Positions 1 through 64,000 of a DNA stretch of 64,000 nucleotides are shown here, in pieces. The translations under genes were made by a program, and so were the position numbers. A model generated the notes under the pieces. It made no database searches. It was not told where the DNA came from and saw only the letters and a program-made list of their open reading frames with translations. Within the stretch, counting starts at the first letter, position 1. Each line of letters begins with the position of its first letter. This DNA is from Octopus vulgaris (Eukaryota): positions 39,556,001-39,620,000 of the forward strand of contig OX597828.1 in NCBI GenBank assembly GCA_951406725.2. The letters are read 5' to 3'.

Positions 1-2771
1 CAAGATGCCACGCAGTGGGACTGAACCTGGAACCATGTGGTTGGGAAGCAAGCTTCTTACCACACAGCCACGCCTGTGCCTAATGCATGCCCACTTTTCC
101 ATGCTTGCATGGGTCAGATGGAATTTGTTGAAGTAGATTTTCTATGGCTGGTTGCTCTTCCTGTCACCAACTCTCACCTGTTTCCAAGCAACATATCTCC
201 CCATGGCCAGACATGTTTTTCACAGAAGACTGGGAATGGAAAACCTTACTTGTATGGCAGTGATGTTCATTTACAATCAATGTATGATGTCAAGACAAGA
301 GTACACACACATGTATATATATTTGTAGACAGACAGACAGACAGACAGACAGATAGATAGATATGACAGGCTTCTTTCAGTTTCAGAAACTGAAAGACAC
401 CTGTGATATCTGTCTATTACAGGGCTTTGGTCAGCCTAGGTTGATGGTAGGATAGACTTGCCCAAGGTGCTGCGCAGTGATGATGTTGTTGGGGGAGCAA
501 GCTTCTCTACCTCACAGCCATTCTTGCTCCTGTCTAACAAAAGCACCAAATGATGTTATAGCTATTACTCAACCACAAAAATTGACATGATGGAAATTAA
601 AGCCTTTTCTTTTTTCTCCAGAGATTCAAAAGAAATGGCAGTTTGGTTGAGTTATGAAGGAGTTGGTCAAAATGTCTTATGATATTTATTCTGGAACTGT
701 GCATTCTGAGTTCAAACTCTACCAAGGTCATCTTTGCCTTTTATCCTTCTGGTATAGATAAATCAATAGTTCTTAATAGAGGTCCATATGACCTTTGGAG
801 ATCCTTATGATCCTTGGAGGTCCATATAAAATCTCATTGTCAAATTTTATGTGCAATAATTTAGTTATATTTCCTACAACACACATAACACATTTTTTCT
901 ACACAATTCCTAACACCATTTAACTATAAAAATATAATAGGATTTTTTAAAAACATTGAATGGTTATGAGGCTCCAGTAAAGTAGGATAGGAATTAAAGG
1001 GGTCAAGAGGTAAAAAAAAAAAAGGTTTAGAACCACTGAGATAAATGATGTGCCTTCTAGGATTAGTGGAAATGTTACCTCATTGGAGGGAATGCCTTGC
1101 TGTAGGTGTTCATCTTCTTTGCATTTTGATTACAAGGTCAGCTATGGCCTAGGGGCCTAATAAGCAGAATTAATCTGTTGCCCAGTTTCATATCATCACA
1201 TGGCTCTTGGGTACTTTAAAGGAGTTTATTTTGCTGCAAGCCTTCAGATTAGGCCTCCAGTTTGAGGATACCTCTCCCTTCTTCTCTTACCAGACTCAGA
1301 AGCACTATAAAGCAGTGGTTCTCAATCATTTTTTGTCTATGGACCCCTTTTATTCCTATTTTACACTTAAATGGACTATCCTAGCCATTTGATGTTTAAA
1401 AAAAATCATATTATATTTTTATAATTAAATATTAATAGGAATTGTATAAAAAATCTGAAAACTGCAGGTATAAGTTGCTCCCCATTCACTCCATCCTGCC
1501 CCCTTTCTCAACATAGACCTAGGACTGACTATGCTAGATACTATCCTGGAAGTTGAGGGGAAATCCATAACCCTGGATAGGGGCCCATTCCAAGTACTGT
1601 CAGCAGGAGCCAGTTGAATCAATGACATAGGTAAGGCAGAGCTGTTATGTACCATATGTGCTTTAGGAATTAATAAATTTCTTTTCTGAGATAATGAATA
1701 ATGTGTTCAACATTATAGAATTTTCAAAAACAATTAGAGACTATTAAATATGATGCCTTTTTTTTGGATAACCCATTCAAATGGCCTAGCATTGACCTGG
1801 GTTCCTTGTGGCTGCCGTTACTGAAGAATTGAACTAAAATGCCCTCATCTGCTTTGTTTAGGAAAACAGGATTTCTAAGTGCATTATCTTAAGATAAGGT
1901 ACATATCTGAACATTGTCCAAACCTCATAATCTAAATCATATATCTTTGACAAATATCTAATCTTATCCCATTCTATTGTATCTTATCTTCATTAATATT
2001 ATGTTATGTCATTTGATGATACTTTATGACATTCTCTTATTGTTTACAAACAATACTGGTGATCAAACTTTTATTCGTAGATTGTATTACACAAGCATAA
2101 TTAAACAAGCATTGTTTAGTTTAAGAATATTGCTTGATTCCTGGGGGAACTTACTGATGTCCACACTTCTGATAACATTTATACCAGGTATTAAAATCTG
2201 AACAAACAACCTAATACCTTAATGAAACATTTCTTAATGCAGCAATTCATGAGTTGTGATATCGTTTATTCCTGCCTCTTCTCTGAACTAGTATCAAAGA
2301 TTTCATTTTGCCATCACTCAGACAGATTTTAATAAATCTTTCCTTGGTAGCCTGCTAAAAGCAATGTGCAGTAATACGAAGTGTCTCTGTGGTTGTAAAG
2401 ATTAAAGTCTGATATATTCAGTGAGGTTATATGAGTAGTATGGATTATTTGTGGTTATTAAAACTAAAAACTAATATATTCAGGAAGGTATAAGTGTAGC
2501 ATGGTACAAGGGTAGCAAAAGTACATTTTTTTGAAATGGGATACAAATAATACTTCAAGTACCAGTGTATTTAGGTCAAAAAATAAAGGTGCTGTGATGA
2601 GTGCATGGATAAATTATTGGTTTCTTGACCAAAAGGTTATGCATTTGTAACTTTTCATTGAAGTGAAAACTGAAGAGAAGGTACATGGAAGTAGAATGAT
2701 ACAACATCTGAAGAATGATTTTACTAAATAAATATATATATATACATATATATATACACATATATATACAT

Positions 2772-2812
<41 letters not shown>

Positions 2813-2813
<1 letters not shown>

Positions 2814-3069
2814 TCGTGGTTGTAGGATTGCGGTTTCGATTCCCAGACCAGGCGTTGTGAGTGTTTATTGAGCTAAAACACCTAAAACCTCCACGAGGTT
2901 CCGGCAGGGGGTGGTGATCCCTGGTGTACTCTTCCACCACTCTTTCTTCAGTTGGCCTGCTCGCTTAGCCAGCGGGGTGGCGTCATTCGAGGGCTAAAAC
3001 AATGCGAATGCATTGTGACCAGCGATGTGTAACTACATCTGATGGACTGGTTGGTCACGTGATCACGTG

Positions 3070-3070
<1 letters not shown>
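2813..3070 (+). mobile_element. SINE head B (5'-truncated) + tail 3
   Basis: Head B up to tactcttccaccac, then ttagccagcggggtggcgtcattcgagggctaaaacaatgc...ggtcacgtgatcacgtga. Confidence 0.85.
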
Positions 3071-3100
<30 letters not shown>

Positions 3101-3445
3101 TTTGTATGTATGTGCAAAATAGAATGCATGTATATTTTTTTGAAGTAGTAGATTTCCTTGTTGCAATTTGGCATTTTTCCCAGTGTATGATCTTGAAGGC
3201 AGCAAAAAGAGGAAAAAAAAACAAAATATATATATAGATATATGCATATATAAATGCATATTTTACTTTACTCACAATTACTCTCTTGCTATATATAATA
3301 CATACATACATTACATACATACATAGCTGCATGTGTGTGTATGTGTGTATATATAATAACCACTGCAGAATAGTTTGTACAAACAGAACATCCACATTTA
3401 AGCAGGCATAAATATTACCTCCCAGTATTAACACTGCCTTTGTAG

Positions 3446-3483
<38 letters not shown>

Positions 3484-3970
3484 AGAGAGAGGTATAGAAA
3501 TGCTGGAATAAGAGGTTGGTGAAATGAGGTGAACGGGTGGAAAGAGAGAGGGACTATTCCAAGTATAATATCAAGAGAGTGGGTGGCCAGCCATTCAAGT
3601 TAATAGTTATATGGCGGAAAGGGCCATTAAGGATATGACTAAGATGCTGAAAATACCAAGCAAAGTGGGACATGCCCCTCTCACTTCAAAAAAGTCAATA
3701 GCAGAGGGAGAGAGAGAGCAATATCATCACCATCTTTCACTTGTGTGTGTGTGTGTGTGTGTGTGTAGACTGTTTGTTTTAAGAGGGTGGAACACACACA
3801 CACACATACACACACACACACACATGTAGATAATTGTAAGTTTCCCTTTCTCCGTCTCTTTTTCAACTCATATTTATCTCCACAAATTAGTTTCCCACAC
3901 TTTTTCTACGTTATCGCCACATACATGCATACATACGTGTGTGTGTGTGTGAGTATGTATATACATACAT

Positions 3971-4005
<35 letters not shown>

Positions 4006-5766
4006 TACATACATACACACACATACATACATATATATTTATTTCGGTGTTTATGGTTTTGTTAAGCAGTGTTGAGTTTAACAATTCAGTAAATAATAAT
4101 AATGGTATTCCTTTTTTAAAAGCTTAAAGCTTATAGTGGTCACTGTGCAAATGACTAAAGAAAATTCTCTAATATGCCATATTAGACTATTCCCGTTAGT
4201 CATATGCACAGTGATTGCTATAAGCTTTAATCTCATAAAAAAGAAATACCATTAATATATATATTGTCGTTCAATGCTCGAAATGAGGAGCAGATAGAGA
4301 GCCGACAACTGATGAAGAGTCATTCTTTATGTCACTTGTCATGTTTTCCATTTTTTTCTCTCGTTTGTGTATTGAACTCATTTGCTTTTGTATTTCATGT
4401 TGTTTACTGTTTGGTGACGTCCTGTACCCATATATGCATGTGTGTATGTAAGAGGCACTCCGTTTGTTACAACGATGAGGGTTCCAGTTGATCCGATAGA
4501 TGGAACAGCCTGCTCGTGAAATTAACGTGCAAGTGACTGAGCACTCCACAGACAATTGTACCCTTCACGTAGCTCCTGGGTAGATTCAGCAAGTCACTGA
4601 GTGTGACAAGGCTGGCCCTTTGAAATACAGGTACAACAGAAACAGGAAGAAAGAGTGAGAGAAAGTTGTGGTGAAAGAGCACTGCAGGAATTGCAACGAC
4701 CCCCTGCTGCAGCCTTGTGGAGCTTCAAGTGTTTTCACTCAATAAACAATCACATGCTCAGTCTGGGAATTGAAACCATGATCCCAGGATCGCAAGTCTG
4801 TTGCCCTAACCACTAGAACATTGCGCATCCGCTGTATATATATGTGTGCGTGTATACATATATGCATGTGTATATATATATATATACACACACATACATA
4901 TACATATATATAAACATATATACATACATATACATACACATAGATATTGAGTGGCCTTGCTCGAATATATCTATATCAGACGATTATCTAAACACTTCCT
5001 CTACATGTAAGTGTTTGACGCACAGAAATTATCTTTTATTTATTTATCAAATACATATCAAACCAGATTTACTCTCACCCCCACTCTCATTAGAACTAAT
5101 CTAATCTAACCAATTTCCTCACATTAAGTTGCATTAATGAGCAGTTATCTTTTAAAAAATATTAAAATGTTTCCTTTATACCATGGCAACGACGTTGATG
5201 ATGATGATGATGATGATGATGATGACCAACCCCTTTGTGAACAGTACTGTTGGTGGTTACAGGTTTACAGTGGGCCTATCAATGCTTCACAGTAGTTCTG
5301 ATGATGAAGTGAGGGTGACCAAAGCATCTGTGCATTTGGGTTAGAGTAACTACTATAGAGTAGGCATCTCCAACTATTGGGTTGTGGGCCAGTACTGGGC
5401 CACACAGAAAGAATAAATTTTAAAACCATATTTCTATTTTATTGACTATTTCAGTCTGCAGAATGTTGAACTTATGATCACCAGATCATGGGTGGTGTGT
5501 TGTATTCTTGAGCAATACATTACACTTCATGTTGCTCTAGTACTGTGTGTGGGACCCGGCATGCCAAGGAATAGACCCCGATGTTTCCTCTGTGTGTTGT
5601 AAAAGGTGACTAAAATAGGTTGAGATAGGATTTGTACTCGGACCTCATAAAACCCTCACCAACAGGTGAAGGGTTGTTACCCGAGTAGTAGAAAGGGGTC
5701 ATCTGTCAGGAGTAGGGAATCAGCAACAAATTGGAGATACTGCTGCTGCAACTGCAACTACTACTA

Positions 5767-5810
<44 letters not shown>

Positions 5811-6331
5811 ATTGTCCATTATAAATGTATTATATAACATCATCATCGTTTAACCATGCTGGCAAACTGAGGAAACACGGTCAGTGCCAGGATAATATAT
5901 CCCTTTAAACTATATATAGTTAATGTAGTTGGCCTGTATTTTACAATGCCTACACTGTGGAAAGTAAGCCAATGTATATACATCTTGCTATTCTTATAAA
6001 GAAAGATTACCCTGATGCAGTTCATAAATGGTCGTCCACTCTTCAGATGACAGACGCCCCACATCCTCAGTTTATGAGGAGCATTTAATAGCTATTACTA
6101 TTTAAATGAAACATATCCTACGATTTAGCTGAAACAACTAAACCAAGTTGCATATCATGCATTTTCCTGGGGCTTGTTTAATAAATTAAATACATAATAT
6201 ATGCACAAACAGCATGTATTAGAAAATCTAAGAGGAATCTAATGTAATTAGCGATGGTTTATAAAGCCTACACAGTGGAAAGTAAACAAGAGTAAACACT
6301 TCTTGTCATCCTTTTCACACACTGAAAAATA

Positions 6332-6430
<99 letters not shown>

Positions 6431-6454
6431 GAGATAACCGACCATGGCTATTCC

Positions 6455-7320
6455 TTAGGATATGAAGGAAGAGAAAGAAGACAAACAATCAGAGATAGTT
6501 GTTGAGAGCTTGAAGGGGTTAGTGGAGAGCAACCCTGATTATATGACTAGGGTGATTGCTGAGATTCTCCAAATAGCCAAATCGAGTATTGAAAACCATT
6601 TGCATCAACTTGGTTACATGAACAGACTCAATGTTTGGGTCCCACATCAGTTGAATGAGAAGGACATGGCCCAATGAAGGTCTATCTGTGATTTGTTGCT
6701 GATACATGAAGAAAATGATGCTTTTTTAAAGAAAATAGTAAGAAAAGATTGCTCCAATGATAATGGAGTGGACAGTGGAGATGCAAAAAGATGTCTCGGT
6801 GGGATTGGAAGAGTCTTGTCTTTTATGAACTTTTTCCTACAAAAAGGACCATCAATATAGCTGTGTACTGTGACCAGCTGGACAAATCAAATGCAGCAAT
6901 CTACCAGAAGTGTCCAGAACTTGTTAATCATAAAGGCACACAATGCTAAACCACGCAATTCTTTGTAGATAAAGCAGACGTTACAGGAGCTTGGCGGGAA
7001 AGTTTTGCTTCACCCTCCAAATTTGCCCAAACTTACCCCTATGGATTTTCACCTGTTTTAGTCTCTTCAAAATTCATTGAATGGATAGTCCTTCAATGTT
7101 GAAGAAGATGTAATGATTCAACAGGAAGAGTTCTTTACCAGTAGGGACAGGAAATTCTTTGAACAGAGAATAATGAACCAACCGCATAAGGTGGCTGACG
7201 ATACTGAAACTAAACAGCTATTATATCATTGATTGAATAAATCACTTTATGTTTAAAACTTGAATCATATTTTCCCTTAAAAAAAAAAGCAAACAACTAA
7301 CTTTATGGCTAATCCAGTAT
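6455..7320 (+). mobile_element. Decayed mariner transposase with right TIR
   Basis: HLHQLGY...VWVPHQL, KRTINIAVYCDQL and HPPNLPKLTPMDFHLF (YSPDLAPSDYHLF-like); ends ...ggctaatccagta-TA. Confidence 0.9.
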
Positions 7321-7827
7321 ATAACTGTGTGTGTGTGTGTGTGTGTAATAAACAAATGCATAGGAAGCATATCAAATTTTTCCTGGGAAGACACTGAGTA
7401 AATAATATAAACTTATAAGCTTCATGGCCTGAAGTGAGTGGTTAGCAAGACCGGTTTAAGAGCATGAGAATAGAGGGGACCATATGCATTATTCAACAAT
7501 CTTTTTTTAACCTATATCAAGCAATGGGAATATTAAAGTGAAACAACATGAAGGTGCAGCAAGGAAATGCGTGATAGTTTGATGTGATAAACTGCATGAA
7601 ACTCACACAGTTAATGCTTTCAGTTTGCCGACAGCAACGGGGAAGAGGTCTGATGTTTCAGTTTGCAGCTTTAAAAGAGGTCACCACAAACAGTGTAGTG
7701 CAGAGCCATGATTTGCTGCATGTTCTTCTTCATAATATATGCCAAGTCTTGCTGACGTGACAAATTGCACCTGGTCCACACTGTTAAGGAGATTGGTGAT
7801 ACAAAGAACAGCCTCTATCCTATAAGC

Positions 7828-8460
7828 CAGGGGTGGGCGAACTTTTTTGATCGCGGGCCGCACAGTGCGTCTTTGGAACCTTGGCGGGCCTCATTTATAA
7901 AAATCGAGTGAAAATATTTTTAAAGGCGGTTATAGACCTATAAACACACAATCGATTGAAAGGAAATTTTGTGAAATATTCCTGGTTTAAGTGATTTAAT
8001 TTAATTTTTAGAGTATCGGGTTCATGTTTTTCGGTTATTTGCTCCTATAGTTGAAATTATTACAGGAACCTCGGTTATTTTGAACAGCCTGTTATTGCTT
8101 ACAAATTGCCAGGAACGGAATTTTACTAGGAAAATCTGCACTAATTGTGGACAACCACCTCTTAATATTATGGACAACCATATCTTCACCCGGAAATGTG
8201 TTTTATTATGATGTCATGGGAATATTTCTCGAAATTTTTCATCGCTTCACTGTAGCTGAAACAAACAAACAGCGGACAATTTTGTGAAGGCACGAAACAG
8301 TGAACTGAAATAAAATGCAAACTATTGTGAATTACCGTACAACTGAAACAGTTACGAAGTATCTGCATAGAAGTTGGGATTCATAAAAGCTCTTGGCGGG
8401 CCGCATGAAAACCCATGGCGGGCCGCATGCGGCCCGCGGGCCGTAGTTTGCCCACCCCTG
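7828..8460. mobile_element. Young non-autonomous hAT (Charlie/Buster-type) element
   Basis: TIRs CAGGGGTGGGCGAACT / AGTTTGCCCACCCCTG (1 mismatch); perfect 8-bp TSD ctataagc (7820-7827, 8461-8468); CpG-rich gcgggccgc subterminal motifs. Confidence 0.95.
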
Positions 8461-8690
8461 CTATAAGCCATGCCCTACCCAACCTCCTAAAAAAGGAAAA
8501 CATTACATACACAACAAAACTGATCAATGTAGGTGCCGGTATGGCTGTGTGGTAAGAAGCTTGGTTCCCAACTACATAGTTCTGGGTTCAGTTCCAGTGT
8601 GGCACCTTGGGCAAATATCTTCAACTATAGCCTCAGGCTGACCAAAGCCTTGTGAGTAGATCTCGTAGACAGAAACTGAAAGAAGCCCAT

Positions 8691-8738
<48 letters not shown>

Positions 8739-9068
8739 CATACATACATACTAGCAGAGATACCTGGCCTTGCTTGGGATTAAAATAGCGAAGTTTTTTT
8801 ATTCTGTAACTTGTTTAAGTCATGTGACTGCAGCCATGCTGGAGCACCACCATTAGTCAAAAAAATCGACCACAGGATTTTTTCTTTGTAAGCTTACTAC
8901 TTATTCTATCAGTATGCTTTGCTGAACCACTAAGTCATGGGAACGTAAACACAGCAACATCAGTAATCAAGCAATGGTGGGGGTACAAACAAAGACACAC
9001 ACACATACACATATATGACAGTCTTCTTTCAGTTCCCATTTATGAAATCCAGTCACAAGGCTATATAT

Positions 9069-9112
<44 letters not shown>

Positions 9113-10265
9113 TCACGATCATCATCATTTAACGTCTGCTTTCCATGCTAGCATGGGTTGAACGATTTGACTGCCACCTGCACAGGAGTCAGTCCAACGT
9201 TACTGGTAATGATCACACTCAAATGTTGCTTTTTACGTGCTATGGCATGGAAGCCAGACAGCTGGTCTGGCAGTGATCCAGCTCAGATGGAGCTGTTAGC
9301 ACTCCACTGGCACAGGTGCCAGTCATCGAATTTGGTTCAATTTCAATTTCACTTGCCCCAAAAGGTCTTCGCAAGCAGAGTTTAGTGTCCATGCTCCAGC
9401 ATGGCCAGTCTAATGAGTGAAACAGTAAAAGATGAAATATAAAAAAGATTCTATCTGTTGCTGTGTGCATCATATGATACAAATATGCAACAAATGACAA
9501 GACACTATGAGAACCTTCCAACACATGCCACTTGTGTGCTGGGTGCAAAAAGATGATGACAATGATGATGATGATGATTGCTAGGATGTGCATTACTCTT
9601 GGAAGTTTGGGTAAAACAAGATAAAGCAGTTGTCTTGAAATGGTAACAGTTCTTCTCTGTTGCTACTGGAACATGGCCTTGGCTTTTCTGAACCACTCTC
9701 ACCCAAGCCCAACAAACATATTTCTCCACTCCTAGTCACTCATACTGTGTCTGCTAACCAGGTCCCACTCCTCCTGTGTCTGCTAACCCCCACCCACCAC
9801 TACCAGGTCCCACTCCTACTCTGTCTGGCACTTGACCTTGCACAAGCCAGTGTGTCTAACTCTTCCTCCCACTGCACAACCACCTTTCCAGTGTTCCCTT
9901 CTTGTTTACAATGACTTACATATGTTCAAACAGAACATCAACCATATTAATCTCACCAGTCTTGGAGAGTCTGTGAAAATCAAGGGCACAAGTTGGAGGG
10001 TCGACAAGGTTGTTCATCTCCTTCAACCATTAATGGATACTTCTGACCATGAACAAAAATAAGCAAAAATTCACGCCACCACTGACTGAACTGGAATGTT
10101 TCACACAACAGACCAACTAAAGAAGCAGTAAAAATAAGGGCCACATACTGATCTCATCCAACTTGCCTGCAGGTACACAGTGGCAACAAAAGAATGTCTA
10201 CATGGTTCAGCAACCTGTTAGAAATAGCAATTAAACCTCCCTCAAAACCATGCCCTACATTCTTA

Positions 10266-10490
10266 TTTCTTGACTGCCCACAAGGGGCTACACACAGTGG
10301 GGACAAACAAGGACAAACGGATTAAGTTGATTATATCGACCCCAGTGCGTAACTGGTACTTATTTAATTGACCCCGAAAGGAAGAAAGGCAAAGCCGACC
10401 TCGGTGGAATTTGAACTCAGATCGTAGCGCCAGACGAAATACCGCTAAGCATTTCGCCCGGCATGCTAACGTTTCTGCTAGCTCGCTGCC
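10266..10490 (-). mobile_element. tRNA-derived SINE family D; also at 24298-24515, 52655-52852 and older copies (640-770, 17875-18010, 24650-24800, 32060-32170)
   Basis: B box gagttcaaattcc; 16-bp TSD atgccctacattctta / atgctctacattctta. Confidence 0.88.
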
Positions 10491-12337
10491 ATGCTCTACA
10501 TTCTTAGAAAAGACATTGGATAATACAGCTACTGACGTGAGACCAGACAACAGCAGCAACAACAACAACAACAACAGTAAGAACAATAACAAGCAAACTT
10601 AAACAAACAATATGGAGAGAATACAACAAGCCCAGAATGCTTCACAACATATTGCATGATTCAAACCTCAACACACTGGAAAGTGTTGAATGTTAGAGGC
10701 ATGGAAGATCCAGAACAACAAATCTGTATGTAGTACCTGGTTGTAAGGCCAGCTGCCTATATACAACAAACGAGAAAAACAGGATGGTTTAGACATGTCT
10801 ATGTTTGTTTGAACACAACTTAATCTGTGCCATAAATATTGAATAACATTGTATGCAGCAGCCAAGTGTATCTCAATGGAGATAAAATATTTTTGGCTGA
10901 ATGGCTTATACAAAAGTATGTTGTTTGTGTGAGGAAGACAGAAAAAAAAACTGATACTAATGAACATGCTAACCAGAGCATGAACTTTAATGGAAAAGAA
11001 ATGAGGTGGGTGGTGGAGAGGTGATGGTAGTGTGTGTGTTAACTGCGTAGCACAATTGAATTGAGAGAAAAACTGGTTATAAGAGAGATAGGATGTAGCA
11101 TATAAGAGAGAGAGAAGACAGTACTGGTATGGGCATATGATATATGTGGATCATCTGTTGTATGAAAAAAAAGGCAGAGAACCCCAAAATACATGCAACT
11201 TGAGAGATCAAGGAAAATATGGGAGGAAGAAGCAAAGTCTCATCTCAGGATAGGCTGAACCTCATAAAGGTGATGAGAAAGGACTGTAACAAGTGATGTA
11301 ATGTTGTACTAGAAATTATTTCCCATGCTTTCTCCTACATGCATGGAAAATGGGATGAAAAACTGATGTAAAACTTGGGATTTATATCTACACCTGGGTC
11401 TCTATTTAGACCCCATCTACCACTCTCTACCTCCTGTTTGTTACCTTTTCAGGTATCACACTCTCTCTCCTATCAATATACCTCCCTACCGTTACTCGCT
11501 CTTTCATCATGTTGCCTGTATAATGAGGGATGGATTCACACTGGAGCTCTGTATTCAACTCCCCTTTACCATCACCCTTTTTTACTGCTAGCCATAATCC
11601 TCTCTCCCCTATTACTCCCTTTCCCTACCACTCACTATAACTTTCATGCTTTTGCCTTAATCCGTCTTCAATGTTATTGATTAATCTATCTCACATTATT
11701 TCCTCCTTTATCACTTTCTTGCTTCCTCCCTACTTGCCTCTCTCTTAATCTCTCCTCCTTACTTTCAGCATTCCCTCTTCTATCACTTCGCCCTCTTATA
11801 TTGTTCTCTTTCTTCTCAACACATCACTTTTGTTGATTCTATTCAATCTCCTTACCAACAACCATCATTTATCTGCCTATCATTCCTTCATTTACTCTCT
11901 CTCTTATCATCTACATGTTACAATCACTCGGATTGTTTTCTTTAATTCTTCTGTCACTCTCTTGTACTGGCTCTTGTCACACCCAGTTGGGTGGGAAACA
12001 AGAATGAATATATATAAACGATGCAGGAAAAAGGAGACGCTTTTTCATCTTGATAGGGATGAGGCATCCATCAGGTATCTGATAAACAAAGGAGCAGGGT
12101 CAACATAAGGAGAGTGAACCCTTTAATCTAGCTGCAGACAAGATGTCTCTAGTGTTGATGCTTTGATAAAATGCATCCAGATACTATGTAAAATGATTGG
12201 TGATAAGTTACAGCCACAATTTGAAACCATACCAAAAACAGAATGTGGTCCCTAATTGATTACAACTGACTTTAGCCAGGGTGACCCAACATGGAAACAC
12301 AGAAATAAAAATGATGATCATGTATGTATATATATAA

Positions 12338-13966
12338 GGTAAGGGTAAAGACTCCCTTTGGTCATGAATGAGCATGGGATTGCACCTAGAAAGTTACCCA
12401 TGTCATCCCATGTCTTCCTGGGTCTACCTCTTCTATAGGTTCCCTCCACTGTTAGAGTGTGACACTTCTTCACACAACTGTCTTCATCCATATGCATCAC
12501 ATGACCATACCATCACAGTCGTCTCTCTTGCACACCACATCTGATGTCTCATATGTCCAACTTTTCTCTCAGGGCGCTCACACTCTGTCATGTATGCACA
12601 GACATTACACATCCAGCAGAGCATACTAGCTTCATTTCTTTCAAGCCCATGCATGTCTTCAGCAGTCACAACCCATGTTTCACTGCTGTGTAGCATGATT
12701 GTTTGCACACAAGCATCACGCAGTCTGCCTTTCACTCTGAGCGAAAGGCCCTTTGTTATCAGCAGAGGTAAGAGCTCTCTGACCATTGCCCAGGTTATTC
12801 TTATTCTAGCACCTCCACTACTAACTTGGCCACCTAAGGTAACAGAAGCTATCAATTACTTCTAGTTTTTTTTGCCCTGGCATATGATGGAATCTGCTTT
12901 CTGTACATCATCAGTGTTTATTGCACCTGCGCATCTACCATAAACACAAAAATTATTTTCCTTGTTAACCTTCCTCTGATATTGCTGCACCTCTTATGTG
13001 TCCCTAGCTTACGTCGGGTACAACCTATGGAGTTACTACCTACACCTTTTTTACAGATCAAGCAGGGCCGTCTACCCAAAGGGATTTGTGATTTGTCTGC
13101 TCTCCTACTTACTAAGACTTTGGTTTTTGCTAGATTAACTCTAAGACCCTACAATTCTAGACCAAGCTTCCACACCTGGAACTTCTCTAGTTCTGGTAGT
13201 GATTCAATTATAAGAACAAAGTCATCAGCACAGAGGAGCTCCCAGGGGCATCCTGTCTTGAATTCCTCTGTTAGTGCCTGGAGGACTATGATGAATAAGA
13301 GGGGACTGAGAACTGATCCTTGGTGGACCCCTACCTGGAATTCTTCACTATACACATTGCTTGTACAGCTCTCATCAATCACTCATCTACCCCTAGCTAT
13401 TACATTGACCACCAGATAAGGGAGTGGGGACTCTGTCAAAGGCTTTCTCTGTGTCAACAAAACCCAGGTACAGGGGTTTATTTTAAGTGAGATATTTCTC
13501 CTGCAGGTGCCTAACCAGGAATATAGCATCAGTTGTGTTCCTGCCTGGCACAAATCCAAACTGCATCTCATCTATACTAACTTTCTTCCAAATTAATTGA
13601 GCTATGACCCTTTCTGTGACTTTCATTATGTGGTCCAGCAATTTAGTGCCTCTGTAATTATTCTTAAGGCATCACTTTTGCCTTTGTAGCAGTTGACTAT
13701 AATACTGCTACACCATGACTTCCTTGTAGACAACCTGATTAACGATACAGGTGACTAGGTTAAATCCTACTCCACCAGAAACCTTAAGGATCTCAGGGGT
13801 GATTCCTGATGGGCCAGGGGCTTTCCCTGTCTTCATGTCCATAACTGCTTTATCTACTAAGCTACTGTCAAGTCGGATAGCAATTCCCTGCTACCTGGAC
13901 ACTTCCAGTCCTGTTTCTTTGCTCTAATGGCCTTGTCTACAGCATTGTTCCATTACCACATCATCC
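12338..13966 (-). mobile_element. Decayed RTE LINE ORF2, same family as 62592-64000
   Basis: GVHQGSVLSPLLF, WELLCADD, RGRPRKTWDD and LERNEASML across shifted frames. Confidence 0.92.
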
Positions 13967-14019
13967 TATATATATATATATATATATATAAAATACATAT
14001 GTATAATATCTAGTTGAAA

Positions 14020-14190
14020 TTTGAAGATGAAGACAAGTGTATTCAACAAAAGATGAAGCAGGTGTATTAGTTTGACGCTCGGCAAGTGAGAAAGTCTTTT
14101 ATGTTTTGAGCCTATGCTCTTCAACAGAAAGGAATATGAGGAAATAGAGAATAAAAAAACTTGTGGATTTAGTGATTAATCATGGCAACA
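14020..14190 (-). mobile_element. Penelope-like terminal-repeat fragment with degenerate hammerhead (14096-14131)
   Basis: Minus strand CTTT-CTGTTGA-A-GAGC ATAG GCTC-AAAA-CA-T-A-AAAG; same layout as the 40758 motif, with CpG-type decay. Confidence 0.45.
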
Positions 14191-14839
14191 TACACAAACA
14201 CAAATATGCATACTTACTTTTCCACATTTTCCATGTAAATTACGTATAGATATACATACAAACAAATTTATCTACAAACTTATGTGTCCACCCACACACA
14301 TTCCTATACATGCATTTAACTATATCTAACAACACAGATATGTACATTATCAGTGTGCAACATATCATTTAGGTCATTGTAAGTCACCTTGTTGTTTACA
14401 TGAGCACAGTTCTACATTACAACCCAGTTCCTTGTGTAGCCGAGTAACACACTATAACTAAAATGTATTCTAATAGAAATAAGTGAAAAGAAAAGTAAAA
14501 AACGAGGTACCTTTTGACAAATCACCTGATGAAATGCATTTGCACCTTTGATGCACCACAACTGTTTGTACAGGATCTCACCTGCAGGGCACCAGTGCAC
14601 GATGGGTTAAAACTATCATAATAAATAATAAAGAATCTCATGAATTCCATTTCCTTTCTCTCATAATTTTATAAAGTCTACGGACATGAAGGGATTCCTG
14701 AAGTAAATCCACTGGCATTTGAATCCATACATTCGATGACATCAGGTAGCCGAATACTGTGCACGGGCTTTAAAAGGCATACTACAAGGTGTATGCCCGA
14801 ATATAAAATTATTACTTGTATATGTGTGTGTTCACATTG

Positions 14840-14995
14840 GAAGAAGCAGTGGGACCGGCACAGGACCACCAGCGATGGAGAGCACTGGCGAATCTGGTCA
14901 GCTCTATGCATGAGGACATTTCTGAGACCACTAACCTGGGATGACCCTAGTCTCATCATGCAAGAGCAAGAAGCAAAGCGAAGCATGTGCAAGTA
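14840..14995 (+). mobile_element. 3' end of a different RTE-type LINE
   Basis: LEEAVGPAQDHQRWRALANLV resembles the AQDR..WR C-terminus of RTE ORF2. Confidence 0.5.
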
Positions 14996-15012
14996 TATAT
15001 CCATCACACACA

Positions 15013-15236
15013 CATGAGGAGGTGCTGAAAAGTTCCTGGCTTTTGGGTAAAAGAAAATATAGGAAGATCAGTTAATTATGATTTTATTCAACATGTTCCC
15101 CTCTCAGACTCACACACTTATTGCAGCAGTCTTTCAGGATTTTCTAAGCCCTGTAAAAGAACTTGGAAAGCTGGGACACCAACCAGGCCTTCTGCAATAC
15201 CCTTAAAGCCAGGAACCTTTCAGAACCCCTCCTATG
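15013..15236. mobile_element. Mariner-type MITE (~220 bp)
   Basis: TIRs gaggaggtgctgaaaagttcctggctt / aagccaggaacctttcagaacccctc. Confidence 0.8.
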
Positions 15237-15624
15237 TGTGTGTGTGTGGGGGGTGTGCAATAGCCCAGTGGTTAGGGCAGTGGACTCGTGGTCGTGGGAT
15301 CACAGTGTTGATTCCCAGACTGGGAGTTGTGAGAGTTTAATGAACAAAAACACCTAAAGCCTCACGAGGCTCCAGCAGGGATGGTGGCGAACCCTGCTGT
15401 ACTCTTTCACCACAACTTTCTCTCACTCTTTCTTCCTGTTTCTGTTGTACTTGTATTGCAAAAGGTCCACCTTGCCACACTCTGTGTCTTGCTGAATTTC
15501 CCTGAGAACTACGTTAAGGGTACATGCGTCTGTGTAGTGCTCAGCCACTTGCAGGTTAATTTCACAAGCAGGCTGTTCTGTTGAGCAGATCAACTGGAAT
15601 CCTTGTGATAACCGCTGGAGTGAC

Positions 15625-15686
<62 letters not shown>

Positions 15687-15707
15687 TAGATAGATAGATA
15701 GATAGAT

Positions 15708-15759
<52 letters not shown>

Positions 15760-17079
15760 GTGAATATGAGTTTATACACACACATAGATAGATTGATAGA
15801 GGTAATTATATACCATCATGCATTTACTTATAGGTGCATACATGGCTATGTGGTTTAGATGTTTGCTTTGCAAACATGTAGTCTTGGGTTCAATCTCTCT
15901 ACATGGCACCTTAGGCAAGAGTCTTCTCTTATCATTGTTTGGAAATTTGGTCAATGGAAATTGTTCAGAAGCCTATCATATGTGTGTGTGAAGGTATATA
16001 GCCTATTGGTTAGGGTGTTAGGTTTATGATCATAAGGTCACGGGTTCATTTCTTGGACCAAGCAGTGTGTTGTGTCCTTCAGCAAGGCACTTCACATTGT
16101 TCCAGTCTGCTCAGCTGTAAATGAGTGTCGTTTCACTGTTGGTGTAACACACAAACACACACACTCTCTCTGTCTCCAGCTGGATCAAGGGTGAGGACTA
16201 AGAGTATGTCTATGTTTGCTTTCAACCATATAGACAACAAAAACAATTAATGAAAGCATGCCACATGCTACCAGGTCCTTATCACTCATGAGTGACGACT
16301 AGTGCAGTAGTTACAGATATCTATGTACGGGCGTATAACCTAATGGTTAGGGCGTCGCAATCATGGCCCTGAGATTGGGAATTCAATCTCTGGACTGGAT
16401 ATTGTATTATGCTCTTAAGCAAAATGCTTCAGCTCATGTTACTAGGTAGTCACTGTGGCACCTGACATGTGGTACACTGTGCACCTGTTCAGGCAACATT
16501 GATTTCATGGAGGAAATGAGCTAATGTACAGCACAAACATTTGCTCATCATCATCATCATAATCATCGTCGTTTAACGTCCATTTTCCATGCTAGCATGG
16601 GTTGGACGATTTGACTGAGGTCTGGTGAACCAGATGGCTGCACCAGACTCGAATCTGATCTGGCAGAGTTTCTAAGCTCTGTAAAAGAACTTGGAAAGCT
16701 GGGCTTCCAACCAGGCCTTCTGCAATACCCTTAAAGCCAGGAACCTTTCAGAACCCCTCCTATGTGTATGTGTATGTGGAGATGCAATCTCCCAGTGGAT
16801 GCCCTTCCTAACGCCAACCACTATAAACAAATACTTTGTGCCTTAAGTAGTTCAGCAATAAATTGCAGACATCCATGTGGTGTCCGTGCATTTGTCTGTT
16901 TGTGTGTGTTTGTTTTGACACTGCATGGGTAGCACTGACATTGGAAGACAAATGGAATAAAATCTTTTACTTCAAGTGGCTGCAAATGAAATGCATGTCA
17001 CCCAGACCTAGAATTTCAGCTCTGCATCAGTTTTTGTAGATTCTCAATTTCATGTTGTGTTTTTCTGCCAATAGCACTC

Positions 17080-17780
17080 AACGTAGTTGAGTGGGCTTCA
17101 CCCTCCATTATTGTGTGAATGTCTCCAGAATATAACACCTGCTATGGCCTGGTCCAGCAAAGCCAGTAAAATGTGCGAATTGCTTCCTGCCAATGAAATG
17201 TTTTGAGGCCTCAAGGAAACTTGGTATGTATAACATCTAGGTTATCTTGAAATTCCTTCTTCATAGAATAGATTTTGGCTTTATAAAAAAGAATGTTTTC
17301 TACACCAACATCATTTTCAAAGTCTTCAATTATTCTACTTTGAAAGAAAGGTAATTTTTTACCTACCTCGGAACTACAGAGGAATTTACATTTTCAACTC
17401 TAACCTCAAAAATCTACAACTCTATTCTCCTTAACAGAATTGCCCCTCATACTGATTCTATCCTGCACTGGGATCAAAATGGCTTCTGCAAAGGCAGATC
17501 AATGCCATCATAGATCTTCTCCTTTAAAAGAATCACAAAAGAACTCTGAATTTTCAAGCAAAAGGCATAAATAGTATTTGTGGATTTCTCTACCTAACCT
17601 GTTGAACCATAATGTCCCAGATGAAATTGTCGAAGCTATTAACCATCATGTACAAAAACCCATCAAGATTTGTGCAAAGAATAGAAAAGGTCAACTAAAG
17701 AGTTCCCAACAACAGTAGGTATCCTTCAGGAAGACACTCTGGCTCCTTTTTTTCTTTGAGTTTGAAATGGACTACAACCT
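17080..17780 (+). mobile_element. Highly decayed LINE reverse transcriptase remnant
   Basis: PRNYRGI, QNGFCKGRS and IVFVDF motifs in order across broken frames. Confidence 0.7.
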
Positions 17781-18102
17781 TAAGAATTAAGTCCCTTGCT
17801 TGAAAACAGGTAAAGGTTAATGCAACCATAGAATGTTGCCGCAAGAACTCTTGTTTAACCCATGCCATCATTATTGGCAGAGTATCGGGTCCTGTGATAT
17901 TTGGTAATATCTCTACATTCTGTGTTCAATTCCCACCCAGGTCTACTTTGTGTTTTGTTATTCAGGAGTTGATGAAAAAAAAAATACTGGGGTCTATGTA
18001 ATTGACTTTATCCTTGGAGATGGTGCCACAGCAAAAACTGAAGTCCAATAAGTGAAAGCAGTTAAAGAAGACAAAATAAGGAAGGAATATACAAAAGCTA
18101 GT

Positions 18103-18390
18103 AGAAGAAGAAGAAGAAGAAGAAGAAGAAGAAGAAGAAGAAGAAGAAGAAGAAGAAGGAGAAGGGGAGGAGGAGGAGGAGGAGAAGAAGAAGTAGAAGA
18201 AGAAGGAGGAGAAGGAGGAGAAGGAGAAGGAGAAGAAGGAGGAGGAGGAGAAGAAAAAGGAGGTGGAGGAGAAGAAGGAGGAGAAGAAGGAGAAGAAGAA
18301 GGAGAAGGAGAAGAAGAAGGAGAAGGAGGAGGAGGAGAAGAAGAAGAAGAAGAAGAAGAAAGAGTTGAGTGGGATGGAGGAGGAGGAGAA
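18103..18390. repeat. (GAA)n/(GGA)n polypurine tract
   Basis: ~290 bp of almost pure purine, ~50 bp into the intron after INTS14 exon C. Confidence 0.95.
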
Positions 18391-18437
18391 TAAAAATAAC
18401 TATCAAACAGTGTCTGTGTGTATGAGTGATGACATAC

Positions 18438-18613
18438 TTGTAAACCAGATGTTTTGATCCAAACAACACAGCTTTGGGCATAACTTCGCTTATCTGTCGG
18501 CCGAATAGGAAATGGTGTTTTACTATCGTCGGTACCGTACGGAGATTCCTCACCAAATTCATTAACTGGTCCAAGCTGCTTAATGTTGCCAAGCCAGCAG
18601 ATGCTATTTTCAC
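18438..18613 (-). CDS. INTS14: INTS14 internal coding exon C (176 nt)
   Basis: Boundaries ttttttAG|gt...caa|GTatgt. Translates (G)ENSICWLGNIKQLGPVNEFGEESPYGTDDSKTPFPIRPTDKRSYAQSCVVWIKTSGLQ (INTS14: WLGKMAQLGP...PYGEDDNKSPFP...KRSYAQNVTVWIKPSGLQ). Confidence 0.95.
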
Positions 18614-19221
18614 CTAAAAAAATAAAAACAAAAAAAAATATGTAAGAACATAAGAAAAAATATGTAAGAAAATGGCGGTGCCCCAGCATGGCCACAGCTC
18701 GTGAGCTGAAACTAGAATCAATCAATCAATCAACATATTAAGGTTACATTCTTTTTACTTCTTTATTATTATTGTTATTATTTTGTATAACTTTTATACT
18801 GGTAAAACAAGAAATTGAAATTCCTTTACGGAAACAAGAATAATTATACATTCTTGATATATGCATTCATGTCAGGATACATATATGTTTTCCTTGAGAT
18901 ACTATTTAATTTCTTCTTCAAATAATTCAAACAGGTTTCTTAAACAGATTAACAGGATTTCTTTGTTTGAGTCAACACGGCTTCAGGGAAATGTGACTTT
19001 GTGAGTGAGAATTAATGGATATATGTAGGTGTGGGTATATTTGTATATATGTGTGAATGTTATGTCAGTATGTGTGTTTGCAAGGATGTAGTTGGACTCA
19101 TGAAGTGGACATACAAGTGTTTTTAGAACATAAGTGTATGCCTGCTTTTTATATGAACATCTATGTGAATATATGTGTATATAGACACACACACACACAC
19201 ACACATATATATGTATATACA

Positions 19222-19445
19222 TACATGGCATAGTGGTTTGGCTGTTGCACTTACAATCACTAGATCGTAGGCTCAATTCCCTGATTGGGCGGCGAGTTGT
19301 GACCTGGAGTAAAACACTTCATTTCACATTGCTCTGGTCCCACTGGCTAGCCAGTAGGATGGTGTCATTTAAAGGCTAAAACAATGCAAAAGCACATTGT
19401 GACTAGTGATGTGTAACAACATCTCATAGACTGGTTGGTCACATA
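19222..19445 (+). mobile_element. CORE-like SINE head E + tail 3
   Basis: aaaacacttcatttcacattgctctggtcc core followed by a tail homologous to 2965-3065. Confidence 0.8.
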
Positions 19446-20039
19446 TAGACACAACACACACACAACATATATATATATATATATATAAACAGACAGACAC
19501 ACACACATATATATACATACATACACACACACACATATATATATACAGACACACACATACATATATATACACACACACACACGCATATATACACACACAT
19601 ACATTTAAAAGAAGAAAAGGAAATGGAGATTAGGAAGTTGATAATTATTTATTACTAACAATAAACTGGTCATCATCGCTTCTAACAACAATACTCAATA
19701 ATCTAATTACAAATTTGCACATTAAATTTACATTTATGTGACATTATCATCATCATCACCGTTTAATGTCCATTTTCCATGCAAGCATGGGTTGGACAGT
19801 TTGACTGAAGACTGGCGAGCCAGATGGTTGCACCAGGCTCAAATCTTGATCTGGCAGAGTTTCTACAGCTAGATGCCCTTCCTAACGCCAACCACTCCAA
19901 GAGTGTATGGGTGCTTTTACGTGCCACCGGTACGAGGGCCAGTCAGGCGGTTCTGGTGACAGCCATGCTCAAATGGTGTTTTTTATGCGCCACCTGCACA
20001 GGAGCCAGTCCAGCTCAAATTTCGTGCATGTGCATTGTT

Positions 20040-20950
20040 TGTTTTTGATTTTGTCAACTACAGTGTAGCAGGGTCAGTTGGGCACCACCACCTGTAAGAA
20101 AAACAGCACCATGACACAATTCACTCTGCCAGAAATTTGGAAACGACATGCTGTACTGCTTGGCATTTGCCCTGGGAGCTCCAATACGAACATTTCAGAG
20201 TGTTTGGGTGTCAATCTGAGGACATCTACTGAGAGTGATAAAAATCAAACATCCAGTCAACATCATGATGTTTGGAGAGAACATACCCCCATTCATCTTC
20301 CCACATGGGCTCATACTCAACATGGTGCCTACATCAAGTGCTTGGAGGACGTAGTGCTGCTGGAAAGCCCTATGTCTGGCAACAGGACTCTGCCCCATGC
20401 ACACAAGCAGGAGTGATCACTAATGAAGGCAATGTTATGCCTCCATTCATCTTCCCACATGGCATCAGACTCAACACAGAGGCCTACATCAAGTGCCTGG
20501 AGGAGGTAGTGCTGCCCTGGGTGAAGAGGGTGGCTGCTGGAAAATCTTATGTCTGATAACAGGACTCTGCACCATATCACACAAGCAGGAGAACCCAGTC
20601 ATGGCTGTCAGACAATTTCTGCGACCACATCACCCCTAACAACTGGCCACCTAACTCCCCAGACTGCAACTCCCTTGATTATCATTTGTAGGGCGCAGTT
20701 GAGCAAGAGACCAACAAAACTCCTTGTAACACCAAAGATGAACCGAAGGCAAGGATTATGGCAGGAGATTCCTAAGTCATCTGGAGGTCATGGTTGAAGC
20801 CAATGGCGATTTAAAAAAAAAAAAATTTACTCTTTAGTATTTCAAGATATCTTTATGCAATTTTGGTAAGTATATCTGTTAAAATGGGATGTCAGTGTTA
20901 TTTTCATTTTTGCGTAATTTAGACAACAGTTTATTCACTGCACCCTGCAT
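20040..20950 (+). mobile_element. DD37D (maT-type) Tc1/mariner remnant with an internal duplication
   Basis: QDSAPYH...WPPNSPDCNSLDY has exactly 37 residues between the second and third catalytic Asp; 20275-20410 duplicates part of 20425-20590. Confidence 0.85.
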
Positions 20951-23393
20951 ACACTGACACACATACATATATATATAAGATGACATGGAAAAGCACCCGG
21001 GACACTCTGTGGAGTGGTTGGTTTAGGAAGGGAATCCAGCCGTAGAAACCAAATCAAAACAGAGTGCCTGGTGCAGCTCTCCAGCTTACCATCTCCAGTC
21101 AAACTAACTAATGCCAGCATGGAAAATGGACATTAGATGATGATGATGATCCTACTGTTCTATTAAAGTAGAATTCAACAAAAAAAGTACTCCATGAAGT
21201 GAGAGATAAATATCACAGTGCCCCTATGGCAAGTAACTATTAGTATCACTTATTTTAAATACTGTATACATTAAATGATATATATAAGTATATTGTATGT
21301 CATGTATGGGGTGTATGTTTGAGAAGTTCGCTTTATGAATATGTGCACTTTCCTTCCGTTTTTTTTTTTTTTTTTTTTTACTAATCCATAAGAAATTAGT
21401 TCAACATGACACTTTATGGCTACAAGGAAGATAATACTTCATGGCTGAATGGTAAACTAATTTGCTTCGCACTTGGATTTTATTTGGTGAATCATAAGTG
21501 TTCTTTTATTTTACTCTCAGGTCTAACCAGGCCTTGTGAAATTGCGTAGCTGGAAACAACGTGAAAGCTTGTCATGCGATATGCAATTCTGTTATACAGT
21601 ATCGTTTGTTCATCGTTTAACGTCCGCTTTCCATGCTGGCATGGGTTGGATGGTTTGACTGAGGACTGGTGACCCAGTGGCTGCACCAAGCTCAATCTGA
21701 TTTGGCAAAGTTTCTACAGCTGGATGCCCTTCCTAATGCCAACCATTCCGAGAGTGTAGTGGGTGCCTTTATGTGCCACTGGCACGAGGGCCAGTCAGGC
21801 GGTTCTGGCAATGACCACGCTCAAAAGGTGTTTTTTACAGGCTACTTACACGGGAGCCACACCGTGTAAGTAGCCTGTAAAACGACCATGCTCGAATGTT
21901 CACCTCGATAATGCCTGAGGATTATCTTGAGAATACAAGTATTTGTGGAATACTAAGCCACTTAATCCTTTAACATTCAGATCACTCTGTCAAATGTGAT
22001 GCTTATATATTTATTTATTCATTTACAAGAAAAAAAGAGATAAAGCTCCTTCCTAGGTCACATAGGATCAGTTTCCCAGTTTCTGCACTGTATATATTCC
22101 CTCTGGACAGGACACTAGTCCATTGCAGGATCACTCATCTTTGCCAAACTGGAGCAAAGTGAAATGAAGTGTTTTGCTCAAGAAAACAACATATCGCCTG
22201 GCCCAGAAATTGAAACCACAGTCATATGATCATGAGTCCAACACCGTAACCACTAAGCCATGCACCTTCACTATTTGTTAATACTACCTTGAATTAATCA
22301 TGTATTATCTCGTAGCTTCAAGATTTTGGTGTTGTGATTGTTTACTTTTAGAATGACAATGTAGGGTAGGTGTGAGATGCTGGATCTGGTCACTTTGAAC
22401 ATGAAACACAGAATATTTGGGTTCTTTTTTCTTTTATTCCTTTTACTTGTTTCAGTCATTTGACTGCGGCCATGCTGGAGCACTGCCTTTTAGTTGAGCA
22501 AATCGACCCCAGGACTTATTCTTTGAAAGCCTAGTACTTATTCAATTGGTCTCTTTTGCTGAACCGCTAAGTAACGGGGGACATAAACGCACCAGTATTG
22601 GTTGTCAAGCTTTGATGGGTGGACAAACACAAACACACAAACATATATATACACACAACTGGCTTCTTTCAGTTTCTGTCTACCAAATCTGCTCACAAGG
22701 CTTTGGTTGGCCCGAGGCTATAGTAGAAGAGGTGCCACGCAGTGGAACTGAACCTGGAACCATGTGGTTGGTAAGCAAGCTACTTACCACACAGGCACTC
22801 CTGCGCCTATTGGATAATGCTAATTTAAATGATAAAGGGTATCACAATAAATCAATTAGCAAGCAGTTCAGGTGATCAGACATCTGGAGTACTCATCATC
22901 AAAACCAACAAAAGATCCATTAAGAATCATCATCACCATCATTACCATCATCCTCGTTATCATCACCATCATCATTTAACATCCGTTGGCCAGCCAGAGA
23001 GCTACACCAGGCTCCAATTGTCTGTTATCGCATGGTTTCTATGGCTGGATGTCCTTCCTAACAGCAACTCCATTACAGAGTGTACTGGGTGCTTTTATGT
23101 GGAACTGGCACCGGTGCCTTTATGTGATACTGGCATGGGCACTCTTACACGTCACTGGTACAGTCTGTTATGAATAAATATTTTAGCTGTGTTTAACAAT
23201 TTCATAAAATTAGGACAGCAGAGTTTAGTTAGCAGCTTGTCCAATACTTTAATGAGTTTCCCAATTCGTCAAGCTGCATAATTATTTCTAGCTTAGACTT
23301 TTTTAATGCTTCATAAATTAAATATGCTAAAGCCTACATACATATATTAATTATTCTCATTAATTACGAAAAAAGCTTCCTTGTACACAGATA

Positions 23394-24019
23394 TTAACTC
23401 TTTAGCATTCTGATTACTCTGTGAAACGTTATGCTTACTGTACTCATTGTTTTGAATTAATCATGCATTTTCTCATAGCTTTGAGAATATGAAGATGTTA
23501 TTATATATTTTTAGTGGAATGGAAGCACTTCGTCGGTTACGACGACGAGGGTTCCGGTTGATCCGATCAACGGAACAACCTGCTCGTGAAATTAACGTGT
23601 AAGTGGCTGAGCACTCCACAGACACGTGTACCCTTAACGTAGTTCTCGGGGATATTCAGCGTGACACAGAGAGTGACAAGGCCGGCCCTTTGAAATACAG
23701 GTACAACAGAAACAGGAAGTAAGAGTGAGAGAAAGTTGTGGTGAAAGAGTACAGCAGGGACCACCATCATCCCCTGCCGGAGCCTCGTGGAGCTTTAGGT
23801 GTTTTCGCTCAATAAACACTCACAACGCCCGGTCTGGGAATCGAAACCGCGATCCTCTGACCGCGAGTCCGCTGCCCTAACCACTGGGCCATTGCGCCTC
23901 CACATATTTTTAGTACGACATCATAAAGTAAGTACGAGAGGTCAAATCTGGCCAGTTTGAGAATAAAAGAAGTAGAATATTTGGGCCAGATATGACTGGT
24001 TTAAATGTTAAAGGGTTAA
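23394..24019. mobile_element. piggyBac-like MITE (~235 bp) interrupted by a SINE; other copies at 21962-22400, 53036-53125, 53262-53888, 54443-54910 and 59394-59610
   Basis: TTAA-c(c/t)ctttagcatt...aatgttaaaggg-TTAA termini and a shared interior (ttttgaattaatcatgcatt; atatttgggccagatatg). Confidence 0.78.
23516..23903 (-). mobile_element. tRNA-derived SINE, head B + tail 1, young; also at 4455-4832 and 15247-15625
   Basis: A box tggcccagtgg, B box gtttcgattcc; 11-bp TSD atatttttagt (23505-23515, 23904-23914). Confidence 0.92.
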
Positions 24020-24064
24020 GGTAATGATTGTTGCAGTTTAGGGATAGGATGTTTAGCCGTTTAA

Positions 24065-24285
24065 CCCTTTTGATACCAACCCACCTGAAACTGCCTCTGG
24101 CTCTGTAGTACAAATGTCTTGTTTTCAAAAGTTCTGAATTAAAATCTTCCACCAAACCTTAGTCACAATTTATGTTCCTAACACTAGCTTAATGGTAACT
24201 AAGTTATTTTACTAAATTCTTTGTTATATTTAAAATTAATTGAAAGAAACACAGATACCTCAACAGAAATATGATAACAAAAGGG
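24065..24285. mobile_element. Second piggyBac-like MITE family (221 bp)
   Basis: TTAA|CCCTTTTGATACCA ... TGATAACAAAAGGG|TTAA. Confidence 0.85.
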
Positions 24286-25648
24286 TTAATATATATATAA
24301 TCCTTTCTACAATAGGCACAAAGCCTGAAATTTGGGGGAGGGGGCTAGTTGATTACATTGACCCCAGTGCTCGAATGGTACTTAATTTATTGACCCTGAA
24401 AGGATGAAAGGCAAAGTTGACCTCGGCTGCATCTGAACTCAGAATGTAACGACGAGTGAGATACCACTAAGTATTTTGCCCAGCGTACTAATGATTCTGC
24501 CAGCTTGCCGCCTTGGTTAATATATATAACAGACACTTTTTACTAGGATACACTTATAATGCCTCCTTTCTGTACCTCACATCCTTAATACACTGTTAAT
24601 ACCACTCTCTCCCTCACATCTTTAATACACATAAACTAATAAGGGGGTAAAGTGGAGAATTTGCCAGGGGTGTAAGGATGTTGGATAGAATACCTTCTGA
24701 TATTTGTTCTGACTCTCTGCTCTCTGAGTTCAGATCCTACCAAGGTCAACTTTGCTTTTCATCCTTTTGAGGTCTCCAAACAAGTAACAATCCAGGACAG
24801 TAGATTAGAAGAACTGTTAGTAAGCCAGGCACCTGAATATGCTAAAAATAACAGCAAAATCTTCCTGAAATCACCTCTTGCTAGTTTATAAAAGGAATGA
24901 TACATAGTTATAGACAGGATGGCCATAACAGGACTCATTTATCATAGTTCTTCAGGATAAAAGTTGATTACCAGCACATTTGTCGCCAGCTATGCAGCCA
25001 CCTCACTAACAAAACAAGAGACCTATCTGAGGTAGCTCATTTCTACTAGAAATGATAGCAAAAGCTTTTTCAAAACCTTACTCTGCCATCTTAAAAAAGA
25101 AGGGCATATTGACCAAATAGTCCTAGATGGAATGATCATATTTGGAATAGGGTTAGGGTTAGAGTTTCAGCTGTAAATACAATTGATCATGTCTGCCTGA
25201 TCAGGCCAGCTCTGGCAGCTAAAACAATATCGACATCAACAGCATCAACACTAACAACAACACCAAACTTCCATTATATTGTAATGAAGGAGGCTAGATC
25301 TTATAGGTGACTTGACCTGTTAGAAATAGCAACCAAGCCTGACTCAACAAGAATGAATGTTACATTGCAGAATGCAGTCATAGCTATAAGAGAAGACATG
25401 CTCACAGCTGGACTGGGAATGCCTTTTGTCATATGTTTGTTAGGTCAGAGCTCACTGGAAACTAAACAGCAATAACAACAGTGACACTAACACCACCACC
25501 ACCACCAATGTTATTACCCCAAATACTATCACATAAACAAAGATCTTGTTTGGTGATTTAAGATCCACTAAAAAATAAGGAGATAAAATTCCATATACAA
25601 AACAAACTATCAAGTACTTAAGACCAGCCAGAGAAAAATTCAATTGTT

Positions 25649-26100
25649 TCATCATCATCATCGTTTAACGTCCGCTTTCCATGCTAGCATGGGTTGGATG
25701 ATTTGACTGAGGACTGGCAAACCAGATGGCTACACCAGGCTCCAATCTTGATCTGGCAGAGTTTCTACAGCTGGATGCCCTTCCTAATGCCAACCACTCT
25801 GATAGTGTAGTGGGTGCTTTTACATGCCACCGGCATGAGGGCCAGTCCAGCTGCAACGCCCACACTCAAATGATGTTTTTTACATGCCACCTGCACAGGA
25901 GCCAGTCCAGCTGCACTGGCAACGACCTTGCTCGAATGTTTTTTCATGTGCCAGTATAAGGCAACGCTGGTAACGATCATGCTTGAATGGTGCTTTTTAC
26001 GTGTCACCAACACGGAAGCCAGTTAGTTGCTCTGGCAATGATCATGCTCGGATGGTGCTTTTAGCGCTCCACTAGCACGGATGCCAGTCATTGAATTTGA
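25649..26100 (-). mobile_element. RTE LINE 3' UTR fragment with 5 hairpin units
   Basis: catcatcgtttaacgtccgctttccatgctagcatgggttgg end. Similar fragments at 9110-9390, 16547-16820, 19746-20015, 20985-21150, 21610-21900, 22920-23160, 31190-31405, 34150-34345, 42355-42543, 48757-48948, 55560-55885 and 61329-61567. Confidence 0.88.
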
Positions 26101-28539
26101 TGTCTATACAACAATGTAGTTATTGTATCTTCCTTGTGTGCTGTGTATATATCCTTATGTAGTGGATCCTGCTGGTTTTCATTTAGTTGTTCAATCAACT
26201 GAACTCCCTATTCCACTGAATATTCATCAGAAACATGTACTTGTAACAAGATACTCAAGCTGAATGAGTATGACTGTGATAGAATCCACCTGGCAGGTTA
26301 TGTTTAAAGGCAGATCCTGTCTACTCAATTTCATGCACAAAGACAAGGGTGACTCTAAGCTATGACAAATTACCTTTGTTCAGGATGTTACACAAATGTA
26401 TCAAATTTGGAATTAAATCATTCTACACCAATCATTAATGTTATACATTAAGCTTCCTTGTAGCTACACAGAAAAATATGCAGAACAAATTTTCTGTGGA
26501 TTAGTCAGAAAAGGAACAATAGTGAAGACAACCTTTCTACAGGGTTTTACAGATTAGTGGGAAATGTTGGGGAGAACTTGATATTCCTCAGACTGGAGGC
26601 CTATAGCAAATGTCTGCAACAGAGCAAAGTAGGTAGAGCTAAACTGGACAACATGTGGAGTCTACCAAGCAAGAAACAGTCTCATCCAATGGACCTCTGT
26701 ACAGGTTCTTTCTACTCAGTTTCATTCGCAAATCTTGGTTTGACCCAAAGCTATGGTAACAGGCACCTCTATGAGCTATGGTACACCAATTCCGATGACT
26801 GTGAACTTCATACAACTATGCTTGTTTCTGTAACTGATTTCTAACATAGACACAGCACCTTAAATGTTAGGGAGGAAATAGCCAATTAGGCACAGAAGTG
26901 TGTGGTAAGAAGCTTGCTTCCAAACCACATGTTTCTGGTTTCAGTCCCACTGCATGATACCTTGCGCTAGTGTCTTCTACTATAGACTTGGGCTGACCAA
27001 AGCCTTGTGTGTGGATTTGGTAGATGGAAACAGAAAGAAGCCCATTGTGTGTGTATGTGTGTGCGTGTGTATTTATGTGTGTGTCTCTGTGTTTGTCCCC
27101 CACTACTGCTTGACAACTGGTGTTTATGCTTAGTGGTTCAGAAAAAGAGAATGATAAAAAATAAATCCCAGGCTTAAAAAATAAAAAGTACTGGGGTTGA
27201 TTCATTTGCATAAAATTCTTCAAGGCAGTGCCCCAGCATGGTCGCAGTCTGGTGACTCAAACAAGCAAAAGAATATACAACCCCTGGCAAGATAAAAAGT
27301 AAAGCTGGTCTACCTCAATCAAGCAAATCTATTATCAAGAGTGTTCAAGATGTTTTTATGAGTTTGATTTAAGTGATATTTGGCTGCTATTTCTTGCATG
27401 TTGAGTGATCACATACAAGTCGTCTTATGTGGTTAGAAATGACAGTAAGAGTGCTCATTTGGTGGGGAGGAAAACTATAAGTTGAGCTGTTCATGAGTCA
27501 TGGTTTCTCTTTGATAAGCCTCACAATTACAAAACCACAAAAACCTATAAATCTTTATAGTCGTTTTGTTGACATGGGGTGAGAATTGAGGGCAAAACGT
27601 GTTCATACTGTGTCAAGGACAACGTATGTTTTGTACATCAAACCTAAACCACCACCAAATTGCTATTACCTAGACTATGGGTTCCTTTAACAGTATTCAT
27701 TTTGTTGTGAGTATTTGGACCTGGAATGCAGTCTGTGTTATGATTTTCTTTTCCAACAAGGAGAGTAGCCAGCCTCTACATGGCCACTTGCTTTGCTGGA
27801 AATCCCAGCCAAGTCTCCTTCAAATAATACTCTACTATCTTTCCAAAATAAGAGCTCATTGATTGATGTAGTCCTATGCCTTAAAAATCAAAAACAAAAG
27901 GTGGAATGCTTTCAATCATAGCTTTGCTCAATCAGGGCTGACATGTAACTAAACAACAACAACAACAACAGCAGCAGCAGCATTATGAGTTATCATTATT
28001 GTTAATTCTGCTGATCTTGAGAATCATCTTATTCAATTATACCACAATTGGTTATTTATCTAGATACATTAAAATCAGTGACCTAACTTTGAACCTCAAT
28101 CTGTTTCATGAAGTTTTTTGACACAACACATACTCTCAAGAAAGCTGAACAGCAGGTCTTCAGGGAAAAAACCCCACCCAGGAAAATGTTTTGACCCTTA
28201 ACGTCTTACATTCTAAGGGGGCTGAACCACATCCAGGTCTTGATTCTTGGGTGTACTTCTGATGAACCTTTTAGCCACTTGGATATCAGAGACTTGTGCA
28301 CTTACACCATTTGGAAATTTCATCTAGTTGGAACCCCTCTCCATTGACTCATCTTTCAAACAAACAACTTAGAGGGAGCACTATCCAAAAAAAAATGAAA
28401 GGAAAAGATAACCTCATTGGGATTTGAACTCAGAATCTAAGGAGCTAGAACAAATTACTGTAAGGTATTTTCTCCTGAATGATTCTACCAATCCACCATC
28501 CTACATTGATTTGTAATAATATTTCCAATACAGAACTCA

Positions 28540-29790
28540 TGCAGTGAGCATAGGCAACCTTTTTTTGAGAAGTGGGCCACATGAGAAATAGCCCCTCATT
28601 TGGCAGGGTCCACTACAAAGTAAAAAAAACCCCAAAAAAACCCCAAAAAAACTTTGTGAATCAATGATTCACTTTAGTTAAAATTCACAAATAAACCACA
28701 TTCACCACTTTTTTTTTCACTTTTCCTTCATCAAATCCTCAATTCTTTTAAACGTTGAATAGATTTCTTACATGTCTAACAACTGAATCCTAAACTGTAT
28801 AATTAGGTAGTTGTTAAGTGGTCGTAGTGGTGATTGTGAAGGGATAGTGGTAGTGATGGAAGAAGTGAAAGTAGAAGAATGACAAATATTTTCGGTTTCG
28901 TTTGTCAGATACCGTCAGCTGACTTAGTTTAGTCAAACCAAATAAAGTAATTCCTGAATGTGTAATTATGCCATGACAGCAAATAAAATAGGATCTGACA
29001 TTTTTTGAGAACTGTCCTTTTATCTAAGAAAGACAAACAAAACCTTTTGATTCTCTCTATCTCTCTCAGATAAAGTGATAATCCCAAAGTCTTACATTCT
29101 TTTTCTCCCTGCAGCATACAAACTGATTTAAATTCCTGAGCTTTACTGTGTAATTTTTGCTGATGTAAACCACCATGAGTTTGCCAGACTGTTATCTTTC
29201 TGCTGAGTAATGTGTTTGCTAAAATAAACTAAAATAAAATCATCAATAATCGAAAATCTGTCAGGGAAGCCTTCCGTGTAAAGAACATGTAATTAAATAT
29301 AGGCTGACACAATGTAGCGAACCTAAAAAGAAATTTTGATTAATGGGAAGGTTATGTTAATGGTAAGTCTTTGTCAAAAAAGGCAAAAGAGAGAATCCTG
29401 TGATATTCAAATTGAAAATTTAATTTAAAATTAAACAGGATTGTCTAATCTTTGGTTTGGTAAAGAAGCAGAAAACCTTCTCAGTGAAATATCTAACACA
29501 CGTCCATACTAGAAATTAGAATGGCTGAGGTAGTGGTGATGGTATATAAAATCATTTTTGTCAAAAAATATCCATAAACAACAACAGTTGGTTGCAGCTG
29601 TTGCCACAAAGTGATGAGGTAACTTATATTTCGTAGTTTGTGGCGATTTGTTATGATTATGTCACAGCAGACAGGTCTGACGTAATCCATAATAAAGGTG
29701 ACATGTTATTAGAAAACAAATGTTGGTGTTTCTTTGTGTGGGCCAAGTGTGGAGCTTTCTTCTATAATTCATGTGAGCTGTAAATGCCAA
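28540..29790. mobile_element. Probable old hAT-derived remnant
   Basis: Starts cagtgagcataggcaacctttttt...tgggccaca, a hAT-Charlie-like terminus; interior too decayed to translate reliably. Confidence 0.35.
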
Positions 29791-32700
29791 AGAAATGTTG
29801 AAAGCAATAATTATAAGCATTTTGGCGTGGTTCATTCATGTTGTTATAATTGCTGTTCAGCTCTAGATCAGCCCTGCTTGAGCAGTCATTTGGTCTAAGG
29901 CATTCCTATGACAACAATATCTAATGTACCATTTCCTTACTTAAGACTAGAGTATGATCTGAAGGAAATTTGACTGCTATATCTAGCTGGTTGAGTGACT
30001 ACTTAGCATCTCTCATGGCTCACAATTAGACGCATGTCAGTCATGACCAAGTGGACCTTTTATTAAAGACGTTCCAGCCATGATCATTCAGTGTGTTTGT
30101 ACAACAGAGATTACATTCTATGGTGTGTCATTATTTAAGATGGTAGGATGCGATTTGAAGAAGACTTCACTGCTATTTCTAGCAAGTTGGTTGGCTTGTT
30201 GGAAAGTATTTCTTTTATGTAGAAGGCGTCACTGAGAAATTTGTGTGGTTAACAAGCTGGCTTTGTAACCATGCAGTTTTGGGTTCAGTCCTATTGCACG
30301 GCACCTTGAGCAAACGTCTTCTACTATAGCCTCAGACTGAGCAATGCCTTGTAAATAAATTTGGCAGAAGGAAATTGTGTGGAAGCCTCTTCTGTGTGTA
30401 TTGTCCAACCCATTCCAGATGGAAAAAGGGACACCAAATGATGATGATGATGATGGTGTGTACGTGTGTGTATGTCCCACCACAGATTACTGCTTGACAA
30501 CTGGTGTTGGTTTGTTTATGGCCCTGTCACTTAGCAGTTCAACAAAAGAGGCCAATAATAGAACAAGTACTATTCAAGGCAGTATCCCAGCATGGCCACA
30601 GTCCAATGAATGAAACAAGTCAAAGATAAAATATAAAAGAATATATTTGTGTCACCTATTCTAGCATAGAAAAATGGACATGAAATGAAACAAATAGTCA
30701 TTAACACTAATTAATAGCTTATCTGTTCATTAAGGGTGTAAATTTCACTATTTGGGGGTCCCTAGATGAAGTATACTCTTTTACTTGTTTCAGTCATTTG
30801 ACTGCAGCCATGCTGGAGCACCACCTTTAGTCAAACAAATCGACCCCAGGACTTATTCTTTGTAAGCCTAGTACTTGTTCTATTGGTCTCTTTTGCTGAA
30901 CCACTAATTTATGGGGACGTAAACACACCAGCATCGGTTGTCAAGTAATGTTGAGGGACAAACATATACACACACATACATACGTATATATACATACATA
31001 TATACGATGGGTTTCTTTCAGTTTCCATCTACCAGATCCACTCACAAGGCTTTTGTTGGCCCGAGGCTATAGTAGAAGACACTTGCCCTAGGTGTCATGC
31101 AGTAGGACTGAACCCGGAACCATGTGGTTGGTAAGCACGCTACTTACCACACAGTACTTAGCAATATGTTCTTCACATGGAATATTAACAGAACCAGGTG
31201 CCACATAGAAAGCACTGGTCCTGGTGTCACACAAAAAGCACTCAGAACACTTGGTAAAACGGTTGGCATCAGGAAGGGCATCCAGTTGTAGAAACCAAAC
31301 CAAAACACACTTTGGAATTTGGTGTGGCCCCTGGTCTTGCCAGCTCCTGTCAAACTGTCCAACTCATATCAATGAACATTAAATGAAGATGACGATGACA
31401 ATGATAACCAGTCTCTATACAAGTTGCTGTAAAAATCATTGGAATTTCCCACTTCCTCCCAACCAAAACCATAAAAGAAAAAAAAATTTTCAGTTTCAGA
31501 ACGTGTAAATTTCCAAAAGAGAAGTCCTTTATCTTTCATCTTTTGCTTATTTCAGTCATTTGACTGTGGCCATGCTGGGGCACCACCTTGAACAATTTTA
31601 GTCAAATGAATTGATCTCGGTACCATTTTTGCTTTTCTATAAAGCCCAGTACTTATTCTATCGGTCTCTTTTGCTGAACTGCTAAGTTAGGGGGGCATAA
31701 ACACTGCTTGACACTGGTTGTCAAGCAGTGGTGGGGGACAGGCACAAACACACACACTCACACACACACAACAGGCTTCTTTCAGCTTCTGTTTACCACA
31801 TCCATTCACAAGGCTTTAGGTGGCTTGAGGCTACAGAAGAAGATACTGGGCCAAAGTGTCATGCAGTGGGACTGAACTTGGAATCCTGTGGTTGGGAATC
31901 AAACTTCTTACCATACAGCCAGTCCTGTGTTCTACAAAAGATCACAAACAAAATGTTGTTGGTGTTTAGTCACAGGTCAGCTGAATAACTCTTGTTACCA
32001 TAGGTTTTTGAAGTAAACTGTTTTTCTTTCAACTAATTCCAAAATTATTGGAGAATACAGTCCTTTCTGCTATAAGCACATTGATCCCAATGTTTCACTG
32101 GTACTTAATTTATCGACCCTGAAAGGATGAAAGGCAAAGCTGACCTCAGTGGAATTTAGAATCAAAATATTGGAGAATATTATAAAATAACTTCATCATT
32201 ATTAAACTCATATTTGAGTGGCTGTGTGGTAAGAAGCTTGCTTCCCAACTATATAGTTCTGGGTTCAGTCCCACTGCGTGGCACCTTGGGTAAATATCTT
32301 CTACTATAGCTTTGGGCTGACCAAAGCTTTGTGAGTGGATTTGGTAGGCGGAAACTGTAAAAAGCCCATCATATACATATGTATATATATGTATGTATTT
32401 GGGTGCCTATGTTTGTCCCCCACCATTGCATGACAATCAATGTTGGTGTGTTTACGCCCCCATAAGTTTGGCAAAAGAGACTGATAGAATAAGTACTAGG
32501 ATTACAAAGAATAAGTCTTGAGGTCAATTTGTTCAACTGAAGGTGGTGCTCCAGCATGGCCAGTCAAGTGACTGAAACAAATAAAAGAGTAACATGAAAT
32601 TTTAATAGGTAGTTTTTAGATCACTTTGAGACAGAAAGTTTGTGTCATAAAACCAAAAGTGGTCTCAGGCAGTTTAGTGCCTTTGCAGACACAGTTTATC

Positions 32701-33759
32701 TTAGACTACATTTTTCAATATGTTCCTCCTTTTGAGGTCCTAAAAGCATTTTGTCTATGCTTGTACATACTGGGCCCTGTCCTTACACCCATAATGACCT
32801 GTCAAGCATGCTCCACATCTCATCTCCCTACCCATCCCTATCGCTTCATGGCACATATAACATCCCCTAACTCTTTATTCTACCAGTTACTGCCTTTTCC
32901 CCTACTTCCATCCTTTCTCATAGGCATCCAACTACCCCCTGCTTCATAATCTCTCTCCTTTGTCATTCTTCATCTTAAAACCCCTCATATCTGCTACCAT
33001 TCCCAATGCCCTCTCATGTCTGCCACCATGTCCATTCACTACAGCCACTCTTATCCACTTCTGCATTTCTATCTTTATGCCAGGGACAAACAAGCAGAGG
33101 TATCTTGCAACAGAGAAGACACATGGCTACTCTTCCACTCCTATGCTTAGCTCTTCCTCCTCTACTCCCTGAACTAGCATGCCTGAGCCACTCCAATTTC
33201 TCTCACTTGACCTCCTTCCCCAACTAATATTTTCCATCAAGCCAAATCTTCATTCCTGTTCATTACTCACTACATTCATTCATAACCCTGTCTCAAACCA
33301 TCTGTGACTCTTTCCTCATTTTTATAACCTCCCACCACCTCATTTCTTGCTCCTTGAGGGTTTAGCTCCGGCACCCTATCCCCACCATCTTATCATTCTC
33401 CCAGATACTCCCATACCCCCTTATATAAATGCAAGGTAGCCATGTATATTCTCTATTGCACGATACCTCTGCCCCTGCTTGTCCCTGGCATAAAGCCACC
33501 TCTCCAACCTCTCAGAAACCCCTCCACTTAGGTGAGTGGGCCTTTTCTCTTTTTCCCCCTCACTGTTTCCCTTTTTTCCACCCGCATTCTTGTTCTTTCC
33601 TCTCTTGCAAGCTACTCGGCAAGCTCACTAGTGCTGGTAGCATGGAAAAAGCCCCCAATACACACTGTAAGAAGAAGCAGGGGTCTGGAACACATTATCA
33701 TGAAAGGAAGAATAGAAGGTAGTAGACCAAGAGGTAGGCAAAGAATGTAATGGGTTAAA

Positions 33760-34016
33760 AAAGTAAAGTTACCTTTCTGAGTCATGCTGACTCACAAAGG
33801 ACCAGCTTCTTGGTTTCACGGTGTATATATTCCCTCATCTGGACAGGGTGCCAATCCTTTGCAGGATTACTCGCTTTTGCCAACTGAGTGGACTGGAGCA
33901 ATGTGAAATGGAGTGTTTTGCTCAAGGACGTAATGTGTTGCCCAGTCCAGGAATTGAAACTACAATGTTACGATCATGAGTCCAACACCCGAACCACAAA
34001 GCCATGTGCCTCCACA
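33760..34016 (-). mobile_element. CORE-like SINE head E + tail 2; also at 22045-22272
   Basis: tRNA head, then gtccttgagcaaaacactccatttcacattgctccagtccactcag, then a tail homologous to 39630-39735. Confidence 0.8.
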
Positions 34017-34574
34017 ATGCAATGGATAGACAATGTCAAGAGCTGGTTGGACAAGAATGATGAGACAGCAGGAGAACCTGTGATTAATTGGGAAGACTTT
34101 CATAGTAGTGTCAACAATGCACTGCAGGTGTACAATACACAACGATGATGACACACTGTAAAATGGTTTGTGTTAGGAAGGCATCCTGCTGTATAAACCA
34201 TGCCAAAGATAACTTGGAACATGATACAGCTCTGCAAGATCACCACATCCTGATAAACTGTCAAACCCATCATTGCCCACATGGAGAACAGATGTTAAAT
34301 GATGATGGTGGTGGCAGTGGTGATGACAACAATGATGATAGGATGTGAATCGAGAAATTTGGTTGCTATTTCTAGCATTCAGGCAACCACAAAGACATTT
34401 ATTTGTTGTCAATCGAAAAGGGCACAGTTTATTGGACAGAGGTAGCAGATGCTGCAACCAACTCAGTAAGTAACCAAACCAGTTTGTAAACCTGCTTGAA
34501 AGTAAAACCATTGTCATCTGTGGTAAAAGAAAAAGTAATATTAGCCTCCTCTGCTTGCTTGACCACAACCATCA

Positions 34575-35220
34575 TGGTGGTGGTGCTGGCGATGCTTGTG
34601 GTGGTGGTGGTAGTGGTGCTAGCAATGCTTGTGGTGGCAGTGGTGGTGCTAACGATGCTTGTAGTAGTGGTGCTGGCGATGCTTGTTGTGGTGGTGCTAG
34701 CGAAGCTTGTGGTGGTGGTGGAGCTAGTGATGCTTGTGGTGGTGGTGCTAGCGACACTTGTGGTGGTAGTGGTGCTAGTGATGCTTGTGGTGGTGGTGCT
34801 AGTGACGCTTGTGGTGGTGGTGGTAGTGGTGCTAGTGATGCTTGTGGTGGTGGTGGTGGTGCTAGCGATGGTTGTGGTGGTGGTGGTAGTGGTGCTAGTG
34901 ATGCTTGTGGTGGCGGTGGTGGTGCTAGCGATGGTTGTGGTGGTGGTGGTGGTGCTAGTAATGCTTGTGGTGGTGGTGCTAGCGATGGTTGTGGTGGTAA
35001 TGGTGCTAGTGATGTTTGTGGTGGCGGTGGTGGTGCTAGCGATGGTTGTGGTGGTGGTGGTGGTAGTGGTGGTGGTGTTAGCGATGCTTGTGGTGGCGGT
35101 AGTGGTGCTAGCAATGGTTGTGGTGGTGGTAGTGGTGTTAGCGATGCTTGTGGCGGTAGTGTTAGCGATGCTTGTGGTGGCGGTGGTGGCGCTAGCGATG
35201 GTTGTGGTGGTGATGTTGGT
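34575..35220. repeat. GGT-rich minisatellite, unit ~ggtgctagcgatgcttgt(ggt)n, 24-39 bp
   Basis: About 20 degenerate units, all multiples of 3 nt in length. Confidence 0.92.
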
Positions 35221-35859
35221 AACACTTGCTATTGATATGACCCAACTCCTATTAATTACGGATGTGGGAAAAATCCATAGTCATATGACATCATCATTAC
35301 CATTATCACAATACTCTCACGCATTAGAGAATGAAAACACTTCACACAGGCACAAAAAAAAAAACCCAGTGTCTTCTACAATAGCATCAGGTCAACCAAA
35401 GTCTTGTGAGTAAATTTGGTAGATAGAAACTGAAACAAGTCAGGCGAGCGCGCGTGCGTGTGTGTGTGTGTTTGTGTGTCCCTCCTTGTCTTGATACCAA
35501 GTGATAGTTGTGAGTATCACTCACATACAAGCAGTCATTCTTTTTGAGTATTCTGTGTGAACATATCTGGCTGTCAGGAAATATTACCTTATTTGGAAAC
35601 CGGTGGAGGTTGGCAACAGGAAATGTATCCAGCTGTATATGCCTCATGTAAACTATTCAACCCATGTAAGCATGGGAAACAACGATGATATTGATGATGA
35701 TAATGAATTTACATCCATAATGAAAGGCCAAGTCAATGATGATAATGATAAGTCTTGTCACGAAAGGCAAAGGAGAGAACTCAGTGAAATTCAAATTAAA
35801 AACTTGATAGAAAATTAGATGGGGTTGTCTAGTCTTTGGTTTGGTAAGAATAAGGAAAA

Positions 35860-35900
35860 CTCCAGACATGTTTCGGTGTTATAAAACCTCCTCGGTGAGA
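35860..35900 (-). ncRNA. Degenerate minimal hammerhead (Penelope-like)
   Basis: Minus strand reads CUCA-CCGAGGA-GGU UUUAUAAC ACC-GAAA-CAUG-U-C-UGGAG; U4C change and imperfect stem I. Lies downstream of a decayed coding-like stretch (35940-36200). Confidence 0.55.
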
Positions 35901-36386
35901 CATCTATGATACATATGGACCCTGGTTGAGATCCACTACTCCAGATTCACTCAGATTGAGCAGACATATCAATAAAAGCATTCCAGCCACGACGATCCTG
36001 TATTTTGTGGGATTTTCTATGCCAACAATATCTAAAAATCCACATGGAGGAAATAAGAAGAAACATATGCAAACAAACAAAAAAGACCCATACGTGCCAT
36101 TCTAACTTCAGTTGAGATCTGGAATGCTTTTGTTTCATTACGCTTGTCACTACTTATACACTCTTGTAATGGAGAGTGTGCAAGTTATTCTAGGAAAAGG
36201 ACTTGAAAAAAAAAAAATTACTAGATGAAGTACCTCACTTACCAAGTCCACTGTTAAGTACAGAGATAAATGCAGATAACATTTCACATAAGGGTTGGAT
36301 AAATGTGCCCTATATATTTTTCAACCAGGATGTAAATCAATTACTAAAACAAGGATGTAATTTAGTAAGTACAAATGCTTAAGATT

Positions 36387-37512
36387 ATCATCATCCTCAT
36401 CGTCTAACGTCCGTTCTCCATACTGGCATGGGATGGACGGTTTGACTGAGGTCTGGAGAGCCAGTGGCTGCACCAGGCTTCAATCTGATCTGGCAATGTT
36501 TCTACAGCTGGGTGCCCTTCCTAATGCCAACCACTCTGAGAGTGTAGTGGGTGGCCCTGGCATTGATCATGTTTGGATAGAGCTTTTTACGTGCCACCAG
36601 TACAGGAGCCAGTCAGGAAGTACTGGCATCGGTCATGTTTGGATGGTGCTTTTTATGTGCCACTGGCATGGGAGCCAGCCAGAGGGTACTGGCATTGGCC
36701 ACGTTTGAATGGTGCATTTTACGTGCCACCAGCATGGGTGCTAGTCAGGGGTTACTGGCCACAGCCACGATTTTGGTTTTACATGATTCAACAGGTCTTC
36801 TGAAGCATATCATATTGCCTGGCGCATCAAGGGTGCTCTTAAATGGGCCGGACATGCAACACTGGCATCGGCCATGGCTGCAATCTCACCTTGGTTGCTG
36901 GGTCTTCTCAATCACAGCATATTTCCGAAGGTTTTGGTCTCCTGCATTGCCTCTGTGAGGCCCAATGTTCGAAGGTCATGCTTCACCACCTCATCCCATG
37001 TCTTCCTGGGTCTACCTCTTCCATAGGTTCCTTCCACAGTCAGGGTGTGGCACTTCCTCACACAGCTGTCCTCATCCATACATAACACATGACCATACCA
37101 GTGCAGTCGTCTCTCTTGCACAACACATTTGATGCTTCTTATGGCCAACTTTTCTCTCAGGGCATTCACACTCTGTCGTGTATGCACACTGACATTACAC
37201 ATCCTGTGGATCATACTAGCGTCATTTCTTTCAAGCCTACACATGTCCTCAGCCGTCATGGCCCATGTTTCACTGCCATGTAGCATCGTAGTTCTCACAC
37301 ATGCATCATATATATTGTACCTTTCATGATAGGCCCTTAGTTCCAGCAGAGGTAGGAGCTCCCTGAATTTTGCCCAGGCTATCCTTATTCTAGCCGCTAC
37401 ACTCTCAGAGCAACCACCCTCACTACAGACTTAGTTACCTAGGTAATGGAAGTTATCAACTACTTCTAGTCCCCCACCCCGGCATGTGATGGTATGTTTT
37501 CTGTACATCTTC
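36387..37512 (-). mobile_element. RTE LINE 3' portion (ORF2 end, 3' UTR, (GAT)n tail)
   Basis: HGSETWAMT...RRLHWYGHV...GRGRPRKTWDEVV, followed by the family 3' UTR and tail. Confidence 0.92.
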
Positions 37513-37657
37513 AGACACTTGCCCAAGGTGCCACGCAGTGGGACTGAACCCAGAACCATGTGGTTGGTAAACAAGCTGCTTACCACACAGCCACTCCTAC
37601 ATATATAAATATATTATAATGGAATAATTACTATAATTGTGTATTGTGTAGAATATA

Positions 37658-37760
37658 TTGTATAAAGAATCGTGAGTAAGGCCAAAACAATGTGAAGTAT
37701 TGTGATTTACTTTGCATTCACTTCGCATTGTTTTGGCCTTACCCAAGATCCTTTATACAA
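37658..37760. repeat. 41-bp inverted repeat with a 21-nt loop
   Basis: ttgtataaagaatcgtgagtaaggccaaaacaatgtgaagt / acttcgcattgttttggccttacccaagatcctttatacaa, 4 mismatches. Confidence 0.9.
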
Positions 37761-38461
37761 CTTATATATATATATATCTATCTATCTATATATATCTATC
37801 TCTCTATACATATATATATCTATCTATCTATATATATATATATATATATATATCTATATATATATCATATATCTATCTATCTATATATATATATATATTA
37901 GCCACTCACATCCACCCTTATATAATTCAGGGGAACCTTGGTCTTGTTCTTCCACCACAATCTAGCCTCTCAATACACAGCACAGAACCATCACCACTCT
38001 TCCCCCTCTCAAATACCACTCTGCCACACACCATTTAAGTTAAGGAGGTTTTTTTTTTTCCTTTTCTTCTTTTTTTGTCTTTTCGTCCCTTTTCTTTCTT
38101 TTTCTTTTCTTGCAAGTTACTTGGTAACCTCATATATGCCACACGAAAAACACCCAGTGCATTCTGCAAAGTCGTCGTTGGTAGAAAGGGCACCCAGCCA
38201 TGGAGGCCATGCCAAAGGTGACACTGGAGTATGACGTGACCCTACTGCTCACCGGATCTTGTCAAACCGTCCATCCTACGTCAGCATGGAAAATAGACAT
38301 TAAATAATGATGACGATATGTATTAATACATATATGTGTGTATGTTTGTGTGTGTGTGTGTATGCCAGCAAGGTGACATCATTCGAAGTCTAAAAAAATG
38401 TAAGGAAGCACAGTGATTAGTAAAGTATAGCATCTGACAGTCTGATTAATACAGTGATACA

Positions 38462-38500
<39 letters not shown>

Positions 38501-38809
38501 TTTTTGTGTGCCACTGGAACTTATGAGGTTACTGAGTAACTTGAGCAAAGTTGGCTCCAGCACTGGGACCAACTTCATGCAAGCATGAAGGCACACTGGC
38601 AAAACACAGCTCCTCTAAATGGAAACCTTTCCTCTCATTGTAGGACTCAAGCAAACTGAGTCCTCAACTTGTTCCATTTACCAAAAAGTTTGCAAGGCAC
38701 CAACAGGCCACAAGGGACACATTCGTGTCCATAGAACATGATTAACGTTTTATTTTACTGAACCCTCATTTGTTGTTCACAACAAGAGACTCCATCATAT
38801 ATATATATA

Positions 38810-39441
38810 TATTGGAAATATGCTGTGCTTGAGAAGACTCAGCAAGCACAAGTGAGACCATAACCTTGTGGCCTATGCCAGGGGTATAACCAGTCCACTT
38901 GTGTGTGCCTTTCCTTCATAGGACACTAAACTCTGCTTGCGAAGACCTGTTGAGGCAAGTGAAATTGAAATGAAATTCAATGACTGGCATCCATACTAGT
39001 GGAGTGCTTAGAGTACCATATGAGTGAGATCGTTGCCAGAGCAACAAGCTGGCCTCCGTGCTGATGGCACGTTAAAATTACACCATTCGAGCGTGATCGT
39101 TACCTGCGCCACCTTACTAACACTTGTACTGCTGGTATGTGAAAAAAACATTCAAGCGAGGTTGTTGCAAGTGCCACTGGACTGGCTCCTGTGCAGGTGG
39201 CACATAAAAAGCACTATTTGAGCATGGCCGTTGCCAGTACCACCTGACTGGCCCTCGTGCTGGTGGCATGTAAAAGCACCCACTATACTCTCGGAGTGGT
39301 TGGCGTTAGGAAGTGCATCCAGCTGTAGAAACTCTGCCAGATCAGATTGGAGTCTGGTGCAGCCATCTGGTTCGCCAGACCTCAGTCAAATTGTCCAACC
39401 CATGCTAGCATGGAAAGCGGATGTTAAATGATGATGATGAT
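38810..39441 (+). mobile_element. RTE LINE 3' UTR with ~5 hairpin units
   Basis: Homologous to 56773-57260; ends ...gcatggaaagcggatgttaaatgatgatgatgat. Confidence 0.88.
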
Positions 39442-39451
39442 TATATATATA

Positions 39452-39750
39452 TGTGGAGGTGCAACGGCCCAGTGGTCAGGGTAGCGGACTCGCAGTCGGA
39501 GGATCGTGGGCGTTGTGTGTTTATTGAGCGAAAACACCTAAAGCTCCACGAGGTTCCTGCAGGGGGTGGTGGCAACCCCTGTTGTACTCTTTCACCCCAA
39601 CTTTCTCTCACTCTTTCTTCCTGTTTCTTGAGTAATGCTGCGATGGACTGGCGTCCCATCCAGCTGGGGGAACACATACGCCATAGAAACTGGGAAATCG
39701 GGCCCATGAGCCTAGCTAGGCTTGAAAAGGGCGCATAAATAAATAATAAA
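39452..39750 (+). mobile_element. SINE head B + tail 2
   Basis: Same head as the 23903 copy up to ttcttcctgtttc, then gagtaatgctgcgatggactggcgtcccatccag...; (TAAA)n end. Confidence 0.85.
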
Positions 39751-40211
39751 TAAATATATATATATATATATATAAGAAGTCAGAATAAAAATATGTAATT
39801 AATCAGAAAAACAGGAAACTCAAGAAAGTGATTCATCGTCATTCTTCACAGATAAGAACTGAACACCAAACAGCTGTAAAAGATTACCTATATCCAGTGT
39901 TTTCTCATTTGTGAGGTTCAAATATGAACTCTATGAATATTTACCTACCTATCAATGAAGAACAGCTTCGCAGGACTAGTCAACCCGGGGATATTATAGA
40001 AGATATGGATATTTGCTCAAAACGCTATATAGTTGAGAAGCAAACTTCTTCACCACACAGTACAGTCATGCTAATAGTTGCTTCTCTAAATATTAATAAT
40101 AATATACAAATACTCATATTTTGAGTTCTAGTTTTCCTGTTTGCACCACCAATACCTATATATACAAATACATATAAATTCCTTGATGACTATGTATGCA
40201 TGCCAACTTAC

Positions 40212-40291
40212 CAGGTTCAAACAATGACAACATCAGATTTGACTTTTTCTTGCTGTCTGCCCAAGAATATAACATTCCATACCAGTTTTCC
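40212..40291 (-). CDS. INTS14: INTS14 internal coding exon B (80 nt)
   Basis: Boundaries tcatgtctcAG|g...cctg|GTaagt. Translates ENWYGMLYSWADSKKKSNLMLSLFEP (INTS14: PEWHGMLYSQADSKKKSNLMMSLFEP). Phase 2 in, phase 1 out. Confidence 0.95.
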
Positions 40292-40699
40292 CTGAGACAT
40301 GAAAGAAGAAAAATCAAGAAACAGTAAAAATACAATGGAAAATGGAATAAACAATAAGGAAAACTCTAGTAAACATGCTTGGCTCAATGTTAGTCTTATT
40401 CTGATATACATACATATATATATATATTATCTGATAAACACAATATATGATCTTATGTGTTATTATTAGTTTCATGTACTGAGAGCATGCCAGAAAGTAT
40501 TTTTTAACAGTGCCTGATGATTGTATTAAGTTACCAGGCATGTTACAAAATACTGTCTGGGATGGTCTCAGCACATGGAACTAATAGTAGCACACAACAA
40601 TATATATTGTGTTTATAAATAATATTTACCTCTCACCAGATGAGTGCTTTTTTGGGGTTGATCTTACCATCACAGGACAGTACACTATATATATATATA

Positions 40700-40880
40700 A
40701 ATGTGACCTTGTGTGTACCGTTGGTGATTTTTTTCCCTCTGTCTTCCCTTCTCCTATGTTACTAACGAAGAGTTCCGCTCGAAACGTTAAACCCTCCTTC
40801 TTTCCTGAGTGTCCAATAATACTATATTTGTTCCACGTCCTCACGTTGTTGTGTTTTTTTGTGCTTTCTTGTTTGGATTA

Positions 40881-40885
<5 letters not shown>
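40700..40885 (+). mobile_element. Penelope-like terminal-repeat fragment with degenerate hammerhead (40758-40792)
   Basis: GTTA-CTAACGA-A-GAG TTCCG CTC-GAAA-CG-T-T-AAAC with a G5A core mutation; element flanked by (TA)n. Confidence 0.5.
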
Positions 40886-40918
<33 letters not shown>

Positions 40919-40934
40919 TATATGTTGTTTTATT

Positions 40935-42145
40935 GTTTTACCAGTTTCAGCTCAAAGCTGTCGCGATATTGGGGCACTGCTGGTTTGCTACACTGTTATT
41001 ATTGAGAGGCTCCTCTGATATGTGGAATTTGGTGAATAAGGGAGTTTGATGTCGCTACCCTCATTTGCACCTCCTGCTGCAAGGTAGGTTCATCTGGGAC
41101 TCTCGACAGGTAGAGATCCAGTTTTGATTTGAAAACACGTACGTCCACTTGTGTAGGTCCCCCAGGCTGTGGGCCTCTGAAACCCAGGCTGTTGCAGTAA
41201 CTGGTCCAGAAGCACAACAGCATTGCTGGGATCTTTGGCACTGTGCAGTGGTGTCCCTTTCTTGCATTTGTGTAGCTTTCAAGGCCAAAATATGGCACAA
41301 TCCCTTCCAGGATCTTCCAGATGTATATATTACTGTATATCTCTCCCACCTTCATTCCAGGGAGTAGAGTCTTTGCCGTTTCAGCCTTTCCCAGTAGCTG
41401 AGCTGCTGCAATGAGACGATTTTCTTTGTGAAGCTTCATCGGATTGCTTTAAGGTCCCCTGTTAATTTTACACTGTTGGGTGACCATAACTGGGAGCAGT
41501 AGCCTAGGCGGCTGAGGATGAATGTTCTCCGAAGGACCATCATTGTTTCCTTCTCTCTGGTTCTGAATGTTCTCAGGATCCAGCCAGCCAGCCAGCTGTC
41601 TGCACTTTGTTGCCATTTTGGTAATGTGCACTTAGAAAGAGGTATCATCGCTCATGGTAATACACAGATCCCTCACTGATTTAGGTTCTGGGATTGTAAT
41701 CCCCTGTGGGCCAGTGTACCCTGTAAGTTTTATGTTCAGTTTTGGGTGCTGATAGCAGAGGGTTTGGAATTTTCCAGCATTAAACTGCATATTATTGTCC
41801 TCAGCCCATTCTCAAACTGAGTCCAACTCCTGCTGCAAGTGTTCAACATTGCTAGGGTTTTGTATTTTCTGCAAGACTTTCATACTGCCAGCATAGCTAG
41901 CAAGGGTGACTATCTGGGCTGTTGAGGGCATATCTAAGAGGGCCACTATAAAAAGCAGTGGTCCCAAGACAGTGCCCTGTGGAACACTACTGGCTATTTG
42001 TGTTTTCTGTGAGGTACTCCATTGGCCACCACTGCCTGACTTATGTCTTTCAGAAAATCATGTAATCACTCTCCAAGTTTTCCATCTATGCCGAGATCAT
42101 GCAGTTTGTGGCATATCATACCATGACTCACTGATAAGTGGAATT
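40935..42145 (-). mobile_element. CR1-group LINE, 3' half of RT and 3' end (decayed)
   Basis: SSVPQGTVLGPLLF, WAEDNNMQFNAGKF, LGYCSQLWSP, IYIWKILEGIVP, FKSKLDLYLSRVPDEP...SNSL, then a tail ending gagctgaaact. Confidence 0.88.
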
Positions 42146-42564
42146 TGGTGAATATACATACATATATGTATATGTTGTTGTATTTGGGGAGGGTCATGTT
42201 GCCAGTTTATCCAATGAAATCACACACTATATATATTTGGTGTTCACTTGCTTCAGCTTTATTTTATATTAATTGTATTTCGGCCAGAGTCTGTTTCAAC
42301 ACACGAATTCACATCAAGAATCTTGCAAAATGACTATATATATATATATATATGCACGTAAAAAGCACCCACTACACTCATGGAGTGGTTGGCGTTAGGA
42401 AGGGCATCCAGCTGTAGAAACATTGCCAGATAAGACTGGAGCCTGGTGCAGCCTTCTGGCTTCCCAGATCCCCGGTCAAACCGTCCAACCCATGCTAGCA
42501 TGGAGAACGGACGTTAAACGACGATGATGATGATGATGATGATATACACACACATATATATTCA

Positions 42565-43366
42565 TATTAAGACAAACCCTAAAACCTTCTATAGATATGC
42601 AAAAACAGAGCCACTACTTGAAGAAAATGGCTAACCAATTGCATACCCCCAGAGGATCAGTGAAATACTGAATGTGCAATACAAGATTGCTTTCACCACT
42701 CACCTGGGACACTTGCAAGTTGTTATGCCTAATGAGTTCTTTGGCTCCACAGATCTACACAACAAAATGGCAATTATTGACAGCATCAACATAGAGGAAA
42801 CTGATATGATATCAGCCATTGAAGAGATGAGCTCAAACTCAGCAACAGGCCCTGATGGATTCCTAGCAATCCTCCTAAAGAAATTCAAAGGGGCTCAGCT
42901 AGACCACTTCAGATTCTTTTCCAGAGCTTCCTCACAATAGGGAGACTTGCCAAAAAGTTAAAGGAAGACATTATATGCCGTATCCAGAACGGAGGTAGCA
43001 GAGCAGACGCTAAGAATTATAGACCTATCTCTCTAACTGCCCATGTCAGCAAAGTCATGAAGCGTATTGCCAAGAAGATACTAATTGCATTTCTTGAAGA
43101 TAATGACAGCTTTTTAATATTCTCCCAAAGAGCCTGAGGAACCTACACAAAGTAGATGTAGGCATTTAAAAATCAAGGCTGGACCTCTTTCTGTTGAGAG
43201 TCCCAAATGAACCTACCTCATGGCAAGAGGTGCAAATGAGGGTAGCTACATCAAACTCTGTTCTTTACGAAGTGCCACATATTAGAAGAGGATCTCAGTA
43301 ATAACAGGGTAGCAAAACGGCGGTGCTCCAGCATGGCCACAGCTCTGAGCTGAAACTACAAAAAAG
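42565..43366 (+). mobile_element. CR1-group LINE, internally deleted copy with 3' tail
   Basis: IKTNPKTFYRYAK, SATGPDGF, NYRPISLT, then a jump to LDLFLLRVPNEP and the tail ggcggtgctccagcatggccacagctctgagctgaaact. Confidence 0.85.
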
Positions 43367-44015
43367 TCTATATATGTATATATTTATATAAATATATATG
43401 ATCAAACTGTGCAACCCATGCCAGCATGAAGAGTGGATGTTAATCAATTATATATATATATATATATATAAATACATGACGCAAACATACACGTAGTATA
43501 AACAGTAATGTCATCATTTGGTGTGTTATGTTATGATAATGTAAGTGAAGGAATGAATGAAATGTTTTGCTTTATAAAAATAAATGCAACTTCATTCAAC
43601 ATGAAAAAGCATCCAGCTGTGGAAACAATGCCAAAATTAAATGCACAGGTGAAACACAGGTCACTGACCTGTTTAAGAGAAGAGCAACAACTTATTCCAT
43701 GCTGACCTATCCAACACACACACACACACACATCTTATCTTATATTTTATCTTTTACTTGCACCATGTTCCACATTACGTTCTTTATTTCACCTTCAGCT
43801 CTTAGAGCTGTGATTGCTGTATTTTCAAATGGCTCACAATGTTTTAGTATCAGTCTGGATAAACCATCTGCATGCCCTAGTGTTTTCAACGGTAAATACT
43901 CCATTTTGTAGTTATGATTTAATAGTATAATGCCCCTTATTGCAGTCTATTCGCTGTGTGCATTGGGTTTCCTTTTTTGGAACCATATGTAGTCAGCAGC
44001 AAGCAATGATTTGTT

Positions 44016-44412
44016 TGCAGGAGTGGCTGTGTGGTAAGTAGCTTGCTTACCAACCACATGGTTCCGAGTTCAGTCCCACTGCGTGGCACCTTGCGCAAAT
44101 GTCTTCTACTATAGCCTCGGGCCGACCAAAGCCTTGTGAGTGGATTTGGTAGACGGAAACTGAAAGAAGCCCGTTGTGTATATATGTATATATATGTATG
44201 TGCATGTATGTTTGTGTGTCTGTGTTTGTCCCCCTAGCATTGCTTGACAACCGATACTGGTGTGTTTATGTCCCCAGAATTTTGCAGTTCGGCAAAAGAG
44301 ACCGATAGAATAAGTACTGGGCTTACAAAGAATAAGTCCCGGGGTCGAGTTGCTCGACTAAAGGCGGTGCTCCAGCATGGCCGCAGTCAAATGACTGAAA
44401 CAAGTAAAAGAG
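44016..44412 (+). mobile_element. SINE family A inserted in the Gypsy RNase H region
   Basis: Near-identical to 58463-58869; interrupts the Gypsy reading frame. Confidence 0.9.
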
Positions 44413-45312
44413 TATATTTCATGGATAAATCTATGAAACTTATTGACACCAAACATGATTGCCAACGCCTCTTTTTCTCTCTGACTTTAATTCTTTTCAG
44501 CTGGCAATAACGACCTTGATGCATGGGCTATAGCTATTTTACTGCAATCATTGTATTTGTGCACAAGTATGGCTCCTACATCATACTCACTTGCATCTGT
44601 AGCCAGTATAGTTTCCAAATTTGGATCAACATGTGTCAATGATAGGTCCGAAGTTAAAATACTTTTCAATTCATTGAATGCCTTGTGGCACTTATCTGTC
44701 CAATGCCATTTTGTATTCTTTTTCAACAGATCATTGAGTGGGGCCCTTACATTATGTATGTTTGGAATATAGATTTGGTAATAGTTTACCAAACTCCAAA
44801 ATGCCTGCAGCTTCATTACACTTTTTTGGTGTGGGAATATTCTTTATCGCTGTTACCCTTGACGGATCTGGCTTTCTTCCATTTATGTCAATTACTTGAC
44901 CTAAGTATTAAATTTTATTCAACAAGAACTCAGATTTTACCTCCTTTAACTTGAACCCGTATTTGCTTATTTTCTCTAATACCCTTTAAATGTGTTGAAA
45001 GTTTTGTTCCTGTGATTCACTCTTTATCAAAATATTGCCTAGATAGGTGATAGCGAAATCACAATCACTCAGCATTGCATCTATTACTTGCTGATATGTG
45101 GCAGGAGCCACTTTTACATCGAAGGGAAGCCGCTTAAATTTAAATAAGCCAATGTGTGTGTTAATTGTTAATAAATGTGAGCATTCTTCTTCTACTTGAA
45201 TCTGTAGATATGTCTCTGAGAGGTCTAATTTTGAGAAGAATTTCCCTCCATTCAATTTTGTAAACACTTCCTCTAAATTTGGCAATAGGTAGTTATGTGT
45301 GACTAAACAATC

Positions 45313-45717
45313 ACTTTACACTTTACACTTTTACTTGTTTCAGTCATTTGACTGTGGCCATGCTGGAGCACCGCCTTTAGTCGAGCAAATCGACCCCGGG
45401 ACTTATTCTTTGTAAGCCCAGTACTTATTCTATTGGTCTCTTTTGCCGAACCGCTAAGTGACGGGGGCGTAAACACACCAGCATCGGTTGTCAAGCAATG
45501 CTAGAAGGACAAACACTGACACACAAACATACACACAAATACATATATATATACGACGGGCTTCTTTCAGTTTCCGTCTACCAAATCCACTCACAAGGCA
45601 TTGGTCAGCCTGAGGCTATAGTAGAAGACACTTGCCCAAGATGCCACGCAGTGGGACTGAACCCAGAACCATGTGATTGGTAAGCAAGCTACTTACCACA
45701 CAGCCACTCCTGCACCT
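45313..45717 (-). mobile_element. SINE family A inserted in the Gypsy RT
   Basis: Splits CADF..GYND | CL..HNYLLP; (gtaaagt)n tail. Confidence 0.9.
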
Positions 45718-46939
45718 ATCGTTATACCCTATTAAAAAATCTGCACAAACTCTTAGTTTGTTATTCTTCTTTTTCATGTAAACCATCGGTGCTGCACAGT
45801 CTGAGTGGTCCATCTTTTCAATTATTTCAAGACTTTCCAGTCTTTGAGTTCTTTGTTAACCTGGGCTATTGCTGTGAATGGTACATTCCTTTTTGACTGG
45901 TATTGCACTTTGTTTTACAGTGATCTTAGTTTTCGTTTTTGTACAAGAACCCAGTTTTTCCAAAAAAATATCTGGAAATAATTTTTTAATTTTTTGCTTC
46001 AGTCCTTTAGCCTCATTTGAACCTTTGACTGACTCAACTATATTTCCACACAGAACACCTATGGGCGTATCACATAATTTGAATAGCTCCATTCACTCTG
46101 TGCTGAATAAATCAAGTGAACTTTTTAGCACACATATCTTTGCTTTTTTTTGTTTGACATTGAAATATTACATTACATACAAATTCACCAAAAAATATAA
46201 TCTTTTTCCTGTAATACCATGTGCCACCTTTTTAGATTTTATTAGTTTCAGCTTACTGACATATTTCCCTGTCTTTTCATTTATAATGATATCACTACCA
46301 GTGTCATCTTCATTCTACAGTGTGTCTTTATATGTCCAATCTTTCCACAACAAAAGTACTCTGCTTTTTTAAATGAACAATTTTTTTCTCAGGTGTATAC
46401 CTTCACATGCAAAACATGGGTTTACTTCCTGATTTTTGTTGTTTTTTTAGAAAACACTTTAACTCTATTTTGACTATTTTGCACTTGTTTTACTTGGAAA
46501 GAATCTTTTCATTTGATTTCCTTTGTGTTGACTTAAATCCTTCCACATTGTTCTGACACCTGCTGTAGGGCTACATCCTGGTTTTGTTCCAACTTTACAA
46601 GAATTCTAGTTCTAACTTCTGTGTCCTATAAAAATCAGGCATTTGAACATATCAGGCATTAATTTGTCCAGCTTGAACTTCTCACATTCCCTGTTAACTC
46701 TACCAGCATATGCAATGGAGTCCTTGTCATTTTTTTCCATGTTCAGACACTTCCAATGTGTGTTGAACAATAGGGTGGAGCAAAAAATGCAACTTTTGAC
46801 ACTGGTAACCAAGAATCGATATTTTGTAGCGAATTAGGGTTAAAAGAAAGGTGTATAAAGAACTTTGCGGTTAAATATTTTTTGGGGGCTCCACAATGCA
46901 ATTGGAATTTTTTAAAATCAGTATTTTTGGTTGAATTTT

Positions 46940-47200
46940 GGATTTCATGGATTATAAGTTGTAACAGATATATACATATTTCTACATAGTGGAATGCAAA
47001 ACCATTAATATAGAATCCTTAAGAGGTTGCATACCAAGTTCCAATACAAGAGAATGGGAATCCTAGTAAAATAGCGTGTTCTCGATGGCTTACAACTGCA
47101 AATCGTATGCTATGGTTGTATGTTGCCTCCAAGAATCCTTCTAACTTAATGAAATTAATTGTTGCTTACATAATGAAAGTTTATGTCATTTTAGGAATTT
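46940..47200 (+). mobile_element. DNA transposase remnant (hAT-related, hATm/hATx-like)
   Basis: NPSKIACSRWLTTANRMLWLYVASKNPSNLMKLIVAYIMKVY; I recall SRWLTTANR.LRLY as typical of an invertebrate transposase group. Superfamily uncertain. Confidence 0.6.
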
Positions 47201-47357
47201 CCAAAACAACAAATTTTTAACTGCTCCATTCTTTATTTGTGAGTGAGATGCTAATTCTCATCTATGAAAAACATTAATTGGCTTTATTACTGAAACGAAA
47301 AGGAATGCACTACAACAATTCATATAATTTAGTTACATGGAATTATTTTAGTTAAAT

Positions 47358-49072
47358 CTCTATATATAAAGTTGAGAATGTGTGTCTGTCAGTGTGAATC
47401 CCTAAAACTTGAGAACTACACAACCAATTTCATAAAAATTTTACACATGCCTTACTTAGGGCCCATGTAGTGTCATAGGCCAAAAAAATTTCTGAAAAAA
47501 TTACTGAATGTATCCTTATGATATTTGAAACTTAGATTCAATGCATATGGGTGGGTAAAATGCAGTATGTTTGGTTTGAATTTCAGGTGGCTTGAAAATT
47601 CATAAATTTTCGATGTTGATGAAATTTCAACCATGGGTAATTGACACACATCCAGAAGTATTCTCAAAGTTTCCACATCTCATGAGGATTCTAAGACACC
47701 CTAATGGGGGCCTTAACTCTCAAATTTTAGTCATTTTAGTCAAATTTTAACCATAGATATTAGACACAAATGAAGTAATATTTATAAAATTTCATCTTCT
47801 TACAAGTTAGAAAGACCCCTTCATGGGGACTTAACACCCACAATTTAGTCATTTTATCTAAGCAAAGATGAATACAGTTGTACTCTTGGAAGCTGTAGGG
47901 TCATCCAAGCATAAAAGATGAGCATTATTTGTAATTCAATGGTACAACAGTGTAAGAGTTTGCTTTGAGATATACTTAGATTGTGATTTCTGCAATGTGG
48001 TGCATAAATTGTCAAGTAAATGAGAGGCATCTTTGCCTCCACTGATTCAGTTGCAAAGAGTTGAGTAATGTTATTTGGTTGCAGACCTCCTTTCAGTCTT
48101 TTTATTATCACTGGGTCACACATAGTCCCCAGATGGTAACATTGATTTCAAGGCCTTGCTAGATGAGTGACTGGTTATTCAAAGACATTTATAGATGGTA
48201 AATTTATTCTGTCCAGTTACATATCAGTATAGTGGTCATCTGCAAACTCCAGAGGTGACACTTTAATTTCTCCTTAGCCCTCATGTCACAGTTGTTAATG
48301 TTGATTTCAGTTGGGTCACACCCTTCAAATTGCTATAGATCCTTAATGCATCTTATGGCTGTGCCTGTCACCTATAAGGTGAGGAATCCTACATTGGGAG
48401 TGATAACAACTAGGGTACAGTAGCTGACTGCTTACTGTGATCATTCGTCTTTTGCTTTCCTGTAGCTTTGCTCTCTTTTACAAACCCAGTGAACATATAT
48501 ATATTTCCTATTTCAAAGGAATTCAAACAATAGATATAAGACCCAAGTTAAAAATTCAACTTCTCTGGTTGACATTAAGACACCCACCCCCAATAGGGGC
48601 CTTAACTTGCACATTTTAGAGGTCCATGACCTCCATTTTTCAGGAGCAAAATCCTTTTAACAGGTTCTGTAAGACTGGAATTTTGGAATATGCGCATAAA
48701 AATCAGTAGTATGGGATACATGTGGCACGATTACAATTTTGTTTGGCACAATTTTGTGCGGGTGGCACGTAAAAAGCACCCACTACACTCACGGAGTGGT
48801 TGGCGTTAGGAAGGGCATCCAACTGTAGAAACATTGCCAGATAAGACTGGAGCCTGGTGCAGCCTTCTGGCTTCCCAGATCCCCAGTTGAACCGTCCAAC
48901 CCATGCTAGCATGGTGAACGGACGTTAAACGATGATGATGATGATGATGTGTGTAAAGAGGGAAATAACCCTCATCTGCAATTTTGATGAAATTCGAAAC
49001 ATAGGTATTCCAGTTCATTACAGAAAATATAACTGCGATAGACTGGCAGTTGCACGGGCGCGAAAGCTACGT
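47358..49072 (+). mobile_element. Helitron-like element with ~125-bp internal repeats
   Basis: 5' end TCTCTATATATAAAG..GAATGTGTGTCTGTC resembles that of the 53738 element; degenerate repeats at 47620-47740, 47741-47855 and 48520-48620; 3' end gttgcacgggcgcgaaagctacgt; RTE tail inserted at 48757-48948. Confidence 0.6.
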
Positions 49073-49208
49073 TGTTATCCTCATTCCATAAATGGTGGCT
49101 TTTAACGGGTGGAGAGCTGAACCATCCTGGGGTACAGAGGATTTGCAATCTAGACTAGGGTCTGAAAGTTTACCACGACATAGTGGGTTACACCATGGTT
49201 TCTCTGCT

Positions 49209-49410
49209 TTGTGGCAGAAGTAGGAAGAAAGAGCGAGAGAAAGTTGTGGTGAAAGAGTACAGCGGGGTTTACCCCCATCCCCTGCCGGAGCCTCGTGGAG
49301 CTTAGATGTTTTTGCTCAATAAACACTCACAATGCCCAGTCTGGGAATTGAAACTGCGTTCTTATGACCGCGAGTCCGCTGCCCTAACCACTGGGCCATT
49401 GCGCCTCCAC
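49209..49410 (-). mobile_element. SINE head B without a tail
   Basis: Head B only; possible 6-bp TSD tctgct (49203-49208, 49411-49416). Confidence 0.8.
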
Positions 49411-49574
49411 TCTGCTGTTGTTGTTCTCTCAGCTATTGTTGTTGCTACTTTTGCAACTTGAGCAAACCTGCCAACAGATTTTCCATATTTTATGATTTTT
49501 CATAAAATTCCTACACCAACTTTGTGTGTTTATTAACCCCTATTAGAGTTTCTGGTAACCCCATGTAAATTGGT

Positions 49575-49712
49575 TTATCCTTGTCGAGTTTATCAATTTC
49601 CCGTGAGTTATTTAAATCCTTTTCAAGTTTACTAATTCATCGTGAATTATTTAAATCCTTGTTGAGTTTATTAATTCCTCGTGAGTTGTTCAGATCCTCA
49701 TCAAGTTTCCTT
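49575..49712. repeat. 39-bp tandem repeat, ~3.5 copies
   Basis: Unit ~tttaaatccttgtcgagtttattaattcctcgtgagtta. Confidence 0.85.
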
Positions 49713-50499
49713 GTTGCCACCATTATATCCTTAAAATGCTGGATTGTTATAACATCATTTCAGTATACAGTATACTTAGTGAAACCATCTGACTATCTAT
49801 CACATACTCTCATAATTCTCACACTTTTCTTTACTTATAGTGACTAGGAAATTCTATTTATCACATAGGAAGGGTGTAACGATTATTATTAATTCTCTAC
49901 AACAGTAGTACAAAGAAAAAAAAAAAAAAAGAATTGGATGAAATTGGTCCGGAAGGAGGGAAGCGGGTGAGTGTTTGAGTTTCATAAAAAGCGCTCCCAC
50001 CACATTATCTGCAAGGGTGTGGAAATCCAACTTCCATGGGAGTACTATTCTGCTAAGGCACTCTTTTGTGAAAATTACTCAGCAACAACAAAATACTCAC
50101 CCAGTATGTATATACATATATATATATATATAAGCACATACACACACAAAACATGAAAAAACGTGATAGGAACTTAACTATTGCTTCACTCAATGTGACA
50201 TTTTATGGTTATATATGTGAATAACCCAACAATATAGATTATTAACAATATGTAAAGAAACGCACTCCCATGAAACATTGCAAATAAAGACATGAATGGT
50301 CTGCCCAAATTCATTGAGCCACTGTGAGAACTGCACATTTCCTTTCTTCCCTGACCAGGTATTTTATAATAGCTTTCTCAGAATATATGAACAGAATTTA
50401 CATAAGTGGTGCCCTGAAAACTGCAACACTGTGGGAGAATTCCAGATTTTAAAAAAATTATAAATTTACAGAACATCTCTCCCTCTTTCTCTCCCTCCC

Positions 50500-50534
<35 letters not shown>

Positions 50535-50547
50535 GACACACACACAA

Positions 50548-51030
<483 letters not shown>

Positions 51031-51112
51031 GGTCCCGGGTTGATTTGGGGTTAACCACAGTAAATAAGGTACTCAATACATAGCAGAGTAAAATTAATTT
51101 ATTATATAGAAG

Positions 51113-51162
51113 GAGCTTCTACAGGACTAGAACTGTTTCATTCAAGAGAAATCTTCAGGAAG

Positions 51163-51165
<3 letters not shown>
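51113..51165 (-). ncRNA. Type I hammerhead ribozyme, near-canonical, in a short element (~51029-51166) flanked by (TA)n
   Basis: Minus strand reads GAGCUUC-CUGAAGA-U UUC UCUU GAA U-GAAA-CAG UUCUAGUC CUG-U-A-GAAGCUC: perfect 7-bp stem I, full core, 3-bp stem II plus a U.U closing pair, 4-bp stem III, GUA cleavage triplet. Confidence 0.8.
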
Positions 51166-51211
<46 letters not shown>

Positions 51212-51604
51212 TATCTATCTATCTATCAATATATCTATCTGTGTGTGTGTGTATGTATATATATACATATGTATATGTATAATAATAATAATATGAGGGA
51301 ATATTATTCTAAACTTACAGGGAAAAATTCAATTCAGAAATACTAAGTCATATTTCACAAAATATAATACATATATATATATAAATTTTAAAAAAAACCC
51401 ACCTTTTATCAATGAAAAATTACATTACACCATTTAGAAAAATTACATCTTATAGAAAGATTAAATATAAGATAAAAACATATACCAATGATTAAGTAAT
51501 GTGCAAAATAATAAATAAACCGTATATATTTGTATATGTATATATATGTACATGTATATATATCTATATATATAATTATAAATATAAATATATATATAAA
51601 TATA

Positions 51605-52150
51605 AAAAGCACTATCCGACTCGTGGCTGATGCCAGCACCGCCTCGACTGGCTTCCGTGCCGGTGGCACATAAAATACACCAATCCGACCATGGCCGTTG
51701 CCAGCCTCGCCTGGCACCTGTGCAGGTGGCACGTAAAAAGCACCCACTACACTCACGGAGTGGTTGGCGTTAGGAAGGGCATCAAGCTGTAGAAACATTG
51801 CCAGACCCCAGTTGAACCGTCCAACCCATGCTAGCATGGAGAACGGACGTTAAACGATGATGATGATGATAAATATATATATATATAAATATATCATCAT
51901 CATCATCGTTTAACGTCTGCTTTCCATGCTAGCATGGGTTGGACGGTTCAACTGGGGTCTGGCAAGCCCGAAGGCTGCACCAGGCCAGTCAGATCTGGCA
52001 GTGTTTCTACAGCTGGATGCCCTTCCTAACGCCAACCACTCCGAGAGTGTAGTGGGTGATTTTATGTGCCACCGACACAGGTGCCAGACGAGGCTGGCAG
52101 ACGGTCACGCTCGGATGGTGTTTTTTATGTGCCACCGACACAGGTGCCAA
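51605..52150. repeat. Tail-to-tail pair of RTE 3' UTR copies forming a long inverted repeat
   Basis: 51605-51870 (+) and 51893-52150 (-) belong to the same family and are separated by a ~22-nt AT spacer. Confidence 0.9.
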
Positions 52151-52153
52151 ATG

Positions 52154-52200
<47 letters not shown>

Positions 52201-52459
52201 TATATATATATAATGTATATATATATAATGTTTATATATATATATATAATGTATATATAATGTATATATATATCATCATCATCATCATCATCATCATATA
52301 TATATATATATATATATATATTACGGAGATGTACCTGCATAGCAAGTGATTTGATCTGAGATCATGTGCTGAAACGAAAACAATTGCAGCGTGGAAGGTG
52401 TTTGTAAGCCATTTAAGAGACACAAAAGCCATTCGATTCACTTCAACATTTAAGTTTAA

Positions 52460-52510
52460 TTTGTCAAAATATTTTCGTCGCTTTAAGACCGCGACCTGTT
52501 CACTGACAAA
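52460..52510 (-). ncRNA. Minimal type I hammerhead-like RNA with G3/C8 core variant, in a short TA-flanked element (~52321-52548)
   Basis: Minus strand reads UUUGUCA-GUGAACA-G-GUCGC GGUCUUAAA GCGAC-GAAA-AUAU-U-U-UGACAAA: 7-bp stem I, 5-bp stem II, 1-bp stem III with a palindromic tetraloop. Confidence 0.7.
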
Positions 52511-53340
52511 AATCCGTGCTGCATCTGAGAAAGTAACAGTTAGTTCGTTATATATATGTACGTATGTATGCATGTACGCATGTATGCACGCATGTATGTA
52601 TGCATGCATGTATGTATGTATACACACAGGCGTACGTACGTACATACATATTTCTTTGGACAAACAAGGAGAGACAAAGGGATTAAGTTGATTACACCGA
52701 TCCCAGTGTGTAACTGGTACTTAATTTATCGACCCCCGAAAGGATGAAAGGCAAAGTCAACCTCGGCGGAATTTGAACTCAGAACATAATGGCAGACGAA
52801 ATACCGCTAAGCACTTCGGCCGGCGTGCTAAAGTTTCTGCCAGCTTGCTGCTTTCTGCCATACACACACACACATCTTCTGCCATACACACTCACACACA
52901 CACAGTTCATGGCATGTTCAGACTACTGTCATGTATCCCATATGACATGATCAGACAAAGCTCCTAGATACGATATTTATATCCATTCCAGTATGATAGC
53001 AAAAGGGTTTAAGCTTTAAGACCAGATCAATATATTTAATCCTTCAGCATTTCAACTGTCATATCTTCCCACCAAAATAAAATACCTGTTATGTGTGCAA
53101 ACTGGCCTCTAAAACCTACCCAGGTATGTTTGACATTATCTTTCATACTTTTTCGTGGGGGGTAGACCAAGTCGTAGAGTCACTGTAATCAACTTGCCCC
53201 CCCCCCCTCCCCAACATAGCTGGCCTTATGCCTAAATCCCAAACCAATGCTAGTTACATATCTAACCCTTCCTTTAGTATTCAGATTATTTTCTCAAACA
53301 TAAGGTTTATTTATTCACATTATTTTGAATTTATCATCTA

Positions 53341-53738
53341 CTAGCAGTATCGCCCGGCGTTGCTCGGGTTTGTAAGGGAAATAACTATATAAGCATTTTT
53401 AGAGAGGTAAAGTATAACAGCCATCTCAATATGGCTAACCACAAGGGGGGGGGTGTTACTGTAGCTTTTTACGTTCTGAGATTTAATAATAAATTTTTAG
53501 AGAGTTACTTCCCTTATATATGCCAAAAATGCATTAAAAATGAAAAAAAATGATGGTAAATTTTTTTTTAAATCGTACACTCATCGTAGACGTGCGCTAA
53601 TACCCAGAAGGGCTTGATATGAATCACCGACTATAAGATACCCGGTTTTGGTTAAACTGCACCACAAAATGTGGGAGTAGTTAGGAATCTAAATCGTAGG
53701 AGACAGACAGCACACAACCTCACTTTTATATATAAAGA
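53341..53738 (-). mobile_element. Complete non-autonomous Helitron (398 bp)
   Basis: Minus strand A|TC...cccgagcaacgccggg hairpin...CTAG|T with no TSD; removing it restores the host MITE. Isolated Helitron 3' ends also at 8751-8790 and 62415-62450. Confidence 0.9.
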
Positions 53739-54230
53739 TTATCTTCTAGCTTTGATATTTTGATGACGTGATTGTTTATTTTAAGAATGACATAATAGGA
53801 TAAGTGTGAGAGGCTGGATCTGGCCTGTTTAAGCATAAAACAGAATATTTGGGCCTGACATGCCCAGTTGAAATACTAAAGGATTAATGAATTAAGTAAA
53901 ATAAAAGATACCCCTTTTCTTTTTTTTTTTCAGTCCAGATGAGCATCCTACATATAGGCTCTAATGCATTTGCAGTCTGCTCCAATACTGGAAAGGTGCC
54001 TTGCCACTAGGCTAGAAATTGCAGCCAAATATCCTTCACTATCTTTAAAAGGAGAGACACATTAAATAAAGTAGTCCTATGTACACTAAGTCTGAATAAA
54101 ATCTAAAAACAAACAGGATGGTCACAGCTGGAATGCCTTTCAAATTGCACTCAATACATGTCAATAAACACTGCACGACAGTCAGTATCATATGGAACTG
54201 AAGAGAAAGAAACATGGCATAACAACTTGT

Positions 54231-54290
54231 CATGTGACTTTAGTCAGCTGGTCATGTGATTTTAGTCAGCTGGTCATGTGATTTTAGTCA
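54231..54290. repeat. 22-bp tandem repeat, ~2.7 copies
   Basis: catgtga(c/t)tttagtcagctggt repeated. Confidence 0.85.
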
Positions 54291-56044
54291 CCCATCTCAG
54301 ATTTTATTGTTGATGTTGAGCACCAGGCGTGTCCTGATTGACCAGATTTATGATGAAAGGCATTCTAGCCATGACCCTCCTACCTTTTCTGATATAGTTT
54401 ATCTCAGGTCATGTTATTTAATATGGTCTTCATTTTTTTTCTTTAACCCTTTAACATTTAAATTAGCCATAACAGGTCCAAATATTCTACCTGTTTTATA
54501 TTCATTCAAAAGAAGCCAGATCTGGCCTCTTACACTTACCCATCAATGTCATTGTAAAAGTAAATAATCATATCAACAAAATCTAGAAAGTTACCCTCCA
54601 AAGCACACGTCCAGGTAAGGTTGTTCATGGAAGGCTAGAAGTTGTCCATGTATACCAGCCTCCGTTCTCCATGTCACTGATGTTGTTCAAGGGAACAGCA
54701 AAGGCTGATGCAGCTTGACACCAGTGAGACTGCAACTCATTTCTACGGTGGGGTGAACTAGAACAATCTGAAACAAAGTGTCTTGCTCAAGAACAAAACA
54801 CACAGCCCAGTCCAGAAATCGAACCCACTGCCTCATGATTGTGAGCCCGATGTTCTAACCGTCCAGTCATGCACACAAGCTATGAGGTAATGCACAATCA
54901 ATTCAAAACAAAATACACTCTTGCAGCCAGCAAGATGTGATTTGAGAGAGATTTGTTTACTATTTCTTGCAAGTTGAGTCACCATATAAATCAAGTGTGA
55001 GCAACTGTTTTCCTAGAAGCAGACCTTGTGATATATTGTAAGTCGTAAATCAAGTCATCTCTAAAGTAATAAACATCATATGTTGTACAGAGTAATTTAG
55101 CACACTATGACTTACATTAGATAATCATTAAAATTTATTAGTATGACCAACAAATTATATTTAGAAAGTTTTGGTAAAACTTGTTGTTCATCATCATCAT
55201 CATCATCGCTGATGTCCTCATCAGATCATTTTTATGTTCAGTTTTTTTCATGCAGAGATGAATTTGACAAGACTTGTTGGGGCAGTATTCTAAGGCAGGA
55301 TACCCTTCTGTAACCAACCATTTACTTGTTTTCCACTGGTCTTTAACATATTGAAATTAAGCAATGGGACATGCAGCTTATTGGATGAGAAAAACAAATG
55401 TCACTATTTTGCTCAAACAGTAGTTATGCGAAAACACATGGAAAGAAACACACATACATATATTCACATACAAACAGACAAGCTTCTATACTGCTTCCAT
55501 CAGCCAAATTTTGCTCACAAAGCTTTGGTCAGGACACAGTTATAGTAGAAGAATATTGACCTGTGGCCACTGCTACTGTTGCATACCTGGCACCCATGCC
55601 GGTGGCATGTAAAAAGTACCCTTCAAACTTTAGGCATCATGGAAGCAGTGACAAGTGAGATTGTAGTTGTGGCCGATGCTGGTGTTTCGTAACAGGCACC
55701 TGTGCTGGTGGTACGTAAAAAGCACCCACTCTTGGAGTGGTTGACATTAGGAAGGGCATCCAGCTGTAGAAACTATGTCAAATCAGCATGGAACCTGGCA
55801 CAGCTACCCAGCTTTCCAGTTTTCAGTCAAACTGTCCAACCCATGCCAGCATGGAAAATGGACATTAAATGATGATGATGTTGATGGTACCATTTCATGG
55901 GATGGAATCTGAAACCATGTAGCTCTTTCACCATTTCAACTCTATCCTTCCCTTTTTTTCTCAACCCTGTCACGTAATGAGACTAAACCTGAAATCACAT
56001 TGAAAGGCAAATTCTTTGACCACACAGCCACACCTGCATCTAAC

Positions 56045-56351
56045 TGGCACTCCATCTGTTACGACAAAAAGGATTCCAGTTGGCCCAATCAACAGAACAG
56101 CCTCCTCATGAAATCAACATGCAAGTGGCTGAGCACTCCACAGACATGCGTACCCTTAACATAGTTCTTGGGGGATTCAGCATGACAGAGAATGAGACAA
56201 GGCTGGCCCTGTGAATTACAGGTACATCTCATTTTTGCCAGCTAAGTGGACTGGAGCAACACGAAAAATAAAGAGTCTTGCTCAAGGATACAACATGCTA
56301 CTGGGAACACACAACCTTATGACTGTGAGCCAAATACTCTAACCTCTAAGC
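56045..56351 (-). mobile_element. CORE-like SINE head E + tail 1 (5' tip displaced to 57906-57927)
   Basis: Core ccttgagcaagact...ttgctccagtccacttagctggcaaaaatgag joined to a tail homologous to 23520-23705. Head E with other tails at 16325-16545 and 54583-54875. Confidence 0.8.
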
Positions 56352-57598
56352 CAATGGTTCCCAACCTTTTCACTACCAAGGACCCCTTTTATTTAAATGA
56401 GTTTCCACACGGGCCCCAGGATATTGAAAGGTCTGTCAGCTTAACATGCTGACATGATTAAACTGGCAACAAACTCATTTTACTAGATTCATCTCAAAAG
56501 AAAGACATCTGTAACTGAATATGAAAAAAAAAAAAAAAAAAAGGAAAATGAATAAAAATAAAATAAGAAATACAGAACAAAAATTAAATTACTTTATCTT
56601 TATCTCATAAATGAGATGGTTGATGCTGTTTTGTTGATACTATGTTCGGAATGTCAGGTTCAATGGCAGATCAGGTTCCACATTCACCCTATTTCTGTAT
56701 ATGTTAAGTTACCTGTGTGTAACTTCATTGTTTTTTTCCTTTTAATACGCTTATCTTTATGTGTATGTGTATATCATCATCATCATTTAGCGTCCGCTTT
56801 CCATGCTGGCATGGGTTGGACGGTTCAACAGGGGTCTGGGAAGCCAGAAGGCTGCACCAGGCCCAGTCTGATCTGGCAATGTTTCTACGGCTGGATGCCC
56901 TTCCTGACGCCAACCCCTCCGTGAGTGTAGAGGGTGCTTTTTACGTGCCACCAGCACAGGGGCCAGGCGAGGCTGGCAATGGCCACGATCGGATGGTGCT
57001 TTTTACGTGCCACCGGCACGGAGGCCAGTCGGGGCGGCGCTGGCAACGGCCACGCTTGGATGGCTCGCTGCCACCGGCACTGGTATCACAGCTGCAATTT
57101 CCATTGATGTTGATCGACTTCGATTTTGGTTCTGATTTTGATTTCCACTTGCCTCAAGAGGTCTTCACAAGTGGAGTTTTGTGTCCCAAGAAGGAAAGGT
57201 ATGCATAAGTTGACTGGCTACATCCCAGGTAGAGGCTGGTCTCACTTGTCCTGCCGGGTCTTCTCACGCACAGCATACTTCCATAGGTCTCGGTCTCTAG
57301 TCATTTCCTTGGTGAGACCTAAAGTTCGAAGGTCATGCTTCACCACCTCGTCCCAGGTTTTCCTGGGTCTACCTCTTCCACAGGTTCCCTCAACCGCTAG
57401 GGTGTGGCACTTTTTCACACAACTATCTTCAGCCATTCTCATCACAAGACCATACCAGCGCAAACGTCTCTCTTGCACACCACAACTGATGCTTCTTAGG
57501 TCCAACTTTTCTCTCAAGGTATTTACACTCTGTCGAGTATGAACACTGACATTACACATCCATCGGAGCATACTGGCTTCATTTCTTGCGAGCTTATG

Positions 57599-57637
<39 letters not shown>

Positions 57638-57789
57638 TTATTTCGTTTTTGGAGTCAAGACTATTGAAAGGGTTGGAAGACGCAACGAAAATTTTAGGAA
57701 AATAAAAATAAGGAATAGGTGGAAATTTTACCAGTGAGTGTGTAACATTATAAGGCACAAAAAGAAAATGACTCTCTCCAGACACAACA

Positions 57790-57825
<36 letters not shown>

Positions 57826-57905
57826 CTTTGAATTTTGTTCATGGACCTCCAGTACTACCTTTGTGGACCACCAGGGGTCTGTGGTCCACAGGTTGGGAAC
57901 TACTG
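56352..57905. mobile_element. hAT MITE split by an RTE insertion
   Basis: TIRs caatggttcccaacct / aggttgggaactactg; TSD ctctaagc / cactaagc (7/8). Confidence 0.8.
56773..57592 (-). mobile_element. Young RTE LINE 3' end with complete 3' UTR and (GAT)n tail
   Basis: ORF 57242-57571 (RRLRWYG...GRGRPRKTWDEVVKHDL...LWKYAVREKTRQDK*) is contiguous with the 3' UTR seen in many short copies. Confidence 0.93.
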
Positions 57906-57987
57906 CACTAAGCTATGCACCTTCACACCTGCATCTACAAGCTGTAATAATAGTAACAATAATAGTTTTGACAAAATAAGAACTCAC

Positions 57988-58192
57988 CCTACTTCAGTAA
58001 GGGCAATCATGCCTTCCACTTTCAAACTTCCGTGCAGTAAGACACTAAAAGATGGTGCTTTGCCTCCTTCTGCAGCAGCTGCAGCCGCTGCTGCTGCTGC
58101 TGCAGCTTTCCCTGCCTCGTCTGTGGTTGAGGAAACAACATCTTCATCGCCGTCCTTGGATTCTTTGTTGTTGTTAGTTTCACCATTTGATT
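57988..58192 (-). CDS. INTS14: Integrator complex subunit 14 (VWA9), internal coding exon A (205 nt)
   Basis: Boundaries ttatttcAG|aa...gtagg|GTgagt. Translates (E)SNGETNNNKESKDGDEDVVSSTTDEAGK-A12-EGGKAPSFSVLLHGSLKVEGMIALTEV(G), matching my recollection of the INTS14 motif GKIPNFCVLLHGSLKVEGMVAIVQLG. Phase fits exon B. Confidence 0.93.
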
Positions 58193-58462
58193 CTGAAATA
58201 AGTATAAAATTTTACAGCAAAAGGGAAAAAGGTCCAAACAATTTTATGATTTGAACATCAATTTATGTCAATAATGCTTGCCTTGGTATGAGTATTAAAA
58301 TCCTTTTGAAAATGAATTCTTACCTGCCACTTGTACCAACAGGGGTTCAGCGCAAACATCAAAGAACTGCCATATACACTGTCAGTGGCACAGTTTCATA
58401 ATTTGAGAAAATGTTTCATTCTGCATCTTTGACATGGTTTTGAGGATATTCAAATAATACGA

Positions 58463-58869
58463 GGTGCAGGAGTGGCTGTGTGGTAAGTAGCTTGCTTACC
58501 AACCACATGGTTCCGGGTTCAGTCCCACTGCGTGGCACCTTGGGCAAGTGTCTTCTGCTATAGCCCCGGGCCGACCAATGCCTTGTGAGTGGATTTGGTA
58601 GACGGAAACTGAAAGAAGCCTGTCATATATATGTATATATATGTATGCGCGTGTATGTTTGTGTGTCTGTATTTGTCCCCCTAGCATTGCTTGACAACCG
58701 ATGCTGGTGTGTTTATGTCCCCGTCACTTAGCGGTTTGGCAAAAGTGACCAATAGAATAAGTACTGGGTTTACAAAGAATAAGTCCTGAGGTCGAGTTGC
58801 TCAATTAAAGGCGGTGCTCCAGCATAACCGCAGTCAAAATGACTGAAACAAGTAAAAAAAAAAAAAAAA
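58463..58869 (+). mobile_element. tRNA-derived SINE family A, full length
   Basis: A box tggctgtgtggt, B box ggttcagtcc, internal (TA/TG)n, CR1-like tail. Other copies or fragments at 1-78, 365-530, 8530-8695, 8808-9062, 22435-22808, 26888-27275, 30235-30642, 30776-31152, 31540-31930, 32215-32592, 37513-37599 and 60915-61062. Confidence 0.9.
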
Positions 58870-59079
58870 TGAAAGACTGATTATGAAATATTGTAAAAAT
58901 GCAAAAAAAAATTACATTCCCTTGTAATAAATCAGTATGCATTGTGACTGGAAATACATGGCCTCACCAGTGAATTCCAGTAACAGGCTGAAGCAGTTAA
59001 CATGTTAAACAATTTAAAATGTGCTTAGCTAACAAATATCTGAAAAAATTCTGTAATAGTAGCTATTATTTTTCAATTT

Positions 59080-59390
59080 TGGACACATGCCATCTCCACT
59101 CAGGTACTTTCAACTCACTTGCCTTTCTTTCTCTCATCCCTCAGGTCCCACAACAGCCCTTACCCAGTCCTTTCTTCCCAGAATGTTATCTTTTTTGAAT
59201 CCCCATCCTTCATATGCCTTTCTGGCAGTTTTGACTTTAAGCAGAACTTTAACAGCCTCAATCTCATAGGTATTAAAGGGCCTGAGAAGACCATGAATAC
59301 GGCCCCCTTCCTCCATACCAAACCAATAAATACTCCTTCTTCCTTCAAATATCGAGGCCTTCCACTTACACACACATGTTACATAGAGTA
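59080..59390 (+). mobile_element. Old LINE (L2/Jockey-group-like) 3' end remnant; related remnant at ~9660-9990
   Basis: QSFLPR...FKQNFNSLNL and VFPS...FKQNINHINL resemble LINE ORF2 C-termini. Confidence 0.45.
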
Positions 59391-60244
59391 CTTTTAACCC
59401 TGTAGCATTTAAACCAGCCATATCCAGCCCTATCTGGCCCAAATATTCTACCAGTAATATGTTGATACTGACCAAATCCAACCTCTCTCACCTACCCTAA
59501 AAATAGACTAACACACCACTGAAATCTCAAAGCTACAAGATAAAGCATGATTAATCCAAGACAATGTAAATAAATAAGGATTACATTTGACAGAATAATC
59601 TGAATACAAAAGAAAACTCAAAATGAACAAAACACTGAACAGATTTGCATTCCTTTCTGTAATGAATAACTACAAAAATCATTAAAAACTTCGACATTAA
59701 AAAAGACACCATAAGAACATAACTTTTAAGAATGTATAAAAACACAATAAATCTCTTTTAATAAAAGAATGTAAGATATTTCTAAAAAAACTCATATCAC
59801 CATTCCTCTTTTGTGTGTCACTTGAAAAGAACATTTAAAGTTAAGGTGTCACATGGATTTAAGTCATTGAAAAGAAAACTGTTGCCAGAGTTCTGAGCCA
59901 ATAAGTTCTGCCAACACAATCTTGAAAAGGGTGAGAGAAACATGTCTTGACAAGATGAGGAAAGAATATGTCAACAAAAAATAAAAAGAATGACAAAACT
60001 AGAGTTAATCCCTCAACTAAGAATAGAGTATTTAGTTGTGAATGCCAATAGAAGGGGATTTACATGTAAACTAAGTTTATAACCCACTTCTCAGGCTTTT
60101 TCAATGAACTAATTCCAATTAAGAAAAAGTTGACGAGGGACCAACTTTAGGGCAGCTTTGAATTCTAGAAATATCAACCAAATTCACTTCATGTAACACT
60201 GAGGAGAAGGACATAAAGGAAGACAGGACACCAATAAATTAGAG

Positions 60245-60669
60245 CAGTGTTTCTCAACCTTTTTACCCTTACGTAACCCTTAAAATAAATTGCATGTCTC
60301 AAGGAACCCCTGCACAGGAGCTTGTGGCTCTTCATTACAAGCCTCATCCAAATTTACTGAATGTTTCTTCTTCAAAAACCACCGCATTGGGTTATTAGGT
60401 ATTTTTGTAAAAATAAAGAAAAAAAAATACAGGATGTCCATAAATTACAGACATCACTAAATATATCCTCAATGGTTGGTATTTTTTTTTGATAACATAA
60501 TAGGTTAGATAGGATGATGTCTATATTACAATAACCAATAATATTGGTATACATGTATAATATTACGGTCATGAAATTAGCATTAGCTTATCTCACTCTT
60601 TCTCGCGGAACCCCTAGGAACCTTTTGTGGAACCCTAGGGTTCCAGGGAACCCCAGTTGAAAAATGCTG
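60245..60669. mobile_element. hAT MITE; related ends at 765-1038, 1313-1470 and 62493-62590
   Basis: TIRs cagtgtttctcaac / gttgaaaaatgctg; TSD aattagag / gactagag (6/8, central TA). Confidence 0.78.
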
Positions 60670-61063
60670 GACTAGAGGCTGGAGCATGTCCAAAGAAAGA
60701 AGATAAGATATCTATAGACTAGTGTCCATTAGTGATTGAGCGTGAACAGAGTGGTTATCAAAGGTAGAAAACTGAAATGTTACTTTTGTGATAAAAACAG
60801 ACTACTTCACAACAATAGGCCTTCTTAATTTTTTGCTGTGGGCACATACAGAAATTTGCCTGTGGACAAGATTTGTCTTTCTTTGTAAAATATTCTTTCA
60901 TTCTTTTTTCTTAATTCTTTTACTTGTTTCAGTTATTCAAACAAATTGACCCCAGAATTTATTCTTTGTAAGCCTAGTACTTATTCTATTGGTCTCTTTA
61001 AGGGGACGTAGACACACCAACATTAGCAGTTAAGCGATGGTGGGGGAACAAACAGACACACAA

Positions 61064-61191
<128 letters not shown>

Positions 61192-61215
61192 ATATATATA
61201 CATATACATATACAT

Positions 61216-61328
<113 letters not shown>

Positions 61329-61816
61329 CATCATCATCATCATCGTTTAACGTCCGTTTTCCGCGCTAGCACGGGTTGGACGGTTTCGACCGGGGTCTGG
61401 GGAGCTAGGGACTGCCCCAGGCTCCAGTCTAGTCTGGCAGTGTTTCTACAGCTGGATGCCCTTCCTAACGCCAACCACTCCGCGAGTGTAGTGGATGTTT
61501 TTTACGTGCCACCTGCACAGGTGCCAGAGGGGTCTGGCATCGGCCACGTTCGGATGGTGCTTTTTATGGGGGGGGGCAGAAATATAGGGGAGCACCAGTG
61601 GGGAGGGGTGGTTCAGAGAAATGATGACAGGTTCTAGGCAAGTAGAACGTAGGATATCAAGAGAGGGGTAATGCATGGTGAAATAGCGTATTGAAGAGGG
61701 GGGTTCGAAGAGTAGACACCTATAATGGTGGTGGGAGAAGCGACATCCGGTATAGATGGAGCAAAAATATAGAGATATCCGGTATTGGTGGTGGGGGTGG
61801 GCAAGGGCGGGTGCAC

Positions 61817-62005
61817 CGGGAATATGACGGGCTGGCTTAAAAATGCTCTTAGCAAAGGAAGAGGGGGGATGGCAGACAGCGTAAAAGAGGGAGACAGAGA
61901 GAGAAAGAAGGGAAATAGGAACCCCGCGGAAATGGGCCGCCATTGAAAAAAAAAAAACCCCTGTATGGAGAAATAATATGCAATACGAGGCGAAGCTGAA
62001 AATAG

Positions 62006-62037
<32 letters not shown>

Positions 62038-62372
62038 ATAAGCAAATTTTCGACCGAGGATCAAAGGGACAATACTAATAGTAATAATAATAAATAAATA
62101 ATAACAGCTCAACCACAACATTAGATTAGAAAGACACTCTTATCTTGGGAACATTTCGTTCTTCGGCCTGACACGGGAATATGACGGGCTGGCTTAAAAA
62201 ATGCTCTTAGCAAAGGAAGAGGGGGGATGGCAGACAGCGTAAAAGAGGGAGACAGAGAGAGAAAGAAGGGAAATAGCGGAACCCCGCGGAAATGGGCCGC
62301 CATTGAAAAAACCCCTGTATGGAGAAATAATATGCAATACGAGGCGAAGCTGAAAATAGTAATAATAATAAT
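61817..62372. repeat. Near-identical ~195-bp direct repeat pair, each ending in (TAA)n
   Basis: 61817-62015 and 62174-62372 both run cgggaatatgacgggctggc...gaggcgaagctgaaaatagtaataata. Confidence 0.9.
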
Positions 62373-62591
62373 AATATTATGAGGATGATGATGATATATA
62401 TATATATATATATACTAGCAGGTAAGCTCGGTTTCACCCGGTCTGTTTGGATGATGTGGCTGTGATCGTTTTCGGTTAGGCATAATCTATAACAGTATTT
62501 CTCAACCTTATCATTTTCGGTCCCCTATTTCGATTGGAGCCTCAGCTGTATGAAAATTTCCTGACCCACCCCTTGTCAGAAAACAGCTTCA

Positions 62592-64000
62592 GGAGTTTGA
62601 ATGGGATAAAGAGAGTCTGCCGAATGTTGACCCAACAGAGGGACCAGCTATCCGAGTTGATAGTTCCGTGGTAGCTAAGGCAATTAGAAGCATGAAGACA
62701 GGGAAAGCCCCAGGCCCATCAGGAATTACTGCAGAGATGCTCAAAATATCTGGCAGTGTCGGCTATAGCCTAGTCACCCGTATAGTCAACCAGGTGATAC
62801 ACGAAGGAGTCATACCCAATGACTGGTGTAGCAGCATACTAGTCAACTGCTACAAAGGTAAAGGTGATGCCCTAGATACAAATAATTACAGAGGTATCAA
62901 GCTGTTGGATCAGGTAATGAAGGTTACGGAGAGGGTCATAGTCCAACTAATTAGAGAGAGAGTTAGGTTAGATGAGATGCAGTTTGGGTTCGTGCCAGGG
63001 AAAAGCACCACTGATGCTATATTCCTGTTAAGGCAGCTGCAGGAGAAATACCTAGCCAAAGATAAGCCCCTGTACCTGGCTTTCGTTGACATGGAGAAAG
63101 CCTTTGATAGGGTCCCCCGATCCCTTATCTGGTGGTCACTGAGGAAACTAGGGATCGATGAATGGCTGGTGAGGGCTGTGCAAGCCATGTACAGAGATGC
63201 CGTAAGTAAGGTTAGGATTGGCAACATGTACACAGAAGAATTCAAAGTAGAGGTTGGGGTCCACCAGGGTTCAGTACTCAGCCCCCTCCTATTTATCATA
63301 GTCCTCCAGGCAATAACAGAGGAATTCAAGACAGGTTGCCCCTGGGAGCTCCTCTATGCTGACGACCTTGCTCTAATTGCTGAGTCACTATCAGAACTGG
63401 AGGAGAAGTTCCAGGTGTGGAAGGAGGGTTTAGAATCGAGGGGCCTTAGAGTCAACCTAGCTAAAACCAAAGTACTAATAAGTAGACAGGTAGACAATCC
63501 ACAAATGTCTTCAGGAAGATGGCCCTGCTCGATCTGTAGAAAAGGTGTAGGTAGAAACTCTATAAGATGTACCCAGTGTAAGCTATGGACACATAAGAGG
63601 TGCAGCAATGTCAAAGGTAGGCTAACTGGGAAGATAGTTTTTGTATGTGGCAGATGCTCGGGAGCATTGACCTCCGAAAATCTGTAGAAAACAACTTCCG
63701 TCACTTTCCAGGGGGAAAAACTAGAAGTAGTTGATTGCTTCCATTATCTAGGTGACCAAGTCAGTAGTGGGGGTGGGTGCGCTGAAAGTGTAACTGCTAG
63801 AATAAGAATAGCCTGAGCAAAATTTAGGGAGCTCTTACCTCTGCTGGTGACTAAAGGCCTTTTGCTCAGAGTAAAAGGCAGACTGTATGATGCATGTGTA
63901 CGAACTGCCATGCTACATGGCAGTGAAACATGGGCCGTGACTGCTGAGGACATGCGTAAGCTCATGAGGAATGAAGCCAGTATGCTCCGATGGATGTGTA
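62592..64000 (+). mobile_element. RTE-clade LINE ORF2 (reverse transcriptase), 5'-truncated, runs off the window, with in-frame stops
   Basis: GKAPGPSG, NYRGIKLL, QFGFVPGKST, FVDMEKAFDRVP, GVHQGSVLSPLLF, LYADD, NLAKTK, then a C4HC3 motif; stops at ~63685 and ~63814. Confidence 0.95.

Follow-up and report, generated by a model that had tools for sequence, protein, structure and literature searches.

The locus at 52460-52510 raises two questions: whether a hammerhead whose core carries G3:C8 in place of C3:G8 is a genuine member of its class, and what such a motif does on the sense strand of the octopus INTS14 gene. The C3:G8 pair was reportedly revealed by the 2006 crystal structure, and engineered swaps have been used to test it. 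The initial annotation of the window (the whole stretch of 64 kb that was analysed) described the motif as a minimal hammerhead of Penelope type, called the double change C3G/G8C compensatory, and proposed that fixation of G3/C8 and covariation of the stems be looked for among its copies. Judged by its sequence and its relatives, the motif is a genuine hammerhead of the minimal type I kind, and its 3:8 swap is compensatory. The reading that we prefer, with a probability of roughly 0.6, goes further and holds that the motif is the minimal type I hammerhead of a young Penelope-like element (PLE) family, that C3:G8 was changed to G3:C8 in it, and that it has likely kept a slow cleavage activity, for which it would probably need to dimerise or to be aided by the protein of the element.

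Anatomy and predicted fold of the motif

52460..52510, minus strand: minimal type I hammerhead motif (sequence, predicted fold and pair counts in 14 family representatives)
52498..52503, minus strand: swapped tertiary pair, G3 (52503) with C8 (52498) (copy counts and homologous motifs)

All the parts that the initial annotation had listed (the stems, the GAAA, the core and the palindromic AUAU loop) are present on the minus strand, and at the positions that it gave. Stem I is formed by UUUGUCA (52510-52504) and UGACAAA (52466-52460), stem II by GUCGC (52495-52491) and GCGAC (52481-52477) around a loop of 9 nt, and GAAA occupies 52476-52473. The stem III side consists of A15.2 (52472), a UA loop and U16.2 (52469), with U16.1 at 52468 and U17 at 52467; the stem itself is 1 bp long plus the 15.1:16.1 pair, and reads as the palindrome AAUAUU when 15.1 and 16.1 are counted. 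The predicted cut, placed between 52467 and 52466 in the initial annotation, falls at the same site in the re-read sequence.

The three stems form a three-way junction in the type I order, and the core letters U4, G5, A6, A9, G12, A13, A14, A15.1, U16.1 and H17 are all there. Positions 3 and 8 form a Watson-Crick pair (G-C), G3 and C8 standing in the place of the C3 and G8 of the literal consensus CUGANGA, and A9 lies at 52497. As had been foreseen, descriptors based on CUGANGA would miss a core of this kind. The motif has, moreover, two features of the minimal Penelope hammerheads, namely an extra nucleotide (G, 52496) between A9 and G10.1 and a palindromic minimal stem III.

The minimum free energy fold of 52455-52515 contains stems I and II (-14.5 kcal/mol, z -2.6, with 3 of 200 shuffles as good). 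Within about 450 nt of intron context the predicted pair probability is 0.98 for stem II and 0.60-0.89 for stem I, and two longer stretches around the motif were not more stable than their own shuffles (z -0.13 and +0.84). An Rfam search of 50000-55000 gave no hammerhead match at E<=10, and at the gathering score there were 0 matches in 5 loci, canonical C3:G8 relatives included. Because those canonical relatives fail the gathering score too, the Rfam miss is uninformative for the motif in the window.

A young Penelope-like element

52321..52650, minus strand: 5'-truncated copy of a young Penelope-like element, with the pseudo-LTR end, a TACA-type microsatellite, the hammerhead and the ORF start or 'tail' (44 matches at 94-100%)
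52321..52412, minus strand: first 30 codons of the element ORF (the PLE 'tail'), with a stop at codon 17 in the window copy

The pattern TTGTCANTGANNAGGTCGC has 7,244 exact matches in the genome and its reversed control has 0 (a count of motifs, in which both arms of inverted insertions are included), and the motif is therefore not a chance occurrence. The 228 bases around it are a young repeat, for which 40 of 2,909 candidates were scored and gave 44 listed matches at 94-100%, and the window copy is about 97% identical to dispersed copies. Its 3' end at 52321 adjoins a TA repeat, and a short inverted piece lies at about 52621-52650. All copies of the family end sharply at a common 3' position but have lost sequence at the 5' side, and many are joined to a partial copy in inverted orientation that lacks the last ~60 bases. 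The 3' ends of 79 copies are of two kinds, long in 43 and short in 34, which differ by about 60 nt; 2 copies belong to neither.

Longer copies extend upstream into an ORF with reverse transcriptase (RT) and GIY-YIG on the same strand as the motif. One of them (L047) has an open frame of 839 codons in which YVDD, the linker CX3CX2C and, at the C-terminus, a YIG nuclease motif can be read directly, and it carries the same hammerhead in sense orientation about 1 kb downstream of the ORF. Pfam gave no significant match for this frame and left pieces of the element ORF unrecognised; its homologue P0097 does match the Pfam GIY-YIG model (E 6.6e-07). The peptide at the ORF start (copy L003) aligns with the N-terminus of the open frame of a sister family with a score of 52, which was reached in 0 of 5,000 shuffles.

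The L047 frame combines the traits by which EN+ PLEs are recognised, that is, a single ORF with RT and C-terminal GIY-YIG, the CX2-5CxxC linker and a CCHH motif, and the 5' truncation, the inverted 5' copy and the optional 3' tail are all found in the family. By its motifs the element is an EN+ PLE of the Neptune/Nematis type, the named clades having been compared by description. The hammerhead sits in the pseudo-LTR, sense to the ORF, which is the location of the minimal Penelope hammerheads, and the assignment to that type in the initial annotation holds.

Several other repeats were seen near the motif or its copies. Two further RT frames near family copies (L032:3-1280 and L037:1622-3973) look like additional Penelope-like families. 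In the window, a frame of 377 codons at 62554-63684 on the plus strand matches a reverse transcriptase (RVT_1, E 2.4e-32) and is probably a LINE fragment. A near-perfect fold-back of 136 bp at 51814-51949 consists of two inverted repeat ends around an ATG/TA microsatellite, and gives sub-threshold matches to miRNA models.

The copy in the INTS14 intron

57988..58211, minus strand: INTS14 exon upstream of the host intron, given as the extent of the open frame (Pfam PF19435, E 1.1e-10; donor GTGAGT)
40200..40291, minus strand: downstream INTS14 exon next to the host intron, its 3' edge given approximately (Pfam PF19435, E 9.1e-15; acceptor CAG)

The minus-strand frames 57987-58211 and 40159-40365 match consecutive parts of the Pfam IntS14_b-barrel profile (positions 90-120 and 116-147). 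Between them lies a host intron at about 40292-57987, some 17.7 kb long, with a GT donor and an AG acceptor, and the motif is located within it in sense orientation. The placement on the INTS14 sense strand was thus correct, considering that the flanking frames match the beta-barrel profile and have proper splice signals. The same intron contains fragments of an RT and RNase H of the LTR-retrotransposon type (44490-45315, minus strand; Pfam RVT_1 and RT_RNaseH_2).

A position on the sense strand of an intron, together with a fold that is predicted in that very context, could point to a domesticated ribozyme that regulates INTS14. We regard this as very improbable, for the copy differs from dispersed copies by only about 3%, its ORF start is interrupted by a stop as in other copies that have decayed, and it offers a stem III of only 1 bp with no partner in the window. 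A search of the 64 kb for a second copy of the motif as dimer partner found none, and cleavage of the INTS14 pre-mRNA is unlikely because the window has this one motif only. The location is incidental, the copy being one young insertion among thousands, and the INTS14 context itself is probably of no importance. In the reading that we prefer, the intronic copy would be a lone, passive insertion by which the host transcript is hardly affected, if at all.

Fixation in the young family and persistence in an older one

Copies were picked with a 23-mer that lies downstream of the core, and 65 of the 66 scored have G-C at 3:8. Moreover, the first 100 of the 7,244 pattern matches contain G3 in 97 and C8 in 98 cases, and C3 and G8 together in none. 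The proposed check on fixation across copies thus came out positive. The check on covariation gave a divided outcome: the stems covary across sister families and relatives (see below), whereas the young family displays fixation only, because it is too young for more. Within it a CpG-type decay of about 4-5% is seen in stem II, and the core (52503-52494) has no variant at 3% or more among the rows listed for four runs from four coded organisms. Since G3:C8 is simply fixed inside the family, the question of compensation has to be put to its relatives.

An older family was found with a pattern that requires G3 and a shorter stem-loop II (147 matches, 4 for the control). Position 8, which was left free in that search, is C in 29 of 30 aligned copies; the neutral position 7 is C in 23 of the 30 and A in the young family. 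Among the first 100 listed of the 147 matches, 32 lack C8 and mostly come from C3:G8 families by point mutation. When the old and the young G3 family are compared, the motif differs by 5 substitutions, all of them confined to position 7 and loop II, the 3' flank is identical at 106 of 130 positions (82%), and the 17 constrained positions outside the search pattern are unchanged (P ~0.02-0.03, as estimated by hand).

It could be argued that the motif is a decaying relic, in which drift fixed both changes in a master copy and their complementarity is a matter of luck. The young family, with its fixation, its CpG-type decay in stem II and its missing covariation, fits that argument, as does the apparent single origin of the swap in the octopus genome, one event in the protein tree given below; the elements evidently transpose with altered cores as well. 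Nevertheless, two families have kept G3:C8 and every stem pair in common although position 7, loops II and III and 18% of the 3' flank changed between them, and the 3:8 pair occurs in four different forms among the relatives, on account of which we consider a relic improbable.

Position 3:8 in sister families and metagenome relatives

A sister family (57% amino-acid identity) has the hammerhead at the same place, with C3:G8 in the core and double changes in stems I, II and III. Of 30 loci, 29 have the motif 3' of the ORF, and many of these carry it a second time, in a 5' pseudo-LTR at a distance of 4.6 kb; long open frames are present in many copies. The pattern for cores other than G3 gave 1,608 matches (control 37); C3 occurs in 70 of the first 100, and 63 of these 70 have G8 (hand count). 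An older family (L255-L263, L219-L225) carries a U3·G8 wobble, with U3 in 7 of 9 pattern matches, and relatives on metagenome contigs carry C3:G8 or U3:A8. The metagenome set comprises 26 loci, 13 of them with a usable ORF end, and the motif was parsed in 5 of the 13 and by script in none of the other 8; the motifs of L160 and L169, plausible by eye only, were left out of the alignment, and a C3 family with a bulged stem I (L210, L220, L232) was left out of alignment A2.

In 14 representatives, which were chosen by hand for a parsable motif and are mutually related, 94.4% of the cells pair and 11 of the 13 pairs change on both sides. None of 500 shuffles reaches so much, a control that overstates the significance because the rows were selected for a parsable motif and are related. 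At 3:8 the representatives have CG in 7, GC in 4, UA in 2 and UG in 1 case, and an unpaired combination in 0. The view of the initial annotation that the double change is compensatory is supported by this distribution, considering that the sister-family homologues have C3:G8 or U3·G8, the metagenome relatives C3:G8 or U3:A8, and that 3:8 is paired in each of the 14. Because related elements keep the pair in other forms, the G3:C8 swap is likely a tolerated natural variant.

None of the 14 representatives departs from U4, G5, A6, the GAAA or U16.1, and none has G at position 17, several of the invariant core letters having been fixed by the search patterns themselves. Stem III is still palindromic in most relatives, with differing letters. 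The extra G is present in 13 of the 14, and U17 is likewise carried by canonical C3:G8 relatives; by this comparison both are features of the clade and not peculiar to the window copy. In a protein tree of the nuclease end a single branch (100/99) unites the G3:C8 elements, the octopus families with C3:G8 (100/99) stand next to it, and the relatives with a pyrimidine at position 3 lie outside the octopus branches, a placement that depends on midpoint rooting. From this tree we infer a single origin of the swap in the octopus lineage.

The constraint on the core may be loose elsewhere. In a very young sister PLE family (L089-L118, e.g. L093:678-725, minus strand) C replaces the conserved A at position 9; its copies are about 99% identical, have open frames of up to ~1,312 codons and are built as pLTR-ORF-pLTR. 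Older copies of the same lineage have A9, and one metagenome relative (L159) combines U3:A8 with C9. In addition, an unpaired G3·G8 occurs in at least 7 copies of the young sister family (e.g. G000 C5:123139430, C8:1151925 and C12:53654186). C9 and G3·G8 in this youngest family suggest that the core is loosely constrained there.

Insertion ends, transcript start and the predicted cut

52526, minus strand: putative transcription start at the first A of AGATGCAG, on the 5' side of stem I at a distance of 16 nt (58 of 79 copies have their 5' end at or near it)

Were cleaved RNA the template, the cut would be expected as the starting point of insertions. In a consecutive series of 79 copies (the first 80 listed less one), 58 start at the 5' border of the intact motif, which is 45-72 nt upstream of the anchor; 8 start inside the motif, 2 at 5 nt or less from the predicted cut, and 11 further upstream. 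This genomic test for cleavage before reverse transcription thus gave no clear excess of 5' ends at the predicted cut. As the copies mostly begin upstream of an intact motif, the templates would have been mostly uncut RNA, and the insertion 5' ends suggest that uncut RNA is what the element copies.

Genome-wide, junctions with a non-T base before the predicted 3' product number 51 at the exact cut, 69 one base upstream and 79 one base downstream. About 20 of 30 examined cases were true truncations at the cut versus 11-13 of 30 one base upstream (13 by script, 11-12 by eye), a comparison with one flank, for which the cut and upstream sets were classified, 30 each. Cut-site truncations, some of them palindromic junctions with the cut at their centre, account for less than 1% of the copies and do not form a clear peak. 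A few inverted insertions have arms that meet exactly at the predicted cut (L278/L279 and G000:C32:630063-630102); these are possibly rare copies of cleaved RNA, in numbers not clearly above those at the neighbouring base.

Reverse transcription can copy the cap as an extra G. Of the copies that end at 52526, 19 of 28 carry a G in front. AGATGCAG preceded by a base other than C has 1,067 matches in the genome, and the base is G in 60 of the first 100 (hand count); most of the 31 T cases among those 100 seem to represent an allele of a subfamily. In runs X16, X17 and X1, contigs have loose ends at 52526. Position 52526 is likely a capped transcription start whose cap G was copied. The G might also have come from a spliced upstream exon, since the sequence just upstream of 52526 resembles a branch point, a pyrimidine tract and a 3' splice site; the 28 copies share no upstream sense exon, and we prefer the cap as its source. 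An internal promoter has been described for Penelope in the consulted portion of PMC2377424.

A possible long-range stem was noticed in the same region. The positions 52385-52390, where short copies end, are predicted to pair with 52518-52523 (minus strand) at the putative 5' end of the transcript, which would enclose the hammerhead, and the older G3 family has the same complementarity between the 5' end and the short end.

The distribution of 5' ends lends weight to a rather different explanation, in which the hammerhead fold, including its 3:8 pair, is kept as a structure (a signal for protein binding or reverse transcription, placed at the 5' end of the RNA of the element), while cleavage hardly occurs or does not matter. 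In its favour, some three quarters of the copies (58 of 79) start a short way upstream of the motif, which they contain intact, and 5' ends are not clearly in excess at the cut; three lineages still spread in spite of cores expected to be slower (G3:C8, C9 and U3·G8); and uncut RNA was the main insertion substrate in Anolis according to the available portion of PMC11167929. Against it, the catalytic letters are invariant, with position 17 never G, in the 14 representatives (several letters being fixed by the search pattern); moreover, cleaved RNA may be a poor template, so that missing insertions at the cut site do not prove missing cleavage. Taking both sides together, we think it somewhat unlikely that the motif serves as a structural signal only.

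Prospects for cleavage

Under the preferred reading of a slow ribozyme, transcription would start 16 nt upstream of the motif and run through it into the ORF. Reverse transcription would begin at two sites in the first codons and mostly copy uncut RNA back to the cap, which would give thousands of short copies with an intact motif. In a tandem transcript two motifs could pair their palindromic stem III halves and form an active core, and slow cleavage would then take place by two tandem motifs or with the protein of the element.

The predicted dimer helix consists entirely of A-U pairs, with only -0.2 kcal/mol for the AAUAUU duplex, and the minimum free energy cofold of two copies is an alternative duplex and not the stem III dimer. 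In 88 loci of 3 kb from the young family, picked as mostly short copies, two direct exact cores occur in 0, inverted pairs only in 17, one core in 33 and none in 38. An extra G at 9/10.1 reportedly harmed a viroid hammerhead in the work of de la Pena and Flores in 2001. Minimal Penelope hammerheads are weak even as dimers, as described in the available parts of PMC4209133 and PMC6765202. The predicted cleavage of the G3:C8 motif is probably slow.

Implications

The fixation of G3:C8 in thousands of copies, and its retention across two families, provide comparative support for the 3:8 pair. In the literature searched, the natural 3:8 variants reported before are U3:A8 and one U3·G8 row, and G3:C8 is known as an engineered form only. 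The octopus locus contributes a very large G3:C8 family, together with a series in the same genome that makes the swap testable. In addition, searches with CUGANGA, and probably those with Rfam, undercount animal hammerheads. The family also bears on the purpose of the Penelope hammerheads, considering that canonical and altered-core sisters are present in one genome, one of them with many intact ORFs.

A wider interpretation is possible, and we advance it tentatively. The forms C3:G8, G3:C8, U3·G8 and C9 in one octopus genome would amount to an experiment of nature in which the Penelope hammerhead was mutagenised step by step, and in which the 3:8 pair is kept and copying takes place almost only from uncut, capped RNA. 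The ribozyme would then act as a switch, slow by design and gated by protein, or as a structural signal, and not as the enzyme that frees the transposition template, and G3:C8 would constitute a large class that is missed by current descriptors.

Comparison with known systems

The comparisons below refer to the portions of the cited papers that were available. No natural G3:C8 and no octopus hammerhead was found in the literature searched, a search that was incomplete for surveys of small Penelope hammerheads (Lunse et al. 2017), and the consulted parts of bioRxiv 10.64898/2026.07.22.740005 and PMC6155905 contain nothing that bears on G3:C8. The closest collection is that of the pseudo-LTR minimal hammerheads by Cervera and de la Pena (2014, PMC4209133). 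The cores listed there have C-G, U-A and one U-G at 3:8, whereas the octopus motif has G3:C8, and none of the 4 words starting with GUGA in supplement file 2 is a core. The extra nucleotide is H in their consensus and G in octopus. Natural covariation at 3:8, as seen in octopus, was also described by Perreault et al. (2011, PMC3088659), there as U3-A8 only and not as G3-C8.

With respect to the element as a whole, the EN+ PLEs of the Neptune and Nematis type (Craig et al. 2021, PMC8557442) and the octopus element are alike in the RT with C-terminal GIY-YIG and the CX2-5CxxC linker. They also share the 5' truncation, the inverted 5' copies, the optional 3' tail, the TA-repeat flanks and the hammerhead in the pseudo-LTR. 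The tail is longer in octopus, about 60 nt versus the 30-40 given in that paper.

The most instructive parallel is the Poseidon element PAc of Anolis (Frangieh et al. 2024, PMC11167929), in which, as in octopus, the hammerhead is located at the junction of pseudo-LTR and ORF. Both families have two genomic 3' ends inside the first codons, and in neither do genomic ends mark the cut site; the two classes of 3' end in octopus match the two internal starts of reverse transcription that were described for the Anolis element. The elements differ in that the ORF of PAc starts inside stem II and the octopus ORF 48 nt after the motif, and in that the octopus element, unlike PAc, has the CX3CX2C linker of the Neptune/Nematis type. 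The Anolis hammerhead cut only in the presence of protein, its catalytic mutants were still inserted in vitro without a reduction of insertion, and uncut RNA was the main substrate. G3:C8 as an engineered variant appears also in PMC3884650, and the engineered C3G/G8C change partly restores cleavage, also in a Penelope hammerhead that requires protein (PMC11167929, PMC8495972). PAc naturally has C3:G8, and the double change that was tested in it is the natural state of the octopus family.
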